A stretch of DNA of 64,000 nt from Gemmatimonadales bacterium (GTDB taxonomy: Bacteria; Gemmatimonadota; Gemmatimonadetes; Gemmatimonadales; GWC2-71-9). A program made the translations under genes and the position numbers. The notes beneath the pieces are model-generated. The model was not told where the DNA came from. It did no database searches and saw only the letters and a list, made by a program, of their open reading frames with translations. Within the stretch, counting starts at the first letter, position 1. Every line of letters begins with the position of its first letter. Positions 1-64,000 of this stretch are shown in pieces. The stretch spans positions 1,078-65,077 of the forward strand of contig JBBQXQ010000004.1 of NCBI GenBank assembly GCA_038209515.1. Direction: 5' to 3'.

Positions 1-165
1 TCGATCATCGTGACCGGTGCCGACTACCCGCGTGGCATACGGATCATGGGGGCGATCGCGCTATTCGCGTCCATGACGAACATCGTCAGCGGCTTCCTCA
101 TTACCGACCGGATGCTGAAGATGTTCAAGTCGGAGCGTAAGCCGGGAGCGGATGGCGGCTCATGA
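1..165 (+). CDS. pntAB: NAD(P) transhydrogenase alpha subunit, membrane part (C-terminal fragment; 5' end outside window)
   Basis: Frame 1 is open from the window edge. The tail ...SGFLITDRMLKMFKSE is typical of the PntA membrane subunit. The stop overlaps the pntB ATG (ATGA at 162-165). Confidence 0.8.
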   Translation, partial: SIIVTGADYPRGIRIMGAIALFASMTNIVSGFLITDRMLKMFKSERKPGADGGS

Positions 166-1568
166 GCCACGGGATCGTCCAGCTCGCGTACCTCGTCGCC
201 ACGGTCCTGTTCATCTTCGCGCTGCACTGGATGAACACACCGGACACGGCCCGCAAGGCCGTGTACGCCGGGGTCGTCGCGATGTCCATCGCGATCATTG
301 CGACCTGGGCTCAGCCGGAGGTGGTCCATCACGGATGGATCGTCCTGGCGATCATCGCCGGGTTCGTGGTCGGCGTGCCGCTATCCCGAGTCCCGCTCAC
401 CGCAGTCCCCCAGCGAACCGCTCTCTCCCATGCGTTCGGCGGCCTCGCTGCCGGTCTGGTTGGCACGGCCAAGTACTACCTCTGGGCGTCCGAGGGTCCC
501 GAGAACCTGACCGCATTCCGGATGGTCGCCATCATTGTGGAGGTTCTGCTCGGCTACCTGACGTTCACCGGAAGCCTCATGGCGGCGGGCAAGCTGCAGG
601 AGATCAAGTGGATCCCCCAGCGACCGGTCACCTACCCGATGCAGAACCTGACCAATCTCGGCCTTCTGGTGGTCGCCTTGCTGGCCGGCACGGCACTGGT
701 TCTCCACCCCGCAGCCGCATGGGGCCCGGCCCTCTTTCCGGTCATCATCGCGCTCGCCTTGGTGTTTGGGGTCCTGCTGATCATACCGATCGGCGGGGCC
801 GACATGCCGACGGTGATCGCGATCCTCAATTCCTACGCCGGCCTGTCGGCGGTGGCCATGGGCTTCGTGTTGGATAACAAACTGCTGATCACGGCCGGGG
901 CGCTGGATGGCTCGAGCGGTCTGATCCTGGCCATCATCATGTGCCGGGCCATGAACCGGTCGTTCACCAATGTCCTGTTCGGCGCCTTCGGCCAGGCCAA
1001 GCAGGTCACGGCCGGCGGCGATCAGAAGGCGTACAAATCGGAGACCATCGAGGGCGGCGCCCAGGTTCTGGAGCAGGCCAACCTGGTGGTGATCGTGCCC
1101 GGCTACGGCATGGCCGTCGCCCAGGCCCAGCACAAGGTTCGCGAGCTGTACGACCAGCTCAAGAAGCGTGGGGTGACCGTGAAGTTCGCCATCCATCCAG
1201 TTGCGGGGCGGATGCCGGGGCATATGAACGTGCTGCTCGCGGAGGCGAACATTCCATACACCGATCTGGTGGAAATGGACGAGATCAATCCCGAAATGCC
1301 CCAGTGCGACGTTGCCCTGGTAGTGGGCGCCAACGATGTCGTCAATCCCGCGGCCCGGACCGACAAGAACAGTCCGATCTTCGGTATGCCGATCATCGAT
1401 GCCGACCAGGCGAGAACCGTCTTCGCCATCAAACGAAGCAAGAATCCCGGCTTCGCCGGCATCGATAACGAGCTGTACTTCTCGGAGAAAACCTGGATGC
1501 TTTTCGGGGACGCCAAGAATGTGGTCGGCGATCTGGTGAAGCAGTTATCCGGGGGCGGCACCCACTAG
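162..1568 (+). CDS. pntB: NAD(P) transhydrogenase subunit beta
   Basis: 468 aa. Multi-TM N-terminal half plus a C-terminal NADP(H)-binding domain (GYGMAVAQAQH, AIHPVAGRMPGHMNVLLAEA, VVGANDVVNPAA). Confidence 0.95.
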   Translation: MSHGIVQLAYLVATVLFIFALHWMNTPDTARKAVYAGVVAMSIAIIATWAQPEVVHHGWIVLAIIAGFVVGVPLSRVPLTAVPQRTALSHAFGGLAAGLVGTAKYYLWASEGPENLTAFRMVAIIVEVLLGYLTFTGSLMAAGKLQEIKWIPQRPVTYPMQNLTNLGLLVVALLAGTALVLHPAAAWGPALFPVIIALALVFGVLLIIPIGGADMPTVIAILNSYAGLSAVAMGFVLDNKLLITAGALDGSSGLILAIIMCRAMNRSFTNVLFGAFGQAKQVTAGGDQKAYKSETIEGGAQVLEQANLVVIVPGYGMAVAQAQHKVRELYDQLKKRGVTVKFAIHPVAGRMPGHMNVLLAEANIPYTDLVEMDEINPEMPQCDVALVVGANDVVNPAARTDKNSPIFGMPIIDADQARTVFAIKRSKNPGFAGIDNELYFSEKTWMLFGDAKNVVGDLVKQLSGGGTH

Positions 1569-1646
1569 AGCACCCCTGACGGCAATCGCATTGCGCTGGG
1601 GCGGCCGTTCGCTAGTTTCGTTCATTCCCGCGACAACGAGTTCAAG

Positions 1647-2369
1647 ATGCGACCTATCCTTCTCTTCGGGGTGCTGCTCTCCACGGTGGCTCCCTCTATG
1701 GCCCGGGCCCAAAATGCCTGTGCCGACCTCACCAAATATTTCTCCCGCCCGCCCAAGGTCGGTGAGTGGGCCGAGCTCGCCTGGCAGAAACAGGGGCAGG
1801 CCAATCCGGAACCGATGCGCATAGCCGTGGTGAAAGCCGAGCAGCGCCAGGGTAAGCAGATGTACTGGTTTCAGATGGTCATGAACGAAGCGGGGAGCGG
1901 CAAGCGAACGATCATGCAGATGCTGACGCCTTGGGATCAGTCGACCCTGCAGGGGAGCGACGCGACGGAAGTGGTGATGAAGATCGGCGATCAGCCCGCG
2001 ATGAAGATGAACTCGGCCATGAGCAAGTCAGCGGCCTCCAAGGCAGACTGGCGAGAGTTCTGCTCCGATGCCAAGTTCCTCGGTGAGGAGTCGATCACGG
2101 TACCCGCAGGCACCTACCGCACCCGCCATTATAGAGGCCCGCATGGTGATACCTGGGCTTCCATGGATGCCCCCGTGTGGCACCTCGTGAAGATGACCAC
2201 AGAGGAGGGGGGAACCATGACGCTCAACGCCACCGGTACCGGGGCGAAGAACGAAATCACCGAGAAGCCGGTGGATATGAAGGCCATGATGGCGAATCCC
2301 GAGGCGATGCGCAAAATGGGCGAGGAGATGGAAAAAGCGAACAAGAAACCGTCGGGGGAGCCCAAGTAA
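1647..2369 (+). CDS. hypothetical exported protein (Met-rich C-terminus)
   Basis: ATG start. Signal peptide MRPILLFGVLLSTVAPSMARAQ. Coding-like GC3. No family recognised. Confidence 0.6.
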   Translation: MRPILLFGVLLSTVAPSMARAQNACADLTKYFSRPPKVGEWAELAWQKQGQANPEPMRIAVVKAEQRQGKQMYWFQMVMNEAGSGKRTIMQMLTPWDQSTLQGSDATEVVMKIGDQPAMKMNSAMSKSAASKADWREFCSDAKFLGEESITVPAGTYRTRHYRGPHGDTWASMDAPVWHLVKMTTEEGGTMTLNATGTGAKNEITEKPVDMKAMMANPEAMRKMGEEMEKANKKPSGEPK

Positions 2370-2569
2370 CGGCATCGCGTCGCATGAATTGCCGTCCAGC
2401 CATCTCGGGGCAACTCATGCTCCGGCGGGTGTTTCAGCTTGGGACGTCACCCGCCGCCGTGATCTAAACCTGTCAAAGTTACATACAGTTACGTCCGCCG
2501 TGTCGGAATCTTCGTAACCGCTCCGAGTGGTCCTGCAACTATCCGTCCCGCCACAGTTTATCTAAGGTG

Positions 2570-2598
2570 TTGATTTTCCGTATCTTAGGTAGTATATT
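2570..2598 (+). promoter_or_regulatory. putative sigma-70 type promoter of the sigma-factor gene
   Basis: TTGATT (2570-2575), 17-nt spacer, TATATT (2593-2598), in an AT-rich island of a high-GC genome. 10-bp direct repeats TATCTAAGGT (2559-2568) and TATCTTAGGT (2581-2590) flank the -35 box. Confidence 0.5.
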
Positions 2599-2676
2599 GG
2601 CCGACTCAAATTTGGCTCGGCCTCAGTCGTGGCTGGCACCCGAGCAGGGGACGGGAGTCCCATAGGAGCTAGAAGC

Positions 2677-3570
2677 GTGACAATCAAGGCACGTAGCAAG
2701 CGTCGCCCGGTGCGACCGGCGCAGATCGCTCGTGCAATCGATGAGGGTCGCGAGAGTCTCGATCTGTACCTGGACGAGATCAGCCGGGTTCCCCTCCTCA
2801 ACCGTGAGGAGGAGATGGAACTCGCCCGTAAGGCGTTCAAGGGCAATGTGACGGCCCAGGAAAGGCTGGCTCGCCACAATGTGCGCTTTGTGGTCTCCGT
2901 GGCCAAGAAGTTCCAGAATCGTGGAGTACCCCTGGTGGACCTGATCGGCGAGGGGAACCTCGGCCTCATGACCGCGGCCCGCAAGTTCGATCCCGATCGC
3001 GGCGTCAAGTTCATTTCCTATGCAGTCTGGTGGATCCGGCAGGCGGTGCAGGCCGCTATCGCGCGGCATGGCCGTCCGGTCCGGGTACCGCTCAATCGTA
3101 CGGCGGATCTCAGCCGGCTTGGTCGGACCACGACCCTGCTGAAGGATCGGCTGGGCCGGATGCCAACCACCGAGGAGCTGGCCCGGGCAACCGGACTGAC
3201 CGTCGAGGCGGTGCGTTCCCTCAGCGCCCTCAATTCCGAGGCGGTTCGGCTCGACCATCCCACCAGGGACGGCGAAGGCAACGAGCGGATCGAACGCTTC
3301 ACCAGCGGCGAGCAGGAAAGCACCGACATGACGACCATGGCCAACAGCCAGACGCGGGATATCGAGGCGGCCCTCGCCGCCCTCCCGCCGCGGGACGCTA
3401 AGGTGCTTCGGCTCTACTTTGGGCTGGACGACGGCAACAGCCGCACGCTCGAGGAAATCGGCCGCATGATGGGGGTTACCCGTGAGCGGATCCGTCAGCT
3501 GCGGGACCGCGCCCTCCTCCGCCTGCGCGAAGGCGAGACCGGAGACCGGCTGAAGGATCTGGTGGCCTAA
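2677..3570 (+). CDS. RNA polymerase sigma factor, sigma-70 family (RpoD/SigA-like, regions 1.2-4, no long region 1.1)
   Basis: Region 2 (NVRFVVSVAKKFQNRGVPLVDLIGEGNLGLMTAARKFDPDRGVKFISYAVWWIRQAV), region 3 and region 4 (TLEEIGRMMGVTRERIRQLRDRAL) are all present. The ORF is open from GTG 2629. I prefer GTG 2677 because it is preceded by GGAG 8 nt upstream. Confidence 0.9.
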   Translation: MTIKARSKRRPVRPAQIARAIDEGRESLDLYLDEISRVPLLNREEEMELARKAFKGNVTAQERLARHNVRFVVSVAKKFQNRGVPLVDLIGEGNLGLMTAARKFDPDRGVKFISYAVWWIRQAVQAAIARHGRPVRVPLNRTADLSRLGRTTTLLKDRLGRMPTTEELARATGLTVEAVRSLSALNSEAVRLDHPTRDGEGNERIERFTSGEQESTDMTTMANSQTRDIEAALAALPPRDAKVLRLYFGLDDGNSRTLEEIGRMMGVTRERIRQLRDRALLRLREGETGDRLKDLVA

Positions 3571-3573
3571 GAA

Positions 3574-3695
3574 GCTATTGGCCATTAGCTATTAGCTACG
3601 CCGATGCGCTAGAGACCCTCCGATGCTCGGGGGGTTTCTTGTTAGAGCCAATAGCCAACAGCTAATAGCTAATAGCTAATAGCTAATAGCTAATA
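3574..3695. repeat. inverted arrays of AT-rich heptamers (GCTATTA x3-4 at 3574-3601; GCTAATA x7, 5 perfect, at 3647-3695) bracketing a terminator hairpin
   Basis: Direct reading. The left array is the reverse complement of the right array. It starts 3 nt after the sigma-factor stop and ends 14 nt before the next ATG. Confidence 0.9.
3615..3643 (+). terminator. rho-independent terminator after the sigma-factor gene
   Basis: 9-bp stem ACCCTCCGA / TCGGGGGGT (one G-U pair), 3-nt loop, then TTCTTGTT. Confidence 0.6.
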
Positions 3696-3709
3696 GCCGA
3701 TCGCCTCAA

Positions 3710-4042
3710 ATGAAAACCACCCCCATCCCCCACGCCATCAACCGGCGCGACGACGGCCTCCTCATCGAGTGGGACGAGCGCGGTCACCAGGGATTCTTTC
3801 CTGCTCGTTCACTTCGCCTCGCGTGCCCGTGCGCCGGCTGTGTCGAGGAGATGAGCGGACGACCGTTGCTCGATCCCGCCAGGGTGCCGCGCGATATCCG
3901 CCCGGTGTCGCTCCAGTTGGTCGGCGCCTACGGCCTGCGCATCAACTGGAGCGATGGACATGAGACCGGCATCTACACCTTCGAGCAGCTGCTCCGAAGC
4001 TGTCCATGTTCCAGCTGCAGGGGTCAGCCTGCTACGGAGTGA
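3710..4042 (+). CDS. DUF971 family protein (gamma-butyrobetaine hydroxylase-like N-terminal domain)
   Basis: 110 aa. LACPCAGCVEE ... INWSDGHETGIYTFEQLL ... CPC is the pattern I recall for DUF971. Confidence 0.75.
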   Translation: MKTTPIPHAINRRDDGLLIEWDERGHQGFFPARSLRLACPCAGCVEEMSGRPLLDPARVPRDIRPVSLQLVGAYGLRINWSDGHETGIYTFEQLLRSCPCSSCRGQPATE

Positions 4043-4123
4043 CCCCCGACACATCCAGCTCCCCGCTGCCGGAACAATCTGTACCGCGGACGCAGCGGTC
4101 GCGATTCAACCGGCGGGGCAACC

Positions 4124-4660
4124 ATGGATCACCAGCACCATTCGACATTGCGCGAAGGACTCCTGACCGGCGTGATCGGCGGACTCATCGTAGCGGTCTG
4201 GTATGTGGCCTATGATCTCGGGCGTGGCCAGCTGGGCCATACCCCCAATGTCCTCGGCCAGGTCTTCGTGGCTCGGGATACGACGCCGGCGGTCCGGACG
4301 CTCATGCCGCAGGCGATCGCCGAGTACTCTTTGCTCCATTTCGGGGTGTTCCTGCTGCTCGGTATCCTCCTCGCGTGGCTGACCCATATGGCCATTCGTA
4401 ATCCGGCGCTGCGGATGGGAATGTGGCTCGGCTTGGTGATAGCCTTCTTACTCTTCATCGGCCTCCTGTTCATGCTGTACTCCGCCACTGACCAGCGATT
4501 CCCCTTGTGGTCGGCGCTCGTCGGCAGCGTACTTGGGATCGGTTCGATGGGCTGGTACCTCTGGCGGCGGCACCCCAGTCTGCGGCGAACCTTCCAGGAG
4601 GCACCTCTAGGCGATGAGGTCAAACCCCCACCTCACCCGCCGGGCGGCTCCCGAAGGTAG
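4124..4660 (+). CDS. hypothetical 4-TM membrane protein (paralog 1)
   Basis: 178 aa. Clearly homologous to the next ORF (GVIGGLIVAVWY../GIIGGVAVATWF.., ..WYLWRRHPSLRRTFQEAPLGD/..LYLWYKHPEFRRACRETPLGD). Confidence 0.7.
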   Translation: MDHQHHSTLREGLLTGVIGGLIVAVWYVAYDLGRGQLGHTPNVLGQVFVARDTTPAVRTLMPQAIAEYSLLHFGVFLLLGILLAWLTHMAIRNPALRMGMWLGLVIAFLLFIGLLFMLYSATDQRFPLWSALVGSVLGIGSMGWYLWRRHPSLRRTFQEAPLGDEVKPPPHPPGGSRR

Positions 4661-4705
4661 CTCTCGCGTCTTGCGCTCTGGAGACGCCTCCCCCAATGTG
4701 TACCC

Positions 4706-5206
4706 ATGCTGGATGACTCCCATTCGGTCATGGCGGAGGGGACCGACGTCGGCATTATCGGGGGCGTGGCTGTCGCTACCTGGTTTCTGATCCTCGATAC
4801 CATCGCCGGCCACCCCTTTCAAACTCCGAGCCTGCTGGGCCAGGTCGTGCTCTTCGGCGACTCGACTCCCGACACCAGTCACCTCGTGTTCGGGGCGATT
4901 CTGGTCTATACCGCTTTTCACTTCGCGGTGTTCGCGCTGCTCGGGATGGGCCTGGTCATCCTGGTGCATTGGGGCGAGCGGGATTCAGTGGTCCGATACG
5001 CCCTCCTTCCGGTCTTTCTGGTCTTCGAAGTGATGTTTTACGGCTTGCTCGAGGTCTTCTCCGAGCGAACCAACGAGCTGTTCCCCTTCTGGGCCGTCGT
5101 CACAGCCAACACCCTCGCCGCGGTCTCGATGGGTCTGTATCTCTGGTACAAGCACCCGGAGTTCCGTCGCGCCTGCCGGGAGACCCCGCTCGGGGACGCT
5201 CCATGA
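4706..5206 (+). CDS. hypothetical 4-TM membrane protein (paralog 2)
   Basis: 166 aa. Tandem paralog of 4124-4660. Confidence 0.7.
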   Translation: MLDDSHSVMAEGTDVGIIGGVAVATWFLILDTIAGHPFQTPSLLGQVVLFGDSTPDTSHLVFGAILVYTAFHFAVFALLGMGLVILVHWGERDSVVRYALLPVFLVFEVMFYGLLEVFSERTNELFPFWAVVTANTLAAVSMGLYLWYKHPEFRRACRETPLGDAP

Positions 5207-5263
5207 TTTCGTAGGGCCCCGACCCGAGTTAGCTTCCAGCCTCAACTTCTACGGCCGGGGTCT

Positions 5264-8008
5264 GTGCGTCGCGGATTGCTCTCCATTGGTCCCGCGTTCC
5301 TCCTGTTGTGCGTCCTTTCGACATCACCGCTCCTGGGGCAGCTCGAGCCACCGTCCACGGGCGGAGCGGTCGCGCTCGACCAGGAGCTTCGAATGCTGGG
5401 GCACTACAAGCGGGTTCTGATGATCGGCGCCCACCCCGACGACGAGGATACGGAGCTGCTGACGATCCTCGTCCGCGGCCTGGGCACGGAAGCGGCCTAT
5501 CTCTCACTCAACCGGGGCGAGGGTGGACAGAATCTCATCGGCCCCGAGCTGGGTGAAGCGCTCGGGCTGATCCGTACTGAAGAGCTGCTTGCCGCGCGCC
5601 GACTCGACGGCGCGCGGCAGTATTTCACCCGGGCATACGATTTCGGTTATTCCAAGACTCTCGATGAGACGTGGCAGCACTGGCCACGGGATACCATCCT
5701 CAAGGACGTCGTCAGGATCGTCCGCAGGTTCCGACCTCAGATCATTGTTTCGATCTTCAGTGGAACGCCCCGTGATGGCCACGGCCAGCATCAGGCGGCG
5801 GGCTGGTCGGCCCAGGAGGCGTTCCGCGCGGCGGGAGACTCCACCCGGTTTCGTGAGCTGTTCCGGGAAGAGGGACTCCTTCCCTGGAGTCCCCTCAAAC
5901 TGTATCGGAGCACCCGATTCGACAGCGCCGCCACCACGCTGACCTTGAACGGTGGGGTGCTCGATCCGGCTGTCGGCAAGTCGTTCCATCAGATCGCCAT
6001 GGCCGGGCGGAGCCTGCACCGATCCCAGGACATGGGTCAGCTGCAGCGGATCGGCCCCTCCAACGTACGACTGGCCTTGGTGGAAGACCGGACGGCTGGG
6101 GGAGGCGATGCCAAAGGCGGGCTGTTCTCGGGGGTCGATACCAGCATGGCGGCCATTCCACTGGGTGAGCGGCGTGTGGGTGGGTCGGCCACGCTCGTAC
6201 TCGCCGGAAACCCGACGACCGGTTTGGCCAGCTACCAAGCCCGGGTCGATTCGGTCATGGCCGCGCGTGGGAACCTGTCGCGCCAGCGCAGCCTGCTCGC
6301 GCGTGCCGCGTCCGACCTCGGGCGGGCAGTGGCGGAGCCACCTCGAGCGGGCGCGGGAGGCGGAGGGGCCTACTACACTCGCGGCATCGAGTTGGAGGAC
6401 CAGCTCGGGCATCTCAACGCGGCGGCCTGGCATCTGGGCCGGGTCGTGTTTGATGCCGTCATAGAGGACGACCGGGTCGTAGCAGGACAGAGGCTTCGCT
6501 GGACGCTGTCGACCTGGAACGCCTCGGATGAGCCACGCCTGGCAGACATGCGGGCAGCGGAGTGCATTCCTTTCGGCGAGTGTCAGGGGCCGGAGCCGGA
6601 TTCCGTGCCGCTGACCGTCCAACCGGGGCAGGTCGGGACGGTCGCTGCCGAGTATCAGGTTCTCGAGCAGCCGCCCTCCACTCCCTATTTCCTCCGCTTG
6701 CCTCGAGATGGGGATCTCTATCGCTGGCCGGACCAGCACCGATTGAGTCTCACCGGCGGCCCGCCCTACGGTGAGCCGTTCGAGCCTCCCACCTTCCTGG
6801 GATCGGTCGAGGTGAATGCCGGACAAGGGGACAGCCTGGGCGCCTCACAGATGACAGAGGCGGTGTTTCGATTCAACGATCAGGCGCGGGGAGAGGTGCG
6901 CCGGCCGGTCACCGTGGTCCCGCGCATCGATGTTAAGCTCGATCCGGCCACCGAGGTGTGGCCGACCGGCTCGCTCACGCCGCATCGCTTCACCGTCACG
7001 CTCACCCACGGCGCCAGGGACTCGACCTCCGGCACCGTGCGTCTGCAACTCCGTCGCGGCTGGCCAGCGGTAGCGTCGCAGCACTTCCGCTTCGCCCGGG
7101 AGGACGAGCGCGAAAGCTTCATCTTCGAGGTAAGACCGCCCGCTCGCCTCGCGCCCGACAGCGGCGAAATTCGCGCCGTGGCGCAGGACCTGGAGGGCAC
7201 TACGTACGACGTAGGCATGTATACCGTCGACTACCCTCACATCAGGCCCCGCTCCTACACCAGGCTCGCGACGACCACACTCCGGGTTGCCCCTCTGATC
7301 CTGCCTCGACTCACCCGCGTCGGCTACATTCGCGGCGCTGCCGACCAGGTGCCCGAGGCACTCGCCAGCGTGGGAGTTCCCGTCACGCTGCTCGGCGGAG
7401 CGGCGCTCGAGCGCGGGAGGCTCGATCGGTACGATGCCATCGTGGTCGGGCCGCGGGCGTACGAGACGGATTCGGCACTGGTGGAGAACAACCGGCGCCT
7501 TCTCGACTACGCCCGTCGAGGCGGTCTCCTCATCGTGCAGTATCAGCAGCACCAATTTTTCAGCGGCCGGTTTGCTCCCTATCCCATGACGGTCGGTGGG
7601 CAGCCGTTGCGCCTGGAGGAGCCGGCGCCGGGCCGGCCGGGGTCCGCGCCCGCGCGGGCTGCTCCGCCGGTGAGCCACGATCGGGTCACCGACGAAAACG
7701 CGCCGGTCAGGCTGGTCGCACCCGATCATCCGGCGGTGCGTGCCCCCAACCGGCTGAGCGCAGCGGACTGGAAGGGTTGGGTCCAGGAGCGTGGACTCTA
7801 CTTCGCCCGAACCTGGGACCGCCGGTACCGGCCGGTTCTGGAGACCCACGACCCCGGCGACGCGCCGCTTCTCGGCGGACTTCTGGTCGCGCCGGTCGGG
7901 AAGGGAACCTACGTCTACACCGGCCTGAGCTTCTTTCGGCAGTTGCCTGCGGGGGTGCCGGGCGCATTTCGGCTGTTCACGAATCTGTTGGCGCTTGGGA
8001 AGAAATGA
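5264..8008 (+). CDS. PIG-L/LmbE family deacetylase fused to a large C-terminal region (ThuA/class-I amidotransferase-like end)
   Basis: GTG start with a signal peptide. LmbE motif MIGAHPDDEDTELL...LNRGEGGQN. C-terminal segment YDAIVVGPRAYE...GGLLIVQYQQ. Confidence 0.75.
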   Translation: MRRGLLSIGPAFLLLCVLSTSPLLGQLEPPSTGGAVALDQELRMLGHYKRVLMIGAHPDDEDTELLTILVRGLGTEAAYLSLNRGEGGQNLIGPELGEALGLIRTEELLAARRLDGARQYFTRAYDFGYSKTLDETWQHWPRDTILKDVVRIVRRFRPQIIVSIFSGTPRDGHGQHQAAGWSAQEAFRAAGDSTRFRELFREEGLLPWSPLKLYRSTRFDSAATTLTLNGGVLDPAVGKSFHQIAMAGRSLHRSQDMGQLQRIGPSNVRLALVEDRTAGGGDAKGGLFSGVDTSMAAIPLGERRVGGSATLVLAGNPTTGLASYQARVDSVMAARGNLSRQRSLLARAASDLGRAVAEPPRAGAGGGGAYYTRGIELEDQLGHLNAAAWHLGRVVFDAVIEDDRVVAGQRLRWTLSTWNASDEPRLADMRAAECIPFGECQGPEPDSVPLTVQPGQVGTVAAEYQVLEQPPSTPYFLRLPRDGDLYRWPDQHRLSLTGGPPYGEPFEPPTFLGSVEVNAGQGDSLGASQMTEAVFRFNDQARGEVRRPVTVVPRIDVKLDPATEVWPTGSLTPHRFTVTLTHGARDSTSGTVRLQLRRGWPAVASQHFRFAREDERESFIFEVRPPARLAPDSGEIRAVAQDLEGTTYDVGMYTVDYPHIRPRSYTRLATTTLRVAPLILPRLTRVGYIRGAADQVPEALASVGVPVTLLGGAALERGRLDRYDAIVVGPRAYETDSALVENNRRLLDYARRGGLLIVQYQQHQFFSGRFAPYPMTVGGQPLRLEEPAPGRPGSAPARAAPPVSHDRVTDENAPVRLVAPDHPAVRAPNRLSAADWKGWVQERGLYFARTWDRRYRPVLETHDPGDAPLLGGLLVAPVGKGTYVYTGLSFFRQLPAGVPGAFRLFTNLLALGKK

Positions 8009-9045
8009 CGGTCTTCTCCGCCTTCTCCGTCTTTTCAGCCCTCTCCGCCTTCTCCGCCCTTTCCGCCTGTCGAGGCGACGCACGTACCCCCGTCGTCCTC
8101 TATTCACCCCACGGTCGGGACCAGTTGGCCCTGCTGGAGCACGCGTTCGAGGCCCGACGGCCGGACATCGATGTGCGCTGGCTGGATATGGGCTCGCAGG
8201 AGATCCTCGACCGTTTGCGTTTCGAGCGGGTCAATCCGCAGGCCGATGTCTGGTTCGGCGGGCCGGCCTCGATCTTCGATCGCGGGATCCAGGACTCGCT
8301 GCTGGTGCCCTACCGTCCGGTGTGGGCCGGCAACGTGGAGCGCCGAGGAGCCGGCCCCCGGGATCTCTACTATCCGGTCTACCGGACGCCGGCGGTGATC
8401 GCCTTCAACAGCCGGGCGGTGCCTCGCCGGGACGCGCCCCAGGACTGGGACGACGTGCTGGAGCCCCGCTGGAAAGACAAGGTCATCATCCGGGATCCCA
8501 TGGCTAGCGGAACGATGCGTGCCATCTGGGGGCTCATCCTGCTGCGCAGCCTGCGTCAGACCGGAGACACGGCCCAAGGCATGGCCTGGCTTCGGCGGTT
8601 GGATGGCCAAACCAAGACCTATACCATCAGCCCTGCGCTGTTGTACGAGAAGCTTGCTCGCCAGGAGGGGCTGATAAGCCTCTGGGATCTTCAGGACATC
8701 CTGATCACCCAGGCCAAGGGCATGCCGCTGGGCTACGTCTTTCCCCGGAGCGGCACCGTGGTCATCGACGATGGCATCGGGCTGGTGCGCGGTAGCCGGC
8801 ACCCTGAGGCCGCCCGCGCATTTATCGACTTCGTCGGCAGCGAGGAAGCGCAGCTGCTCGCCGCTCGGCGGGTATTCCGGCTCCCGGCTCGGACCGACCT
8901 TCCGGCCGATTCGGTGCCGTCATGGGTGGCCGACGTCGAGCGTGACATGGTCGTCGCCGACGTGGATTGGGGTCTATTCTCCAAACAGGGGCCGGCGTGG
9001 ATGAGCTACTGGGATCAGCATGTGCGTGGGACAGGGAAGCGGTGA
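8005..9045 (+). CDS. ABC transporter substrate-binding lipoprotein (Fe3+/thiamine-type, FbpA/AfuA-like)
   Basis: The ATG overlaps the upstream stop (ATGA). Lipoprotein signal MTVFSAFSVFSALSAFSALSAC. Body VVLYSPHG...DVWFGGP...VIDDGIGLV. The long 6958 ORF in the track is an out-of-gene upstream extension. Confidence 0.85.
   Translation: MTVFSAFSVFSALSAFSALSACRGDARTPVVLYSPHGRDQLALLEHAFEARRPDIDVRWLDMGSQEILDRLRFERVNPQADVWFGGPASIFDRGIQDSLLVPYRPVWAGNVERRGAGPRDLYYPVYRTPAVIAFNSRAVPRRDAPQDWDDVLEPRWKDKVIIRDPMASGTMRAIWGLILLRSLRQTGDTAQGMAWLRRLDGQTKTYTISPALLYEKLARQEGLISLWDLQDILITQAKGMPLGYVFPRSGTVVIDDGIGLVRGSRHPEAARAFIDFVGSEEAQLLAARRVFRLPARTDLPADSVPSWVADVERDMVVADVDWGLFSKQGPAWMSYWDQHVRGTGKR
8011..8064. repeat. 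6 x 9-bp tandem array (GCCTTCTCC-type) encoding the signal-peptide h-region
   Basis: Units are gtcttctcc, gccttctcc, gtcttttca, gccctctcc, gccttctcc, gccctttcc. This is the reverse complement of the GGCGGAGAA array at 57395-57439. Confidence 0.9.
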
Positions 9046-10121
9046 CCTTTCTTCGCCTGGAAGGTCTGACGAAGCGTTTCGACGGCACCACCGCCGTGGA
9101 CCACCTCTCGCTGTCGCTGGAACGGGGAGAGATGCTCGCACTGCTCGGCCCCAGCGGGAGCGGGAAGACCACCACGCTACGGCTGCTGGCCGGATTCGAG
9201 ACGCCGGATGCCGGACGCGTGTGGGTGGAGGACGAGGACGTGACGACGGTCGAGCCGGTGGCGCGGCGCTTCGGCATGGTGTTCCAGCACTACGCCCTCT
9301 TTCCGCACCTCGACGTCGGCGCAAACGTGGCATTCGGGCTGGAGTCGCTCCGCGTTCGCGGGGAAGAGCTCGATCAGCGGGTGGCGCGCGCACTCGCTCT
9401 GGTGGATCTCGCCGGCTTCGAGCGCCGGCGCATAGCCCAGCTCTCCGGAGGCCAGCAGCAACGGGTCGCGCTGGCTCGGGCCCTCGCACCTGAGCCGCGA
9501 GTGCTGCTGCTGGACGAGCCGCTCTCCAATCTGGATCCGTCGCTTCGGGAGCGAACCCGGGGTGAGATCAGGGAGCTGATCCGCCGGGTAGGAATCACAA
9601 CTGTGCTCGTCACCCATGAGCAGGACGAGGCGTTCGATCTCGGCGATCGCGTTGCGGTGCTGCGCGGAGGCCGGCTGGAGCAGGTCGGCTCGCCGGAGGA
9701 TCTCTACGCCGCCCCGGCCAACCCATTTGTCGCGGAGTTCGTGGGCCGATCGAGCCGCATCGCCGTGACGGTGCTCGGGCCAACGGAGCGTGGGGTGCGA
9801 GTCTCACTGGAAGGCGTGGAGTGGGAGCTCACCGATGGCGCTGCACCGCCGGGAGCGGTTCCACCGCAGGGGGAAGCCTTGATGGTCGTGCGCCCCGAAG
9901 CACTCCGATTGATGGCACCCGCTCCGGGCGCAGTCCCCGGGACGGTAGCCGAGCGGCGATTCACCGGCGCGGCGAGTCTGTTCACCGTCGCGACCGATGG
10001 CGGTGCCAGACTCGAGGTCACCGGGCCGCCCCGGTCGGTCCGCCCCGGTGATCGGGTGGGGATCATGCCGAGCCGCCGGTCGGGTGGCGGTATCCACCTC
10101 TTTCCTTCGGGCGATCGGTGA
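9042..10121 (+). CDS. ABC transporter ATP-binding protein (FbpC/PotA-like)
   Basis: Walker A GPSGSGKTT, signature LSGGQQQRVALARAL, Walker B LLLDEPLS. GTGA overlap with the SBP stop. Confidence 0.92.
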   Translation: MTFLRLEGLTKRFDGTTAVDHLSLSLERGEMLALLGPSGSGKTTTLRLLAGFETPDAGRVWVEDEDVTTVEPVARRFGMVFQHYALFPHLDVGANVAFGLESLRVRGEELDQRVARALALVDLAGFERRRIAQLSGGQQQRVALARALAPEPRVLLLDEPLSNLDPSLRERTRGEIRELIRRVGITTVLVTHEQDEAFDLGDRVAVLRGGRLEQVGSPEDLYAAPANPFVAEFVGRSSRIAVTVLGPTERGVRVSLEGVEWELTDGAAPPGAVPPQGEALMVVRPEALRLMAPAPGAVPGTVAERRFTGAASLFTVATDGGARLEVTGPPRSVRPGDRVGIMPSRRSGGGIHLFPSGDR

Positions 10122-11776
10122 TCGGCGGCAGACGCGCGGCTCTCCTCGAAGTGGGGCTGCTGGTGCTCCTGGTGTGGCTGATCGTGTACCCGCTCGTGCT
10201 CGTCCTGGTGGAGGGTTTTCGCGGCGCGAATGGATGGACCGCCGACTTTGTGCGGCAATTCCTGGAGAGGCGGAACGAGGCGCAGGCGCTCTGGGGCAGT
10301 CTCTGGATCTCTCTCGCGACGGTGATGCTGGCCGGGGCAATTGGGATCCCGCTCGCGTTCCTCTTCTCCCGCTACGACTTTCCGGGCCGCCGTATCGTGG
10401 GTGGCCTGGTTGCACTGCCCGCGGTGCTTCCGCCGCTCGTTGGCGTGCTCGCCTTTCTGTTTCTCTATGGCGAGAGCGGATTCGCCTCCCTCCTGATACA
10501 GCGGCTCTTTCGGCTGGATACACCGCCGTGGCGGCTGCAGGGTCCCGGGGCCATTCTGCTGGTGCACGCCTACTCGATGTACGTGTACTTCTATCTGTTC
10601 ACCCGCGCAGGACTTGCCGGCCTGGATGCCTCGGTGTTCGAGGCTGCCGCCAGCCTGGGGGCGGGACGCTGGCGTACGCTGCGGCGAGTCGTGCTGCCGC
10701 TGCTGATGCCTGGGCTGACGGGTGGTGCCCTTCTCACCTTCATGACCGCGCTCGCGTCCTTCAGCGCGCCCTACATCTTCGGCGGCGGATTCCGGGTCAT
10801 GACCACCCAGATCGTCGCCACCCGGCTGAATGGTGATGACCAGCTCGCGATGATCGAGACCGTCTCGCTCACCCTGATCGCCCTCGGGGCGCTTTGGCTG
10901 TTACGGGGGACCGCCGCATTCGAGAGCTCGGCAGGTGGACGCAAGGGCGTTGCTCCCGCCCTGGTGCCGGTCAAGCGGCCGGCGGTGCGTCTCATCGTGG
11001 GGGTACTCGGCTGGGGACTGGCTCTGCTCCTCCTGCTGCCACACCTCACCCTGCTGCTGGTCTCCTTCGTGCCGGCAGGCACCTGGACCACCGAGCCGCT
11101 GCCGCCCGCGTATACCTGGCGCAACTACCTGACGCTGATCGAGGATCCGGTGCGGGCCAGGCCGCTGCTCAACAGTCTGTGGCTCGCGAGCGCGGCGACC
11201 GTGGCCGCGGTCAGTATCGCCGTGGCAGCGGGAGTTCTCTCCGTGCGCCGGCGGGCGAGATTCGGACGGACGATTGAAGGTCTGCTCGCGCTGCCGTGGG
11301 CGGTCCCCGGCACCGTCTTCGCCATCGCGCTGGCCACTGCGTTTAGCGTGCACGCGCCCCTGGCCGGCCGATTCATCCTGGTGGGCACCCTTTGGCTCCT
11401 TCCGCTCGCCTACCTCGTAAGGAATCTGCCGATCACCAGCCGCAGCGTTCTCGCCGGCTTCCGCGCGCTCGACCTCTCGCTGGATGAGGCAGCCGCGACG
11501 CTGGGCGCCGGGCGCTGGCGGACGCTCCGCCGGGTGACCCTCCCGCTGCTCCGCCCGGCCATCGTGGCTGGAGCAAGCCTGGCCTTCGTGACCGCCTTTG
11601 GGGACTTCGTGACCTCGATCATGCTTTACACCTACGACACCCGGCCGATCTCGCTCGAGATTCTGTCCAGTCTCCGGCAGTCCGACGTCGGCGTGGCCGC
11701 GGCCTATGGCGTGGTCCTGATGGCGATCAGCGCCGCAGTATTCGCGCTCGGGGCCGACCGGGGCGGGATCGGATGA
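10118..11776 (+). CDS. ABC transporter permease, duplicated (two-domain, FbpB-like)
   Basis: 552 aa. Two EAA-like loops (ASLGAGRWRTLRRVVLPLL and ATLGAGRWRTLRRVTLPLL). GTGA overlap upstream. Confidence 0.9.
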   Translation: MIGGRRAALLEVGLLVLLVWLIVYPLVLVLVEGFRGANGWTADFVRQFLERRNEAQALWGSLWISLATVMLAGAIGIPLAFLFSRYDFPGRRIVGGLVALPAVLPPLVGVLAFLFLYGESGFASLLIQRLFRLDTPPWRLQGPGAILLVHAYSMYVYFYLFTRAGLAGLDASVFEAAASLGAGRWRTLRRVVLPLLMPGLTGGALLTFMTALASFSAPYIFGGGFRVMTTQIVATRLNGDDQLAMIETVSLTLIALGALWLLRGTAAFESSAGGRKGVAPALVPVKRPAVRLIVGVLGWGLALLLLLPHLTLLLVSFVPAGTWTTEPLPPAYTWRNYLTLIEDPVRARPLLNSLWLASAATVAAVSIAVAAGVLSVRRRARFGRTIEGLLALPWAVPGTVFAIALATAFSVHAPLAGRFILVGTLWLLPLAYLVRNLPITSRSVLAGFRALDLSLDEAAATLGAGRWRTLRRVTLPLLRPAIVAGASLAFVTAFGDFVTSIMLYTYDTRPISLEILSSLRQSDVGVAAAYGVVLMAISAAVFALGADRGGIG

Positions 11777-13002
11777 AGCGGAACCCCGCCGATTCCCGCA
11801 ACCAGTTCCGCCGCCTTGCGGTCCTCATCGCGGTGAACTTCGTGGACATGATCGGGTTCATGATCGTGCTCCCGCTTCTGCCCTTCTACGCGCTCAAGCT
11901 CCAGGCGACGCCGGAGACGATCGGCCGCCTGATCGCGTCATTCTCCATTGCCCAGCTGCTGGCGGCGCCGATCTGGGGACGGGTATCGGATCGGTACGGC
12001 CGGCGGCCCGCGCTCCTGATCGGACTCAGCGCATCCGCGATGGCCTACGTGGTCTTCGGGCTGGCGACCAGCGTCTGGCTGCTCTTCCTCTCCCGCCTGG
12101 TACAGGGGGCCGGCGGGGGCACGACCGGTGTGGCCCAGGCCTACGTGGCCGATACGGTCGAGCCGGCCGATCGTGCGCGCGCCCTCGGCTGGCTCTCTGC
12201 GGCGACGTCGGCCGGTGTCATGGTCGGGCCGGCGATTGGTTCCTTTGCCGCGCATTTCGGCCAGGCGGCGCCCGGGATGATCGCGGCGGCGCTCTGCCTC
12301 ATCAACGTTTTCTTCGCCTGGAAATGGCTGCCGGAATCACACAAGGAGCCGGCACCGGTTTCCGCGAAGGCCCGCAAGCCGATCTGGCATCCCGCTTGGA
12401 TGGCGCTGCGACACCCGACCACAGCGATCGGTCGGCTGCTCTGGATCTACGGCGTGGGAATGCTCGCGTTTGCCTCGATGACCTCCGTGCTGGCTCTCTA
12501 TCTGGGTGCCGAGTTCGCGATCGATGAGACTACCATCGGATATGTCTTTCTCTATGTCGGGGTGCTCTCCTTTGTGATGCGCAGCCTGCTGCTGGGTCCG
12601 ATCGTAGACCGGATCGGGGAGACCTGGGCCATGCGGATCGGCACCGTGCTCCTCGTGGTCGGCCTTGCATTGTACCCGCTGCCCCACGATCTCTGGACAC
12701 TCGCCCTGGTCATTCCTCTGGTGCCGATCGGTACGGCTCTCCTCTTTCCGGCTACGACTTCTCTCATGTCACGCTATTCGGACCCGGGCGAGCTGGGCAC
12801 CACGATGGGGGTGGCGCAGACGTTCGCTGGGCTGGCCAGGGTGATGGCCCCTGTTCTTGCTACGATCGCCTTCCAGCGCCTGGGACACGGCTGGCCGTTC
12901 TACGGGGCAGGGATACTGGTCGGTCTGGTGGGCATCATGGCATTTCAGGTCGACGTGCAGCCCAGAGTCGCCAAACGCGCGGCAGAAGGAGCGGAAGCCT
13001 GA
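11773..13002 (+). CDS. MFS transporter (TetA/DHA1-like)
   Basis: 12-TM profile with the MFS motif GRVSDRYGRRPALLIG. ATGA overlap upstream. Confidence 0.85.
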   Translation: MKRNPADSRNQFRRLAVLIAVNFVDMIGFMIVLPLLPFYALKLQATPETIGRLIASFSIAQLLAAPIWGRVSDRYGRRPALLIGLSASAMAYVVFGLATSVWLLFLSRLVQGAGGGTTGVAQAYVADTVEPADRARALGWLSAATSAGVMVGPAIGSFAAHFGQAAPGMIAAALCLINVFFAWKWLPESHKEPAPVSAKARKPIWHPAWMALRHPTTAIGRLLWIYGVGMLAFASMTSVLALYLGAEFAIDETTIGYVFLYVGVLSFVMRSLLLGPIVDRIGETWAMRIGTVLLVVGLALYPLPHDLWTLALVIPLVPIGTALLFPATTSLMSRYSDPGELGTTMGVAQTFAGLARVMAPVLATIAFQRLGHGWPFYGAGILVGLVGIMAFQVDVQPRVAKRAAEGAEA

Positions 13003-14915
13003 TGAGCGAGGAAGACCGGATCGGCCGGCTCGAGGCGCGGCTGACAGCGCTGGAGGAACAAGTGCGTGAGATGGCAGCCCTAGGGGCGACGCGTGCGTCG
13101 CCCCAAAGGCGTGCATTGCCCGACCCGCATGTGCCTTCCCCATCGACCCCGGCCCCCCGGCCGCGGGCGACGCACGCGTCGCCCCTACCCACGGCTTCCC
13201 GACCGACGATTCTCTCGTCGGAACAATGGATCGGCCAGCGGGTGCTCCTCGCGATCGGTGTCGTCGCCCTCATCCTCGCCGCCGGATACCTGCTGCGTCT
13301 CTCGTTTGACCGCGGCTGGATCTCACCCATCATGCGTTGCATCAGCGGGGCCTGCGCCGGTGTGATCGTCGGTGCGATCGGCTGGCGGCTTCAGCCCCGT
13401 TACCGCACCTACGGCGCAGCATTGATCGGCTGCGGCTCGGGGATCATCTATCTCAGCGTCTGGGCGGCAGCCCGGCTCTACGGGGTGCTTCCTCCCACGA
13501 CCGGCATCCTGGGACTCGCGATGGTGTCGGTCTCCCTCGCGATGATCGCGTATGCCATTGACGTCGAGGCTCTCGGCACCACTGCGGCGCTGGGCGCGTT
13601 CTTCGCGCCGCTGCTCCTGGGCCGCAACTACGCCAACGCGGACCTGCTCCTGATGTACCTCGCCTCGATGGCGGCGGGACTCGGACTGGTCGCGGCGCGG
13701 CGGCGCTGGCGTCTCACCATGTTCGTTGTTGCCGTGAGCTTCTTCGGCGTGGCCTACTCCGGGGCCGCCACCCGCGGCACGCCCTGGGCCGTGCTACTCT
13801 ACGGCGTGCTCGGGGGAACGGCCGGAATCCACGTCGGGCTCCGGGAACGCTGGTGGGAGACCCGGCTGCTCTCGTTCTCGGGCGGCTGGACCTTCGTCGC
13901 CGCTGCAAGCGACCGTCTTCACCACCCCTGGGCGATCCTCCTGGCGGGGCTGGTGCTGGCCGCGCCGGTGTGGTGGTACGCACTTCACTCCAGCCGGATC
14001 CTGCCGCTCCAGCTTCCGACTGGATCAGTCGCGCCGGGTTGGTCGCTGGGCGAGGCGCTGTACTTCTTTCTGACCCCGGTCCTTCTGGGTTGGGCGGTGC
14101 ATGGCCTTGACCCGGGCTGGTTCGACGCGAAACCTGGCGCTGTCGCGCTGCTGGTTGCGCTGCCATACCTCATCGCCGGGTACCAACGACCGCGGCCCGC
14201 TTTTGCCCTCGTTGGCGCGGCTGCGGCCGGCATTGCCGCCTGGCAGCACTGGGATGGCGTTGGGCGGGTCTGGGCCCTCCTCGCCCTGACGGTTCTCTGG
14301 GCAGCGCTCGACCATCTGCTCGCCCGTGAGGATGGACGCTGGTTTGCCCTGGGCACTCTCTGGGCGGCGCTTGATCAGCTCTTTAGCGAGGCGCTCGCGG
14401 GACGCACCGCGGCGGATTCTGCCTTTGTGGGAGCGTGGGCGGTCGCACTGTGGGCGACGGTGGCCGTGACGCTAGGGCTCGCGGCCGGGCTCTGGCGCTG
14501 GGTCGGCGCGGCGAGCGCTGCCCCGCTCATCAGGGGCGGGCTCTGGGCCCTCGGTGGGGCCATGGTGCTCTTCGGGGCGACCGGAGAAATCCAGCGCTAC
14601 TTCGCGTTGAAGACACTTTCCGCTCAGACCGCGAGCCTCGCGTCCGGGCTGGCCGTCAGCGCCTGGTGGCTGGTGTTCGCGGCTGCGCTGGTCATCGGCG
14701 GGTTCCGCCGTGCCCTCAAGCCGGTCCGCCTTGCCGGACTCGGCGTCGCGGGGCTCGCGGTGGTCAAGGTTCTCCTGTTCGATCTTTCCTCGCTCGACGC
14801 TCTCTATCGGGTCGGCTCCGTCTTTATTCTCGGCCTGGTCTTCCTTCTGCTCGCCTACCTGTACCACCGCCAGGGCAGGATGGCAGGCGGGGAGCGCCGG
14901 GAGAGCATCATCTGA
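13002..14915 (+). CDS. DUF2339 domain-containing membrane protein
   Basis: N-terminal coiled segment RIGRLEARLTALEEQVREM, then a Pro-rich linker, then a polytopic membrane body. This layout is typical of DUF2339. Confidence 0.7.
   Translation: MSEEDRIGRLEARLTALEEQVREMAALGATRASPQRRALPDPHVPSPSTPAPRPRATHASPLPTASRPTILSSEQWIGQRVLLAIGVVALILAAGYLLRLSFDRGWISPIMRCISGACAGVIVGAIGWRLQPRYRTYGAALIGCGSGIIYLSVWAAARLYGVLPPTTGILGLAMVSVSLAMIAYAIDVEALGTTAALGAFFAPLLLGRNYANADLLLMYLASMAAGLGLVAARRRWRLTMFVVAVSFFGVAYSGAATRGTPWAVLLYGVLGGTAGIHVGLRERWWETRLLSFSGGWTFVAAASDRLHHPWAILLAGLVLAAPVWWYALHSSRILPLQLPTGSVAPGWSLGEALYFFLTPVLLGWAVHGLDPGWFDAKPGAVALLVALPYLIAGYQRPRPAFALVGAAAAGIAAWQHWDGVGRVWALLALTVLWAALDHLLAREDGRWFALGTLWAALDQLFSEALAGRTAADSAFVGAWAVALWATVAVTLGLAAGLWRWVGAASAAPLIRGGLWALGGAMVLFGATGEIQRYFALKTLSAQTASLASGLAVSAWWLVFAAALVIGGFRRALKPVRLAGLGVAGLAVVKVLLFDLSSLDALYRVGSVFILGLVFLLLAYLYHRQGRMAGGERRESII
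13083..13184. repeat. two copies of a GC palindrome inside the DUF2339 linker coding region
   Basis: GGGGCGACGCGTGCGTCGCCCC (13083-13104, perfect 22-bp palindrome) and GGGCGACGCACGCGTCGCCC (13165-13184). Confidence 0.85.
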
Positions 14916-15253
14916 CCGACCTTTCCCGACGCTCGTTCGCCGAGTCGGTCGCCCTGGCCGTCCTGGCACCCCTGATCGGCGCTCGTCCGGAGTCGATTCG
15001 CCTGGCCAGGTGGGAGACGGTGCTTCCGCCGGGCGCGGTCGAAGATCCGGGTGCACTCGCCAAGGCGCTAACCGAGGTGATTCGGGCTCAGTACGGCTCG
15101 AGGCTCTCCCCGAAAGACCTGAGCACGGTCGCGCAGCAGATTCAGAAGGGGCTGGAGCGGGTGGACCAGCTCAAGAAGGTGAACCTGGCCAACGATGATG
15201 AGCCTGATTTTGTCTTCACGCCCAGCCGGCCACGGCCCGGGCCTCATGACTGA
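14912..15253 (+). CDS. small hypothetical protein with a twin-arginine (Tat) signal; probable non-canonical CTG start
   Basis: In-frame (L/M)TDLSRRSFAESVALAVLAPLIGA matches S-R-R-x-F followed by an h-region. High GC3. GGGAGAG lies 7 nt upstream of CTG 14912. There is no ATG/GTG/TTG upstream of the RR motif in this frame. The stop overlaps the amidase ATG by 8 nt. Confidence 0.5.
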   Translation: MTDLSRRSFAESVALAVLAPLIGARPESIRLARWETVLPPGAVEDPGALAKALTEVIRAQYGSRLSPKDLSTVAQQIQKGLERVDQLKKVNLANDDEPDFVFTPSRPRPGPHD

Positions 15254-16646
15254 TCCCACTTTTCTTTCCATACCCGAACTGGGCGTCCTTCTTCGATCGC
15301 GCCGAGTATCCTCGGTGGAGCTAGCCCGGCATTTTCTCGATCGGCTCGAGCGGCTCGGTCCCACCTACAATGCGGTGGTCACGGTCATGCGCGAGTCAGC
15401 CATCGCCGAGGCACGGGGGCGGGACCGCGAACTGGCCGCGGGAAGGGCTCGAGGCCCACTCCACGGGATCCCGTGTGGCGTGAAGGATCTGCTGGCGACC
15501 GATGGCGCACCGACCACCTGGGGCGCAGCGCCGTACCGCGATCAAATGCTCAAGGGCGACGCTACCACGGTCCGCCTGCTTCGCTCGGCCGGCGCGGTGC
15601 TCTGCGCCAAACTCGCGATGGTCGAGCTCGCCGGTGGGATGGGGTACAACCAGGCGTTTGCCAGCTTTACCGGCCCGGGGAAGACACCCTGGGATCCGTC
15701 ACGCTGGTCGGGCGGCTCTTCCAGCGGGCCCGGATCGGCTGTTGGAGCTGGCCTGGTACCATTCGCGATAGGCTCGGAGACGTGGGGCTCGATCCAGTAT
15801 CCCGCGGCCTTCTGTGGGGTGAGTGGTCTCCGGCCCACCTATGGCAGGGTGAGCCGGCACGGCGCCATGGCATTGAGCTGGACCATGGACAAGCTGGGCC
15901 CTTTGGCACGAACCGCCGAGGACTGCGGCCTGGTCCTCGAGGCGATCGCGGGACCAGACCCTCAGGACCCGACCACCATCACCCAGCGGTTTGCAGCCCC
16001 ACGACGTGGCCGGCTGAGGCGGCGGTATCGCGTCGGAATCCTCCGCGGCACGAGGGAGAAGGTTCAGCCCGAGGTGCTGCGAAACTTCGAGGCGTCGATC
16101 TCAGTGTTGCGACAGGTCGCCGATGTGGTCGAGGATCTCCAGCTCCCCGACCTGCCGTACGATGCTGCTGCGAGCATCATCATCGATGCCGAAGCTGCGA
16201 GCGCGTTCGAGCCGCTGTTCGAGACCGGCCGGATAACCGAGCTCACCGCGCCGGAAGATCGCCTGGGAGGATACGCAGGGCAGGTGGTGCTGGCAAAAGA
16301 CTATCTCAGGGCACTCCGGGTACGGCGGCCAGCTGCGGTGGGGCTGGCCAAGCTCTTAAGCCAGGTAGACGCGATCGCTGCGCCATCCTTGCCGACTATC
16401 GCGTGGCCGCTCGACGCCTCCTTCGACAAGGTGTACCCGAACTATCCCGGCGGAACCAACATCAGCGGCGCAGCCAACCTGTGCGGGGTGCCTGGCCTCT
16501 TCCTCATGAATGGAATAGGTGAAGCGGGCTTGCCGACCAGCCTGCAACTCACTGGCGGGGCACTGGGCGAAGCCGCACTGCTTGCGATCGGTATGGCCTA
16601 TCAGGAGCGCACGAATTTTCACCGGCTCCGGCCCCCGGGATTGTGA
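15246..16646 (+). CDS. amidase (amidase-signature family, GatA-like)
   Basis: AS motifs GIPCGVKD and GGSSSGPGSAVGAGLVPFAIGSETWGSIQYPAAFCG. The ORF is open from 15195; the ATG at 15246 is preferred. Confidence 0.9.
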   Translation: MTDPTFLSIPELGVLLRSRRVSSVELARHFLDRLERLGPTYNAVVTVMRESAIAEARGRDRELAAGRARGPLHGIPCGVKDLLATDGAPTTWGAAPYRDQMLKGDATTVRLLRSAGAVLCAKLAMVELAGGMGYNQAFASFTGPGKTPWDPSRWSGGSSSGPGSAVGAGLVPFAIGSETWGSIQYPAAFCGVSGLRPTYGRVSRHGAMALSWTMDKLGPLARTAEDCGLVLEAIAGPDPQDPTTITQRFAAPRRGRLRRRYRVGILRGTREKVQPEVLRNFEASISVLRQVADVVEDLQLPDLPYDAAASIIIDAEAASAFEPLFETGRITELTAPEDRLGGYAGQVVLAKDYLRALRVRRPAAVGLAKLLSQVDAIAAPSLPTIAWPLDASFDKVYPNYPGGTNISGAANLCGVPGLFLMNGIGEAGLPTSLQLTGGALGEAALLAIGMAYQERTNFHRLRPPGL

Positions 16647-16708
16647 CTCGCGGCTGGCCTACGTTATATCTGGGAACCCATGTCCCTGATTCAGAATCGG
16701 GAGTCACA

Positions 16709-18418
16709 GTGACTGTGTCCGTCTTGCCCCCATCTCCCTCAGCGTTCGCCAAGGCGAGTTGGGATGACGTCGCCCCCTACTTCGATGATCTTGCCGCGCG
16801 CCCGCTCGAGGCTTCCACCATCGAGGCGTGGCTGGCCGAGTGGTCCCGGCTCGAAGAGCTGGTCACCGAGGCGGCCTCCCGGGCCATGATCGCGTATACC
16901 ATCGACACGAGCGATCGGGAGAAGGAAGCCGATCACCTCCGGTTCTCCACCGAGGTCCTGCCCAAGATGGAGGAGCGGAGCGTCGACCTGGCCCGCAGGC
17001 TGGTGGAGTCCGGCTACTCGACGCCCGAGCTGGCCACGACGCTCGCCCGTTTCCGCACCCAGATCGAGATCTTTCGGGACGAGAACGTTCCGATCTTTGC
17101 CGAGTTGGAGGAGCATAGCGCCCGTTATCAGCGCATCACCGGATCGATCATGGTGAAATGGGAGGGCGTGGAGCTGCCGCTGCCTCACCTCCAGCCTTAT
17201 CTCAAGAGTCCCGACCGCGCGGTCCGGGAGCGCGCGTTCCATGCGGCCAGCCTGCCGTACATCGAGCGCAGAGACGAGCTGGCCACGCTGTTCGACCGCA
17301 TGTACCAGCTCAGGATGCGGGCGGCCCGGAACGCCGGCTTCGCCAACTTCCGGGATTACATCTTCCCCGCCAAGTTCCGTTTCGACTACACCCCGGCCGA
17401 TTGCGAGCGGTTTCACGAGGCCATCGAGCAAACAGCGACCCCCGCGGTGGAGCGGGTCATGGAAGCCCGCCGTCAGCGGCTTGGCCTCGACGTGCTCCGT
17501 CCCTGGGACCTCGCGGTGGATCCCTACCGCGAGAAGCCACTGCGCCCATTCCAGGACGCGTCCGAGCTGGTGGGGAAGGCCCAACGGGTCTTCGAGCGGA
17601 TCGACCCGCTGCTGGGCCGTGAGTTCCAGACCATGATCGACGAGGGGCTGCTCGATCTCGAGAGCCGGAAGGGCAAGGCGCCCGGAGGGTACTGCGAGAC
17701 CCTGCATTTCCACGGCAGGCCCTTCATCTTCATGAACGCCGTCGGACTGGTGGAAGACGTCATGACCCTGCTGCATGAAGCCGGTCACGCCTTCCACGCC
17801 TTTGCCTCGCACCGCCTCCCCCTGATTTGGCAGCGCCATCCTGGCTCAGAGGCGGCCGAGCTGGCCTCGATGTCCATGGAGCTGCTCGCCACGCCCCATC
17901 TGACCCAGCCGGCTGGCTACTTCACCGCTCAGGACGCCCGGAGCGCCTGGCTGGAACATCTGGAAGATATACTGCTCAGCCTGGTTCACATCGCGTCGGT
18001 CGATGCATTTCAGACCTGGATCTACACCAGCCGGCAGGGCGGCAACGCAGACGCGCGCGACGCGGCCTGGCTCCAGATCCGCAGCCGCTTCGAGCGCGGT
18101 GTGGATTGGAGCGGGCTCCAGCAGGAGCGGGTATCCCGCTGGCATCGCCAGCTTCACATCTTCATGTATCCGTTCTACTACATCGAATATGGGATCGCGC
18201 AGCTCGGGGCAGTTCAGGTCTGGCGCAACAGCCTGGAAGATCCGGTTCGGGCCGTAGCGCGGTACCGAGAGGCGCTCTCGCTTGGCGCGGTCGAGCCCCT
18301 TCCCGAGATCTATCGGACCGCGGGCGCCCGCCTCACCTTCGATGTGGACTCCATTGCGGAGCTGGTCCAATTGGTGGAACGTCACATCGACCGGGCCCGC
18401 TCGGAGCTCCGCAGTTGA
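16709..18418 (+). CDS. pepF: M3 family oligoendopeptidase (PepF-like)
   Basis: Zinc motif HEAGHAFH with a downstream E. The ORF is open from GTG 16643 (overlapping the amidase stop). GTG 16709 has GGGAG 5 nt upstream. The start is uncertain. Confidence 0.85.
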   Translation: MTVSVLPPSPSAFAKASWDDVAPYFDDLAARPLEASTIEAWLAEWSRLEELVTEAASRAMIAYTIDTSDREKEADHLRFSTEVLPKMEERSVDLARRLVESGYSTPELATTLARFRTQIEIFRDENVPIFAELEEHSARYQRITGSIMVKWEGVELPLPHLQPYLKSPDRAVRERAFHAASLPYIERRDELATLFDRMYQLRMRAARNAGFANFRDYIFPAKFRFDYTPADCERFHEAIEQTATPAVERVMEARRQRLGLDVLRPWDLAVDPYREKPLRPFQDASELVGKAQRVFERIDPLLGREFQTMIDEGLLDLESRKGKAPGGYCETLHFHGRPFIFMNAVGLVEDVMTLLHEAGHAFHAFASHRLPLIWQRHPGSEAAELASMSMELLATPHLTQPAGYFTAQDARSAWLEHLEDILLSLVHIASVDAFQTWIYTSRQGGNADARDAAWLQIRSRFERGVDWSGLQQERVSRWHRQLHIFMYPFYYIEYGIAQLGAVQVWRNSLEDPVRAVARYREALSLGAVEPLPEIYRTAGARLTFDVDSIAELVQLVERHIDRARSELRS

Positions 18419-18508
18419 TTCCCGCCGTCATACCGACAAGATTCCACCCGCTTCATCACCCCGGTCGGGCGCCTGCCGGGCTTCTCGGGACCCTTGTGGA
18501 GATACTGG

Positions 18509-18727
18509 ATGGCCAAAGAAGAAGGCATTGAAATGGAAGGGGTGGTGACGGAGGTGCTACCCGACCGGAATTACCGAGTCATGCTGGAAAACGGTCACGA
18601 GATTCTGGCCTACGCGGCCGGGAAGATGAGCAAATTCAAGATTCGCGTACTGGAGGGCGACAGGGTCAGCGTGGTGCTCTCTCCGTACGATCTCACGCGT
18701 GGACGCGTGATTTATCGGCATAAATAA
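18509..18727 (+). CDS. infA: translation initiation factor IF-1
   Basis: 72 aa: [40 protein letters not shown]...RGRVIYRHK. Confidence 0.97.
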
Positions 18728-18795
18728 TAGTCTAGGATCTAGAGTCTACCGCATCCCGCAGCCCTTCTCTCATTTAGACCCTAGACCCTAGAGAA
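18728..18795. repeat. inverted CTAG-containing heptamer arrays (TAGTCTA GGATCTA GAGTCTA ... TAGACCC TAGACCC TAGAGAA)
   Basis: Direct reading. The left array (18728-18748) starts at the first base after the infA stop. The right array (18775-18795) is its reverse-complement type. Confidence 0.85.
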
Positions 18796-18829
18796 CAAAA
18801 AGGCCGCTCAGTTGGAGCGGCCTTTGTTT
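18796..18829. terminator. bidirectional rho-independent terminator between convergent infA and cspA
   Basis: AAAAAA, then GGCCGCTC agttg GAGCGGCC, then TTTGTTT. The A-run and T-run flank an 8-bp GC stem. Confidence 0.8.
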
Positions 18830-18850
18830 AGACGCTCACCGTGAGGTGCG

Positions 18851-19063
18851 CTATTTCACCTTGGTGACGTTCTCGGCGGCGGGGCCCTTCGCACCCTGCA
18901 CGATGTCGAACTCAACCCGGTCACCCTCGGAAAGGCTGCGGAAGCCTTCGGCCTTGATGGCGGTGTGGTGGACAAAGCAATCCTTGTCACCATTCTCCGG
19001 AGTGATGAAACCAAAGCCCTTCGCGTCGTTGAACCACTTCACCGTGCCGATGGTGCGCGCCAT
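18851..19063 (-). CDS. cspA: cold-shock protein (CspA family)
   Basis: 70 aa: [36 protein letters not shown], carrying the RNP1/RNP2 motifs. The upstream part of the 84-aa ORF is discarded. Confidence 0.95.
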
Positions 19064-19150
19064 GTTGCCTACTCCATGTTTGTTTGACTGCGTCGGCGCC
19101 GGCAAAGTCCGGGCACCGAGTTTTTATGGGCGCAGGCCTGTCCCGCGTCA

Positions 19151-19189
19151 TAAAAAATGAAAAGACCCGTGGACAATCCACCTGGGTCT
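19151..19189 (-). terminator. rho-independent terminator after the kinase operon
   Basis: On the minus strand: AGACCC-AG-GTGGA ttg TCCAC-GGGTCT followed by TTTTCATTTTTT. Confidence 0.7.
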
Positions 19190-19267
19190 CGGAATCCCTA
19201 CTAACTCAGTCGGTCAAACGTTCTCTTGGGGGACGCATCGGGGGACTAATTTGTAGAGTGACCGAAT

Positions 19268-21064
19268 TTAGTCAAGGGGGGAGCCGCGGAGCCAGCGGGC
19301 CGCGGCACGCGCCCAGTCGGCCACCGGCTCCCGACCGGAGGTGCCGGCCGCGTGGTTCACGGCCTGGAGAAACTCGGCCGCGGACGAATAGCGTTCGTCC
19401 ACGTCCGCGCTGAGCGCGCGATCGAGGACCCGTTCCAGCGCCTCGCTCACATCGTCCCGCTGCCCCCGGGAAGTGGGAAACTGATTGGTGGTTTGTTTCG
19501 CGAGCACCTGCTCGACCGTTCTTCCCGGAAAGGGCGGCGTGCCGAGTAAGGCGTAGTACGCTACTGCGGCCAGACTGTACAGGTCCGACCGCTGGTCGAC
19601 CCGCTCACCCAGCAGCTGCTCGGGACTGGCGAATTGAGGCGTCCCGCTCTGGCTGGTGGCCCCGGCGTATTTCCCCCGAATCGCCAGGGCAAGGCCGAAG
19701 TCGGTGATCTGGAGGCTCCCCGTGAGATCGAACAGCATGTTTTCGGGCTTGATGTCGCGGTGCACCAGCCCGGACCCATGCGCGTGGGCAAGGGCGGAGA
19801 GCGCCTCTCGCAACAGTCGCAGGACGCGGTCGAGCGACAGCGGCCCTTCGCGTTCCACCAGCTGAGCCAGGCTCGGGCCCTCGATCAACTCCATGGTGTA
19901 CCACAGGAGTCCCGATCGGCCTCCGATGTCATAGATGTTCACGATGTTGGGATGGCTCAGACCTGCCGCGTGCTGGGCTTCCCGGCGGAAGCGCTCGACC
20001 ACCTCTGGATCCCGGGTGAGCAGAGGCTGGAGAACCTTGAGCGCCACTTCCCGCTCGAGGTGCAGGTCGCGCACCCGATACACCCGGCCGAAGCCGCCGG
20101 TTCCCAGCAGGCCGAGCAGCTCGTAGTCGTCGCCCAATGCCCTGCGGAGCCGCTTCTCCCAGCGGGCCTTGTCCTCGACGTCTGCCATTGGCCCCGGGCC
20201 AACCGGGACCAGTGGCGTCTCAAAGGTGCCCGCGTCCGAGGCAAAGTCCTCCAGCATCTCCGCCGCGGTGAGATACCGGTCGTCCGGGTCGGGCTGCATC
20301 GCCCTCATAAGGATACGCTCGATGGCGCGGGGGCAGGCCGGCCTCAGCTCCGTTGGCCGACGCAGCTGGCTGGGATCGAGCGGCGGCTCCTCGCCGGTAA
20401 TCGCGACGTAGAGTACAGCGCCTGCTGTGTAGACGTCGCTCGTGGCATCACCCGCGGCGCCCTCTCGAATCTCCGGCGCCATGTAGGCCGGCTCGGGCGG
20501 TAGGGTGCCGGGCGGGATGGCTGAAAGGACATAGCTGCAGAAACGGAGGTCGGTCACCGTCCCTCTGTCGGCGGTACTCAGCAGCAGCGAGGCGGGCACC
20601 ACCCGGCGAACGATGATGACATGGGCGTGGGCATGCTCCAGAGCACCCAGAAGGTCCCGAGCCAGTGTGTGCACCAAGGGGATCGGCCGGGGCCCGCGGC
20701 GGAGCGCGTCCTGGAGACTCTCCCCCTCAATCCAGTTGCCTACCCGGTACGCCAGCTCGCCGAGCACTCCGGCGTCGTATACATGGCGGATGGCGGGATG
20801 GTCCAGCCGGCCCAGTGCCTCTGCCTCTCGGAGGAACCAGCCTCTGGTGGCTGGGTCCAGATCCACTCGGAGGCTGACCCGCCGCTTCAGCACCTCATCC
20901 CAGGCCTCGAACAGGGCGAGCTCCTGGGTCGCGGCAACTGTGCGCTGCAGGCGGTACCGGTCGCCGAGCGCTGCATGCGTGCGGCGGAAATACTCCAGTG
21001 GCTCGATTGTGGAGGTCAGCGCAGGAGTCCGCGGCGCCGCTCGACCTTCGTCTGCCGGCCGCAT
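19268..21064 (-). CDS. tandem pseudokinase-kinase Ser/Thr protein kinase (Hanks type), soluble
   Basis: The C-terminal domain has all catalytic motifs (GTGGFGRVY, VALKV, HRDIKPEN, DFG, SPE). The N-terminal domain is kinase-like but degenerate (no Gly loop, VSLRV, VRRVVPAS in place of HRDxKxxN, DLR in place of DFG; APE retained). ATG at 21064, GTG at 21079. Confidence 0.85.
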   Translation of the reverse strand: MRPADEGRAAPRTPALTSTIEPLEYFRRTHAALGDRYRLQRTVAATQELALFEAWDEVLKRRVSLRVDLDPATRGWFLREAEALGRLDHPAIRHVYDAGVLGELAYRVGNWIEGESLQDALRRGPRPIPLVHTLARDLLGALEHAHAHVIIVRRVVPASLLLSTADRGTVTDLRFCSYVLSAIPPGTLPPEPAYMAPEIREGAAGDATSDVYTAGAVLYVAITGEEPPLDPSQLRRPTELRPACPRAIERILMRAMQPDPDDRYLTAAEMLEDFASDAGTFETPLVPVGPGPMADVEDKARWEKRLRRALGDDYELLGLLGTGGFGRVYRVRDLHLEREVALKVLQPLLTRDPEVVERFRREAQHAAGLSHPNIVNIYDIGGRSGLLWYTMELIEGPSLAQLVEREGPLSLDRVLRLLREALSALAHAHGSGLVHRDIKPENMLFDLTGSLQITDFGLALAIRGKYAGATSQSGTPQFASPEQLLGERVDQRSDLYSLAAVAYYALLGTPPFPGRTVEQVLAKQTTNQFPTSRGQRDDVSEALERVLDRALSADVDERYSSAAEFLQAVNHAAGTSGREPVADWARAAARWLRGSPLD

Positions 21065-21567
21065 ACCGTGATGTTGCACCAGAGGCGGGTCTGGTTTGGC
21101 GAATCGTCGCTGAAGAAGAGAGAGCAGCCCTCACCGGCGCAGCGCCGCACAAAACGTAGCGAGTCGGCCAGGCTGGCGGCCGCTGACTGGGCGATGGCCT
21201 GGAGGATGGCCGGGCGCCGCTCGGGGGCAAACCGGACCTGCCACTCGCCGCTGATTCGGATGAGCTGATGACAGCCGGCACCCTGTGCCAACAGCTCGTT
21301 GATGGCCGCGATGGATGCTGCGGGAGGCTGCAGTCCGGCGTGCAGCGCCTCCGCCAGGGCCGTCAGCCGTTCCCGAAGCTGCAGCACGAGAGGGAGAGGA
21401 GGTTGCCCACCGTTGAGGTCGATGCTCTGTGCCGCCGACCAGCGAAGAAGGGCGGCGTCATCCGGGAGGAGGTCTGGTGGGGTGGGCCTGCGTCCCCTGG
21501 CGGTGTTGATGAAGTCGAGCCAGAGTGCGTCGCCCAGCAGGGTAAACTCGGATTCCGTCATGGTCAC
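21016..21567 (-). CDS. CGNR zinc-finger domain protein (ABATE + CGNR, putative stress-induced regulator family)
   Basis: N-terminus ALWLDFINT. C-terminus RFVRRCAGEGCSLFFSDDSPNQTRLWCNITVCGRQTKVERRR (C-x2-C ... WC-x4-CG-x-R). Abuts the DGC stop with a 0-nt gap. Confidence 0.8.
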   Translation of the reverse strand: MTMTESEFTLLGDALWLDFINTARGRRPTPPDLLPDDAALLRWSAAQSIDLNGGQPPLPLVLQLRERLTALAEALHAGLQPPAASIAAINELLAQGAGCHQLIRISGEWQVRFAPERRPAILQAIAQSAAASLADSLRFVRRCAGEGCSLFFSDDSPNQTRLWCNITVCGRQTKVERRRGLLR

Positions 21568-22902
21568 CTAGGCTTCCGCCACCTCGACCGTGTTCCTCCC
21601 CCCCCGCTTCGCACGGTACAGCGCGTTATCTGCCGCGGCCAGAACGCTGCTGACGGTCGTGCCGTGGTGGGGTGATTCGGCGATCCCCATGCTCAGCGTG
21701 CAGGCGCCGAATTCGGGGTTGGTCTTCTCGATCTCTCGCAGGCTCGCCTGCACCCGGGCAACGAACACCTTGGCTTCCGCCGGTTTGGTCATCGGCAGAA
21801 TCACCAGGAACTCGTCCCCACCGAGACGCCCCACCACGTCCAGCGCTCGACATTGCTGGCGGAGAATTTGGCCGACTTGCACCAGCAGGCGGTCGCCGGC
21901 GGCGTGGCCCATGGTATCGTTGACCACCTTGAACCGGTCCAGGTCGAGGAGAAGAACACTGGTGTGAAGCTGATGGCGCAAGCTGCGGGAAATTTCGGCG
22001 GCGAGGCGATCCTCCAGCGCGCGCCGGTTGCACAGCCCCGTCAGCTCATCGGTGGTGGCGGCGCTATGGAGCTGTTCCACCAGCTCCGAATTCTTGAGCG
22101 CAATCGCCGCCGCGAAGGATAGTGTACCTGCCAGCTCCGACTCGGCCCGTCCGTACAGCTTATCGCTGATCCGGGACCCGAGGACCAGCATCGCCATGCG
22201 CTCCGCTCCGGCGTCGAGGGGGACGACCAGCTCGGCCCCGGGACCGACCAGCTCTGCAACGGAGACGTCATCGGCCCCCGTGGCGGTGCTTCCCGGCGGG
22301 AGTGCCTGATCCAGCGCGCTCCGATCGATCGGTGCCGGCCGTAGCCGGTCGTTCAATGAACGAAAGATGGTAGGCATATAGGCCTCGCCCTCCGGCCGGT
22401 ACAGGCAGGCCCACCAGGCGAAGAACACCTCCGCCATGAAGTCTAGGATAAGCTGTTCGGTTTCTTCGGTAGAATGAACCGACGAAAGAAGCCGGGCGAC
22501 CTGACGCAGGGCCCGGAGCTGAAACGCCGCGTCGTCCAGCGCGGCCTGTCTCTCGAGCAGGATACTCCGGAGCTCCAGCACCACGCTAAGCCCGAGCGCC
22601 AGCGACATCGCCACGGCGCGCATCTCTTCCGCCACGAGGGGGTCCGCGTGGATGACCACCTCGGTCTGGCCACTGCCCAGGCGTGCCACCTCGACCGAGT
22701 CCTCGAACCCTGCGGCGGGGCCCACCCGGGGGAGGGATTCGCTGGGTGAGGTCAGGGCAAACCAGATCCGTTCACTCTGGAAACGCCGGACAAGCGCGAT
22801 CCGGCAACGCTCGAACAACTCCCCCTCGGTTCGAGAGAGCCGGCAGGCGGCTGCAAAGGCGCTGGGTAGGGTGGCTAGGGATGGGTGAGGGGTTAAACCC
22901 AT
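21568..22902 (-). CDS. GAF-GAF-GGDEF diguanylate cyclase
   Basis: GGDEF domain (DELTGLCNRR..., LLLDLDRFKVVND, GRLGGDEF) with an I-site RALD 5 residues before GGDEF. The N-terminal ~270 aa look like a GAF tandem. Confidence 0.85.
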   Translation of the reverse strand: MGLTPHPSLATLPSAFAAACRLSRTEGELFERCRIALVRRFQSERIWFALTSPSESLPRVGPAAGFEDSVEVARLGSGQTEVVIHADPLVAEEMRAVAMSLALGLSVVLELRSILLERQAALDDAAFQLRALRQVARLLSSVHSTEETEQLILDFMAEVFFAWWACLYRPEGEAYMPTIFRSLNDRLRPAPIDRSALDQALPPGSTATGADDVSVAELVGPGAELVVPLDAGAERMAMLVLGSRISDKLYGRAESELAGTLSFAAAIALKNSELVEQLHSAATTDELTGLCNRRALEDRLAAEISRSLRHQLHTSVLLLDLDRFKVVNDTMGHAAGDRLLVQVGQILRQQCRALDVVGRLGGDEFLVILPMTKPAEAKVFVARVQASLREIEKTNPEFGACTLSMGIAESPHHGTTVSSVLAAADNALYRAKRGGRNTVEVAEA

Positions 22903-23084
22903 GGCCTATAATACTCGGAGCCGAAGGCTGGAGGGAGCGGGAGAGCGGGTTGCGAGCCGGGCTCGGCCTGCTTAGATTCCGCTAAGCGATTAAGGAACAT
23001 AGCCCTTCGGGGCCCCAGGGATTTTAGCTTTGCAGCCTGGGTGATGAAAACTGCTAAAGCTGCCTGGTCCCGGCGAGCAACCGC

Positions 23085-24599
23085 TCAGCCGGGATTTGTG
23101 TTTCCAGCCTCGACCACCCGAGAGTTCCTGGGCGGATCGATCTTCCCCTTCAGGGAATCCGTGATATACCGTGTGAGCAGGTCCAGGGCTCTGGGGGCGG
23201 CCTCGCGCCGGCCACAGGCCGACATCGCCTCCGGCACCTTGTACCCATCCCCCCCGTCACAGGCCGTGTAGGCCCCAAACGCCACCACAACCGTGTCGTG
23301 CGGTCCCAGGACCGCTCCCTGGCTTCGCCGGATCTCGCCTACGATCCGGCTGCCGGAGGGGCGGTTGGGGTCGAAGGTGAATGACACACCGGACACCTGA
23401 AGAAACCCGCCACTGCCGAGAACCCCGCGGGAGACCCCGTGCTCCAGAATCTGTCTCACCCCGGCACCGCTCAGCGGGAAGGTGACGACCCGGGTCTGAT
23501 CGGCAAAGGGAAAGACCGCCTCGAGCTGGTGGTTGGTGACCGGGCCGGGCTTGATGGCGTTGTCCAGGCGCAGTGTGCCGGCGTTGAGCAGGGCGACATC
23601 GGCCCCGGTTCCAGCCCGCATAGCGTCCGTCACTAGATCGCCGAGCAATGACTCTCGCCGCCGCGACCCGCTGCTCGATGCCTCGATGGTCGCGCTGGTG
23701 AGGCCCACTTCGCGCACCGGTCCCAGTTGCCGGTCGAGGCTGTCCCTCCATGCCTCGATCACCCGCGCGGTCGCCGTATCGGACGGCAGTGCCTGATCGA
23801 TGCGCACCAGCCCTGTCGCCTGCCGCCATTTGCTCTTTCCGCCCCAGACGGTCACGAACTGGGCGCTTCTGGCATTCGCATCCGCCTTGACGACGTGCCG
23901 ATTCGAGGTGACGGAGTCCTGCGCCTCGTGCTCATGACCTCCCAGGATCAGGTCGAGTCGCGGCTCCCGTCCCAGCAGCTCGCGATCCGCCGGCATCGTC
24001 TGGTGAGTCACGCCGACGATCAGATCGGCGCCTTCGTCGGTGAGCGTTTGGATGACCCGGTGTGCGGCCGTGTCCGGGTTGGAGCAGCGGACGTAGGCGG
24101 GATAGGGGCCCTGGAGGGTGAGGCCGAACATCCCGACCTTATGACCGGAGACGTGCAGGGTGTCCCACGGGAAGACCTTCGGCAGCGGCTCTCCACTGGA
24201 CAGGGTGCAGTTGCTCGAGATCCACTTGAACTTCGACTCGCCGATCCGGGCAAGGAGGGTATCGAGCGGAAAGTCGAACTCGTGGTTGCCGAAGGTGGCG
24301 TAGTCGAGCTTGGCCGCGTTCAGCGCCTCTACCATCTGCCGGCCCCGATAGAACTTGCTGGCCAGGCTCGGGCTCAGCACGTCGCCGGCCAGCACGAAGA
24401 GGATCGGCCCCTGGTCGGCCAGGCGGTTCCGTACCGTGGCAACCCGGGCCAGGCCACCCTGTCCGTCGGGCATGGTGTCGGCCACATAGACGTCGTTGAT
24501 CACGAGGAAGCGGACCGGTTTGAGCGGGATCGGTGGCGGGGCGTTGCCCATGCACCCGGTCGCGCTGATCAGGATCGCAAGGATGACGCGACGGCTCAC
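23085..24599 (-). CDS. bifunctional metallophosphatase/5'-nucleotidase lipoprotein (UshA-like)
   Basis: Motifs VINDVY, AGDVLS, GNHEFD, GGHEHE. Lipobox VSRRVILAILISATGC. GTG 24599 overlaps the upstream stop (GTGA). Confidence 0.88.
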   Translation of the reverse strand: MSRRVILAILISATGCMGNAPPPIPLKPVRFLVINDVYVADTMPDGQGGLARVATVRNRLADQGPILFVLAGDVLSPSLASKFYRGRQMVEALNAAKLDYATFGNHEFDFPLDTLLARIGESKFKWISSNCTLSSGEPLPKVFPWDTLHVSGHKVGMFGLTLQGPYPAYVRCSNPDTAAHRVIQTLTDEGADLIVGVTHQTMPADRELLGREPRLDLILGGHEHEAQDSVTSNRHVVKADANARSAQFVTVWGGKSKWRQATGLVRIDQALPSDTATARVIEAWRDSLDRQLGPVREVGLTSATIEASSSGSRRRESLLGDLVTDAMRAGTGADVALLNAGTLRLDNAIKPGPVTNHQLEAVFPFADQTRVVTFPLSGAGVRQILEHGVSRGVLGSGGFLQVSGVSFTFDPNRPSGSRIVGEIRRSQGAVLGPHDTVVVAFGAYTACDGGDGYKVPEAMSACGRREAAPRALDLLTRYITDSLKGKIDPPRNSRVVEAGNTNPG

Positions 24600-25213
24600 A
24601 GATATTCCTCTCTCTCCCGAAGACTTCGCACCAGGTCGGCACTCATCAGTCGCAGCTCGGTCAGCATATCCCGTTGGGGCCAGTCCGGACGGCTGGCGAG
24701 AATTTCCAGCATCGAGCGATACCACCAGATCGTCTGTTCCGAGCTGGCGCGCGACACTGTGCGTAGGTACTCGACACCCAGTCGCCTGAGTGCCGTGACG
24801 GTAGAGCCGCAGGCGTGGATCTCGTCGGCCACACAGATGTCGAGCGCCCGGGGTTCCGCGATGCCGAGCTGGGTCAGGTACTCCTGCTTCTGGGCCTGCC
24901 AGGCGCGTTCGTTGCCGCGCCGGTCGAACTTGGGCTCCAGCGCATCCTTGGCCACCGCGAGCGCTACCGGCCCGAACTTGTCGCCGATTTTCCGCTCGAG
25001 CACCGGGTGCTTGTCCGGCGCGGATTCCTCCAGGATGTGGTGCAGGATGCCGGCGACGATTGTGATCTGATCACACCCGTATCGCGCGAGGATGACCGCC
25101 ACGTTGGACGGGTGCGCCAGATAGTCCATCCTGGCACCGGCAGGCGCGACCGCGCCGTGATATTTGGCGGCAAAGGCGAACGCGTGATTGATCCGGTCGG
25201 AATAGCCGTGCAT
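24596..25213 (-). CDS. HD-domain protein, Rel/SpoT/MESH1-hydrolase-like, with HD replaced by HH
   Basis: AFAFAAKYHG...DYLAHPSNVAVIL...DQITIVAGILHHILEES...CVADEI aligns by eye to the (p)ppGpp-hydrolase HD fold. ATG 25213 is chosen; the 323-aa ORF extension runs through a repeat and into queE. Confidence 0.6.
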   Translation of the reverse strand: MHGYSDRINHAFAFAAKYHGAVAPAGARMDYLAHPSNVAVILARYGCDQITIVAGILHHILEESAPDKHPVLERKIGDKFGPVALAVAKDALEPKFDRRGNERAWQAQKQEYLTQLGIAEPRALDICVADEIHACGSTVTALRRLGVEYLRTVSRASSEQTIWWYRSMLEILASRPDWPQRDMLTELRLMSADLVRSLREREEYL

Positions 25214-25218
25214 TCTCA

Positions 25219-25355
25219 GCGGGGAAGCGGGGAAGCGGGGAAGCGGGGAAGGAACGCTAAGCCTGGAGACAGACCGGATAAAGGGGTAGCAAGCGTGGCG
25301 GTCACGTACCCACCGACGCATCCTTCCCCGCTTCCCCGCTTCCTGGCTTCCCCGC
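25219..25355. repeat. inverted pair of (GCGGGGAA)4 arrays separated by ~70 bp, filling the queE-HD intergenic region
   Basis: 25219-25250 is 4 perfect 8-mers. 25324-25355 is ttccccgc, ttccccgc, ttcctggc, ttccccgc. The right end abuts the queE stop codon and the left end is 6 nt from the HD start codon. Confidence 0.95.
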
Positions 25356-25991
25356 TTACGGAATCCCGAGAAGCTTATGCGTCTGCAGGCTGAGCCGCCA
25401 GCGCGGGTGGGCCAGGCAGTATTGAAGGGCGGCCGAGGTGTTGGCCTCGCGGTCGGGTCCATCCATCGGCTGGAGGAAGTAGTGGCGGAACCCGAGCCGC
25501 TCGAACTGGTCCGGTGCCGTCCCGGCCTGCGGGAAAACCAGCTTGATCTCATCGCCACGGGTGACAACCAGCTCGGCCCCGGCCTTGGGGCTCACGCAGA
25601 GCCAATCGATGCCATTCGGGGCCGGCAGGGTCCCGTTGGTCTCGACCGCGATCTCGAAGCCTTCGCCGTGCAGGGCCTGGACCAGCTCCGAGTCCAACTG
25701 GAGGAGCGGCTCACCGCCGGTACAGACCACGAAGCGACGGCCAGACTCGGCCGGCGGCCAAGCGGCGGCTACCGCGGCCGCGAGCTCCCCGGCCGAGGCG
25801 AACCGTCCCCCACCGGGACCATCCGTGCCGACAAAATCGGTATCACAAAACTGGCAGGTGGCCTGGTGGCGGTCCTGCTCTCGCCCGCTCCACAGGTTGC
25901 AGCCGGCAAAGCGGCAGAACACCGCGGCCCGCCCAGTGTTGGCCCCTTCGCCCTGGAGGGTGTAGAAGATCTCTTTGACGGAATACGTCAT
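25356..25991 (-). CDS. queE: 7-carboxy-7-deazaguanine synthase (radical SAM)
   Basis: EIFYTLQGEGANTGRAAVFCRFAGCNLWSG...C-x-FCDTDF. Confidence 0.92.
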   Translation of the reverse strand: MTYSVKEIFYTLQGEGANTGRAAVFCRFAGCNLWSGREQDRHQATCQFCDTDFVGTDGPGGGRFASAGELAAAVAAAWPPAESGRRFVVCTGGEPLLQLDSELVQALHGEGFEIAVETNGTLPAPNGIDWLCVSPKAGAELVVTRGDEIKLVFPQAGTAPDQFERLGFRHYFLQPMDGPDREANTSAALQYCLAHPRWRLSLQTHKLLGIP

Positions 25992-26003
25992 GCTCGCTCC
26001 TGA

Positions 26004-26075
26004 ATGTCATCCTGAGCGAAGCGAAGGATCTCTCGACCGACCTCGGAGAGATTCTTCGCTACGCTCAGAATGCCA
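26004..26075. repeat. REP-like hairpin element (GTCATCCTGAGCGAAGCGAAGGATCTCTC ... GAGAGATTCTTCGCTACGCTCAGAATG)
   Basis: ~28-bp imperfect inverted repeat between queC and queE. Related copies at 35378, 36912, 46345, 31275. Confidence 0.85.
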
Positions 26076-26086
26076 ACTCATCGCGC

Positions 26087-26791
26087 TCACCGCTTACCGC
26101 TTACCTGATACATCGCTGGATCCTCCAGCCCCGCTTCCCGGAACCCTTTAAGTCTGAGCACACACGCGTCGCACCGGCCGCATGCGGCACCATCGGAACT
26201 CGGATCGTAGCAGGTAAGGGTGAGGCCGTAGTCCACGTCCAACGCCAGGCCGCGCTCGATGATCTCACGCTTGGAGAGCGAGATCAGGGGGGTGTGGATC
26301 GTCATCCTGCGCCCCTCTTCGACCCCCGCTCGTGTGGCCAGGTTGGCCAGCTCCTGAAAGGCGCGCATGTATTCCGGCCGGCAGTCGGGGTACCCGCTGT
26401 AATCCATGGCGTTCGCGCCCATGAAAATGTCGGATGCGCCAAGCACCTCGGCCCAACCCAGCGCAAACGCCAGGAAGATCGTGTTGCGGGCCGGCACGTA
26501 TGTCGGGGGAATTCGCTGGCCGATCTCTTCCAGCGGGGTGTCCTTCGGCACGTCCAGCTCCCCAGTGAGGGCCGAACCGCCGAAGGCGCGAAGATCGATG
26601 TCGAGGACGACGTGCTTTCGGATACCCAGACGCTCGGCGACCCGTCGCGAAGCCTCCAGCTCGGCCGCGTGCCGCTGGCCGTACCGGAAGGTAAGGGCAT
26701 GCACATCGAATCCCCGATCGAGCGCGATGGCCGCGGTGGTGGCTGAGTCCATCCCGCCGCTCAGGAGCACCACCGCCGTGGGTTTTGTCAT
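26087..26791 (-). CDS. queC: 7-cyano-7-deazaguanine synthase
   Basis: [15 protein letters not shown], plus the C-terminal Zn cluster C-x2-C-x-C-x2-C region ([10 protein letters not shown]). Confidence 0.95.
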
Positions 26792-27744
26792 CGCGGAAAG
26801 TTATCCCGCCCGTCCTTTTGCAGCACATGCCGGAGCGCGCTCTCCGGATCGGGGTGACCGAAGCGATACCCTGCCTGGAGCAGCCTGGCCGGGACGGCAC
26901 GGATACTCGACAGGATGGTGCCCCGAGCCATGTCGCCGAGCACGAGCCGGAGCGCCGACTCGGGCACGACAAGGAGTGCGGGGCGTGACAGCACCCGCGC
27001 GAGGATACGGGTGAAGTCGCGGTTGGTAAGCGGCTCCGGCGCCGTGACGTTGACCGGACCCTCGAGACCGTCGTCAACCAGCGCCTGATGAACGGCCTGC
27101 ACCGCATCGTCGATCGAGATCCAGCTCATCCACTGTCTGCCGCTGCCAAGACGCGCACCCAGACCCAAACGGAATGGCAGGAGCATCTTTCTGAGCGCGC
27201 CACCCGCAGGGCTGAGTACTACGCCGAACCTTGGGTGCACCACCCGAATGCCTTCGACCCGGGCCGGCTCCGCCGCTTTCTCCCATTCCCGGGTCACCGA
27301 TACGAGGAAGTCCCGATCGGCATCGCCGGCCGGGCTCTCTTCGGTGAGCACCTCGTCGCCGCGGTCTCCATAGATCCCGACCGCCGAGGCTGAGATCATC
27401 ACCTGGGGCGGACGCTGGAGACCGGCCAAGGTCTCACTCAGCAGGCGGGTACTCGCCACCCTGCTGGAACGGATGCGTCCCTTCCGCTCGGCGGTCCACC
27501 GGGCACCGACGTTCTCTCCCGAGAGGTGAACCACAGCATCCGCGCCCTCGAGCGCGGCCGGGTCCAGCGACCGCGCCGCGGGGTCCCAGGCAATCTCGCC
27601 CCGGCCGGCTGCCCGGCGTACCAGGCGGGCCACCCGGTGACCCTGGGTCGTGAGCCGCTGCACCAGCGCCGATCCGATGAGACCGCCGGCGCCGCTGACC
27701 ACGATGTGCAGCGGGGATTGTGATCGGAGGGACGAATACATCAT
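26788..27744 (-). CDS. TIGR01777-type NAD-dependent epimerase/dehydratase family protein (SDR39U1-like, DUF1731 C-terminus)
   Basis: Rossmann motif [13 protein letters not shown]. Length and C-terminal pattern fit. ATGA overlap with queC. Confidence 0.75.
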
Positions 27745-27773
27745 GAGTCCCGGACCTTTACATTGCGAGGGCT

Positions 27774-28292
27774 ATGCCGATCAGATTCGCCAGCTGGTTC
27801 GCGTTTGTCCTGGCCGTGAAGCCATTGGCCTGTGCGGCGCGGCAGCAGGAAACGCCGCGGCAGGACGACTGTATTGTCGCCCATGTGGCCGACGGCGACT
27901 CGTTTCGTTGCGCCGATGGCCGGCAGGTGCGACTCATCGGCATCGACAGTCCCGAGTCCCAGCAGCGGCCATACGGTGAGTGGGCTCGGAACGCGCTGCA
28001 GCAGATATTGCGGCCCGCTGCCGCCGTCCGACTGGAATCGGACGTCGTCCCGACGGATCGCTACGGCCGGCGGCTGGCCTACGTCTGGGTGGGTTCGACC
28101 CTGGTGAACGAGGCGATGGTGCGGGACGGCTGGGCCGTGCTCTACACCGTCCCACCCAACGTCAAGTATGTGGAGCGGCTCACCCGGGCGCAAAACGAGG
28201 CCCGCGCACGCGGCGCGGGCCTCTGGGGGCAACGGGGCTTCGACTGCCGGCCGAGCGACTTCCGGCGCAACCGGTGTGTCAGTTCACCGTGA
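27774..28292 (+). CDS. thermonuclease (staphylococcal nuclease, SNase-like) family protein, exported
   Basis: VADGDSFRC..GRQVRLIGIDSPE...DRYGRRLAYVWV...VNEAMVRDGWA. Confidence 0.85.
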   Translation: MPIRFASWFAFVLAVKPLACAARQQETPRQDDCIVAHVADGDSFRCADGRQVRLIGIDSPESQQRPYGEWARNALQQILRPAAAVRLESDVVPTDRYGRRLAYVWVGSTLVNEAMVRDGWAVLYTVPPNVKYVERLTRAQNEARARGAGLWGQRGFDCRPSDFRRNRCVSSP

Positions 28293-29154
28293 CCGTCTTC
28301 ATCATTCCGTGGGCCAGGTGCGGCTTGCCATCCTTGGCATCCGGCACGAAGCAGATGAAGCCGTAGTCTCCCGGAGTAAGATCGGCGGTGAAGGAGCCCT
28401 GAGATCCCTTATCCAGAAAGGTGACCCCACCGATCGGCTGCGCCGGTGGCGGCCCCTTCATGCCGGTTTCGGCCCACTTTCCGAAGTCCTCTGCCTTCTT
28501 ACCGGGCGCCAGCTTGACTAGGACCAGCTCGTGGGGCTGAGGCCCCGCGTTCTCGACCATGATCGTATGCCGGCCTTGAGTCAGGGCCGGGGACGGCTCG
28601 AAGGTGTAATCGGTGAGCTTGATCGTCACGTCGGTGGCCGGCGCCTCCGCCACAGCGCCGGATGCGGCGGTGACCTCAAAGGGGCGGACCATGCCCTTGG
28701 CGGCGTGCATGACACCGTCGGGACTGGGGATGAGGCACAGGTACACGTAATTCCCTGGAGCGAGCTCCAATGTCGCTTGCGCCTCCTGGCCCGGAACAAT
28801 TCCATTGGGCCCACCCACGAACTTGATCCACGACGGTGGGGGGCCGGGAGTTTGTAGCGCCTTGGCCAGGTCAGCCGCGGTCTTTCCATCCTCCAGTTTG
28901 ATCATCTGAGCCTGGTGCAGCTCCTTCCCGTGGTTTATCAGATGGATCGTGACCGCTCCGGCCGGCATGCTGGCCGGGGCATCGAAGCGGTAGTCGGTCG
29001 CCGTTACGGTCACGGTGGGCGGAGCCGCCTTCGCGGGCTCGGTCGCCGTCGCCGGAGAGGTGCCGGTTCCTCCCGCGGAGCGGTCGGACTTACAGCCCGC
29101 GAAAGTTCCGGCGGCAATCAGCCCGACGACGGGCAGAGAACGAAAGCAGAGCAT
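28279..29154 (-). CDS. lipoprotein with two tandem cupredoxin-like domains (putative)
   Basis: ATG 29154 with lipobox TFAGC. There are two internal repeats, each with H...C...H...GM spacing (YLCLIPSPDGVMHAAKGM; FICFVPDAKDGKPHLAHGM). The upstream part of the 386-aa ORF is discarded. Confidence 0.5.
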   Translation of the reverse strand: MLCFRSLPVVGLIAAGTFAGCKSDRSAGGTGTSPATATEPAKAAPPTVTVTATDYRFDAPASMPAGAVTIHLINHGKELHQAQMIKLEDGKTAADLAKALQTPGPPPSWIKFVGGPNGIVPGQEAQATLELAPGNYVYLCLIPSPDGVMHAAKGMVRPFEVTAASGAVAEAPATDVTIKLTDYTFEPSPALTQGRHTIMVENAGPQPHELVLVKLAPGKKAEDFGKWAETGMKGPPPAQPIGGVTFLDKGSQGSFTADLTPGDYGFICFVPDAKDGKPHLAHGMMKTVTVN

Positions 29155-29290
29155 GCTATCTCCTGTGAGGGGTGAAGGGGGCGCGCAAACATGAACATTC
29201 GCGCTCGGTTCCGCCAGTGGGACGCCCCGCTTGCTACCCGGTTGGCTCGGGGTATGTTGTCGCCATCCACCCAACCCGCAGGGGCCCTCA

Positions 29291-31198
29291 ATGGCTCGTC
29301 TGATGCCTGGTGTCCTTGTACTCTCGTTTGCTCTCCACGGTTCAGCTGCAGCACAGGGGCGGGCCGGCGGCGACACGATGCCCGTTCCCCCGTCCGTATT
29401 CCGCTCGCTGGCCCTGCCCGGTCCCAACGAATACCGCATCGGCGCGGGCCGGCCTGGCCCGAGCTACTGGCAGCAGCGAGTGGACTACCGGATTGCGGCC
29501 ACGCTGGATACGGCGCGGCGGCAGATCCAGGGCAGGGAAACGATTCACTACACCAACCACTCCCCCGGTGCGCTGAGCTACCTCTGGATGTTCGTGGAGC
29601 AGAACATCTGTGCCCCGGCCAGCGTCACCCGGCAGCTCGACCAGCCGCCGCTCACGTTTCTCGGATCGACCTTCGACTTCTCCTGCAAGACCTTCATGGG
29701 TGGCTTGACGCTGGAGCGAGTCAGTGTCGGCGGCCGGGCGATCAAGCCCATCGTTTATGGAACAACGATGCGGGTTGATCTTCCGCAACCACTCCCGGCG
29801 GGTGGAGTGCTGGATCTGGAGATCGCTTGGCACTTCCCGGTGCCGGATTACGGAGCCGGACGGATGGCTCGGGACGGCTCGCTCTATGAGATCGCCCAGT
29901 GGTACCCCCGGCTGGCGGTCTATGACGACGTGAGGGGTTGGAACCACGAGCCGTACATCGGCGCGGGAGAGTTCTACCTGGAGTATGGTGACTTCGACGT
30001 GAGCCTCACGGTACCGGCGAGCTACATCGTGGCGGCTACGGGAACACTCCGAAATCCTGGCGTTGTGCTGACGCGGGAACAGCAGGCTCGGCTGGTTGCC
30101 GCGCACGGATCCTCCGAGCCGGTGGCACTGATCACGGCAGCGGAGGCGGGCCGGCCCGAGCAGACTCGGCCGTCATCGAAGGGGCAGCTGACCTGGCGGT
30201 TCACCGCAGCGAGTGTCCGGGACTTTGCCTTTGCCGCCGGACCCGAGCTGCGATGGGATGCGTCTTCCTACGACGGGATTCTGATCCAGACCTTCTATCG
30301 GCCCAAGGCAAAGGGGTGGGAAGAGGCAAACCGGATGGCCCGGGAAGCCATCAAGTACTTCAGCGAGCAATGGTACCGTTATCCCTATCCGCAGGCCACG
30401 ACGGTGGAAGGACCGATCGAAGGCATGGAATACCCCATGCTCACCTTCGTTCCGGACAGTCCCTCCCGTGAGGAGCTGCAGTGGGTGCTGTCCCATGAGT
30501 TCGGACACGAGTGGTTCCCGATGGTGGTCGGGTCGAACGAGCGACTCTACCCCTGGATGGACGAGGGCTTCAACACCTTCATCGATCTGGCCGGCGCGGC
30601 CCGCTACTTCGCGGGAACCGCCTACGGGGACTCTATCGAAGTCCATCCCCTACATCTGTACTCCGACCATGCGGTGGCGGGGCAGGAGCAACCGCTGATG
30701 AGCCGGCCGGTGGAGGTGAAAGACCTCTTCTGGGCCGGCTACCAGAAGCCCGCGCTCATGATGCAGACGCTGCGCTACGAAGTGCTGGGCAAGGAGCGGT
30801 TCGACTACGCCTTCCGGGAATACATCAAGGTGTGGGCCTTCAAGCACCCCACCCCGGCCGACTTCTTCCGGCTCATGCGCGATGCGTCAGGGATGGATCT
30901 CGATTGGTTCTGGCGCGACTGGATCTTCACCACCACTCGTCTGGATCAGGCGGTGGACTCGGTGGGGGCGGAGAAGATCTATCTGGCGAACCGAGGCAGC
31001 ATGACGCTTCCCCTGGAAATGGAGATCACCTACGCGGATGGCTCGACGGAGCGCGTCAAGTTGCCAGTGGAGATGTGGAACTTGGGAACTCGGTTCGCGT
31101 ACCGGCCTCAGGGTGGAAAGGCGGTGCGGCGGGTGGTGGTGGATCCCCGGCGGGTACTGCCCGATGTCGATCGGTCCAACAACGACCGCAGCCGGTGA
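29291..31198 (+). CDS. M1 family metallopeptidase (aminopeptidase N-like), exported
   Basis: HEFGHEWF with the downstream WMDEGFNTF glutamate. Signal peptide MARLMPGVLVLSFALHGSAAAQ. Confidence 0.88.
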   Translation: MARLMPGVLVLSFALHGSAAAQGRAGGDTMPVPPSVFRSLALPGPNEYRIGAGRPGPSYWQQRVDYRIAATLDTARRQIQGRETIHYTNHSPGALSYLWMFVEQNICAPASVTRQLDQPPLTFLGSTFDFSCKTFMGGLTLERVSVGGRAIKPIVYGTTMRVDLPQPLPAGGVLDLEIAWHFPVPDYGAGRMARDGSLYEIAQWYPRLAVYDDVRGWNHEPYIGAGEFYLEYGDFDVSLTVPASYIVAATGTLRNPGVVLTREQQARLVAAHGSSEPVALITAAEAGRPEQTRPSSKGQLTWRFTAASVRDFAFAAGPELRWDASSYDGILIQTFYRPKAKGWEEANRMAREAIKYFSEQWYRYPYPQATTVEGPIEGMEYPMLTFVPDSPSREELQWVLSHEFGHEWFPMVVGSNERLYPWMDEGFNTFIDLAGAARYFAGTAYGDSIEVHPLHLYSDHAVAGQEQPLMSRPVEVKDLFWAGYQKPALMMQTLRYEVLGKERFDYAFREYIKVWAFKHPTPADFFRLMRDASGMDLDWFWRDWIFTTTRLDQAVDSVGAEKIYLANRGSMTLPLEMEITYADGSTERVKLPVEMWNLGTRFAYRPQGGKAVRRVVVDPRRVLPDVDRSNNDRSR

Positions 31199-31201
31199 GG
31201 A

Positions 31202-31312
31202 CACCTCATCCCGAGTGAAACGAGGGATCTACTCAGCAGCGCTCCAGAACGCGGCTAGCTAGATCCCTGGCGGAGCCTGCCCTGAGCGCAGCGAAGGGCT
31301 CGGGATGAGGTG
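31202..31312. repeat. nested hairpin repeat element (CACCTCATCCCGAG ... CTCGGGATGAGGTG) between convergent genes
   Basis: 14-bp outer stem plus an inner GGGATCTA/TAGATCCC stem. About 30 nt are near-identical to the reverse complement of 44331-44417. Confidence 0.85.
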
Positions 31313-31332
31313 TAGCTGACGTCCTCTCTAGG

Positions 31333-32409
31333 TCAGCTGCTAGCGCGCCGGACCAATAGGTGGTCGGTGATGTTGTCCTGCGTGAGGAGTCCTACCAGCG
31401 CACCTGCGCCATCGACCACCGGCAGCGCCGGCAGCCGGCTGGACCGCAGGCGCTCGACCGCCTCCTGGAAGCCGAGCGTGGGGGGCACGACCGGGACATC
31501 CGCGGTCATGGCCTCTGCCACACTCGAGCCAGCGCCTCGCTGGGAGAGCCCACGGATCAGGTTGTCGCGGGTGAGAATCCCCTCCGTGCGGCCCAGATTG
31601 TCCACTACCGGGAATTCACGCTGCTCTCCGCTCAACAGGAGGTCCACCGCCTGCGAGAGCGTCGCGTGGATCGGGAGGGTGCGGAAGTCGGTCACCATCA
31701 TCTGCCCGACGTTGAGACCCCGGCCGGCCGCTCGGGTCTCCACCGCGGACGCCTCGGCGTTGGCGCCGAGAAAGACGAAGAAGGCGATCAGGATCAGAAA
31801 CGGTTGGTCGGCAACGAAGCCGTACACCCCGCCGGCGATCGCAAGCATCTGGCCCAGGCTGGCAGCGATTCGGGTGCCCCGAACGAGGCCCAGGCGGCTG
31901 GAAAGGAGCGCGCGCAGCACGCGGCCCCCATCCATGGGGAAAGCCGGAACCAGGTTGAACAGCAGCAGATAAATGTTGATCGCCAGGAGCTGGGCGAGGA
32001 ATGGCCCCTCGGGGCTCAGCTGGCCCAGCGTCACGTTGTTGCCGGTGAGCTCCAGCACCAGGTAGAGCCCCACGATAATGGCGAGCGTCACGGCCGGGCC
32101 GGCCAGCGCGATCAGCAGCTCCTGCCTGGGCTCTTCCGGAATCCGTTCCAGCCGGGCCACCCCCCCGATCGGCAGCAGGATGACGTCCGGCGTGCGGACC
32201 CCGAAGCGGCGCGCCATGAGAATGTGCCCGAATTCGTGGAGCAGGATACACGCGAAAAGGGCCAGCAGGGCGAGAGCGCCTGCCAGCGCCCCACCCAGCC
32301 CGCCCTCTTGGTAGCCCCTCACCGCCCACAGCCCCACGATCAGGAGGAAGGTCACGTGCACCTTGATGTCGGTGCCTGCGATCCGTCCAATTGTATACGA
32401 CCATTTCAT
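31333..32409 (-). CDS. site-2 protease family (M50) with C-terminal CBS pair
   Basis: LLHEFGHILMARRFG and NLVPAFPMDGGRVL motifs, with tandem CBS domains at the C-terminus. ATG 32409 (MKWSYTIGRIAG). Confidence 0.88.
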   Translation of the reverse strand: MKWSYTIGRIAGTDIKVHVTFLLIVGLWAVRGYQEGGLGGALAGALALLALFACILLHEFGHILMARRFGVRTPDVILLPIGGVARLERIPEEPRQELLIALAGPAVTLAIIVGLYLVLELTGNNVTLGQLSPEGPFLAQLLAINIYLLLFNLVPAFPMDGGRVLRALLSSRLGLVRGTRIAASLGQMLAIAGGVYGFVADQPFLILIAFFVFLGANAEASAVETRAAGRGLNVGQMMVTDFRTLPIHATLSQAVDLLLSGEQREFPVVDNLGRTEGILTRDNLIRGLSQRGAGSSVAEAMTADVPVVPPTLGFQEAVERLRSSRLPALPVVDGAGALVGLLTQDNITDHLLVRRASS

Positions 32410-32456
32410 CGCTGCGCCCCTCGTTCGGTCCGCTCTTGGCGAAACATAACGAGGTC

Positions 32457-33125
32457 TTAGACCATCACCCTCAGCCCAAATTCGGCACGGGAGCGCGGCT
32501 CGAGCCGGGGACCTGCCGCGACCGCTGCGGGTCCACGGACAAATGCCTGGGCCTCGCCCGGCAGCGGATGCAGCTCGGCCCACTGCGCCATCGCCTGTCG
32601 GAAGGTGACTTGCCCATCCAAACCCGGCAGGTTGAATTCGCGAACGTAGTGCATGATCGCTTCGTCGGGGGTCACCTCGTCGGCCAGCACCTGAGCCGTC
32701 TCCAGCGCGTTGCGGACATGCGTGGCTGCCACTGCCTCATCCGACATGGACGCCGCCAGCAGGCAATCCAGGTTGGTGGCCTCCACATGCTGCATCCGGC
32801 GCCGGAACGCCTCCAGCGGGCGCAGAATGGCCCAGGACGGTGCCTGCTGCTCGCGGTGCGGCGTGTTCTCGATCAAGCCGGCCAGCGAGATCAGCGCACG
32901 GGAGCGAACGGTCTCTTCGATGGCGGCCGGGACGGCCACCTCGTGGAAGTACCGCTCGAGCGCTTCGTCCACGCTGAGCCGCGAGGTCAGCCGCCGCACG
33001 AACTCGGCGGCCTGATCCTGATACGTATAGGCCAGGGCCTCGAGCGCTCTGGCAAAGGCCAGCTGGAGGCGGAGCCGGGTTGCCGCCGAGAAACGGCGGG
33101 TGGTAATGAGACTAGGTACGGCCAT
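32457..33125 (-). CDS. hypothetical all-alpha protein
   Basis: ATG 33125 preceded by GAGGGGG. Coding-like GC3. Upstream of, and co-oriented with, the M50 protease. No family recognised. Confidence 0.55.
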   Translation of the reverse strand: MAVPSLITTRRFSAATRLRLQLAFARALEALAYTYQDQAAEFVRRLTSRLSVDEALERYFHEVAVPAAIEETVRSRALISLAGLIENTPHREQQAPSWAILRPLEAFRRRMQHVEATNLDCLLAASMSDEAVAATHVRNALETAQVLADEVTPDEAIMHYVREFNLPGLDGQVTFRQAMAQWAELHPLPGEAQAFVRGPAAVAAGPRLEPRSRAEFGLRVMV

Positions 33126-33408
33126 GCTACCCCCTCGGTAATGCCGAAACGAGCAGTGCAAATCGTGATAATGACTGCAGGTGCATCTGCTTGAGAATGC
33201 GAACTTTGTGCCGATCGTGCCGGTCGAAAAGCGCCGCGCCTGGACCGTTTAAAAACCGCCGCTACAATGCCTTATCCAGCTCCGGCATGACCGGGGACCC
33301 GCCAGTGACGCGGCCCTGTAGCGCAGCCGCTACTGAAACTGGGGCACCGGCGCATGGCCCAAGTGTAAGACGAAGGCCGCTTTCGCCTGCTGCCGTACCC
33401 CATTACAA

Positions 33409-35370
33409 TTGCCCCTTCGCCCCACCATCAGGAGTCCCGCCATCACCGTCACCGTCGCCCCTCCGAGCTGGACTACCAAAGACGCCGAGAAGCTCTACAA
33501 CATGAGCGGCTGGGGTCTTGGTTATTTCAGGGTCAATCCCGAAGGGCACGTCACCGTGCATCCGGACGCGAACCGGAAGCGCGGGCTGGATCTGTATAAC
33601 CTGGCCATGGATCTCCACGCCCAGGGGGTCGGCCTCCCACTGCTGCTCCGCTTCTCGGACATTCTGCGCTCACGGATCGAGGCGCTCGCCACCGAGTTCA
33701 GCAACGCGATCAAGGACTTCGGCTACGGCGGCACCTACACCACGGTATATCCCGTCAAGGTGAACCAGCAGCGTCACGTGGTGCAGGAGATCGTCGAATT
33801 CGGTGCGCCCCACGGTGTGGGGCTCGAGTGCGGCAGCAAGCCGGAGCTCCAGGCCATTCTGGGGCTCAACGAGGGTACCAACCACCTCATCGTGTGCAAT
33901 GGGTACAAGGATGAGGAGTTCATGCGCCTGGCCCTCATGGGCCAGAAGCTGGGCCACAAGGTGATGATCGTGCTGGAGCAGCTCAGTGAGCTGGAGGTGC
34001 TCCTGAAGGTTGCCGACGAGATGAACGTGCAACCGACGGCCGGCGTGCGGATCAAGCTTGCCACCGAGGGATCGGGACGGTGGGCCAAGAGTGGCGGGGA
34101 GCGGTCGAAATTCGGGCTCGACTCGGTCGAGCTGATGAAGCTGCTCGATCGGCTTGACCGGATGGGCCGGAAGGACATCCTGAAGCTGGTCCATTTCCAC
34201 CTGGGCAGTCAGATCACCGACATCCGGCATGTAAAGGCAGGGCTGGAGGAGATTGGGCGATACTACGTCGAGCTGCGCAACATGGGCTTCGAGATTACCC
34301 ACGTGGATGTCGGCGGCGGGCTCGGGGTGGACTACGAGGGCTCGCGCTCCACCAGGCCTGCCAGCGTCAACTACTCCATGCGGGAGTACGCCAACGATGT
34401 CGTCTATACCCTCGGCGCGGTCTGCCGCAATGAGGATCTGCCGATGCCGCACATCATCTCGGAGTCGGGTCGGGCGATCACGGCGCACCACTCGCTGCTG
34501 CTGATCAACGTCATCGATGTGGAATCACAGATCGAGCCGGTGTCGCCCAAGCTGAGGGAGGAGCCCCATCCTTTGCTGGTGGAGATGGCGGAGAACCTCG
34601 AGGGACTGACCCAGGACCGGATCGAGGAAGTCTTTCACGACGTGGTGTTCGCCAAGGAGCGAGCCCAGGAGTACTTCGCCAGTGGAGTATTCTCGCTGCG
34701 CGACAAGGCCGACGCGGATCAGTTCTACCTGGTCACGCTGAACGCCCTCTCCAGCGCGATGGGCGACGACAAGACCTCATTTCCCGAGATCACGACCCAC
34801 ATCGAGTCGGCGCTGGTGGATCGGTACTTCTGCAATTTCTCGGTCTTTCAGTCGCTACCCGACAACTGGGCCATCGACCAGCTCTTCCCCATCATGCCGA
34901 TCCACCGGCTGAACGAGCCCCCCACTCGTCGCGGCACGCTGCAGGACGTCACCTGCGACTCGGACGGCGTGATCGACCGCTTCACCGGCGGCCGGAAGGG
35001 CAAGCCTTCACTCGAGCTCCACCCGGTGGAGGACGGCCAGCCCTACATCCTGGGCATCTTCCTGACCGGAGCTTACCAGGAGATCCTCGGCGATCTGCAC
35101 AATCTCTTCGGCGACACCAACGCGGTGCACGTGCGGCTGACCGAGCAGGCGTACGAGATCACCGACCTGGTCCACGGCGATACAGTGACCGAGGTCCTCA
35201 ACTACGTGCAGTTCCATGCCCCCGACCTCCTGGCCACCTTTCGCCGCAAGGTGAGCAACGCGAAGGATCTCACCCGGCAGGAGGCGAATGGTTTTATCGC
35301 GGATTTCGTGGCGGGGCTGGAAGGGTATACCTACCTGGAAGGCGACGTTCCCGTGGAGGAGAAAGTTTAA
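33409..35370 (+). CDS. speA: biosynthetic arginine decarboxylase
   Basis: N-terminus WTTKDAEKLYNMSGWGLGYFRVNPEGHVTV and a PLP-fold body (YPVKVNQ, HFHLGSQ, GGGLGVDY). TTG 33409 start is uncertain. Confidence 0.93.
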   Translation: MPLRPTIRSPAITVTVAPPSWTTKDAEKLYNMSGWGLGYFRVNPEGHVTVHPDANRKRGLDLYNLAMDLHAQGVGLPLLLRFSDILRSRIEALATEFSNAIKDFGYGGTYTTVYPVKVNQQRHVVQEIVEFGAPHGVGLECGSKPELQAILGLNEGTNHLIVCNGYKDEEFMRLALMGQKLGHKVMIVLEQLSELEVLLKVADEMNVQPTAGVRIKLATEGSGRWAKSGGERSKFGLDSVELMKLLDRLDRMGRKDILKLVHFHLGSQITDIRHVKAGLEEIGRYYVELRNMGFEITHVDVGGGLGVDYEGSRSTRPASVNYSMREYANDVVYTLGAVCRNEDLPMPHIISESGRAITAHHSLLLINVIDVESQIEPVSPKLREEPHPLLVEMAENLEGLTQDRIEEVFHDVVFAKERAQEYFASGVFSLRDKADADQFYLVTLNALSSAMGDDKTSFPEITTHIESALVDRYFCNFSVFQSLPDNWAIDQLFPIMPIHRLNEPPTRRGTLQDVTCDSDGVIDRFTGGRKGKPSLELHPVEDGQPYILGIFLTGAYQEILGDLHNLFGDTNAVHVRLTEQAYEITDLVHGDTVTEVLNYVQFHAPDLLATFRRKVSNAKDLTRQEANGFIADFVAGLEGYTYLEGDVPVEEKV

Positions 35371-35377
35371 GCATCGG

Positions 35378-35471
35378 CTGTCACCCTGAGCCGGAGCGAA
35401 GCGCAGGCGAGGGGCCACAGCTTTAACGGCGTTCAAGCCCCCTCGGGTCCTTCGGGCCGTCAGAGTGACAA
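35378..35471. repeat. REP-like hairpin element between convergent speA and gltA
   Basis: TGTCACCCTGAGCCGGAGCGAAGCG...GAGGGGC / GCCCCCTC...TCAGAGTGACA. Confidence 0.8.
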
Positions 35472-35474
35472 TCC

Positions 35475-36800
35475 TTATCTAGTGCTGATTCTTTCGACCT
35501 CTCCGCTCAATCGTTCCCCTCGCTGATCCAGCGGAACAAACGACCGCTCCTCCGACCCGGTGTAGATCTGCCGGGGACGGGCGATCTTCTGGTCCTTGTC
35601 GAGCAGCATCTCCTCCCACTGGGCCAGCCAACCCGGAGTCCGGCCGATGGCGAACAACACGGTGAAGTAGTCGGTGGGATACCCCATGGCCTGGTAGATC
35701 AGTCCCGAGTAGAAGTCCACGTTGGGGTAGAGCTTGCGCTTGATGAAGTATTCGTCTTGCAGCGCGATCCGCTCCAACTCCAGCGCAATCTCGAGCTTGG
35801 GATTCAGGCCGGTCTGCTGGAACACATCATACGCCACCTTCTTGATCAGCTTGGCTCGGGGGTCGTACGACTTGTAGACCCGATGCCCGAAGCCCATCAG
35901 GCGATCCGAGCCGCCCTTCACCTTTTCGATGAACGACGGGATGTTCTTCTTGTCACCGATCTCGTCCAGCATCTTGAGCACCGCCTCGTTTGCCCCGCCG
36001 TGGAGCGGACCATACAGCGCGGCGATGCCGGCGCTCACGGCGGAGAACGGGTCCACGTGCGAGGAGCCCACCGCCCGCACGGCACTGGTGGAGCAGTTCT
36101 GCTCGTGATCGGCGTGGAGGATCAACAGAATCTCGAGCGCCCGCTGGAGCACCTTGTTCGGCTGGTGCCGGCCCCCGATGCTGAACGTCATGTTCACGAA
36201 GTTCCCGATGTAATCCAGATCGTTCCGGGGGAACTCGTACGGCAGGCCACGAGAGTGCCGGAACGCGAAGGCGGCGATGGTCGGAAGCTTGGCCAGCAGT
36301 CGCACCCGCTGGAGGTAGCGGTTGGCCGGATCGTGGATGTTCTTGGCGTCGGGATAGAACGTGGACAGCGCCCCGACCACGCCGAGCAGCATCCCCATGG
36401 GGTGGGCGTCGTAGCGGAACCCCTCGAGGAACTTGGTAATGTTGGTGTGGACGTAGGTGTGAAACGTGATGGTCTCTTCCCATTCGGATAGCTGCTCCCG
36501 GTTGGGCAGCTCCCCCTCGCAGAGCAGGTAGGCCACTTCCAGGAACGACGCCCGGTCGGCCAGCTGCTCGATGGGGTAGCCCCGGTACCGGAGGATCCCC
36601 CGGTCGCCGTCGATGAAGGTGATGGCGCTACGACAGGCGGCGGTGTTCATGAACGCCGGGTCGTACGTCATCATGCCGAAATCGTCTTCCGAAACCTTGA
36701 TCTGGCGGAGGTCGGTGGCGCGGATGGTGCCCTCGACGATCGGCAGCTCGTAGGTCTTGCCGGTGCGGTTATCGGTGAGGGTGACGCTTTCCTTGGGCAA
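35475..36800 (-). CDS. gltA: citrate synthase (type II)
   Basis: 441 aa with LHADHEQNCSTSAVR and GFGHRVYK motifs. TTG start. Confidence 0.95.
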   Translation of the reverse strand: MPKESVTLTDNRTGKTYELPIVEGTIRATDLRQIKVSEDDFGMMTYDPAFMNTAACRSAITFIDGDRGILRYRGYPIEQLADRASFLEVAYLLCEGELPNREQLSEWEETITFHTYVHTNITKFLEGFRYDAHPMGMLLGVVGALSTFYPDAKNIHDPANRYLQRVRLLAKLPTIAAFAFRHSRGLPYEFPRNDLDYIGNFVNMTFSIGGRHQPNKVLQRALEILLILHADHEQNCSTSAVRAVGSSHVDPFSAVSAGIAALYGPLHGGANEAVLKMLDEIGDKKNIPSFIEKVKGGSDRLMGFGHRVYKSYDPRAKLIKKVAYDVFQQTGLNPKLEIALELERIALQDEYFIKRKLYPNVDFYSGLIYQAMGYPTDYFTVLFAIGRTPGWLAQWEEMLLDKDQKIARPRQIYTGSEERSFVPLDQRGERLSGEVERISTR

Positions 36801-36877
36801 CGGAGGGCCTCGGAGCTAGAGACGTTAAGCCATCGGCTTCGATCTCCAACTATAGGGGGGTTGCGTGACCCAAGGAA

Positions 36878-36945
36878 GCCGGACGGGCGGACAGGCGGAC
36901 AGTTGTTAAATTTTGTCATTCTGAGTGCAGCGAAGAATCCCTCAA
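36878..36945. repeat. (GCCGGACG GGCGGACA GGCGGACA) 8-mer array followed by a half REP-like element (GTCATTCTGAGTGCAGCGAAGAATCCCTC)
   Basis: Direct reading. Same 8-mer unit as 63049-63072. Lies in the divergent gltA / M28 peptidase intergenic region. Confidence 0.85.
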
Positions 36946-36947
36946 GA

Positions 36948-38525
36948 ATGAAGGCACCCTTGCTCATTCGACACTTCGCCGGCCTGCTGGTGCTCATTGC
37001 AGCCAATCCCGCTGCCGCCCAGTCCAGCGTCGATACTGCGGGTGCCGGGGCCCTGATCGATCAGGCCATGAATCACTCCGAGGTGATGCAGAATCTCCAG
37101 CACCTGAGCGATGTCATCGGGCCTCGTCTCTCCGGCTCACCGGCGATGCGACGCGCCAACGAGTGGACCGCGGAGCGGTTCAGATCCTACGGCCTTACGG
37201 CCGCCCTGGAGCCGTACACCTTCGGCGTCACCTGGGAGCGAGGGTCCACCACCGTCCGGCTCCTGGCCCCCTTTTCCCGCGAGATCACCGCCCACAGCTG
37301 GGCCTGGACCGACGGCACGGGAGGCAAGACCCTGAGCGGTCCCGTCGTCCTCACCGATCTCTCGACTCCGGAGAGCCTGGCGGTCTACCATACCAAGGTG
37401 AAAGGCGCCTGGGTGCTTCCCAGGGCTCCGTTCCCCACCTGGAATCCCGATGGTCCGCCGATGACCGCGGCCGACTCCGCCGACGTCCAGGCACAGATCA
37501 AGTTCCGGGGGAGCCCGTTCGCCGACACCTCTGCCGCGGCGGTGGCGGCTCGTCGCCAGTACCAGATCGATCTGTCCTATATCCTCCAGGCCGCCGGCGC
37601 GCTCGGCACCCTCATCGATGGCGCCAAGGACCATGGGCTCATGACGATGAGCGGCTCGCCGACTCGGGTGTCGCCGTTGCCCAGTGTGGTGATCTCGCAT
37701 GAGGACTACACCCTCCTTACCCGGCTTATCGGGGCGGGAGGGACACCCCGCCTCGTCGCCAGGATCGAAAACCGCATCGGCAAGACCCCGGTCCAGCAGT
37801 GGAACACGGTGGCCGAGCTCAAGGGGACCGAGCGGCCCGGCCAGGTCGTGATCCTCGGTGCCCACCTGGACAGTTGGGATCTCGGCACCGGTACCACCGA
37901 CAATGGCACCGGCTCGATGGTGGTGCTCGAGGCGGCCCGGGCCCTGGCGCAGTCCGGGCTCAAGCCGAAGCGCTCGATCCGCTTCATTCTGTTCAGTGGG
38001 GAGGAGCAGGGGTTGCTCGGCTCACGCGCCTACGCCGAGGCTCATGCCGGTAGCGCCGACAGCATCCAGGCCGTGCTGGTGCTGGACAATGGCACCGGGG
38101 CCATCACGGGCCAGGCACTACAGGGGCGGAAGGATTTGGAGGGTCTCTGGGAGCAGCTCCTGGAGCCGGTGGCGTCGCTCGGCGCCGACAGCGTGCGGGA
38201 CGCCAACAAGAGCGGCACCGACCATCTCTCGTTCCTACCCTATGGCGTGCCTGGGTTCAACTTCGATCAGATCTCCAGGGGATACAATCACACCCATCAC
38301 TCGCAGACCGATACGTACGACAAGGCTGTTGCGGGCGATCTTAAGCAGGCGGCGGCGGTCATGGCGGTCACGGCATATGAGCTGGCGAACCTGCCCGAGC
38401 TGTTGCCGCGTGGGACGAAGAGTCCGGTGATGCCGGTGCCGACGAAGCCGTCGCCCGGATTGGCGGTACGGCGGTACGGCGGTACGGCGGCGAGGCGGTA
38501 CGGCGGTGAGGCGGTACGGCGGTAG
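36948..38525 (+). CDS. M28 family metallopeptidase, exported
   Basis: ATG 36948 with a signal peptide. Motifs VILGAHLDSWDLGTGTTDNGTG, FSGEEQGLLGS, DHLSF. The last 21 codons and the stop are encoded by an 8-mer array. Confidence 0.85.
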   Translation: MKAPLLIRHFAGLLVLIAANPAAAQSSVDTAGAGALIDQAMNHSEVMQNLQHLSDVIGPRLSGSPAMRRANEWTAERFRSYGLTAALEPYTFGVTWERGSTTVRLLAPFSREITAHSWAWTDGTGGKTLSGPVVLTDLSTPESLAVYHTKVKGAWVLPRAPFPTWNPDGPPMTAADSADVQAQIKFRGSPFADTSAAAVAARRQYQIDLSYILQAAGALGTLIDGAKDHGLMTMSGSPTRVSPLPSVVISHEDYTLLTRLIGAGGTPRLVARIENRIGKTPVQQWNTVAELKGTERPGQVVILGAHLDSWDLGTGTTDNGTGSMVVLEAARALAQSGLKPKRSIRFILFSGEEQGLLGSRAYAEAHAGSADSIQAVLVLDNGTGAITGQALQGRKDLEGLWEQLLEPVASLGADSVRDANKSGTDHLSFLPYGVPGFNFDQISRGYNHTHHSQTDTYDKAVAGDLKQAAAVMAVTAYELANLPELLPRGTKSPVMPVPTKPSPGLAVRRYGGTAARRYGGEAVRR

Positions 38526-38565
38526 GAGTCATTGCGAGGGGGCAAAGCCCCCGAAGCAATCCAGC
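38462..38565. repeat. 8 x 8-bp tandem array (GGCGGTAC-type, 38462-38525) followed by a CATTGCGAGGGGGC...GCCCCCGAAGCAATC hairpin
   Basis: Units are ggcggtac x3, ggcggcga, ggcggtac, ggcggtga, ggcggtac, ggcggtag. The TAG of the last unit is the peptidase stop codon. Confidence 0.92.
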
Positions 38566-38600
38566 GGGTTCCGCCCCTCGTTCCGAGTGAGCCGCGGCGA

Positions 38601-39266
38601 TTACCGCGGCTTGATGACAACCTTCTGCACTCTCGTGCGCTCCCGCCCCTTATTATCAGCGACGGAAAGCTCGAGGGTGTATGTGCCCGGCCTCGTCGAG
38701 GCGAGATCCAACTCCTGCTGCCGGCGGGTAGCCACTCCATCCACCTGATCCTTGAAGCTGACCACCAGTGGCTTGGGCTTGGCTGAGCCTTTCTTCACCT
38801 GAGTGAGTCGAACTCGACCGCGGTAGGCCGTCCCCGAGGGCAACCCACACACATCGTAGTGGACCTCCACTGCCGATCCCGCTGCGACAGGGGACACCGG
38901 GTCCATCAGCAGGACAAACGGCGGCGTCTTCCGGTCGCTCGCAGGGGGGCACAGCGATCGTCCGGCTCCGGAGGCGTTGAGGGCGAACGCGCCGACCAGT
39001 GTCAGCGCGACTGCTCCACCCATGACGCCGGCGGTGCGAGGATTGCGCTTCGCTCCGCGCCACAGGTCGTCGCCGTACCGCTGCGCTCGCCGAAGCTCAT
39101 CCTTCGCTGCCCACTGCGCTCGCCGGAGCGCTCCCTGCGCCTTGGGCATCGCAACCCGGAGTGTGTCCCGCATTGCCCGAAGGGCATCCTGCACCGGCGA
39201 GGGCTGGAGGCGCCTTCTAATCGGGGGCATCCCTGGATCCGGAATCCCGGAAAATGGATTGCTCAT
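38601..39266 (-). CDS. hypothetical single-pass membrane protein with extracytoplasmic beta-rich domain
   Basis: 221 aa. One TM (AGVMGGAVALTLVGAFAL). Coding-like composition. Confidence 0.55.
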   Translation of the reverse strand: MSNPFSGIPDPGMPPIRRRLQPSPVQDALRAMRDTLRVAMPKAQGALRRAQWAAKDELRRAQRYGDDLWRGAKRNPRTAGVMGGAVALTLVGAFALNASGAGRSLCPPASDRKTPPFVLLMDPVSPVAAGSAVEVHYDVCGLPSGTAYRGRVRLTQVKKGSAKPKPLVVSFKDQVDGVATRRQQELDLASTRPGTYTLELSVADNKGRERTRVQKVVIKPR

Positions 39267-39619
39267 ATCCTCAGACCTCGCAGAAATTCTGGTTTCAGCT
39301 GGCTGGTGGGAGGAAGAAACCCGAGCAAGGATCGTGAAATTGGATCTCGGGCCGCCTTGCGGCTGCGGGTCTTGCGATCAATCCATTGATTCCCAACCAC
39401 ATGGAGTCTCGAGACAGAAATTGCATCTGCCCAACGGGCTCGCGCGATGGGGAACAAACCGGGTCGAGTCGGGCAATGTGCGAGGAGGATCCGGGGGTTC
39501 GACTGAAGAAAAACTGGCCACAGCGTCATTCCCACGTTGCGGGCGCCGTCAGCCTAATGGCGCTCGCAGACTGATGATTATACTGGTTAGGCAACTCCCG
39601 GCATCAAGGTTCTCCGATA

Positions 39620-40186
39620 ATGGGATTGTGGGTGGCCCTTACGCTTCTCTGGCTCCAGCAGCCGCTCGCGCTCTCGGCTCAGACGCCGGAGCAGTGGCAG
39701 GCCGCCGCTCGCACCATTCGCCGTCTACCGCCGGACTCGTTTCCCCAGCTTCCGGTGGCCATCCGCTCGGCGTTGAGTGCCCGTGGTTGCACGGTGCCCC
39801 AGTCATTCACCGAAGGACGACCTCACAACGTGATCTCGGGGCGCTTCGCCGGTGCACGCCAACGGGACTGGGCTGTGCGCTGCTCCCGCCAGGACAGCTC
39901 CTCGGTCCTGATTTTTTGGAGCGGCCGCGACCCCGGTACGCCCGCCGAGTTAGGCCGAACCTCGGACGCAGCCTTTCTGCAAGGCATCGGCGCCGGCCGG
40001 ATCGGGTACTCTCACGTGATTGCGGTGGCGGACCCCACCCGGATTCGCGAGTACACCGCGTCCGTCGGCGGGCCGCAGCCGAAGCGCTTGGATCATGACG
40101 GAGTGGAGGACGCGTTTGCGGAGAAGGCCTCAGCCGTGCTGTATCTGGAGCAGGGCCGCTGGCTGTCGCTGGCCGGAGCCGACTAA
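39620..40186 (+). CDS. hypothetical exported protein
   Basis: Signal peptide MGLWVALTLLWLQQPLALSAQ. No family recognised. Confidence 0.55.
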   Translation: MGLWVALTLLWLQQPLALSAQTPEQWQAAARTIRRLPPDSFPQLPVAIRSALSARGCTVPQSFTEGRPHNVISGRFAGARQRDWAVRCSRQDSSSVLIFWSGRDPGTPAELGRTSDAAFLQGIGAGRIGYSHVIAVADPTRIREYTASVGGPQPKRLDHDGVEDAFAEKASAVLYLEQGRWLSLAGAD

Positions 40187-40192
40187 CTCCCG

Positions 40193-40774
40193 ATGCTTTG
40201 CCGGCCTCGCGTCTCGGCGCTGATTCTGCTCGCTTGGCTGGCTGGTTGCGGCTCTCCCAAGAGCCACACCCAGCGCCCGGAAGGGGCGGATGACCCGAAT
40301 ACAAGCTTCGGTCGTCCGGCTGTACTCGCGCGGAATGAAGGGGAGGCCCGTATGCTCCAGGGCCGCAAGCCGATTTGGATCAAGGTCGATCCGCAGACCC
40401 TGGGGTCTCGCACGCTCACTGTAGGGATGGAAGATATGCCGCCAGGCGACTCGATCGGTGTCCACAAGCATCTGCAAGAGGATGAGGTCGTGTTCGTCCA
40501 CCGGGGCGAAGTCGAGGTCACTCTTGGCGACTCGACCTTGCAAGCAAAGGCGGGTGGCACTGTGTTTATCCCCCGGGAAACGTGGATTGGCTTTCGGGTC
40601 AAGGGAGCCGATACGGCAACGATCGTCTTCGCGTTCAACGCACCGGGGTTTGAGAAGTGCTTGCGGCTTCTGTCGGCTCCTGCTGGCACGGCCTTTGTCT
40701 CGCCTCCTGCTCACGTAGTCGCAGCGGCCCGGCGGGAGTGCCACCAGGTGCGCCGGGCCGACGAGACTCACTAG
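40193..40774 (+). CDS. cupin domain lipoprotein
   Basis: Lipobox LAWLAGC. Cupin motifs GVHKHLQEDEVVFVHRGE ... GGTVFIP. Confidence 0.7.
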   Translation: MLCRPRVSALILLAWLAGCGSPKSHTQRPEGADDPNTSFGRPAVLARNEGEARMLQGRKPIWIKVDPQTLGSRTLTVGMEDMPPGDSIGVHKHLQEDEVVFVHRGEVEVTLGDSTLQAKAGGTVFIPRETWIGFRVKGADTATIVFAFNAPGFEKCLRLLSAPAGTAFVSPPAHVVAAARRECHQVRRADETH

Positions 40775-40835
40775 TCGGGCAGTCGGTGCCCACGGCGGTG
40801 CTTTGCGGGTCACCTATCTAAGCGAAGGCAGGAAG

Positions 40836-41360
40836 ATGAGCGCAAGCTCCAACAGAAGCCTTGACCGGATTGCAGCCGGAGGTCTTTTGGTGGGCGCCGT
40901 GTTCGGGCTCGCCGGTACGTTCGCCGCCTCGTGGCACGTCCAGGCGAGCTTGTGGGCGATTGACAGCGTCGCTCTGGTGATCGCGACCAGTCTCCTGGCC
41001 GTGAGATACTTGCGAGCTGGAGCCGAGATCGTAGCCGCGGGCTTTCTTGTATTCGCGATCGGGGAGGGCGTCCTCTTGTCGGGGACGGCCGCGGGACCCG
41101 CGGCCAGTGTGCCTGCCTTCGCAGCGGGAACCGCGCTCTGGGCCGCCGCGCTGGCCCTCATCAGTGCACCGCCCCGGCTACCGGGGTGGTTGCGTGTGTT
41201 GGGCGGTGGCGCCGCATGTATGTTCGCCATCACGGCCGGCCGCATTTATGGGGGCGAGGCGCTGCTGCCCACCTCGTCGCCGCTCCCGTTCTACGCCTAC
41301 CCGTTCCTCGTCGCGACGTTGCTGGGTTGGGCATGGGTGCTCCTGGGGGAGCATTCCTGA
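40836..41360 (+). CDS. hypothetical polytopic membrane protein
   Basis: ~5 TM segments. ATG 40836 preceded by AGGCAGGAAG. The ORF is open from TTG 40803. Confidence 0.55.
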   Translation: MSASSNRSLDRIAAGGLLVGAVFGLAGTFAASWHVQASLWAIDSVALVIATSLLAVRYLRAGAEIVAAGFLVFAIGEGVLLSGTAAGPAASVPAFAAGTALWAAALALISAPPRLPGWLRVLGGGAACMFAITAGRIYGGEALLPTSSPLPFYAYPFLVATLLGWAWVLLGEHS

Positions 41361-41421
41361 GGGCTTGCCAGGTCCGTTAGGCCGCATCACGAGATTGAAC
41401 CGCAGCCCGGGGGTCCGACCT

Positions 41422-42345
41422 ATGGTGAGCACATTGGGCGTTGCGCTGGGCCTCGCGGGCTTCCTCGTGTGTCAGGGCGCTGTCGTGGGCGCCGCTCAGC
41501 GCGCGCCGGCTGGAACACGGGAGCATGCGGTAGTCGTGATGCTCGGTACCGGCACGCCCCGCCCTCTGCCCGACGTGTGGGGACCGGCGGCCGCAGTGGT
41601 AGTGGGAGGCCGGGTGTTCCTTGTCGACGCCGGCGTCGGCGTCGAGCGGCGACTCGCCGCGGCCGGCCTTCCGATCGACGGCGTCACCGCGGTCTTCATT
41701 ACGCACCTCCATAGCGATCACGTGCTCGGCTTGGCGGACCTCATCTTCACGTCTTGGGTGATGGGGCGCACACGGCCGTTCCCGGTCTACGGGCCGCACG
41801 GCCTCGCCCAAATGACCGAGCACCTCTATGCAGCGTTCAGCGAAGACATTCAGATCCGCACGGAAGGACTCGAACACGAATCACGAGAAGGCTACCGAAT
41901 AGAGGTACGAGAGATCGGGCCGAGTGTCGTCTACGACAGTGGCGGTGTGCGCATCACCGCGTTCTTGGTCAATCATGGCGAATGGCGCGAGGCGTACGGC
42001 TACCGCTTCGACAGTCCCGGCCGAAGCGTTGTATTCTCGGGCGACACGCGGCCGAGTGAGGAGCTCGTGCGGATGGCGACGGGAGTCGACGTGCTCATCC
42101 ACGAGGTGCAACCATCAGATTCCACGCGACATCCGGGGAATCGCTCCGCCACCGAGTGGGCGAGGTATGTCCGTGAGTATCACACGACCGCGTTGCAACT
42201 GGGCGAGCTGGCAGCTCGAGCACGGCCCAAGCTCCTCATTGTCTATCACAACGGTCGACGGGTCACCGCCGATCGGATCTTCGCCGATATCCGGCGATCA
42301 TTCTTGGGACCGGTTGCAATTGCTGCCGATCTCCAGCGCTTTTGA
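41422..42345 (+). CDS. MBL-fold metallo-hydrolase, exported
   Basis: HLHSDH motif, signal peptide MVSTLGVALGLAGFLVCQGA, ATG 41422. The upstream part of the 432-aa ORF overlaps the previous gene and is discarded. Confidence 0.8.
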   Translation: MVSTLGVALGLAGFLVCQGAVVGAAQRAPAGTREHAVVVMLGTGTPRPLPDVWGPAAAVVVGGRVFLVDAGVGVERRLAAAGLPIDGVTAVFITHLHSDHVLGLADLIFTSWVMGRTRPFPVYGPHGLAQMTEHLYAAFSEDIQIRTEGLEHESREGYRIEVREIGPSVVYDSGGVRITAFLVNHGEWREAYGYRFDSPGRSVVFSGDTRPSEELVRMATGVDVLIHEVQPSDSTRHPGNRSATEWARYVREYHTTALQLGELAARARPKLLIVYHNGRRVTADRIFADIRRSFLGPVAIAADLQRF

Positions 42346-42357
42346 GGCGAGTCGTGC

Positions 42358-42944
42358 GTGCGCGCGAAACTCTCATCTGTAACGTGCACCGAACCAGCGC
42401 ATGCAGCCGTGATCCCTGACCTTCGGGATACGATCCTCAACACTTGGCGGACCAGCAATCGAATCACGGTCTTCCTGTTTGAGCACCTGCCGCCGGGGCT
42501 GTGGGCCGCTGCTGTCCCTGAGGCGCCCCGTCGCACGATTCGCATGATCGCGGGCCACCTGCACAATGCCCGCTGCATGTGGATCAAGACCTTGGGCCAG
42601 GAATTGGGCATCCCCGTGCCCCGTAGCGTCGACCGACGGCGAGTCGGGCGCCAGGAGCTGGTTCAGGCCCTCCACCGGAGTAGCCGGGGAATCCTCCGCC
42701 TGCTTACCCTTGGCTGTGAGCAGGGCGGCACCATCCCGACGGCTTCGACGTACATCTGGCGTAATCTTCCGCTCGACGTAGGGCACGTTCTCGGCTATTT
42801 CGTGGCCCACGAAGCCCACCACCGCGGCCAGATTGTGCTCGTGGCCCGGGCACTGGGCATCGACTCCCAGCGCCCGTCACCGACGGTCTCTGGCAGTGGA
42901 CAAAGCGCGCGGCGGAGGCGAGCCCGAGCGGCGCTGACGCCTAA
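42358..42944 (+). pseudogene. DinB-family protein with an apparent 1-nt frameshift near codon 167
   Basis: Frame A reads ...GYFVAHEAHHRGQIVLVARALG, then runs on into Arg/Pro-rich junk to 43101 and overlaps the next gene. Shifting -1 at ~42858 gives HRLPAPVTDGLWQWTKRAAEASPSGADA followed by a stop at 42942-42944. That looks like a natural family C-terminus. Confidence 0.6.
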
Positions 42945-42982
42945 CCCGCCCATGCAGCCGAGCTTCAGGCCTAATGAGGTCC

Positions 42983-43732
42983 CTACATGGCCTCGATCCA
43001 GGCCGCCCGGTGGTAGGTCTCCGGGTCGTATAGGTCCGGCTGAAGCTTTACGTCGGCCCGGATATGACGGTACTCCTCCCGCTGCACTTCCTTCCCGTTG
43101 ACCTTGATTACGCACCTCGGCGCGACCCACGCCTTCGCGAGCGGCCGGTAATTTTCGAAGGTGATGTCGAGGACGCTGGGCGGGCCCGACGGATTCTTCT
43201 GACTCTTGTGCGACCCGATCAACCGGACGAAGAGCAGTCGCTTCTGCTCGATCCAGAACTGGTTCGTCGTCGTGTCGCCCTTGTCCGCCCCGACCACCCA
43301 GACCTTGGTGCCATTCCAGCTGTCCTCCCGAATCTTGCTCAGATCGACCGACTGGGCCTTGAGCTGCGCGACAGTTGTCTCGGTCGGCTGGCCGTACACG
43401 TCGAATCCGAGCGTCATGAGAAGATTGCGGTCCGCACGAGCATCGACCCGTTTGCCCCCTTTGAAGACAATCGCCGAGTCCCCCACGTACATAAAAGCGT
43501 TCATGCTGTCCAGCGGCGCGATGTCGATTCGGAGCTTGCCCGGAATGGTCCCCGCCTCGTACCAGGTCTCTGCCGGCCGGTCGGGAAAGGTGGTCGTCTG
43601 CACGAAGGTGAGATTGTGATACCACTTCCCCGCATACCGGGTGTGCATCTGACGCACCAGCTCTTCGCCGGACCGGGGAACGTCGTGGGCTCCGAGCAGC
43701 ATCAGCGGGATCAATAGGGCAGAGGGCAGCAC
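42983..43732 (-). CDS. hypothetical exported protein (LolA-like size and beta-rich pattern)
   Basis: Signal-like N-terminus MLPSALLIPLMLLGA. Coding-like composition. Confidence 0.55.
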   Translation of the reverse strand: MLPSALLIPLMLLGAHDVPRSGEELVRQMHTRYAGKWYHNLTFVQTTTFPDRPAETWYEAGTIPGKLRIDIAPLDSMNAFMYVGDSAIVFKGGKRVDARADRNLLMTLGFDVYGQPTETTVAQLKAQSVDLSKIREDSWNGTKVWVVGADKGDTTTNQFWIEQKRLLFVRLIGSHKSQKNPSGPPSVLDITFENYRPLAKAWVAPRCVIKVNGKEVQREEYRHIRADVKLQPDLYDPETYHRAAWIEAM

Positions 43733-43876
43733 TGAGCCCCCGGGGATTGAGTCGGATGGTACCGAATGGCAGCCCTACGCCAGGCCGGGCTCAAGGTTTC
43801 GGGTGTCGAGCCATCACAGCGCAGTTTGAGGGGACGGAGCCTCTTTGGGTTCCGGGTAAGGGTGACAGCGTCGAAT

Positions 43877-44266
43877 CTATTTCTTGGGTAGCGCCACCGT
43901 GCACTTCGTCTCGAACCCGCCCCGCACGTTGTAGAGCGTGCTGACCTCCAGGCTCTGCGGCTCGAGGAGCTTGAAGAGATCCTCGGCGATCCGTCCCGTC
44001 GCGTGCTCCTGGAAGATCCCGACGTTCCGGTAGCTGGTCACGTAGTACTTGAGACTCTTGAGCTCGACGCAGCGATCCGACGGCGTGTAGCGGATGGTGA
44101 GCGTGGCGAAGTCGGGCAGGCCGCTATAGGGGCAGACGGCGGTGAATTCTCTGGTCTCGGTGACGATCTCCTGCTCGGGTCCGGTGTACTCAAAGGTCTC
44201 GAGCACCGCGGCATCAATGGCCTCGGGGCCGACGGACGGGACGGTCCTGCCTTCTGCGGTGGCCAT
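43877..44266 (-). CDS. queF: NADPH-dependent 7-cyano-7-deazaguanine reductase (unimodular type)
   Basis: EFTAVCPYSGLPDFATLTIRY...SLKYY..S[YF]R, with the catalytic Cys in the CP motif. ATG 44266. Confidence 0.9.
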   Translation of the reverse strand: MATAEGRTVPSVGPEAIDAAVLETFEYTGPEQEIVTETREFTAVCPYSGLPDFATLTIRYTPSDRCVELKSLKYYVTSYRNVGIFQEHATGRIAEDLFKLLEPQSLEVSTLYNVRGGFETKCTVALPKK

Positions 44267-44304
44267 GCTGGGTCCTGGTCGGTGGTCAGATGAAAGATAA
44301 GCAT

Positions 44305-44420
44305 GCCCCGAGCGGAGAGAGGATGAGTTCCTCATCCCGAGAGAGGCCAAGCGAACGAAGGACCTACTCGGCTTCTGATTGCCGCGGAGTAGATCCCTCG
44401 TTGCACTCGGGATGAGGAGT
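44305..44420. repeat. nested hairpin repeat element (CTCATCCCGAG ... CTCGGGATGAG), same family as 31202-31312 in opposite orientation
   Basis: The reverse complement shares CCTCATCCCGAGTG[A/C]AACGAGGGATCTACTC with 31204-31235. Confidence 0.85.
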
Positions 44421-44460
44421 CTTACCGGCCCTTCGCTGCGGTCGCCTTACCGCTCACCGC

Positions 44461-46320
44461 TTATCGCTCCTTTACCATCCCCGTCTCCAGCCAGGAATGC
44501 TCTCCCTTCAGCACCTGCTGAGCCACCGCGTAGGTCCGCACGTCGTCGTTGTCGAACACCGCCTCGAAGCGTTCCGCGACCCGGCGGCGCGCCTGCCAGC
44601 TGAAGAGGCCGGCCAGCTCGACCGGGCCCCGATTGGTCGGATCCTTCTTGTACATGGAGTACGCCTTGGAGCACGCCGCGGTGATGGCCAGGAGCTCGGC
44701 GCCGATCTCGACCAGTCTTCCCAGCACCGCCTGGCGCTTCTCCAGCTTCGGCCCAAACCGGACCATGCAGTGGAAGAGCGTGCGGGCCAGACGGCGGCAT
44801 GAACGCGATACGAAGCGGACATGGGTGGCCAGCGGACCGAATTCGCTGTACCGCGGTATGCGTCCCCAACCCAGCCAGAGCTTGGGATACCAGTAGGCGT
44901 AGTAGGCGCCCGAGCGGAGCAAGGCCTGGATCTTCTTCGCCATCGGCGCCTTCGGGTCGATCAGGTCGCCAGCGAGCTTGAGATGGGTATCCACCGCTTC
45001 GCGGGCGATGAACAGCCGCATGATCTCGCTGGACCCCTCGAAGATCAGGTTGATGCGATAGTCCCGCATCATGCGCTCGATCGGGTCGGGGCGCTCGCCC
45101 CGGCTCCTCAGGCTGTCCGCGGTCTCGTAGCCGCGGCCGCCCTTGATCTGGAGCGTGTCATCCACGATCCGCCAACCGGTCTCGGTGTTCCACATCTTGG
45201 CCATGGCGGCCTCGAGCCGGATGTCTGCGTCGCCCCGGTCGGCCATGAGGGAGGCGAGGTCGGACACGGCCTCCATGGCGAAGATCTCTGCCGCCATCCG
45301 GCCGATCTTCTGGGCGATGGCGTCGTGCTTCCCGATCGGTTGACCCCATTGCACCCGCTTCGCGGCCCAAATCCGCACGATCTCCAGGCACCGCTTGGCG
45401 CCGGCGACGGCCGAGGCGGGCAGCGTGAGCCGACCGGTGTTGAGGGTGATCAGCGCCAGCTTGAGCCCTTTCCCCTCGCCCCAGAGCACGTTCTCGACCG
45501 GGACCTTCACGTTGGTGAAGCGGATGATCCCGTTCTCCAGCGCCTTCAGTCCCATGAAGTGGAGCCGCTGCACCACCTCCACGCCGGGCCAGTTCGTCTC
45601 TACGATGAAGGCCGTGATCTTCTTCGGGCCGGTCCGCGCCATCACGACCATTAGCTCCGCGATGGTGCCGTTGGTGCACCAGAGCTTCTCGCCGTTGAGA
45701 ACGTAGCTCTTACTGTCTGCCGAGAGCGTGGCGGTGGTGCTGAGCGCCGCCGGGTCGGAGCCCACCTGGTTTTCGGTGAGCGCGAAGGCAGACACCGCGC
45801 CTGCGGCCAGGCGGGGCAAGTACTTCTTCTTCTGCGAAGGAGTGCCGAACAGCTTGAGCGGCGTGGGGACGCCAATGGACTGCGCCGCGGAGAGCAGGGC
45901 AGTGAGGTTGCCGTCCTGGCTGGTTACCAAACCGACAGCGTGGGTGTAGCTGTACTGGCTCAGCCCGAGTCCGCCGTATTCGACCGGGATCTTGATGCCG
46001 AACGCGCCGATCTCACCCAGTCCCCTGACGATATCGGTGGGAATCTTCCCGTCGCGATCGATCTTGTCGCTGTCCACCCGCTCCTGCATGAAGCGCTCGA
46101 GCTTCTCCATGAACGGCTTGGCCCGCGCGAGATCGGCCGGGTCCGGCTCGGGGAACGGATGCACCAGGTCGAGCCGGAACGAGCCCTCGAACAGCTCCCG
46201 CACGAAGCTGGGCGACTCCCACTCCTTCTCCCGCGCGGCCTCGGCGACATCGCGCGCCTCCTGCTCGGTGGCGAGCGGAGTAGGGGTCAATCGGTCGGGA
46301 CCGGCGAGAACGTCAGTCAT
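44461..46320 (-). CDS. acyl-CoA dehydrogenase family protein (long, FadE-like with C-terminal extension)
   Basis: 619 aa. ACAD N/M/C-domain pattern (ALTENQVGSDPAAL, GEKLWCTNG, QIKGGRGYE). Confidence 0.88.
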   Translation of the reverse strand: MTDVLAGPDRLTPTPLATEQEARDVAEAAREKEWESPSFVRELFEGSFRLDLVHPFPEPDPADLARAKPFMEKLERFMQERVDSDKIDRDGKIPTDIVRGLGEIGAFGIKIPVEYGGLGLSQYSYTHAVGLVTSQDGNLTALLSAAQSIGVPTPLKLFGTPSQKKKYLPRLAAGAVSAFALTENQVGSDPAALSTTATLSADSKSYVLNGEKLWCTNGTIAELMVVMARTGPKKITAFIVETNWPGVEVVQRLHFMGLKALENGIIRFTNVKVPVENVLWGEGKGLKLALITLNTGRLTLPASAVAGAKRCLEIVRIWAAKRVQWGQPIGKHDAIAQKIGRMAAEIFAMEAVSDLASLMADRGDADIRLEAAMAKMWNTETGWRIVDDTLQIKGGRGYETADSLRSRGERPDPIERMMRDYRINLIFEGSSEIMRLFIAREAVDTHLKLAGDLIDPKAPMAKKIQALLRSGAYYAYWYPKLWLGWGRIPRYSEFGPLATHVRFVSRSCRRLARTLFHCMVRFGPKLEKRQAVLGRLVEIGAELLAITAACSKAYSMYKKDPTNRGPVELAGLFSWQARRRVAERFEAVFDNDDVRTYAVAQQVLKGEHSWLETGMVKER

Positions 46321-47023
46321 GGCTCGAGTGCTCGGTTGAGGTTGTTGTCAAGTCGGAAAGCCTGTCCTGAGCGAAGCGAACGGGCCCGCGGATACCGTGC
46401 AACACCAGGTCGATGACGTGGCGCTTCCGCCGGTCGATCTCGTCCCGGTCTTCCAGGCGAACGCCCACCGCAGGCGCCACGGTGCGGGCGTGAATCATGG
46501 GGAACCAGCAGAGCGAGATGATGCTGAGCAGGAGCTGTGCCGCCTCACCCGACGGCGCATCGTCCAGGCCGAGCTCGGCGCTCATGGCAGCCAGCGCTTC
46601 CTGGCCGGCGGATAGATGGCTCAACCCATGGGGCAGCCTCGTGCCGCTCAGCGCTTCCCGCTCGATCAGCCGGACGAAGTTGGGTCGCGCGGCCAGGAAG
46701 TCGAAATAGTCGGAGACGGCACCGGCCAGAATGGCTTCAGCGCCTTCGTTGCTCGCGAGCGCCCTGGCCCGGCCTTCGCGCACCGCGTCACGGACCTCGG
46801 CAAAGGACCGATCCAGGACGGCTTGGTATAGCTCGGCCTTGGATCGGAAGAAGTAGCCCGGCGTCCCGCGAGAGACGCCCGCAGCAGCCCCAACCTGAGT
46901 CAGGCTAGTGGCATCATACCCCTCGTCGGCAAAGAGCTGCTCCGCGGCGTCCAGAATCGCCGCTCGGCTCCGGTCGGGGTTCCGCACTCGCTCGTGATTG
47001 GTGGCCAATGTGCTCTCGTGCAA
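46313..47023 (-). CDS. TetR/AcrR family transcriptional regulator
   Basis: HTH RSRAAILDAAEQLFADEGYDATSLTQVGAAAGVSRGTPGYFF. TTG start. 8-nt overlap (ATGACTGA) with the ACAD start. Confidence 0.88.
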   Translation of the reverse strand: MHESTLATNHERVRNPDRSRAAILDAAEQLFADEGYDATSLTQVGAAAGVSRGTPGYFFRSKAELYQAVLDRSFAEVRDAVREGRARALASNEGAEAILAGAVSDYFDFLAARPNFVRLIEREALSGTRLPHGLSHLSAGQEALAAMSAELGLDDAPSGEAAQLLLSIISLCWFPMIHARTVAPAVGVRLEDRDEIDRRKRHVIDLVLHGIRGPVRFAQDRLSDLTTTSTEHSSHD

Positions 47024-47037
47024 TGGGTTGCAGCTTG

Positions 47038-47053
47038 CTTGCTGATTAGCAAG
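47038..47053. promoter_or_regulatory. candidate TetR operator palindrome
   Basis: CTTGCT-GATT-AGCAAG lies 15 nt upstream of the tetR start codon. Confidence 0.35.
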
Positions 47054-47109
47054 TTACCGCGCTGGCAGGGAGCCGTCAAGCGGTCTGGCAACGATCTCGG
47101 CTGCCCATT

Positions 47110-47456
47110 GGCGTCGACGCCCGCCCTTCGGGCGGGCATGCATCATTCATTCATTTGCGCGTGGACGCGCACCCGGCCCTTACGGGCCGGGCTCTTCGTT
47201 TGGCGCGGTCCGTCCGGACCGCGGACGCTCCGTGCGCCCCAACGTCCCGATGTCCAAGGCCTAACTCAAGATTCGGATTTGCTCGCGTGGACAGCGGAGT
47301 CATGGATCAGACACATTTGACGTCGAGCCTTCTTCGCGCTGGGAGCATCCGCGGTCCGGCGGACCGCGCCATTCCGTAGCCCGGCCCGTAAGGGCCGGGT
47401 GCGCGTCGACGCGCAAAAGAGAATCACGGCCCGCCGCCAGGCGGGCGTTTTTGGCG
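47110..47456. repeat. ~350-bp compound palindrome: four GC hairpins (A-B-C-D), ~125-bp lower-GC core, then D'-C'-B'-A'
   Basis: A GCCCGCCcttcgGGCGGGC (47119); B GCGCGTggACGCGC (47157); C CCCGGCCCttacGGGCCGGG (47172); D CGCGGTCCGtcCGGACCGCG (47204). They are mirrored at 47350 (D'), 47379-47414 (C'B', 1 mismatch to the reverse complement of BC) and 47429 (A', followed by TTTTT). Confidence 0.9.
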
Positions 47457-47457
47457 T

Positions 47458-52122
<4,665 letters not shown>

Positions 52123-52174
52123 GGTGCCTCCTGAGTTGTCGTGCCCCCATCGGCCGGAGAGGCCGAGCTCGGGG

Positions 52175-52208
52175 CAACAAAAAAGCCCGCTCCACGTCGG
52201 GAGCAGGC
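52175..52208 (-). terminator. terminator-like hairpin plus U-run inside the gltB 5' leader (putative attenuator)
   Basis: Minus strand: GCCTGCTCC cgacgt GGAGCGGGC TTTTTTGTTG, ending 53 nt upstream of the gltB ATG. The one non-Watson-Crick pair is G-U only on the minus strand. Confidence 0.5.
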
Positions 52209-52355
52209 CTGGGGTCGCGCGAACGCGCTAACTCACCCGGGCGCTCCCCTGGAGCGGACGAGATTGAGATTAATGACGACGGTGAGCGGCGCGTTCATGG
52301 CCCGCATTATTATACATCGCGATGAATGTGTCAAGGCGGAGGACAAACGGGCTCC

Positions 52356-52384
52356 TTGACATGTCCCCGGGATTGTCGTAGCCT
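52356..52384 (+). promoter_or_regulatory. putative promoter of the leu/ilv super-operon (back-to-back with a candidate gltB promoter at 52306-52334 on the minus strand)
   Basis: Plus strand: TTGACA (52356-52361), 17 nt, TAGCCT (52379-52384). Minus strand: TTGACA (52334-52329), 17 nt, AATAAT (52311-52306). Confidence 0.45.
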
Positions 52385-52428
52385 CCAGATCCAATGATGC
52401 ATAAGTTTTCAAACTGAGCTCGGGCACA

Positions 52429-52530
52429 ATGCAGACCAGTCTCCTCCTAGTCGTCGTCGTCCTTCTCGGCCTCCTTACCGTCCTTATCGGTGAGCGAGAG
52501 GTCCGCGGCGTGCTACGACGAGCAACATGA
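52429..52530 (+). CDS. BCAA leader peptide MQTSLLLVVVVLLGLLTVLIGEREVRGVLRRAT
   Basis: 33 codons, not in the ORF track. 14 of codons 5-20 are Leu, Val or Ile. It lies between the promoter and the terminator and directly upstream of leuA. Confidence 0.7.
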   Translation: MQTSLLLVVVVLLGLLTVLIGEREVRGVLRRAT

Positions 52531-52555
52531 GACATTGAGTCTCCCTGATTGCCCC

Positions 52556-52590
52556 CAGCGCCGCGGACGAATCCGCGGCGCTTTTTGTTT
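52556..52590 (+). terminator. attenuator terminator of the leu/ilv leader
   Basis: GCGCCGCGGA cgaa TCCGCGGCGC TTTTTGTTT. The 5' arm plus the next base, CGCCGCGGAC (52559-52568), is also perfectly complementary to GTCCGCGGCG at 52501-52510 inside the leader ORF, which gives an antiterminator. Confidence 0.75.
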
Positions 52591-52614
52591 GCTCCTCAAC
52601 CTTTAAGGGTACGT

Positions 52615-54171
52615 ATGGCCAGCCAGGAAGTCCTGATCTTCGACACTACTCTCCGCGACGGCGAGCAGGCCCCCGGCAACAGCCTGTCGCCGGAGGAGAA
52701 GCTCCGGCTGGCGCGTCAGCTCGATGCCCTGAGAGTCGACATCATCGAGGCCGGCTTCCCGGCAGCCTCCGAGGATGACTTCCGCAGCGTCCGGGAGATC
52801 GCCGCCGAGATCCGTCGTCCAGTCATCGCGGCACTCGCCCGCTGTCACGAGCGCGACATCGACCTGGCCGGCGAGGCCCTGGGCGGGGCCGAGCGCGGCC
52901 GAATCCATGTGTTCGTCTCCACCTCCGACCTGCACATCCGCGAGAAGCTGCGCACCACGCGGGCGGCGGTCCTCGAGATGACCCGCACCGCAGTGCGCCG
53001 GGCCAGGCAGTATACCGATGACGTGGAGTTCTCCGCGGAGGACGCCAGCCGAACCGACCCGGACTACCTCTGTCAGGTGATCGAGGCCGCAATCGAGGCG
53101 GGCGCCACCACGATCAACTTGCCCGACACGGTGGGGTACGCCACACCCGCTGAGTACGCCGAGATGTTCCGGAGCGTGCGCGAGCGCGTGCCGGGTGTGG
53201 ATGGGGTCGTCCTCAGCGCCCATTGCCACGACGATCTCGGTCTGGCTGTCGCGAACACGCTGGCGGCCATCGCGGCCGGGGCTACGCAGGTGGAGTGTAC
53301 GGTCAACGGCATAGGAGAGCGGGCCGGCAACGCCGCTTTGGAGGAGATCGTGATGGCGAGCCGGGTCAGGGGACCGGCGCTCGCATTCCAGTGCCAGGTG
53401 GAGTCGCGCGAGATCCATCGTACCAGCCAACTGCTCTCCCATCTCACCGGCGTCTTCCCCCAGCCGAACAAAGCCATCGTGGGCCGCAATGCATTCGCCC
53501 ATGAAGCGGGCATTCACCAGCATGGGATGCTCCAGAACGGCCTCACCTACGAGATCATCCAGCCGGAGATGGTGGGGATTCCGCGCTCGACCCTGGTCCT
53601 CGGCAAGCATTCCGGGCGGTACGCCCTGGAGCGGCGGTACCAGGAGCTGGGATATCAGCTGGGTGAGGACGAGCTGGCCGAGGTGTACCAGGGGTTCACC
53701 GCGTTGGCAGACCGGAAGCGGGAGATCCTGGACGAGGATCTGCTGGCCCTCCTGCACGAGAGCTTCCACGATGCGCCGGAGGAGTTCCAGATGACCCACC
53801 TCCGCGTGGTCTGCGGCAGCGTGACGGCGACAGCCGAGGTTCGGATGACCGGCTTGTGGGCCGGCGAGCGCTCAGCCCGCGGCACCGGCGATGGTCCTAT
53901 CGCCGCGGCGTTCACCGCGGTGAGTGAGATCCTTGGCCGTCACGTCGAGGTCTTGAGTCTCACCCTCCGATCGGTCACGCCGGGACGGGACAGTGTCGGG
54001 CAGGTCTTTCTCCAGGCCAAGATCGATGGGAAGTCGCTCTCCGGGCACAGCGCTTCTACTGATATCGTGGAGGCGAGTGCCCGAGCGCTGGTGCACGCCC
54101 TCAACAAGGCCCGGCATGCGGAGAAGCTGGAGGCCAGTTCGTTGAATTCGGTGTACCTGTGGGGTGTGTAA
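52615..54171 (+). CDS. leuA: 2-isopropylmalate synthase
   Basis: VLIFDTTLRDGEQAPG, HCHDDLGLAVANTLAA, and a LeuA-dimer C-terminal regulatory domain. ATG 52615. Confidence 0.95.
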   Translation: MASQEVLIFDTTLRDGEQAPGNSLSPEEKLRLARQLDALRVDIIEAGFPAASEDDFRSVREIAAEIRRPVIAALARCHERDIDLAGEALGGAERGRIHVFVSTSDLHIREKLRTTRAAVLEMTRTAVRRARQYTDDVEFSAEDASRTDPDYLCQVIEAAIEAGATTINLPDTVGYATPAEYAEMFRSVRERVPGVDGVVLSAHCHDDLGLAVANTLAAIAAGATQVECTVNGIGERAGNAALEEIVMASRVRGPALAFQCQVESREIHRTSQLLSHLTGVFPQPNKAIVGRNAFAHEAGIHQHGMLQNGLTYEIIQPEMVGIPRSTLVLGKHSGRYALERRYQELGYQLGEDELAEVYQGFTALADRKREILDEDLLALLHESFHDAPEEFQMTHLRVVCGSVTATAEVRMTGLWAGERSARGTGDGPIAAAFTAVSEILGRHVEVLSLTLRSVTPGRDSVGQVFLQAKIDGKSLSGHSASTDIVEASARALVHALNKARHAEKLEASSLNSVYLWGV

Positions 54172-54174
54172 ACA

Positions 54175-55878
54175 ATGACTGAAACCCTGACCGGCTCTCA
54201 AATCCTCTGCCGCGCGCTGCTGGAGCAGGGAGTCGACGTCCTGTTCGGGTATCCCGGCGGCGCGATCATGCCGTTCTATCACGCCTTGCCCGAGTATCCC
54301 GGCCTGCGCCACGTGCTGGTGCGGCACGAGCAGGCCGCCGCCCACGCAGCCGACGGGTACGCCAGGGCGAGCGGACGCGCCGGTGTGTGTGTCGCGACCT
54401 CGGGTCCCGGGGCGACGAACCTGGTCACTGGCCTTGCCACCGCCCATATGGACAACGCGCCCGTGGTTGCGATTACCGGACAAGTCGCTCGGGCCATGAT
54501 GGGCCGGGACGCGTTCCAGGAGACCGACATCATCGGGATTACCCAGCCGATCACCAAGCACAACCGGCTGGTGGAGGACGTCGAGGAGCTGGAGGACGCC
54601 GTGGCAGAGGCCTTCTACGTCGCACAGGAAGGCCGGCCGGGCCCGGTGCTGATCGATATTCCGAAGGACGTGCAGAATCAGAAGGCGGAGTGGAAAGGCG
54701 GTCAGGCGGTCAGGCGGTCAGGCGGTCACTTGGAATCGACCGACCGACCGCCCGTCCGCCCGCCGGGCCTCGAAGACGCCACTCGTCTGATCGCCGAGGC
54801 CCAGCGTCCCCTCATTATGGCGGGTCACGGTGTCCTGCTCTCGAATGCCTACGCCGAGCTTCGTGCTCTGGCCGAGCGCACCGGGATTCCGGTGATCACC
54901 ACGCTGCTTGGGATCAGCGGATTCCCGGAGTCGCATCCACTCCACCTGGGTATGCCGGGGATGCACGGCGAGGTCCACGTCAATCGCGCCATCCAGCAGG
55001 CCGATCTCATCATCGGACTCGGCCTCCGATTCGACGACCGGGTGACTGGCAACCTCGCGGGCTTCGCGCGCGGGGCCAAGGTCATTCACGTGGACCTCGA
55101 TCCGTCCGAAATCGGCAAGAATGTGCCAGTCGCAATCGGGATCGTGGGCGACGTGCGGGCGGTGTTATGCTCGCTGCTGGATATGGTAGCGCCGCGACAT
55201 TGCGACGCGTGGCGGGAGGAAATCGCCGGGTTCGTCCGGCCTCGGCAGGAGGCCTTTCGGGGAGGACTGACTCCAGAGACTATCCTCGATGCCATCGACG
55301 GGGCTACCTCGGGCCGCTGCTCCATCGTCTCGGATGTGGGCCAGCATCAGATGTGGGTCGCCAAGCTCTTTCGTTATCAGCGTCCCAACAGCCACATCAC
55401 CTCCGGCGGTCTCGGCACGATGGGGTTCGCCGTACCGGCCGCGATGGGCGTGGCCCTGGCACGGCCGGATGAACCGGTGTGGGCGATCTCGGGCGACGGC
55501 GGTTTTCAGATGAACATGCAGGAGATGGCGACGATGGTGCAGGAAGGGATCCCGGTGAAGATGGCGATCTTCAACAACGGATACCTTGGCATGGTGCGGC
55601 AGTGGCAGCAGTTCTTCCATGGTAAGCGCTACTCGGCGACCCCGATCTGGAGTCCCGACTATGTGCGGCTGGCTGAGGCCTATGGCATTGCCGGCTGGCG
55701 GGTGGAGTCGGCGGATCAGGCCCAATCCGTGGTCCGCGAGGCGACGGCCCAACCCGGTCCGGCCCTGGTGGAGTTCGTCATCGAGCAGGAGGCGAACGTC
55801 TACCCCATGATTCCGCCGGGTGGCTCTCTCTCGGAGCCGATCGAGGGCGAACCTGTGCCGCCACTGGTGCCCGCATGA
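54175..55878 (+). CDS. ilvB: acetolactate synthase large subunit (biosynthetic type)
   Basis: ThDP enzyme pattern (GYPGGAIMPFYHAL, GPGATNLVTG, GLGTMGFAVPAAMG, GDGGFQMN). Confidence 0.95.
   Translation: MTETLTGSQILCRALLEQGVDVLFGYPGGAIMPFYHALPEYPGLRHVLVRHEQAAAHAADGYARASGRAGVCVATSGPGATNLVTGLATAHMDNAPVVAITGQVARAMMGRDAFQETDIIGITQPITKHNRLVEDVEELEDAVAEAFYVAQEGRPGPVLIDIPKDVQNQKAEWKGGQAVRRSGGHLESTDRPPVRPPGLEDATRLIAEAQRPLIMAGHGVLLSNAYAELRALAERTGIPVITTLLGISGFPESHPLHLGMPGMHGEVHVNRAIQQADLIIGLGLRFDDRVTGNLAGFARGAKVIHVDLDPSEIGKNVPVAIGIVGDVRAVLCSLLDMVAPRHCDAWREEIAGFVRPRQEAFRGGLTPETILDAIDGATSGRCSIVSDVGQHQMWVAKLFRYQRPNSHITSGGLGTMGFAVPAAMGVALARPDEPVWAISGDGGFQMNMQEMATMVQEGIPVKMAIFNNGYLGMVRQWQQFFHGKRYSATPIWSPDYVRLAEAYGIAGWRVESADQAQSVVREATAQPGPALVEFVIEQEANVYPMIPPGGSLSEPIEGEPVPPLVPA
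54684..54764. repeat. inverted 8-mer arrays inside ilvB: (GGCGGTCA)4 at 54697-54728, 9-nt spacer, degenerate CGACCGCC-type array at 54738-54764
   Basis: Direct reading. Translated in frame as GGQAVRRSGGHLESTDRPPVRPPG, in the linker between the Pyr domain and the central domain. Confidence 0.9.
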
Positions 55879-56381
55879 CGGTGGCGCGCGCCGTGTCGGT
55901 GCTGCTGGAGGATCGTTGGATCACGCTGAACCGCGCGGTCGGGCTCATCCGGCGGCGCAACCTCCCGGTGCACAGTCTGGCCGTAGGGCCAACTGCCACG
56001 CCGGGACTCTCGAGGCTCACGATAATGATTCACTCGGACACAGCGACGGCCGACCGGGCCGTGCAGCATCTGCAGAAGGTGGTTGGCGTCCGTGCGGCGG
56101 TGGCATTTCCGGCCGGGGAAGGAGTGGTCCGTGAGCTCGCCCTGGTCAAGGTTCGTGCGCCGCACGAGCGATATGGTGAGCTGCTCGACGTGGTCCAGCT
56201 GTACAATGCTTCGGTGGTGGACGACTCCGCCGACGCGATGATCGTGGAGCTCAGCGGCTCCGAGGCCTTCGTGCTCTCGTGCATCCGGGCCCTCGAGCGC
56301 TTCGGCGTGGTCGAGGTGGCCCGCAGCGGCACGATCGCGCTGGGCTCAGGCAATGACATTCAATCCGGGACGTTACCATGA
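55875..56381 (+). CDS. ilvN: acetolactate synthase small (regulatory) subunit
   Basis: ACT-domain pattern ([32 protein letters not shown]). ATGA overlap. Confidence 0.88.
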
Positions 56382-57481
56382 CCACGCCAGTGCGGGTGTA
56401 CTACGATGCCGACGCCGACCAGAGCCGCCTGGACGGCCGCACCTTTGCCATCATCGGGTATGGCAGCCAGGGACACGCCCACGCCTTGAACCTCCGGGCA
56501 AGCGGAGCAGACGTCATCGTGGGACTGCGGCGCGGCGGAGGATCATGGGAACGTGCCCGTGCCGCGGGTCTCGACGTCCAGACGGTGGCCGAAGCAGCGG
56601 AGGCCGCCGACGTGATCATGATGCTGGTGCCGGACCAGGACGCCCGCGCCATCTATGAAGGCGGCGTCGTGCAGGGCCTTCGACCGGGCAAGACGCTGAT
56701 GTTCGCTCACGGGTTCAATGTGCACTATGGCGAGATCGTGCCACCCGATGGGGTCGATGTCTCGATGGTCGCGCCCAAGTCTCCCGGTCATCTGGTGCGG
56801 AGTGAGTTCGAAGCCGGCCGGGGGGTGCCTGGTCTGGTCGCCGTGCATCAGGACGCAAGCGGGGAAGCTTTGGCCAACGCACTGGCATACGCCGCCGGGA
56901 TCGGTTGCACCCGGGCCGGGGTCATCGAGACCTCCTTTCGGGAGGAAACAGAGACCGACCTGTTCGGCGAGCAAGCGGTGCTCTGCGGCGGCGTCACCGC
57001 ACTGGTCAAGGCCGGTTTCGAGACCCTCACCGCTGCGGGCTACCGGCCGGAGATGGCCTACTTCGAATGTCTCCACGAGCTCAAGCTCATCGTGGACCTC
57101 ATGTACCGGGGTGGCCTCCAGTTCATGCGCTACTCGATCAGCGATACGGCGGAGTACGGCGATTACACCCGCGGCCCCCGGGTGATTACAGAGGAAACGC
57201 GGGCGGAGATGCGCCGGATTCTCGATGCCATCCAGGACGGCTCCTTCGCCCAGGAGTGGCTGGCAGAGAACCGAGCCGGGCGGGCCAACTTCGACCGGCT
57301 TCGGAAGGCCGACCACGACCACGAGATCGAGCGGGTCGGGGCCGAGCTCCGGGCCATGATGCCGTGGTCCGAGGAAGGGAAGCGGGGTGGTAAGACGGAG
57401 AGGACGGAGAAGGCGGAGAAGCCGGAGAAGGCGGTGAAGTCGAAACGGCCTCACCGTCCCGCGCACCCGCTGCCTCGCTGA
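56378..57481 (+). CDS. ilvC: ketol-acid reductoisomerase (class I) with Lys/Glu-rich C-terminal tail
   Basis: [16 protein letters not shown] and the KARI C-domain. The tail [31 protein letters not shown] lies beyond the usual end. Confidence 0.95.
57395..57439. repeat. 5 x 9-bp tandem array (GCGGAGAAG-type) encoding [15 protein letters not shown]
   Basis: Units are acggagagg, acggagaag, gcggagaag, ccggagaag, gcggtgaag. Confidence 0.9.
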
Positions 57482-58941
57482 TGCCGCGCACCCTATTCGA
57501 GAAGGTCTGGGACGCCCACGTCGTCAGCCAGGTACCAGGGGGACCTGCGCTGCTCTACGTGGATTTACATCTGGTGCATGAGGTCACGTCGCCCCAGGCG
57601 TTCGAGGGACTCCGGCTGGCCGGGCGCCGAGTGCGGCGGCCGGAGCGCACCGTCGCCACAGTCGATCACAACGTGTCCACCGGTGACCGAAGCCTCCCCA
57701 TAGCCGACGAGATCTCGGCTCGGCAGCTCGATGCACTTCGCCGCAACGCGGGTGAATTCGGAATCGAGCTGCTGGACCTCGACTCACCGGAGCAGGGCAT
57801 CGTTCACGTCATTGGGCCGGAACTGGGTCTCACCCAGCCCGGGATGACCATTGTCTGTGGCGACTCCCATACCTCGACCCATGGCGCGTTCGGCGCCCTC
57901 GCCTTTGGCATCGGCACCAGCGAGGTGGAGCACGTGTTGGCCACTCAGTGTGTGATGCAGAGTCTTCCCAAGACCATGGAGGTCCAGTTCACCGGCCGGG
58001 CTCAGCCCGGAATCTCGGCTAAGGACCTGATCCTCGCCCTGATCCGCCGGATCGGCACCGCGGGCGGCGCCGGGCACGTGATCGAGTACACCGGGGAGGC
58101 AATCAGGGCGCTGTCGATGGAAGGCCGCATGACGGTCTGCAACATGTCCATCGAGGCAGGAGCACGGGCCGGGATGGTGGCGCCGGACGACACCACCGTC
58201 GCGTATCTGGCCGGCAGGACTCGCGCACCCAAGGGTGACGACTGGAACCGGGCTGTCGCCGGCTGGAGCGCGTTGCGGAGCGATCCCGGCGCCCGGTATG
58301 ACCGGCAGATCGTGCTGGACGCGAGCGCGATCGAGCCCCAGGTCACCTGGGGCACCAACCCCGCCATGACCGCGAATATCTCGGAGCGCGTGCCCGATCC
58401 ATCTCTCGCAACCTCAGTGGCGGAGCGTGAATCGTATCGGCGCGCACTCGACTATATGGGCCTTCGCCCCGGTGTGCCGCTCGAGGGCTTGCCGGTCGAT
58501 CGGGTATTCCTCGGCTCCTGCACCAACGCACGGCTCGAGGATCTGCGTGAAGCTGCCAGAGTAGCACAGGGCCGCCGAGTAGCGCGTGGAGTGCGTGCGA
58601 TGGTCGTGCCTGGGTCGCAGCAGGTGAAGGCCGCTGCGGAGCACGAAGGATTAGACCGCATCTTCATTGATGCCGGTTTCGAATGGCGGAATCCCGGCTG
58701 CTCCATGTGCCTCGGCATGAACGAGGATGTGCTCGGCGCGGACGAGCGCTGCGCATCGACCTCGAATCGCAACTTCGAGGGTCGGCAGGGAAGAGGAGGC
58801 CGCACGCACCTGGTGAGTCCGGCCATGGCGGCGGCCGCGGCGATTGCCGGATGCCTCACCGATGTGCGCGCGCTTATGCAGAGCGGGCGGGAGTCCCATG
58901 CATCCGCTGAACGCCCGTATGCAGTGTATTATGGAGCTTGA
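57481..58941 (+). CDS. leuC: 3-isopropylmalate dehydratase large subunit
   Basis: Aconitase-family motifs ([34 protein letters not shown]). Confidence 0.95.
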
Positions 58942-59043
58942 GCATTGTAGCGTAAGTGCAAGTATTGACGTCTGTTGTGGATTCGACGTGAGAAGCTTTG
59001 TAGAACTGCTCCCGCTTCTGCGCGCATAAAGTTCAGGGGACGT

Positions 59044-59649
59044 ATGCAGCCATTCATTTCCCACCGGGGACGCGTCGCCGCCCTGCGACGAGTCAACGTC
59101 GACACCGATCAGATCATTCCGAAGCAGCTCCTCAAGCGCATCGAGCGCTCTGGCTTCGGACCGTTTCTGTTCTATGACTGGCGCTACCGTCCCGATGGCC
59201 GCGAGAACCCGGACTTCGAGCTCAACCGGAGCGAGTCACGCGGAGCGACGGTGCTGCTCGCGGGAGCCAACTTCGGGTGCGGCTCCTCGCGCGAGCATGC
59301 GCCGTGGGCGCTCGCCGATTTCGGTTTCCGGGCAATCATCGCGCCGTCATTCGCCGACATCTTCTACGCCAACTGCTGTCAGAACGGATTGTTGCCGGTG
59401 GCTCTGCCAGGAGCCGTAGTGGACGATCTATTCGAGCGCTGTGCCGGATCGCAGGGACTCGAGCTCACGATCGACCTGGAGGCGCAATCGGTGCGAGATG
59501 ATCCCGAACTGAATGTCCCATTCGAGATCGACTCCTATCGGCGCGAGATGCTGATGCGTGGGCTGGATGAGATCGGTCGGACGCTACTGGACGAATCCAG
59601 GATCACCGCGTTCGAGCGTCGGCGCACGCTGGCAGCGGGCGCACCGTGA
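59044..59649 (+). CDS. leuD: 3-isopropylmalate dehydratase small subunit
   Basis: [32 protein letters not shown] 59044. Confidence 0.93.
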
Positions 59650-60788
59650 AACAGTTCAGGGTCGCGGTGCTTCCGGGAGATGGTATCGGCCTGGAGGTGA
59701 CCGCCGAGGCCGTTCGGGTTCTCGCCGCCGTGGCCGACCTCTGCGGCTTTCGCATGGCGACTCAGGAGTACCCGATCGGTGCCGTAGCTGTCCGGCAGCT
59801 CGGCGAGGCCCTGCCGGCCCGAACCCGGGACGCCGTCCTCGAGGCGGATGCCGTGCTCCTGGGAGCGGTCGGGGATCCGGCACTGGCCGATGCGACTGGG
59901 AACCGGCGCCCCGAGGCTGGGCTTCTTGCGCTCCGGAAGCTGCTCGGGGCGTATGCGAATCTCCGGCCCGTCTCGGTACACCCCGCCCTCCGACACGCTT
60001 CTCCTCTCAGGCCCGAGCGGCTGGACAAAGTCGATCTGCTGATCGTGCGGGAGCTCACCGGAGGGCTATACTATGGTGAGCCTCGGGGGCGAGACGAGCA
60101 GAGTGCGGTGAACACACTCCGGTACAGCGTGGCGGAGATCGAGCGGGTTGCCCGAGTGGCCTTTCAGGCCGCCCGAGAGCGGCGATGCCTGGTAACGTCG
60201 GTGGACAAGGCGAACGTGCTCGAGGTGTCTCAGCTCTGGCGCGACACAGTGAGCCGGGTCGGCGGCGACTACCCGGACGTGCGGCTGGAGCACCTGTACG
60301 TGGACTTCGCGGCGATGAGGTTGATCGCCAATCCGGCCTCCTTCGACGTGCTGCTCACCGAAAATCTCTTCGGCGATATCCTTAGCGACGAAGCGGCGGT
60401 CCTGACCGGCTCACTCGGGCTGCTGCCGTCGGCCTCCATCGGCGATGGTCCCGGTCTATTCGAGCCGGTGCATGGCTCGGCGCCGGATATTGCAGGGCGC
60501 GGCGTCGCCAATCCCATCGGGGCAATCGCGTCCGCGGCAATGCTGCTGCGTCACTCGCTGGAGCTGCGTGAGGCGGCGGCGCTGGTCGAGCAGGCGATTG
60601 CGGACGTCATCGGCGCTGGGGGACGCACCCCGGACATCGCTCTACCGGGAGAGCCCACGCTGACGACCCGCGAGATGGGTGCGGAGATAGCTCAACGAGT
60701 GACTTCTCGAACCCTTTCCCACCAGAGCAGCGCCAGCGCACTCCAGGCAGTACCCAGCAGCAGTCCGCCTACCACATCGCTGGGGTAG
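59646..60788 (+). CDS. leuB: 3-isopropylmalate dehydrogenase
   Basis: [31 protein letters not shown]. The C-terminal ~30 aa run 97 nt into the convergent PAP2 gene. Confidence 0.93.
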
Positions 60789-61315
60789 TGCACTCCGAGG
60801 TACACTCGCGAGAATCCTATACCGAGGGCAAAAAGAGCAGCCAGCACCAGGGCGGCTCGCCGAAGCGCCGGTGATGGCCACGGCGCCGCCCACGCGATGA
60901 TGCCGAGTCCAAAGATGATGGGCGCCAGCATGCTGTGGCCGGATGGGTAGGAGAACCAGCCCGCTCCGTGCATGAGGCGGGGAATGACGTGGGGACGAGG
61001 ACGATGCACCGCCAGCTTTGCCAGCCCAGAGAGCGCCCAGCCGCTGAGCGCAGCAGCCGCGTACCACCACGCCTCGACTTTCCGCTTCCTGAGGACAAGC
61101 CCCAGGATGAGCAGCAGCGCGAGCGGTATCTCGATCAATCCGGAGCCCGCGACGCTCAGCAGCTTCATCCACCATGTGAGCCAGGGCTCACGTTTGGCGG
61201 CCAGGGCCAGCATGAGCGTCCGGTCCCAGGTGTCCGCCACGCCGGCAAGGACGGCGGCCGTCAACCCGAAGAAGAGGACCAGGCAGATGATGGCGAGCAC
61301 CCGGTAGCCGACCAC
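60692..61315 (-). CDS. PAP2 family phosphatase (membrane)
   Basis: [14 protein letters not shown] and [12 protein letters not shown] motifs. Confidence 0.85.
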
Positions 61316-61352
61316 CTCACGGGAGCGCTGCGGCCCGAGCGCTGCAGGCGGC

Positions 61353-63029
61353 CTAGAGATCGGTCACCGCGCCAATGCTCGCGCTCGAGACCTGCTTGGC
61401 ATACTTGTACAGCACGCCGGCCGTGTACCGCGGCTTCGGCGGGGTCCACGCCTTGCGTCGTCTCGCCAGCTCCGGCTCGGAGACCTCGAGCTCGAGCAGC
61501 CGGCGTTCGGCATCGATGGTCACTCGATCGCCCTCCGCGACCAGCGCGATGGTTCCTCCGACCGCCGCCTCCGGGGCCACGTGCCCCACCACCATGCCGT
61601 AGGTCCCACCCGAGAACCTGCCGTCGGTGATGAGACCGACCGAGTCGCCGAGTCCGGCTCCGATGATGGCCGAGGTGGGCGCGAGCATCTCCCGCATTCC
61701 CGGCCCGCCGCGGGGGCCCTCATAGCGAATCACCAGCACATCGCCGGCTCGAATGTTCCCTGCCAGAATCGCCTCGAGGCAGCTCTCCTCCGAGTCAAAG
61801 ACTCTGGCGGGCCCGCTGATGCGCGACTTTTTTATCCCCGTGATCTTCGCGACTGCGCCTTCGGTCGCGAGGTTTCCCCGCATGATTGCGAGATGGCCCT
61901 GGGGATAGAGCGGACGGCCCCACGGGCGGATGACTTCCTGATCGGCGCGCGGTTCCGGAGGCACGTTGGCCAGCGATTCGGCGATCGTTTCGCCCGTAAT
62001 CGTCAGCGCATCTCCGTGGAGAACACCGTGGGTCAACAGGATCTTCATGACTTGCGGTATTCCGCCGGCGCGGTGGAGATCGGTCGCCACAAAGCGGCCC
62101 GATGGCTTCAAATCGCACAGCACCGGCACCCGGGCGCGAATGGTCTCGAAGTCGTCGAGCGAGAGCGGGACGCCGGCCGCACGGGCGATCGCCAGCAGAT
62201 GCAGCACGGCGTTGGTTGACCCGCCGATCGCCATTACAACCGCGATCCCATTCTCGAACGCTGGACGAGTGAGAATCTGCCGGGGCCGGAGCCGCCGCCG
62301 AATCGCGTCGACCAGTACATTGCCCGAATTCGCAGCACTCTCCGCCTTCTCCCCATCCTCCGCCGCCATGGTGGACGAGAAGGGAAGGCTCATTCCCATG
62401 GCCTCGAACACCGAGGACATGGTGTTGGCGGTGAACATCCCGCCACACGATCCCTTGCCCGGGCATGCCCGGCGCTCGACCTCGAGCAGCTCGCGGTCGT
62501 CAATCGTGCCGGCGCTGTGTTGTCCTACCGCCTCGAACGCGCTTACCACGGTGAGGTCTCGGCCGGCATAGTGCCCTGGCTTGATGGTCCCCCCATAGAC
62601 GAAAATCGCCGGTATATCCATCCGCGCGATGGCGATCATGGCGCCGGGCATGTTCTTGTCGCACCCGCCGACCGCAAGTACCCCGTCCATACTCTGGGCT
62701 CCGCAGGCCGTCTCGATCGAATCGGCGATGACCTCGCGGGAGACGAGCGAATATTTCATTCCCTCGGTGCCCATTGAGATCCCGTCACTGACTGTGATCG
62801 TCCCAAACATCTGCGGCATGGCTCCCGCAGCCCGCACCGCCGCTTCCGCGCGACGGGCCAGCTCGTCGAGTCCAGCATTGCAGGGGGTGATGGTGCTGTG
62901 GGCGTTGGCGATGCCGACGATGGGCTTCCCGAAGTCCCCATCCCCGAAGCCGACGGCGCGGAGCATCGCTCGATTGGGCGCGCGTTGGACGCCCTCGGTG
63001 ATTGCGCTGCTTTTGAGTTTGTTGGGCAT
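61353..63029 (-). CDS. ilvD: dihydroxy-acid dehydratase
   Basis: 558 aa with [20 protein letters not shown] and the IlvD/Edd pattern. Confidence 0.96.
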
Positions 63030-63040
63030 CCGTGGAATGT

Positions 63041-63123
63041 ACGGGGCGGGCGGACAGGCGGACAGGCGGACGGGCGAGTACTCCTCATCCCGTTCCTTCA
63101 GTACTGTCCGCCTGTCCGCCCGC
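63041..63123. repeat. inverted (GGCGGACA)n arrays around an AGTACT...AGTACT core, between the glnK stop and the ilvD start
   Basis: 63049-63072 is ggcggaca, ggcggaca, ggcggacg. 63105-63120 is tgtccgcc x2. Both arms also contain AGTACT. Confidence 0.9.
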
Positions 63124-63485
63124 TACGCCGGCATGGCCACCGCTGGGGTTACGGCGGATTCGTTCCGCTCGCCGGTCCGGATCCGGTAAACCTGGGCCAC
63201 GTCGAGGACGAACACCTTGCCGTCGCCGACTTCGCCGGTGCGAGCGCCGCCGAGAATCGCATTGATGGTTACCTGTACGAACGGCTCGGAAACGCCGATC
63301 TCGAGGCGGACCTTCTCCTGCAGTTCGACCTTGACGGTGGTGCCGCGGTAGGTCTCGACGTGCTCGGTCTCGCCACCGTGCCCGAGCACCCGGGAGACAG
63401 TGAGGCCGCGAACTTCGGTGCGGTACAGCGCCTCCAGCACCTCGTTGAGACGGTCCGGGCGGATGATTGCTACGATGAGCTTCAT
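63123..63485 (-). CDS. glnK: P-II nitrogen regulatory protein (GlnK-type, linked to amtB)
   Basis: MKLIVAIIRPDRLNEVLEAL...GHGGE..ETYRG (T-loop Tyr)...DGKVFV. ATG 63485. Confidence 0.9.
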   Translation of the reverse strand: MKLIVAIIRPDRLNEVLEALYRTEVRGLTVSRVLGHGGETEHVETYRGTTVKVELQEKVRLEIGVSEPFVQVTINAILGGARTGEVGDGKVFVLDVAQVYRIRTGERNESAVTPAVAMPA

Positions 63486-63499
63486 GGTAAGCGCTCCCG

Positions 63500-64000
63500 T
63501 CAACGCGATGCGACTTGTGGAGTAAACGCGGGCAGCGGCTCGGGAACGAGCGCTGCCTCGGGGGGCACCAGGATCGAGCCTTCGCCGCTGGCGTAGGCTT
63601 CCTCGCCATGCTGGCTCACGTCCATGCCGACACCCTCGACGCGGGGCACCGCGCGGAGTGACATCACCAGGGCGAGCGCCTTCAGGATCACGAACGTCAT
63701 GATGCCGGCGTAGACCGCGGCACTGAGACAGGCGAGCGCCTGGACGGCCAGCTGGTGGGGGTTTCCAAACAACAGGCCGTCGTTCCCTGCCGGGTTCCAC
63801 AGCTTCTGCGCCAGCACGCCGGTGAGCAGGGCGCCGGTGAGTCCGCCTATCCCGTGGCCGGCGAAGACGTCGAGCGAGTCGTCGATCCGGGTGCGGGAGC
63901 GGATCGCGATGACGGTGTAGCTCGGGAATGCCGCCACAGCGCCGAGGATGAGGGCGCTCACCGGGCTTACGAATCCCGCCGCTGGGGTGATGGCTACCAG
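63500..64000 (-). CDS. amtB: ammonium transporter (C-terminal part; 5' end outside window)
   Basis: The frame stays open to the window edge. ..ITPAAGFVSPVSALILG...DDSLDVFAGHGIGGLTGALLTG is typical of Amt. Confidence 0.9.
   Translation of the reverse strand: MVAITPAAGFVSPVSALILGAVAAFPSYTVIAIRSRTRIDDSLDVFAGHGIGGLTGALLTGVLAQKLWNPAGNDGLLFGNPHQLAVQALACLSAAVYAGIMTFVILKALALVMSLRAVPRVEGVGMDVSQHGEEAYASGEGSILVPPEAALVPEPLPAFTPQVASR

What the first reader, a model, noticed from the sequence alone, without database searches (positions are those of the whole stretch)
47110..47456. ~350-bp compound palindrome of four GC hairpins around a lower-GC core, downstream of gltB
Hairpins A-B-C-D (47119-47225) recur as D'-C'-B'-A' (47350-47448). 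B-C and C'-B' are reverse complements over 37 nt with one mismatch.

The ~125-bp core (47226-47348) has lower GC and no convincing ORF. A' is followed by TTTTT on the plus strand. That looks like a plus-strand intrinsic terminator, although both neighbouring genes are on the minus strand.

Possible explanations: a MITE with long structured terminal inverted repeats, a plus-strand structured sRNA antisense to the gltB 3' end and tetR 5' region, or a recombination or replication-related site.
Basis: seen in the sequence. Interest (0 to 1): 0.6.

Follow-up and report, generated by a model that had tools for sequence, protein, structure and literature searches.

The report
REPIN-like palindromic repeat after gltB
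The 350-base palindrome is one copy of a family of hairpin-rich "junk" repeats that has spread between genes in some soil Gemmatimonadales, probably copied by a tamed IS200-type transposase that keeps a copy of the repeat right behind its own gene.

Summary
Window 47117-47448 is a near-perfect palindrome (fold z about -14). It consists of two inverted copies of a ~110-nt four-hairpin unit (A-B-C-D) around a 104-nt spacer.

It is not unique. The genome has 12 units, a congener has at least 26, and only 8 of 37 species of the genus carry any. About 50 relatives have an "empty" gltB-tetR junction of 66-150 bp, against 434 bp here.

In 78 soil-metagenome loci found with hairpin D alone, 54 of 87 elements were tail-to-tail doublets like this one. 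None of 45 non-redundant doublets has a target-site duplication. The 8-nt repeat TTGGCGTC that flanks the window copy is an exception.

Twelve of the 78 loci are one site: the spacer behind a single-copy, syntenic IS200-like Y1 (HUH) transposase gene. There the doublet starts 5-58 nt after the stop codon.

Best reading: a REPIN/BIME-like non-autonomous element moved as single-stranded hairpins by that domesticated transposase. Here it sits harmlessly between the gltB stop codon and the intact tetR promoter.

Hairpins C-D resemble Rfam Acido-Lenti-1 but score below its threshold. The MITE reading is partly right. The plus-strand sRNA/terminator reading is unsupported. No RNA data could be obtained.

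The parts
47108..47115 (.). Left copy of the 8-nt direct repeat TTGGCGTC that flanks the element. It is a candidate target-site duplication but probably not a family feature.
   Evidence: This is the only element of 25 with a repeat of 8 nt or more, and none of a further 45 has one. Null P is about 0.005 per element.
47117..47234 (+). Unit 1 (A-B-C-D-tail). Hairpins: A 47119-47137, B 47156-47171, C 47172-47191, D 47203-47223. Tail GACGCTCCGTG 47224-47234. The C-D linker is of the CTCTT type.
   Evidence: Covariance model R1, 109.8 bits, E 2e-20. Coordinates. Structure and covariation.
47235..47338 (.). Spacer (core), 104 nt, 56.7% GC. It is partly self-complementary, with E motifs CGATGTCCAAGG 47248-47259 and TTTGACGTCG 47316-47325. 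It has no credible ORF.
   Evidence: (I2). It is unique in this genome but homologous to the spacers of doublets in G006, G008 and G016. An E-like motif occurs in 8 of 42 metagenome spacers.
47339..47448 (-). Unit 2 (inverted copy). Tail 47339-47349, D' 47350-47369, GTAG 47376-47379, C' 47380-47399, B' 47400-47415, A' 47429-47446. The C-D linker is of the CTAC/GTAG type.
   Evidence: R1, 94.9 bits. Rfam Acido-Lenti-1 scores 29.9 bits on 47352-47399(-), below the gathering score of 37. Coordinates.
47451..47458 (.). Right copy of TTGGCGTC. Its last base is the first base of the gltB stop codon as read on the plus strand (47458-47460).
47458..52122 (-). gltB (glutamate synthase large subunit, 1554 aa). 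The element begins 9 nt after its stop codon.
47038..47079 (-). Intact tetR promoter and operator, conserved in relatives. -35 TTGACG 47074-47079, -10 TAACTT 47051-47056, palindrome CTTGCTGATTAGCAAG 47038-47053. It lies 37 nt from the end of the element.
   Evidence: Aligned junctions of about 50 Gemmatimonadales; sequence.
46313..47023 (-). tetR-family regulator (236 aa), downstream neighbour.

Best explanation
The palindrome is a tail-to-tail doublet (A-B-C-D / spacer / D'-C'-B'-A') of a ~110-nt four-hairpin repeat unit. This is the canonical form of a lineage-specific, intergenic, non-autonomous repeat family of one Gemmatimonadales genus.

It works like a REPIN/BIME. During replication or repair the doublet folds into hairpins in single-stranded DNA. 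It is then cut and pasted or copied, without target duplication, by a single-copy, chromosomally fixed IS200-like Y1 (HUH) transposase. In this genome that gene is at contig C66, 150 aa, between a peptidase-M1 gene and atpH, and it keeps a doublet directly behind its own stop codon.

The copy in the window was inserted between the gltB stop codon and the tetR promoter in an ancestor shared with at least three congeners. It leaves both genes intact. As part of the gltB 3' end it may incidentally act as a very stable 3' hairpin (a barrier to read-through and to exonucleases).

Shown: family membership, structure with covariation, empty sites, decay products, absence of target-site duplications, and enrichment next to the Y1 gene.

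Inferred: that the Y1 protein is the mobilising enzyme, the single-stranded DNA mechanism, and any effect on gltB or tetR expression.
For: **Family.** There are 12 units in the genome. In the genus, 6 species carry several units and 2 carry single weak hits, out of 37; none of 24 genomes of other families of the order has any.

**Structure.** In 52 units, 98.8% of cells are paired. 15 of 27 pairs show compensatory changes, and 0 of 500 shuffles reach this. Only 12 G-U-type cells occur against 56 double changes. Hairpin D is sequence-invariant.

**Empty sites and decay.**
- The gltB-tetR spacer is 66-150 bp in most of about 50 relatives, against 434 bp here.
- A G006 doublet corresponds to a clean empty site at G000:C78 10656|10657.
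- Other orthologous sites keep only hairpin A, only D'-C', or a 21-nt internal remnant.

**Canonical form.** An exact 23-mer of hairpin D retrieved 78 metagenome loci at about 45 sites, holding 142 units: 54 tail-to-tail doublets, 1 head-to-head doublet, 32 singles.

**No target-site duplication.**

**Link to the Y1 gene.**
- The gene carries PF01797 at 90.7 bits and NF033573 at 75.6 bits.
- It is present once per genome in 15 of 38 genus genomes.
- Synteny is always peptidase M1 | Y1 | atpH.
- Units lie in the Y1-atpH spacer in G000, G016, G023, L145, L148 and L149.
- 10 of the 78 blindly retrieved loci carry the Y1 gene (62-87% identity), and 2 more carry the atpH side of the same site. In 9 of the 10, a doublet starts 5-58 nt after the stop codon. 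About 0.05 loci would be expected by chance.
- Five of the six unit-rich genomes have the gene. The sixth lacks the whole atpH region in its assembly.
Against: - The Y1 protein is IS200-type, not a canonical RAYT. NCBIfam calls it an IS200/IS605 transposase. A profile search of the PDB finds IS608, ISDra2 and Sulfolobus TnpA but not E. coli TnpA-REP. It lacks the NPxxxGLV motif of published RAYT/TIRYT proteins.
- Units flank the gene on the 3' side only, and there are no inverted repeats around it.
- Ten genus genomes have the gene but no detectable units. The GGCCACCC-stem variant next to the gene in G011 and G033 is not amplified.
- The over-representation of the Y1-atpH site could partly reflect one old, conserved insertion sampled in many species rather than ongoing activity.
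- Copy number is low: 12 here against hundreds for classical REPs.
- GTAG occurs at the foot of hairpin C in only about 11 of 52 units.
- This particular copy does have an 8-nt flanking direct repeat.
- There are no transcript or biochemical data.
Confidence: 0.62

Rival explanations
1. It is a classical MITE. The two 110-nt units are terminal inverted repeats recognised by a DDE transposase, which inserts the element and creates an 8-bp target-site duplication (TTGGCGTC).
For: There is an exact 8-nt direct repeat at both ends of the window copy. The closest empty junction (L024) carries one similar copy, GACCGCCTTGG, right after the gltB stop. The architecture is a long inverted repeat.
Against: No other element has such a repeat. 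That covers 24 further elements from genomes and 45 non-redundant metagenome doublets, whose distribution equals the null and whose maximum is 6 nt. The filled/empty pair G006 vs G000:C78 is clean and has no duplication. BLAST of the element against the genome finds no longer element with the same ends. Single units and head-to-head pairs also exist.
Confidence: 0.06
2. It functions mainly as RNA. It could be a structured 3'-UTR element or terminator/stabiliser of gltB, or an sRNA of the Acido-Lenti-1 kind. On this reading the family is maintained by selection on the transcripts, not by transposition.
For: Covariation supports the four helices. Rfam Acido-Lenti-1 (typed as sRNA) matches hairpins C-D at 23-36.5 bits in every unit-bearing genome. 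The element starts 9 nt after the gltB stop, and the gltB-strand RNA folds at -250 kcal/mol. There is a terminator-like hairpin plus T-run on the plus strand.
Against: All hits are below Rfam's gathering score. The dominant form is a symmetric doublet that reads alike on both strands. Pairs change almost only by double substitution, with few G-U cells (12 of 1345), as expected if both strands or DNA must pair. The T-run is not conserved in other copies. No promoter-like site was found. Copies are gained, lost and truncated between close species. This reading is not exclusive of the best explanation, because REPs also act in RNA.
Confidence: 0.15
3. It is a locally generated palindrome, formed by template switching or quasipalindrome correction at this junction. 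This would resemble the repeat-armed hairpins seen at other gene ends of Gemmatimonadales, and it would not be a mobile element.
For: Earlier notes on this genome describe fast-evolving hairpins at gene boundaries. The two arms here are 95% complementary. The spacer has been inverted between species.
Against: The same 110-nt unit sequence occurs at 8 unrelated sites in this genome and at about 45 sites in metagenomes. Local processes cannot produce that.
Confidence: 0.03

Closest known systems
REPIN-RAYT systems (REP doublets with REP-associated tyrosine transposases; Bertels & Rainey 2011, PMC3116915, PMC3337134) and REPtrons/TIRtrons (Di Nocera et al. 2013, PMC3733652)
   Same: - Inverted doublets of palindromic units separated by a spacer.
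- Extragenic location.
- Lineage-specific and patchy distribution.
- No target duplication.
- A single-copy, vertically inherited Y1/HUH transposase gene with the repeat next to it.
- Decay into singlets.
   Different: - The unit is 110 nt with four hairpins, against 20-40 nt with one.
- The doublet is about 270-340 nt, against about 100.
- There are about 12-26 units per genome, against hundreds.
- GTAG is present in only about a fifth of units.
- The protein is IS200-type and lacks the RAYT/TIRYT NPxxxGLV motif.
- The repeat is on the 3' side of the gene only.
- The phylum is Gemmatimonadota. No paper in the searched library joins that name with REPs.
'IS200 Group 3' of Bertels et al. 2017 (bioRxiv 10.1101/119735): IS200-like genes that behave like RAYTs
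   Same: By sequence it is an IS200-like TnpA. It has no duplicates within a genome, it is not on plasmids, and it is associated with repeated flanking sequence (for the published description; here).
   Different: Membership in that group could not be tested because no reference sequences were at hand. The published description gives no four-hairpin unit or doublet structure.
BIMEs of Escherichia coli (mosaics of inverted REP/PU units of Y and Z types with conserved linkers; my own knowledge of Gilson, Bachellier and co-workers)
   Same: The elements are a mosaic of modules. The two arms of a doublet are usually different unit variants: CTCTT-type against CTAC-type C-D linker in the window, C139, L093, L098 and L109. 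There are recurring spacer types. Head-to-head as well as tail-to-tail junctions occur.
   Different: The sequences are unrelated and the units are much larger. Binding of IHF, gyrase or Pol I is unknown here.
Rfam RF01687 Acido-Lenti-1 RNA motif (Weinberg et al. 2010, PMC2864571). [quoted passage not shown]
   Same: There are two hairpins. The first has an 8-bp stem with a CUNACG-like loop and is followed by GCUA. The second is preceded by AUGG-CG. The motif is multi-copy and often clustered.
   Different: Scores are 23-36.5 bits, below the gathering score of 37. The second hairpin is longer here (8-9 bp against 5). Here it is only half of a four-hairpin unit. The phylum is different.
PATEs/MITEs derived from IS200/IS605 elements (my own knowledge)
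   Same: They are non-autonomous, hairpin-bearing and free of target duplications, and they depend on a Y1 TnpA.
   Different: No parent IS with matching left and right ends exists here. The transposase gene is fixed at one syntenic site.

Membership tests
REP/REPIN-RAYT system | Repeats occur as inverted doublets (REPINs) in extragenic space | tested here: met
   54 tail-to-tail doublets among 87 elements in 78 metagenome loci. All 8 sites in this genome are intergenic.
REP/REPIN-RAYT system | Unit is a single 20-40-nt imperfect palindrome present in tens to hundreds of copies | tested here: not met
   The unit is about 110 nt with four helices. There are 12 copies here, none hidden at contig ends, and at least 26 in G006.
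REP/REPIN-RAYT system | Conserved GTAG at the 5' foot of the hairpin | tested here: inconclusive
   GTAG (CTAC on the unit strand) sits next to hairpin C in about 11 of 52 units, including the window's right arm at 47376-47379. Most units have AGAG. Only the CT next to the stem is invariant.
REP/REPIN-RAYT system | Single-copy, vertically inherited Y1 transposase gene flanked by the repeat | tested here: met
   There is one family-1 gene per genome, at a syntenic site. A doublet sits 5-58 nt after its stop in 9 of 10 blindly retrieved loci. The repeat is on the 3' side only.
REP/REPIN-RAYT system | Protein belongs to the RAYT clade (RAYT-specific motifs; relatives of E. coli TnpA-REP) | tested here: not met
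   NCBIfam gives IS200 equivalog NF033573. A PDB profile search finds only IS200/IS605 TnpAs at E<=1. The NPxxxGLV motif of published RAYT/TIRYT alignments is absent.
REP/REPIN-RAYT system | Insertion without target-site duplication | tested here: met
REP/REPIN-RAYT system | The transposase binds and cleaves the repeat as single-stranded DNA | not testable with these tools
   This needs biochemistry.
MITE (DDE-transposase dependent) | Target-site duplication of fixed length at every copy | tested here: not met
   Only the window copy has an 8-nt repeat. The distribution in 45+24 other elements equals the null.
MITE (DDE-transposase dependent) | Autonomous partner element with the same terminal inverted repeats | tested here: not met
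   BLAST of the element against the whole assembly finds only the short units. There is no match in plasmids or phages. The assembly is 95% complete, so absence is not proof.
Rfam RF01687 Acido-Lenti-1 | Score at or above the gathering threshold (37 bits) | tested here: not met
   29.9 and 22.8 bits in the window. The best in the genus is 36.5 bits, and 0 of 38 genomes exceed the cut-off.
Rfam RF01687 Acido-Lenti-1 | Two-hairpin architecture with conserved loop and GCUA linker | tested here: met
   Alignment to the model and comparison with the seed alignment.
BIME-type mosaic element | Alternating orientation of two unit variants with recurring linker motifs | tested here: met
   CTCTT-type and CTAC-type arms are paired in the window, C139, L093, L098 and L109. 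The spacer motif recurs.
Intrinsic (Rho-independent) terminator | GC hairpin followed directly by a U/T tract, conserved among copies | tested here: not met
   Present on the plus strand of this copy. The flank after hairpin A' differs in all other copies.

The most novel reading that the evidence does not exclude
The Rfam 'sRNA' family Acido-Lenti-1, abundant and of unknown function, may not be an RNA gene. It may instead be the conserved two-hairpin core of REP/REPIN-type DNA elements that are serviced by independently domesticated IS200-like Y1 transposases. On this reading the Gemmatimonadales system shows the complete arrangement: a four-hairpin unit, a doublet as the replicating form, and a fixed transposase gene with its own doublet. 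REPIN-RAYT-like partnerships would then have arisen more than once and outside Proteobacteria.
Probability: 0.3. Interest if true: 0.65.

Novelty: new variant of a known kind. Interest (0 to 1): 0.5.

Why it matters
REPIN-RAYT partnerships are the best example of mobile DNA that persists by vertical inheritance inside bacterial lineages. They are described almost only from Proteobacteria and with RAYT-clade enzymes.

This report describes a comparable partnership in the abundant but barely cultured soil phylum Gemmatimonadota. It is built from a much larger, four-hairpin unit and is apparently served by an IS200-type enzyme fixed at one chromosomal site. That would point to a second, independent domestication.

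It also gives a testable explanation for a long-unexplained Rfam motif type.

In practice, these 270-340-bp perfect hairpins break assemblies. They can also be mistaken for sRNAs, terminators or regulatory switches in MAG annotation.

Tried and rejected
- **Rfam.** Only sub-threshold hits were found.
- **Target-site duplication.** It looked promising for the window copy but was rejected as a family trait.
- **Inverted repeats around the Y1 gene.** None were found.
- **A co-diverged repeat family.** I tested whether Y1-bearing genomes without units carry their own. The GGCCACCC-stem hairpin next to the gene is not amplified, so there is no support.
- **The second Y1 gene (C140).** Its distribution (3 genomes) does not fit the units, and it has its own flanking 137-nt repeat. 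It was rejected as the mobiliser.
- **G008.** It looked like a unit-bearing genome without the Y1 gene, but the whole atpH region is missing from its assembly.
- **Nucleotide-level insertion boundaries at the gltB-tetR junction.** The nearest empty junction (L024, 82% TetR identity) is too diverged for certainty.
- **Empty-site search for five other sites of this genome.** It gave remnants and replaced sequence rather than clean boundaries.
- **Plasmid and phage collections.** No match.
- **Literature.** No paper joins Gemmatimonadota with REPs. The TIR sequence of Koribacter ORF1552, which could tie Acido-Lenti-1 to a tyrosine transposase, is not in the held supplements.
- **Global MAFFT alignment of filled against empty sites.** It misaligned, so these were read by eye instead.

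Full report
**Observation**

The stretch lies between the stop codon of gltB (47458-47460, minus strand; 1554 aa with GATase_2, Glu_syn_central, Glu_synthase and GXGXG domains) and the start of a TetR-family gene (47023, minus strand).

On the left arm, A is 47119-47137, B 47156-47171, C 47172-47191 and D 47203-47223. On the right arm, D' is 47350-47369, C' 47380-47399, B' 47400-47415 and A' 47429-47446. B-C and C'-B' differ by one base. The longest arm pair is 43 nt at 95% complementarity.

The spacer has 56.7% GC, against 70-75% in the arms and 65.5% in the window. The whole stretch folds far better than shuffled sequence, with z -14.3 as DNA and z -13.6 as RNA of the gltB strand.

**It is one copy of a repeat family**

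BLAST against the 228-contig, 3.42-Mb, 65% GC assembly shows that the arms recur on seven other contigs, while the spacer does not. The repeated entity is a ~110-nt unit, A-B-C-D plus an 11-nt tail.

A covariance model (R1, 111 positions, 27 pairs) finds 12 strong units in the genome. No partial units are hidden at contig ends.

On 52 units from six species, 98.8% of cells pair. 15 of 27 pairs carry compensatory double changes, which 0 of 500 shuffles reach, and slid controls collapse. G-U-type single changes are rare (12 cells against 56 double changes). Hairpin D is almost invariant in sequence. My inference is that the stems must pair on both strands or as DNA, and that D is a sequence-specific recognition site.

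**Distribution and empty sites**

Record titles place the genome in Gemmatimonadales. Within its GTDB genus, 6 species carry several units (G006 at least 26) and 2 carry single weak hits, out of 37. None of 24 genomes from the other families of the order has any.

The gltB-tetR adjacency is conserved in about 50 Gemmatimonadales. Most have 66-150 bp between the two genes, for example 81 bp in L024. All keep the tetR promoter and operator (TTGACG-N17-TAACTT overlapping CTTGCT..AGCAAG). This window has 434 bp.

The same junction holds a doublet in G006 (L102), a single degenerate unit in G011 (L032) and a remnant in G023 (L013). The insertion is therefore old within a subclade.

The reverse also occurs. 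Doublets of G006 correspond in this genome to:
- a clean empty site (C78 10656|10657);
- a lone A-like hairpin (C39);
- a D'-C' remnant (C31);
- an A' remnant (C59).

A unit of this genome (C100) is reduced to 21 internal bases in G006 and is absent in G034. The family is gained, lost and eroded on a short time scale.

**What the canonical element looks like**

In this genome and G006 both tail-to-tail and head-to-head pairs occur.

To avoid bias I scanned JGI metagenome contigs for the exact 23-mer of hairpin D. This gave 78 soil loci at about 45 distinct sites holding 142 units. They form 54 tail-to-tail doublets (spacers 23-406 nt, modes near 50 and 100), one head-to-head pair and 32 singles, 14 of them at contig ends. 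The window's element is thus the standard form.

The two arms are usually different variants, CTCTT-type against CTAC-type linker between C and D. This recalls the Y/Z alternation of E. coli BIMEs (my own knowledge). The spacer is variable. The window's type, with the motifs CGATGTCCAAGG / TTTGACGTCG, recurs in G006, G008, G016 and in 8 of 42 metagenome doublets.

**No target-site duplication**

The window copy is flanked by an exact 8-nt direct repeat, TTGGCGTC (47108-47115 and 47451-47458). The nearest empty junction has one similar copy after the stop codon.

It is the only case. 24 other elements from genomes and 45 non-redundant metagenome doublets show only what mismatched flank pairs show, with a maximum of 6 nt. 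The G006/G000:C78 pair is clean. A DDE-type MITE is therefore unlikely.

**The candidate enzyme**

A Pfam Y1_Tnp search of the genus found a 150-aa HUH/Y1 gene in 15 of 38 genomes, once each. A second, 31%-identical type occurs in three genomes.

In this genome it lies at C66, 190 bp from a unit. It scores as an IS200/IS605 transposase: PF01797 at 90.7 bits and NF033573 at 75.6 bits. Its PDB relatives are 2fyx, ISDra2, IS608 and Sulfolobus TnpA.

Wherever it was read, including four unrelated metagenome contigs fetched through the protein alone, it sits between a divergent peptidase-M1 gene and the convergent end of the ATP-synthase operon. It is a fixed chromosomal gene, not a hopping IS. The Y1-atpH spacer carries units or their remnants in G000, G016 (three), G023, L148 (a doublet), L149 and L145.

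The blind metagenome set gives the strongest test. 10 of 78 loci carry this gene (62-87% identity to ours), and two more carry the atpH side of the same site. This is the largest cluster of loci. In 9 of the 10, a tail-to-tail doublet begins 5-58 nt after the stop codon and fills the spacer. With about 3000 intergenic regions per genome, about 0.05 loci are expected.

Part of this excess may be one old insertion kept in many species. Even so, retention of an exact 23-mer beside a protein that has diverged to 62% identity argues for a functional tie.

Five of the six unit-rich genomes have the gene. The sixth lacks the whole region in its assembly.

**Limits of the analogy**

- The protein is not a canonical RAYT. 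There is no hit to E. coli TnpA-REP, and it lacks the NPxxxGLV motif of published RAYT/TIRYT alignments.
- It resembles what Bertels et al. [quoted passage not shown] Membership in that group could not be tested.
- The repeat flanks the gene on one side only.
- Ten genomes have the gene without detectable units.
- I found no separately amplified repeat in two of those genomes.
- Copy number is low.

**Relation to Acido-Lenti-1**

Rfam's Acido-Lenti-1 model aligns to hairpins C-D of every unit, and only in unit-bearing genomes, but at 23-36.5 bits against a threshold of 37. The seed alignment shares the 8-bp stem, the CUNACG-type loop, the GCUA that follows it and the AUGG-CG before the second hairpin.

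Read on the other strand, this is a (G/A/T)TAG-tagged palindrome, the hallmark of GTAG-type REPs (Di Nocera 2013). This is a resemblance, not membership. It motivates the novel reading given above.

**Likely mechanism and local consequence**

I take the element to be a REPIN/BIME-like passenger, mobilised as single-stranded hairpins by the fixed IS200-like enzyme. The mobilisation step is inferred.

In the window it occupies the 434-bp gap without touching the gltB stop or the tetR promoter, which lies 37 nt away. On the gltB transcript it would form a 330-nt hairpin 9 nt after the stop codon. That could block read-through into tetR and 3' exonucleases. This role is known for REPs from my own knowledge and is untested here.

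The plus-strand T-run is not a family feature.

The central spacer is inverted in G006 relative to this genome while the flanks are collinear. This is what recombination between the arms would produce.

**Verdict**

The MITE idea is right in spirit, in that this is non-autonomous mobile DNA. It is wrong in type, because there are no duplications and the layout is Y1-associated and REPIN-like. The element is a new variant of a known kind, of moderate interest. Its main value is the well-supported link to a domesticated IS200-type transposase in an under-studied phylum, together with the lead on Acido-Lenti-1.

Noticed in passing
window 26012, 26056(-), 31282, 46369; L096 427-557, L101 481-611 and 699-829, L111 832-962, L112 383-510: A second, tiny repeat family consists of a short stem around the loop GAGCGnAGCGA (e.g. 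GCCTGCCCTGAGCGCAGCGAAGGGC), which contains the d(GCGNAGC) mini-hairpin core. The loop motif occurs 81 times in this genome. In G006 and G015, copies are inserted exactly into the loops of unit hairpins D and C. The window copy at 46369 lies inside the 3' end of the tetR ORF, where many orthologues' alignments stop (residue ~213).
   Followed up: partly
G000:C149 4763-4800, C70 11100-11143 and ~11500-11560, C33 ~4270-4300 and 5035-5060, C100 ~9555-9585; L113 1936-2030: Heptamer arrays (TACCGCC)n lie 35-100 nt beyond hairpin D of head-to-head pairs and single units. In G015 they take the place of the doublet behind the Y1 gene. This ties the unit family to the 7-9-nt micro-arrays noted earlier in this genome.
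   Followed up: partly
G000:C140 2899-4099 (locus L126 900-2100): A second Y1 transposase gene (31% identical to the first; also in G017 and G034) is bracketed by two direct copies (95.6% identical) of a 137-nt palindromic repeat. This is a classical REPtron/TIRtron layout with an unrelated repeat. A further short repeat, GAGTCATTGCGAGGGC..., lies upstream and also occurs in the window near 38525.
   Followed up: partly
G000:C33 4071-5060 (locus L134 1072-2060): A Uma2-family endonuclease gene (PF05685, 214 aa, minus strand) is bracketed by two units in the same orientation. Each unit is followed by tccgacgaatcgc and a heptamer array. This looks like a small composite.
   Followed up: partly
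window 47224-47349 versus L102 609-750: The spacer and unit tails of the gltB-tetR doublet are inverted in G006 relative to this genome, while the flanking genes are collinear. The break points fall in the identical D hairpins. The gltB-proximal unit also differs in variant between the two species.
   Followed up: partly
window 47038-47079: The tetR promoter and operator (TTGACG-N17-TAACTT overlapping the palindrome CTTGCTnnnnAGCAAG) are conserved at the gltB-tetR junction of about 50 Gemmatimonadales. This suggests autoregulation of this TetR, which precedes an acyl-CoA dehydrogenase gene (44461-46320).
   Followed up: no
L174 1264-2643 (also L204): In soil metagenome contigs, two tail-to-tail doublets bracket a 228-aa membrane-protein gene that lies between a lipoprotein gene and an RNase Z-like gene. 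This was the second most sampled site of the family (9 of 78 loci).
   Followed up: no

Follow-up and report, generated by a model that had tools for sequence, protein, structure and literature searches.

The leuA-ilvBNC-leuCDB branched-chain amino acid (BCAA) operon of an uncultured soil bacterium of the Gemmatimonadales is probably controlled by a classical ribosome-mediated transcription attenuator that senses mainly Leu and Val, as judged from the sequences of its leader and of related leaders. The parts of such an attenuator, a regulatory open reading frame (ORF), a 1:2 protector hairpin, an antiterminator, and a terminator, were all present in the expected order upstream of leuA (Table 1), within a window of 64 kb, which is the whole stretch of DNA that was analysed. 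A leader-peptide transcription attenuator for this seven-gene operon had been put forward in the original prediction, and the ORF, antiterminator, and terminator were found conserved by leuA in about 25 genera. The closest LeuA loci all belonged to uncultured Gemmatimonadales or Gemmatimonadota MAGs, and to our knowledge no member of this genus has been cultured.

Table 1. Features of the leuA leader region and of the operon, in coordinates of the window
Feature	Position	Strand	Description
-35 box TTGACA of the leader promoter	52356..52361	+	CTTGACA at least 90% conserved in 21 same-genus upstream regions
-10 box TAGCCT	52379..52384	+	17-nt spacer from the -35 box; TAG(C/G)CT at least 90% conserved
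Leader-peptide ORF	52429..52530	+	ATG at 52429, 33 codons, then TGA at 52528-52530; encodes MQTSLLLVVVVLLGLLTVLIGEREVRGVLRRAT
Regulatory codon run (codons 5-20)	52441..52488	+	LLLVVVVLLGLLTVLI; 8 Leu, 5 Val, and 1 Ile among 16 codons
1:2 protector (anti-antiterminator) hairpin	52451..52521	+	From minimum-energy folds; 5' strand formed by Leu/Val codons, 3' strand contains region 2
Protector apex helix P1	52474-52480 with 52488-52494	+	Within the 1:2 hairpin
Region 2, antiterminator 5' strand	52501..52511	+	Pairs with 52558-52568
Spacer stem-loop	52520..52553	+	Between regions 2 and 3; folded in both states
Inner hairpin of the spacer	52529-52543	+	Includes GA, the last two bases of the TGA stop
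Intrinsic terminator	52557..52590	+	5' arm (region 3) 52557-52567, loop CGAA, 3' arm (region 4) 52572-52582, T-run
leuA (2-isopropylmalate synthase), first structural gene	52615..54171	+	NCBIfam NF002086, 712 bits
ilvB, ilvN, ilvC	54175..57481	+	NCBIfam TIGR00118, NF008864, NF004017
leuC, leuD (start ~59044), leuB	57481..60788	+	NCBIfam NF004016, NF002458, TIGR00169

The NCBIfam searches confirmed the proposed seven-gene BCAA operon, with leuA, ilvB, ilvN, ilvC, leuC, leuD, and leuB all identified. The genes overlapped or lay 3 nt apart, save for a 102-nt spacer between leuC and leuD, and the region 52600-61400 contained no promoter-like site and no terminator-like site on the same strand. The operon was flanked by gltB, upstream and divergent, and by ilvD, downstream and convergent. 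A motif before leuD, GCGCATAAAGTT, was set aside as not belonging to the mechanism; it occurred in this genome and its closest relative only, and was rare in the genome. Transcription from the conserved promoter, which is of the sigma-70 type, would start near 52391, and the leader RNA would be about 200 nt long. The terminator that had been predicted ahead of leuA was found as an 11-bp stem at 52557-52582, nine pairs of which were G-C, followed by TTTTTGTTT up to 52590. The hairpin folded alone with an energy of -22.5 kcal/mol, and 24 nt separated the end of the T-run from leuA.

The composition of the leader ORF was extreme. Codons 5-20 held 14 Leu, Val, or Ile codons out of 16, at the coordinates of the original prediction, and related leaders typically held 12-14. 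Among 605,870 16-residue windows from about 1,700 probable proteins encoded in this genome, only eight contained at least 13 of these residues and only one contained 14, and Leu, Val, and Ile together made up 23.5% of codons genome-wide. Ala accounted for 3% in the leaders, as compared with 11% genome-wide. The leaders thus lay far outside the ordinary hydrophobic segments and membrane helices of this proteome. Over codons 3-20 of 55 non-redundant leaders, 45% of the codons were Leu, 20% Val, and 6.5% Ile. On this composition, the element would be essentially a Leu/Val sensor, in place of the proposed sensing of Leu, Val, and Ile; the run in the leader of the window had a single Ile codon. The Leu/Val composition fits the operon, in which four genes are specific to Leu, three are shared, and none is specific to Ile.

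Codon usage in the leaders was also skewed. The CTT share of Leu codons was 34% versus 5.9% genome-wide, the GTC share of Val codons 85% versus 38%, and the ATT share 42% versus 14%. This skew could serve the pairing of the run with the G-rich 3' strand of the protector, the sensing of particular isoacceptors, or both. In a genome-wide scan, the leuA leader was the sole Leu/Val/Ile-rich short ORF followed by a terminator. Short ORFs with Trp runs were also returned by the scan, and the two that were inspected fell inside coding regions. An antisense ORF of 100 residues (52233-52535) was dropped as an Arg-rich artefact over unconserved sequence.

Five independent signs in the aligned sequences suggest that the leader ORF is translated. 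Its ATG was at least 90% conserved. Near-invariant T's occupied positions 19, 28, 31, 34, 37, 40, 49, 52, and 61 (numbered on the first sequence), all of which were codon position 2; T stood at this position in 14 of 16 codons, and mean conservation at codon positions 1, 2, and 3 was 0.69, 0.82, and 0.73, respectively. The gaps in the Leu/Val run were of 3, 6, 9, or 15 nt, that is, multiples of 3. Genera with unrelated nucleotide sequences still spelled Leu and Val in an ORF of 28-34 codons. Furthermore, in at least five related species the -10 box was located 6-8 nt before the leader ATG, which is the layout of a leaderless mRNA. No Shine-Dalgarno sequence was found ahead of the leader ATG, and this is no objection to translation, since the same is true of most genes in the operon.

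The 10-mer GTCCGCGGCG (52501-52510), located within the ORF, was the exact complement of CGCCGCGGAC (52559-52568), as had been claimed, the latter being the 5' arm of the terminator plus the next base. Both strands of the 64-kb window together contained three occurrences of the 10-mer, where about 1.06 were expected, and two of the three were this pair. A copy in the right orientation would fall within about 130 nt 5' of the terminator with a chance of roughly 1e-3. The leader from 52390 to 52600 folded with an energy of -79.4 kcal/mol (z = -4.4 against dinucleotide shuffles). As naked RNA, the segment 52429-52556 formed the long protector hairpin with an energy of -44.0 kcal/mol, in which codons 8-18 were paired with region 2 and its flanks.

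Pairing was counted for the three helices of the terminator state and for the antiterminator on two alignments, a model-based alignment of 70 sequences and a MAFFT alignment. A first model alignment, which contained 27 opposite-strand palindrome matches, was discarded. In the 70 sequences of the model-based alignment, the terminator was 92.6% paired and the antiterminator 92.9%, the latter on an alignment that was not fitted to it, as compared with 31-47% when the partner columns were slid. The MAFFT alignment gave the same picture for the antiterminator. P1 was 80% paired, with both sides changed in 10 of 12 pairs, and the inner hairpin at the stop codon was 84% paired, with both sides changed in all five pairs. 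In total, 99 double-change cells were counted in the model-based alignment versus 35 ± 5 in shuffles. The central CCGCGG of both alternative helices was invariant and so carried no covariation signal either way, which left the flanks as the informative part. One region-3 base, mostly G, was changed to A only in G022, L059, and L062, and in these three sequences both its antiterminator partner in region 2 and its terminator partner in region 4 were U instead of C. No sequence paired this A with C. RNAalifold on the MAFFT alignment recovered only the terminator core, because the diverged genera were out of register there, and the model-based alignment was used instead.

The region-2 core CGCGGCG was read as (GTC) CGC GGC G within the genus and as GT C GCG GCG in others, and it was therefore kept as RNA and not as peptide. 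In G011, a 1-nt indel rewrote the peptide tail and left the RNA intact. P1 was present in at least four versions in different genera, CUGCUUACC/GGUGAGC.AG, CCUCGUGCUCGUCC/GGACGUUCACGGGG, GCUGCUGCUGGG/CCCAGCAGGAG, and CUGCUGAGC/GCUCAGGAG. In L068, a Gemmatimonadota genome with a LeuA identity of only 59%, the same architecture was built from unrelated helix sequences, and region 2 (GGAGGGCUCUCGC) was complementary to a different terminator arm (GCGAGCGGGCCCUCUCC).

Conservation of the leader followed leuA closely. Upstream of leuA, 20 of the 21 genomes from the genus could be aligned over the whole region, from the promoter boxes through the ORF, region 2, and the stop hairpin to the terminator; the exception, G001, had just 174 nt of contig upstream, which looked coding. 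A Leu/Val-rich ORF of 28-34 codons and a terminator were likewise present in each of the 37 other Gemmatimonadales loci that had 250 nt or more of upstream sequence. These included loci whose LeuA was only 69-79% identical and whose leader peptides were unrelated in detail, such as MMLLVDLLLLTLLLGLITQQEVRGARDGAA and MTAFALLLVLVLLLSLTLLRRGTVARAETRI. The terminator was found in all related leaders. When a covariance model built from 53 leaders was run on 151 genomes sampled from the family, 45 of them gave a strong match, one per genome, and all 20 loci that were fetched from strong matches were located directly 5' of leuA. Full-length LeuA proteins with 56% identity or more were encoded in 45 of the 151 genomes, and the element adjoined the leuA gene in 44 of these 45. 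No leuA of this type was found in 19 genomes that had no strong match. Two further families of the order had their LeuA-like gene behind an apparent ilvC (possibly ilvN at one locus), without a leader; these upstream genes were named by eye from the translation and not by a family search. From these counts, the element is a fixed companion of the leuA-first operon in about 25 genera, as the original prediction would have it for relatives that keep the operon.

In order to compare the alternative structures, the leader was folded with and without a ribosome mask. In equilibrium folds of complete leaders, the terminator was kept in most sequences even under the stalled-ribosome mask, and the switch therefore has to be kinetic. 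Textbook attenuators likewise keep the terminator in equilibrium folds of complete leaders. Since equilibrium masks did not discriminate between the states, they were replaced by transcripts cut before region 4 and by the energies of forced states. When the 5' strand of the protector was removed and the transcript ended at the terminator loop, an 11-bp antiterminator formed around the spacer stem-loop with an energy of -32.8 kcal/mol. In the complete leader with the 5' strand held, the forced antiterminator state had an energy of -34.0 kcal/mol, and the forced terminator state had -36.0 kcal/mol. These near-equal energies mean that the order of folding can decide between the two states.

In the transcripts cut before region 4, region 3 was paired with region 2 in 94% with a stalled ribosome and in 72% as naked RNA. 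With a ribosome footprint on the stop codon, the antiterminator also formed in 94% of sequences. Folding with and without masking thus bore out the expected result of a stall, an antiterminator before region 4 is made, and gave no separation between a stalled ribosome and one on the stop codon. The original prediction had a ribosome at the stop mask 52501-52510, and this part was not supported, as a footprint of about 30 nt placed there left region 2 free. In most genera, the 3' end of region 2 was located 17-18 nt upstream of the stop, which corresponds to the trailing edge of a terminating ribosome, and a subgroup with three codons deleted had a distance of 9-10 nt. Discrimination between the states must therefore come from other sources.

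Four sources are the most likely to contribute. The ribosome may be over codons 24-33 while the polymerase makes regions 3 and 4. The terminating ribosome may unfold the spacer hairpin, which otherwise joins regions 2 and 3. Seated between regions 2 and 3, it may keep them apart sterically. Finally, the 1:2 hairpin may re-form behind it. Steric and kinetic exclusion by the terminating ribosome is a plausible basis for the switch.

In the proposed mechanism, transcription would begin from the conserved TTGACA-17-TAGCCT promoter. When charged tRNA-Leu or tRNA-Val is low, the ribosome would stall in the run, between 52441 and about 52476, and would hold the 5' strand of the protector, leaving region 2 (52501-52511) free. 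Free region 2 would pair with 52558-52568 as the latter emerges, the terminator would not form, and RNA polymerase would enter leuA. When Leu and Val are plentiful, the ribosome would move over region 2 and into the stop-codon spacer hairpin during the synthesis of regions 3 and 4, the terminator at 52557-52582 would form with its T-run, and transcription would stop near 52590. If the leader is not translated, the 1:2 hairpin at 52451-52521 would sequester region 2, which would again lead to termination.

A more novel reading would make the leader a distinct sub-type of attenuator, in which the conserved stop-codon spacer hairpin, at a fixed 17-18 nt from region 2, does the discriminating and leader translation is often leaderless. 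Region 2 would then not be covered by the terminating ribosome, which would instead unfold the spacer and hold regions 2 and 3 sterically apart. We regard this reading as unlikely. If it were true, it would point, together with a Phe leader (see below), to a Gemmatimonadota-wide attenuation regulon that is independent of the Shine-Dalgarno sequence.

The classical attenuator was also weighed against explanations in which the ribosome does not operate the switch at the level of transcription. The conserved RNA structures could be switched by an RNA-binding protein, a tRNA, or a small molecule, and the Leu/Val-rich ORF could be a by-product of a pyrimidine-rich strand that has to pair with the G-rich region 2. 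The C- or U-ending leader codons (CTC and CTT, and GTC with its share of 85%) would suit this explanation, being what the complement of GGUGAGC.AGGGG needs. Precedent comes from the ilvB and leuA leaders of Streptomyces coelicolor, which are similar in appearance and failed to show classical attenuator behaviour upon mutation of their regulatory codons (PMC1262725). These look-alikes are the main reason why our confidence in the classical mechanism is high and not higher. Pairing alone, however, leaves unexplained the conserved ATG, the in-frame stop, and the frame-preserving indels, as well as the fixation of T at codon position 2 rather than 3 and the ATG at the inferred transcription start in several species. 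Different stem sequences in other genera still spelled Leu and Val. In addition, an Rfam scan with E-values up to 10 gave only weak sRNA models on the terminator hairpin, none of them near the gathering score, and no T-box, riboswitch, Leu_leader, or other amino-acid leader. A switch worked by something other than a ribosome is quite improbable.

More doubtful still is a control exerted chiefly on translation or on mRNA stability, for example by re-initiation or coupling between the leader and leuA, with the hairpin as a stabiliser instead of a terminator. It could draw on the weak ribosome-binding sequence at the leuA start (AAGGG) and on the many genes here that have none, but the 84 nt between the leader stop codon and the leuA ATG are too many for coupling, neither alternative structure includes the leuA start region, and a T-run typical of intrinsic terminators was conserved behind the hairpin in every genome. 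Least credible is that the ORF encodes a small hydrophobic peptide that functions in the membrane and has a terminator to itself, the operon being served by constitutive partial read-through or another promoter: the peptide does resemble a single transmembrane helix with a short charged tail (GE.GVRGVP.RAT, conserved within the genus), yet the tail is wholly different in other genera while the RNA motif persists in another frame, the G011 indel rewrites it and spares the RNA, the composition lacks Ala and exceeds any ordinary hydrophobic segment here, the T-run ends as little as 24 nt ahead of leuA, no promoter-like site was found in 52600-61400, the element occurs solely beside leuA, and three leader peptides that were searched had no Pfam or NCBIfam match.

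The ribosome-mediated attenuator favoured here was compared with known systems. The ilvGMEDA (ilvL), ilvBN (ivbL), and leu (leuL) operons of E. coli and Salmonella are controlled by leader-peptide attenuators (PMC5794164, PMC1183508). The Gemmatimonadales leader shares with them an ORF with a Leu/Val/Ile run, a 1:2 protector, a 2:3 antiterminator, a 3:4 terminator, and the proposed setting of read-through by stalling. It differs in having no sequence similarity to them, in serving leuA, ilvBNC, and leuCDB together, and in the position of region 2 inside the ORF, 17-18 nt before the stop. Furthermore, it has a conserved stop-codon spacer hairpin and no Shine-Dalgarno sequence, and the layout is leaderless in some relatives.

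In Staphylococcus aureus, a single BCAA-rich leader peptide precedes the whole super-operon ilvDBNCleuABCDilvA, and similar predictions have been cited for Lactococcus, Corynebacterium, and Streptococcus (PMC5794164). Elements similar to the S. aureus attenuator peptide were reported in Listeria (PMC5864092). The Gemmatimonadales leader resembles that of S. aureus in placing one BCAA-rich leader and a terminator before an entire ilv-leu super-operon. The two differ in phylum and gene order, and the S. aureus peptide has 26 residues and is Ile/Leu-based, whereas the Gemmatimonadales peptides are dominated by Leu and Val. The proposed S. aureus antiterminator pairs with the poly-U tail, whereas the Gemmatimonadales one takes the 5' arm of the terminator, and CodY adds a second layer of control in S. 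aureus. The novelty claimed for a single leader over leuA-ilvBNC-leuCDB thus holds for the lineage and the sequence family; the single-leader super-operon itself has a precedent in S. aureus (PMC5794164).

Among Actinobacteria, leaders of ilvB and a 'LEU element' of leuA have been described (PMC1262725), as has an upstream ORF of ilvBNC in Corynebacterium (PMC10272879, PMC11857589). These are the nearest parallels from hosts that are likewise of high GC content, and their Leu/Val/Ile-rich upstream ORFs overlap or precede terminators. Unlike the Gemmatimonadales operon, the actinobacterial leuA and ilvBNC carry separate elements, and the actinobacterial leuA element is a pseudoknot with a Shine-Dalgarno box, in contrast to the complete classical parts found here.

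A survey from 2010 noted that leader peptides had been shown only in Proteobacteria and Actinobacteria, and added the Firmicutes (PMC2965389). In the literature searched, no paper was found that joins Gemmatimonadetes with attenuators or leader peptides. Lopatovskaya et al. reportedly surveyed further phyla in 2010. Such leaders probably occur more widely than published work indicates. It is well supported by the comparisons above that the leader represents a new sequence family within a known kind of regulator, and the phylum seems to have had no described example so far. The surprise is modest because the mechanism itself is textbook.

Gemmatimonadota is a widespread and almost uncultured soil phylum, to which classical leader-peptide attenuation would now be extended. 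The proposed attenuator would explain the control of the leuA-first seven-gene BCAA operon. The covariance model and about 70 sequences provide a resource for annotation, and the leaders form a natural set of leaderless and 5'UTR-bearing variants that would be useful for studies of translation-transcription coupling.

Two further observations were made outside the leuA leaders of this order. Among the LeuA loci that were fetched from other phyla, two from Phycisphaerae MAGs and two from gammaproteobacterial MAGs had Leu-rich short ORFs with terminators ahead of leuA. In the same genome and lineage as the leader described here, a conserved leaderless leader containing FFF or WFFYF, followed by a terminator, was located before a pheA-like gene.

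A candidate Phe attenuator was located in the same genome, outside the window, at contig C57:3077-3160 (locus L148). The short ORF at this locus, MVLARSYRFFFTIPGRARCPSGVGRVH, was leaderless, lying 6 nt after a promoter, TTGACA-17-TAGCTT, and it was followed by a strong terminator and then by a pheA-like gene. Read by eye, the product of this gene appeared to be a prephenate dehydratase (PheA) carrying a DAHP-synthase-like C-terminal part. The promoter of the locus and a (Y/W)FFF or WFFYF run were kept in nine other genomes of the genus.

A short spacing was found at the BCAA leader of relatives. The -10 box TAGCCT was separated from the leader ATG by only 6–8 nt in five loci, L010 (genome G005), L050, L051, L061, and L070, whereas the 5'UTR of the leader in the window was ~37 nt long. 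The leader peptide of those five loci would therefore be translated from a leaderless mRNA.

On the divergent side of the locus, the gltB leader (window 52334-52173, minus strand) contained a promoter-like site and a terminator-like hairpin, and may represent a second attenuator. The positions of these features, and of the sequence elements at the leuA and leuD starts, are listed in the table.

Features of the gltB leader and of the leuA and leuD start regions in the window
Feature	Position	Strand	Location
Promoter-like site TTGACA-17-AATAAT	52334 to 52306	minus	gltB leader
Terminator-like hairpin and T-run	52210 to 52183	minus	gltB leader
gltB ATG	52122	minus	gene divergent from the leuA operon
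Shared start context GGG(T/G)ACGTATG	52609-52617		leuA
Shared start context GGG(T/G)ACGTATG	59038-59046		leuD
GCGCATAAAGTT	59022-59033		leuC-leuD spacer, 10 nt upstream of leuD ATG

For locus L006 (genome G001), alone within the genus, the available 174 nt on the 5' side of leuA contained no leader; this stretch resembled the tail of a different gene that runs into the start of leuA. In the family sample, no LeuA match at E <= 1e-100 was found in 102 of the 151 genomes (about two thirds), many of which were more than 95% complete. These genomes may be Leu auxotrophs or may encode an enzyme that differs greatly.

Leu-rich short ORFs (…HSLGLLLPGLLLR, …LGLALLLALRAG, …YLLLSLLLVLLLP) were also present on the 5' side of leuA in two Phycisphaerae MAGs (loci L098 and L101) and two Gammaproteobacteria MAGs (L096 and L107). 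A strong terminator-like hairpin lay between the ORF and leuA in both Phycisphaerae loci; in the Gammaproteobacteria loci, only a weak one was seen, located roughly where the ORF begins. The four loci may represent Leu attenuators outside Gemmatimonadota.

The CGTATG portion of the shared start context was kept at leuA starts within the genus, and a Shine-Dalgarno-like sequence was missing from most of the other operon genes. The leuC-leuD spacer was 102 nt long and lower in GC. In several other genera, a hairpin in the 5'UTR ahead of the leader ORF had CGCATAAAGTT as its loop (L022 in G015, L023 in G017, L052, L053, L054, and L060), with the GCGCATAAAGTT form in four of these six loci. CATAAAGT was scarce in the genome, with 6 copies against ~20 expected. 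The copy of GCGCATAAAGTT at leuD was common to the window genome and its closest relative only.

Follow-up and report, generated by a model that had tools for sequence, protein, structure and literature searches.

The closest described analogues of the ilvB hairpin reported here are the Rickettsia palindromic elements (RPE) and the inverted G-rich heptamer arrays of Xanthomonas and Nostoc. According to the account in PMC10969869, which cites Ogata et al. (2000, 2002), RPE are palindromic, hairpin-capable repeats that also occur between genes and are translated in frame in unrelated housekeeping proteins. They are about 100-150 bp long, have a family consensus and a conserved peptide, and lengthen the host protein. 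The G-rich heptamer SSRs of Xanthomonas, (GGGAATC)n, and of Nostoc and Anabaena, (GGGGA(C/T)T)n, show a strong mode at about four units (PMC4692102). They lie between co-directional genes, often less than 50 bp from a stop codon or overlapping it, and 70-75 convergent array pairs per genome, possibly forming stem-loops, were counted in Xanthomonas (PMC4692102). The cyanobacterial STRR were grouped with these heptamers as a close analogue. The REP/BIME elements, which PMC3733652 describes as short GC-rich intergenic palindromes of operons that can stabilise the upstream mRNA, are single palindromes of 20-40 bp with a conserved tetranucleotide tag (GTAG/CGTC) and an associated gene for the RAYT transposase that mobilises them, whereas the arms of the Gemmatimonadales elements are tandem arrays. 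Our literature search on such repeats in Gemmatimonadetes returned nothing specific, and the nearest precedents are in other bacteria.

The window, that is, the whole stretch of DNA that was analysed, comprises 64,000 nt (64 kb), and the source organism of the IlvB repeat is a soil Gemmatimonadales bacterium. Like RPE and the likewise MITE-like intragenic repeats ERIC and BOX, as far as the cited account describes them, the ilvB element is an in-frame hairpin repeat at a fold-compatible position, and like RPE it appears, in one class of linkers, to have a paralogous copy in a second gene, here in the tail of IlvC. Unlike RPE, it has arms built as tandem arrays, with 7-8-nt units that differ by locus; the order shows turnover of the element at a single site, and the linker that contains it has a canonical length. 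With the Xanthomonas and Nostoc heptamers, the Gemmatimonadales arrays share the unit number, the G-first inverted pairing, and the gene-end position; however, the units vary by locus and 8-mers dominate in the linker. The ilvB cassette itself consists of about four tandem G-rich units with a convergent second array nearby, as in the Xanthomonas/Nostoc-type pairs, but it lies in the middle of a gene, where it is apparently translated, and not between genes or at a gene end; arrays of that type are under-represented inside ORFs.

The ilvB gene and its repeat arrays

The product of the gene that carries the repeat is a genuine large subunit of biosynthetic acetolactate synthase (IlvB/IlvI). The whole protein scored 689.9 bits against TIGR00118, above the equivalog cut-off of 538.35, and contains the three ThDP-enzyme domains TPP_enzyme_N, _M and _C of Pfam, namely N (Pyr; PF02776, residues 6-121), M (central; PF00205, residues 200-331), and C (PP; PF02775, residues 387-534) in this order. 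The top PDB match was a plant AHAS (E = 9e-147), and IlvB aligned over its full length with AHAS structures from plants and from E. coli. The gene row is leuA-ilvB-ilvN-ilvC-leuC, in which a 168-aa ORF (55875-56381) overlapping the ilvB stop codon is a candidate ilvN by position and size only, and adjoins the KARI gene ilvC (56378-57481). The features within ilvB were as follows.

54175..55878, + strand: ilvB, biosynthetic acetolactate synthase large subunit, 567 aa (ORF list, TIGR00118, Pfam, PDB match)
54676..54804, + strand: hypervariable inter-domain linker, residues about 168-210, between DIPKDVQ and RPLIMAGHG (161-orthologue comparison, pLDDT)
54697..54728, + strand: left G-rich arm, (GGCGGTCA)x4, perfect, using all three frames to encode GGQAVRRSGG (TRF, sequence)
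54729..54737, + strand: spacer of 9 nt, CTTGGAATC, loop region of the predicted hairpin (sequence)
54738..54762, + strand: right C-rich arm, degenerate reverse-complement array of GACCGNCC-type units, peptide DRPPVRPP (TRF)

The TRF analysis delimited the left arm at 54696-54728 (period 8, 4.1 copies, 100% matches, score 66) and the right arm as an array at 54737-54762, (CGACCGCC)x3.2, with 88% matches; the sequence of the right arm at 54738-54760 is GACCGACCGACCGCCCGTCCGCC. In the inverted-repeat search, the arms were 9-10 nt apart and 83% complementary over 23 nt. The two-unit pattern with at most two mismatches was found six times, against 0.14 matches expected by chance per window, and three of the six matches were exact, overlapping, and located at the ilvB site. 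When folded as RNA, a 96-nt region gave -48.7 kcal/mol (z = -2.4), and 3 of 200 shuffled sequences folded equally well; the same region folded as DNA gave z = -1.8. The GGCGGTCA tract contains GG only, and the AGCGGGGC units described below contain GGGG, a putative G-quadruplex potential judged from the bases. A scan around the ilvB site predicted no terminator or promoter, so the hairpin represents neither an intrinsic terminator nor an internal promoter. The gathering search against Rfam found no match in the whole window.

Position, length, and predicted structure of the linker

The in-frame peptide from the repeat segment is ...KGGQAVRRSGGHLESTDRPPVRPPGLED..., identical to that given in the first-pass annotation. 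The repeats correspond to IlvB residues 175-196, immediately ahead of Pfam TPP_enzyme_M, which begins at residue 200. The linker comprises 43 residues, compared with 41 in Arabidopsis AHAS, and the two were aligned with two one-residue gaps. Among 63 diverse AHAS representatives, the linker was generally variable, about 36-48 aa and mostly approximately 40 aa, and an L.GY-type motif was present in 17. The LPGY.P-type motif was absent from IlvB of the window and from all 161 Gemmatimonadales orthologues. In the AlphaFold2 model, residues 176-195 had pLDDT below 50 and no secondary structure (coil); only this local low confidence and the coil were used from the model, which was built on a shallow alignment with members at least 83% identical and had a mean pLDDT of 73. 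The segment is thus predicted to be a disordered loop between the domains.

On these points the first-pass annotation was borne out: it had described a perfect four-copy 8-mer array, a 9-nt spacer, and a degenerate reverse-complement array in frame inside ilvB, had placed them in the Pyr-to-central linker, where the Pfam boundaries and the structure alignment also put them, had remarked that LPGY.P was missing, and had suggested structure prediction of the segment as a loop. It had also proposed an orthologue alignment to define insertion boundaries. The segment proved non-conserved and hypervariable, but no insertion was seen. The linker has a canonical length, and no segment has been added to the host protein of the kind that RPE/MITE-like elements add, which indicates replacement at constant length rather than insertion.

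Related repeats elsewhere in the window

Further repeat arrays were located at these sites.

57368..57481, + strand: C-terminal tail of IlvC beyond KARI_C, with a decayed (AGCGGGGC)n ... (GCCCCGCY)n hairpin element (Pfam, sequence, alignment with L011 and L027)
38462..38524, + strand: (GGCGGTAC)x8 array encoding about 21 C-terminal residues of an M28 peptidase (LAVRRYGGTAARRYGGEAVRR, then stop) (TRF, translation)
25218..25357, no strand assigned: intergenic inverted pair, (AGCGGGGA)x4, 71-nt spacer, (CTTCCCCG)x4 (TRF, sequence)
63049..63120, no strand assigned: intergenic inverted pair, (GGCGGACA)x3.5, spacer, (CTGTCCGC)x2 (TRF, sequence, pattern search)
3573..3697, no strand assigned: intergenic inverted heptamer pair, (AGCTATT)x3.7, 47-nt spacer, (AGCTAAT)x7.4 (TRF, sequence, scripted pairing)

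The KARI_C domain ends at residue 330 of the 367-residue IlvC, and the tail now holds an in-frame 9-mer repeat (57392-57439); intact tail elements were available from the loci L011 and L027. Judged from its reading frame, the IlvC tail is a sister site at which the same kind of repeat would be translated. The Peptidase_M28 domain likewise ends well ahead of the repeat-encoded tail, and the pair at 25218..25357 is located upstream of the Met codon at which a minus-strand gene probably starts. These other copies are intergenic or at gene ends, unlike the ilvB copy. The pattern search found no second copy of the GGCGGTCA unit in the 64-kb window. The proposal in the first-pass annotation that the linker derives from an intergenic repeat family therefore stands in part: inverted arrays of the same kind do lie between genes here, but the 64 kb contain no GGCGGTCA donor.

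Linkers across Gemmatimonadales

The orthologue set comprised 161 Gemmatimonadales ilvB loci, of which 147 served for the array counts, and 944 kb of DNA were scanned for inverted pairs. The linker was 12 aa (L034) to 65 aa long and unalignable over the 161 orthologues, with flanks 71-96% identical; the peptide could not be aligned even between orthologues that are 85-90% identical. In all 161 loci the linker was in frame and free of stop codons, in agreement with the preserved reading frame claimed at first. At least one tandem array with a period of 7, 8, 10, or 11 was present in 58 of the 147 linkers, and the remaining about 1.55 kb of ilvB in the same loci contained only 12 weak arrays. 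The linkers contained 27 clear inverted pairs, 24 of them made of 8-mers, and the G-rich arm came first in every one (27/27). Over the 944 kb, 71 inverted pairs were found, 59 with the G-rich arm first, and 44 of the 71 lay outside the linker; such inverted arrays are a frequent feature of the intergenic DNA of these genomes. The two arms had median copy numbers of 4.0 and 3.9 in the linker pairs (n = 27), and for the pairs elsewhere (n = 44) the medians were 4.2 and 4.1.

The peptides of 120 orthologues were legible, in our own translations, as translated known units; for example, one 10-residue peptide corresponds to (GGCGGACA)n, GSGEAGKRGG to (AGCGGGGA)n, and STAVPPYRRTA to (GTACCGCC)n. Many orthologues had decayed arms or none, in L002 and L006 the two arms were built from different units, and some array-free clades had a conserved linker peptide, e.g. 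GRREGL.GRPTPTAL.

Three relatives, 94-96% identical to the window sequence, have inherited the same array, with the variants AGTCGGTC, AATCGGTC, and AGCCGGTC at units 2-4 of the left arm. The differences between the window and these relatives fall successively at codon positions 1, 3, and 2, and all three change the amino acid. Although four-fold sites have diverged by about 24%, the window and the three relatives closest to it agree in copy number and in linker length (43 aa), and the copy-number variation for which a check had been suggested was not seen among them. More than 50 independent MAGs, with contigs of 0.7-3.7 Mb among them, contain analogous arrays. Array-built linkers occur across the order and are not an event of this genome.

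Turnover of the linker cassette

Where the window has four identical units, the three relatives, and in part L001, have variant units. With L001 taken as outgroup, which is our reading of the clustering, the four identical units of the window would be a derived, homogenised state. In L028 and L080, unit variants are mirrored in both arms. The loci L002 and L083 have flanks about 99% identical and completely different linker cassettes with sharp boundaries. Alignment inspection, the only method applied to this point, revealed no duplicated flank at the cassette boundaries in L002/L083 or L123/L126/L116, and no terminal inverted repeats or target-site duplications of the linker element were seen.

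One class of linkers, class B, could be aligned with the IlvC-tail element from one end to the other, across the junction GGCAGCAAGAGCACACC as well; the alignment scores were 66-95, against a shuffle maximum of 34. In L126, the linker array matches the ilvC-tail array of the same locus unit for unit. These alignments indicate that the class-B linker is a paralogous copy of the IlvC-tail element. As regards a dispersed family of the RPE/MITE-like type, the class-B linker thus shares homology with the IlvC-tail element along its whole length, and GGCGGTCA is single-copy in 64 kb. Copying into the linker appears to be directly demonstrated for the IlvC-tail-related class only. The repeat invasion proposed in the first-pass annotation accordingly holds for that class; for the cassette of the window, which is also not private to this genome, the 64 kb contain no donor copy. 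The patterns suggest slippage, template switching, and ectopic conversion as mechanisms.

Taken together, the ilvB segment is probably a tolerated, translated member of a lineage-wide class of inverted short-tandem-repeat hairpins, residing in an unconstrained linker. The class would be defined by 7-8-nt units, about four per arm, with the G-rich arm first. The element may have arisen in, or been copied into, the linker in a Gemmatimonadales ancestor, taking the place of the canonical linker with little change in length. Its persistence would be due to the tolerance of the linker for almost any peptide that is in frame, free of stops, and Gly/Arg-rich and then Pro/Arg-rich. Continuing remodelling at the DNA level would comprise slippage or conversion that homogenises the units of an arm, copying between arms, and occasional replacement of the whole cassette, including from the paralogous ilvC-tail element. 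Since an 8-nt repeat runs through all three frames, selection would act mainly as a filter for the reading frame and against stop codons.

A stronger version of this account is that the Gemmatimonadales hairpins are more than products of local slippage and represent actively copying elements that overwrite each other as cassettes of about 100 nt, with the ilvB linker and the ilvC tail as preferred landing or conversion sites. We regard it as a tentative and rather doubtful extension; if it holds, a core enzyme would carry a rapidly exchangeable translated cassette.

Evolutionary rates and alternative explanations

Substitution rates were estimated from 19 independent close pairs, split by codon position. 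The change per site in the linker was 0.106, 0.100, and 0.151 at codon positions 1, 2, and 3, respectively, and that in the flanks was 0.151 at position 3 and about 0.02 at positions 1 and 2. Positions 1 and 2 of the linker thus change at about 0.7 of the third-position rate, which suggests almost neutral evolution. An initial comparison of the linker with four-fold sites gave 0.124 vs 0.220, a figure that depended on the choice of pairs, and the DNA-level constraint read from this slower linker was rejected, as the independent pairs gave a third-position rate equal to that of the flanks; therefore, only a weak constraint was retained. In some clades, e.g. those of L066, L142, and L145, the linker DNA diverges at only one third of the four-fold rate without codon-position bias, which hints at some DNA-level constraint or conversion.

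The alternative that fares best is that the hairpin is a selected nucleic-acid structure, acting in the mRNA as a ribosome pause, in processing or stabilisation of the leu/ilv transcript, or as a DNA hairpin or G-quadruplex on transcription, with the peptide as a by-product. A strong hairpin is found at this one site in locus after locus, formed by units of entirely different sequence, and in 36 of 78 loci the linker contains the 90-nt window with the most stable fold in the gene, compared with roughly 10% expected from its share of windows. The invariable G-first order and the approximately four units per arm point in the same direction, as the four-unit bias of the Xanthomonas and Nostoc arrays has been tied to G-quadruplex formation (PMC4692102), and divergence is somewhat lower at paired linker positions (0.157) than at unpaired ones (0.215). 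However, the mismatches in the best stems of the 78 loci comprised 25 G:U, 51 A:C, and 121 others; there is therefore no sense-RNA signature, and selection for a sense-strand RNA helix was rejected as the main force. The equal third-position rates of linker and flanks, the many orthologues whose arms are decayed, absent, or, as in L002 and L006, unlike each other, the absence of terminator, promoter, and Rfam matches, and a fold z-score of only -2.4 in the window also argue against a selected structure, which we consider unlikely. An RNA-level role of the hairpin or of the G-rich arm within the leu/ilv operon is a possibility.

Less likely still, and not supported by the comparisons, is protein-level exaptation; the first-pass annotation had spoken of repeat invasion or exaptation. 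The Gly/Arg- and then Pro/Arg-rich peptide would here have been co-opted into a working linker, flexible or charged, e.g. for contacts with the regulatory subunit. The constant reading frame, the slightly slower change at codon positions 1 and 2, and the conserved peptides of some array-free clades would fit this view. Yet a substitution pattern so nearly uniform over codon positions and a pLDDT below 50 at residues 176-195, where the peptide is predicted to be disordered, speak against it, as do a peptide that varies from 12 to 65 aa and is unalignable between close orthologues, and the amino-acid changes caused by all three differences from the relatives. Moreover, an 8-nt period that runs through three frames and is accompanied by a reverse-complement arm cannot result from selection on the protein.

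Phase-variable genes typically have repeat units whose length is not a multiple of 3. Like contingency loci, ilvB has a perfect tandem repeat inside its ORF, here a four-copy octamer whose length is not divisible by 3, and slippage by 8 nt could in principle toggle the gene by frameshift. Unlike such loci, it is a housekeeping biosynthetic gene and not a surface or restriction gene, and phase variation was rejected, as none of the 161 loci had a frameshifted linker. The copy number and linker length shared by the window and its closest relatives over their divergence, and the imperfect units of the relatives, which suppress slippage, make a contingency locus highly improbable. An assembly or sequencing artefact can be dismissed as practically negligible: short-read assemblers can mis-assemble tandem repeats, and the 12-aa linker of L034 might be a collapse, but the same array with small differences is present in four independent assemblies and analogous arrays, with the frame intact throughout, in the MAGs and long contigs described above.

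Implications of the ilvB linker repeat

A tolerated repeat in an unconstrained linker is the reading that we retain, and the comparisons gave no indication of a separate function of the ilvB hairpin or peptide. The ilvB linker repeat reveals no new biochemical mechanism. It is a caution for annotation and for alignment-based phylogeny of Gemmatimonadales IlvB. The inter-domain linker of AHAS is almost free of sequence constraint, and octamer arrays are readable in all three frames without harm. Homogenisation, mirrored arm copying, and cassette replacement are traceable here against the highly conserved IlvB scaffold, and the ilvB linker is a handy marker for the origin and movement of the poorly known repeats of Gemmatimonadales. 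The locus provides a clean natural example of non-coding hairpin repeat DNA that has apparently been carried and translated in a core amino-acid enzyme over long evolution.

Array pair in the linker of IlvB

The ORF at 54175-55878 (+) encodes the large subunit of biosynthetic acetolactate synthase (AHAS; TIGR00118, 689.9 bits; cut-off 538). The three ThDP-enzyme domains were detected by Pfam, the protein could be aligned over its whole length with AHAS structures from plant, yeast and E. coli, and the gene lies in the row leuA-ilvB-ilvN-ilvC-leuC. The in-frame array pair reported within this gene by the first-pass annotation was confirmed by the sequence, TRF and the ORF translation, as was its peptide, GGQAVRRSGGHLESTDRPPVRPPG. 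The pair is composed as follows.

54697-54728 (+): left arm, GGCGGTCA four times without mismatch (sequence; TRF: period 8, 4.1 copies, 100% matches, score 66)
Directly after the left arm (+): spacer of nine bases, CTTGGAATC (sequence)
54737-54762 (+; TRF, 88% matches): right arm GACCGACCGACCGCCCGTCCGCC, a degenerate array of the reverse-complement unit

The inverted-repeat search paired the two as 23-nt arms with 83% complementarity, and the 96-nt region as RNA gave a fold of -48.7 kcal/mol (z = -2.4). Pattern search of the window with a probe of two units, allowing up to 2 mismatches, gave 6 matches against 0.14 expected: three were exact and overlapped at the ilvB site, and the rest lay in GGCGGACA arrays at 36886 and 63049/63105.

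In the protein, the ilvB arrays correspond to residues 175-196, just ahead of the Pfam central domain, which starts from residue 200. The alignment of NQKAEWKGGQAVRRSGGHLESTDRPPVRPPGLEDATRLIAEAQ with the 41-residue stretch of Arabidopsis AHAS showed two one-residue gaps and no others, indicating that the repeat takes the place of the canonical linker at constant length. Thus, the earlier proposal that the linker was built from or replaced by a repeat holds as a replacement, not as an addition of length. AlphaFold2 with 50 close homologues as input gave residues 176-195 a pLDDT below 50 and no secondary structure. Among 63 diverse AHAS representatives in which both anchors could be located, the linker measured 35-68 residues, mostly about 40, and an L.GY-type motif was present in 17.

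Distribution across Gemmatimonadales

The proteins closest to IlvB carry the name Gemmatimonadales bacterium. In the best 120 homologues, at 82-95% identity, the linker is bordered by the near-invariant flanks DIPKDVQ and RPLIMAGHG, and the 37-53 residues between them were unalignable. These residues read like translated octamer arrays; by our own translations, a 10-residue linker peptide would correspond to (GGCGGACA)n, GSGEAGKRGG to (AGCGGGGA)n, GGKAVRRYG to (GGCGGTAA/C)n and STAVPPYRRTA to (GTACCGCC)n. The units include types found between genes in the window, namely GGCGGACA at 63049, GGCGGTAC at 38462 and AGCGGGGA at 25218.

Loci carrying ilvB (L-numbers below) were fetched from 80 species-representative genome and 80 metagenome entries, with 71% to 95% identity to the query. 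The linker was in frame and stop-free in 161 of 161 loci, the window counted. By our rough estimate, a GC-rich segment of similar size but without relation to it would be both in only about 1 in 10 cases, so the count argues strongly, if indirectly, for translation of the segment. Reading-frame integrity is the one clear constraint on the linker.

TRF detected 71 inverted array pairs in 944 kb. The ilvB linker accounted for 27, with the G-rich arm first in every one, 8-mers in 24, and a median of 4.0 and 3.9 copies per arm; the remaining 44 lay elsewhere, for the most part as heptamers in spacers preceding ilvB or at the junction of ilvC and leuC. At least one array was present in 58 of 147 linkers, against only 12 weak arrays in the rest of ilvB, and in 36 of 78 loci the linker contained the 90-nt stretch with the most stable fold of the entire gene.

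The spacer before ilvB, where present, very often carries an inverted heptamer or octamer pair about 50-150 nt upstream of the start (L005, L022, L023, L024, L030, L040, L055, L069, L086); in L040 its unit, GGCGGACC, is identical to that in its own ilvB linker. The 3-nt leuA-ilvB gap of the window contains no such pair.

Turnover of the linker cassette

The window and the loci L081, L082 and L042 (94-96% identical) have a common 43-residue linker with equal copy number; vertical inheritance with slow decay would explain this pattern. The window's left arm consists of four identical AGGCGGTC units, whereas in the three relatives units 2 and 3 read AGTCGGTC or AATCGGTC and unit 4 reads AGCCGGTC; AGTCGGTC also occurs in the more distant L001. 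As the three differences hit the first, third and second position of a codon successively, all changing the amino acid, the perfect array of the window looks derived, by conversion or slippage rather than three parallel point mutations. Such homogenisation would act within one arm, and variant units at mirrored positions in both arms of L028 and L080 suggest copying from arm to arm.

Whole cassettes may also be replaced. The DNA flanking the linker in L002 and L083 is about 99% identical over a minimum of 150 nt in both directions, but the cassettes of about 95 nt that it encloses are unrelated, representing either a polymorphic site in a single population or a replacement of very recent date. 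In L123, L126 and L116, three unrelated linkers occur although the flank proteins differ by only 2-3%. The cassette boundaries in L002 (about 3500-3600) and L083 (about 640-740) are sharp, following AATCAG and preceding GAAGAAGCC.

Two further linker forms were observed. The linker of L034 (JAICLE010000016.1) has 12 residues, TQKLEYAAGRAE, and lacks the variable part and the helix normally preceding RPLIMAGHG, through either natural deletion of a dispensable region or assembly collapse at the hairpin. A distant clade (L066, L068, L072, L075, L132, L140-L147 and others) carries a different palindrome, CCCCG.GC...GGGGTCAGTCACTGACCCC...G.GCC.GGGG, read as RGQSLTPGASPG, which diverges at about one third of the four-fold-site rate with no codon-position bias.

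Related arrays in IlvC and elsewhere

A widespread linker class, (CAGCGGGG)n, GGCAGCAAGAGCACACC, loop, (GCCCCGCY)n, aligned along its full length with the element that forms the IlvC C-terminal tail and lies 2.6 kb downstream (local scores 66-95; shuffle maximum 34), and its junction motif was seen solely at these two sites. In L126, the linker heptamer array GGGGCTC, GGGGTTC, GGGATTC, GGGGCTC matches its own ilvC-tail array unit by unit. These results indicate that copying between sites has happened, and the term invasion used earlier is apt in this general sense; for the window's own GGCGGTCA cassette, pattern search found no donor within 64 kb.

In this clade, the C-terminal extension of IlvC past KARI_C is itself encoded by a hairpin of inverted arrays, (AGCGGGGC)n ... 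(GCCCCGCY)n, whose translation closes with ...RRPA.PLPR*. Its positions are as follows.

57368-57481 of the window: IlvC tail (IlvC residues 331-367)
6240-6343 of L011: IlvC tail
6225-6344 of L027: IlvC tail
4472-4547 of L126: IlvC tail

The window's tail is decayed, with an in-frame 9-mer repeat, (AAGACGGAG)x5 at 57392-57439, giving a K/E-rich tail. Elsewhere in the window, the last 21 or so residues of an M28 peptidase are a translated (GGCGGTAC)x8 array (38462-38524), directly followed by the palindromic motif GTCATTGCGAGGGGGCAAAGCCCCCGAAGCAATC (38528-38561); a like motif, GTCATTCTGAGTGCAGCGAAGAATCC, follows a short GGCGGACA array upstream of the peptidase gene (36880-36940), and array and GTCATT...AATC motif may form a composite element. 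At 3573-3697, the space between two plus-strand genes contains an AT-rich inverted heptamer pair, (AGCTATT)x3.7 and (AGCTAAT)x7.4. It is built like the G-rich pairs, yet differs greatly from them in composition, in a genome whose G+C content is about 65%. A nonamer array, (CTTCTCCGC)x6 at 8013-8068, for which TRF also scores a 27-nt period, begins just past the stop of a 914-aa ORF (5264-8008).

The between-gene family of Gemmatimonadales is very similar to the G-rich heptamers repeated in Xanthomonas and Nostoc, which have a mode of four units, lie between co-directional genes no more than 50 bp from stop codons and are under-represented in ORFs, with 70-75 convergent inverted pairs per Xanthomonas genome (PMC4692102); the ilvB copy differs in lying mid-gene. 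Translated palindromic repeats inside housekeeping proteins, namely Rickettsia palindromic elements and intragenic ERIC and BOX, are described in PMC10969869. Unlike the Rickettsia elements, the ilvB arms are tandem arrays with units varying between loci, and the element adds no length, shows no target-site duplication, and has stayed at a single site throughout an order while turning over there.

Selection on the linker

Changes per site were counted by codon position in 22 phylogenetically independent close pairs with equal linker lengths.

Changes per site in close pairs (region; pairs; codon positions 1, 2, 3)
Flanks; 22; 0.023, 0.014, 0.177
Linker core; 22; 0.173, 0.159, 0.200
Linker core without three non-homologous same-length pairs; 19; 0.106, 0.100, 0.151
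Flanks, third position only; 19; 0.151

Relative to the third-position rate, positions 1 and 2 changed at about 0.7 in the linker and about 0.1 in the flanks. The linker thus evolves nearly neutrally, and the exaptation proposed earlier is without support.

It is unlikely that some selected nucleic-acid role keeps the site occupied. Divergence at paired positions was slightly below that at unpaired ones (0.157 vs 0.215), and the low linker divergence in some clades may reflect conversion or a weak effect at the DNA level. Selection for an RNA helix of the sense strand was rejected as the main force, since the stem mismatches (25 G:U, 51 A:C, 121 other) run opposite to the pattern it would give. 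The scan around the site detected no terminator or promoter, and the search of the window no Rfam family.

In summary, the observation of the first-pass annotation was confirmed and its interpretation holds in part: the linker is built from the between-gene repeat family with the frame kept, as an inherited array and not a recent insertion. Persistent occupation of the site is probably explained by its permissiveness together with self-perpetuating repeat dynamics, the reading we favour. The linker arrays are an inherited, order-wide and nearly neutral feature.
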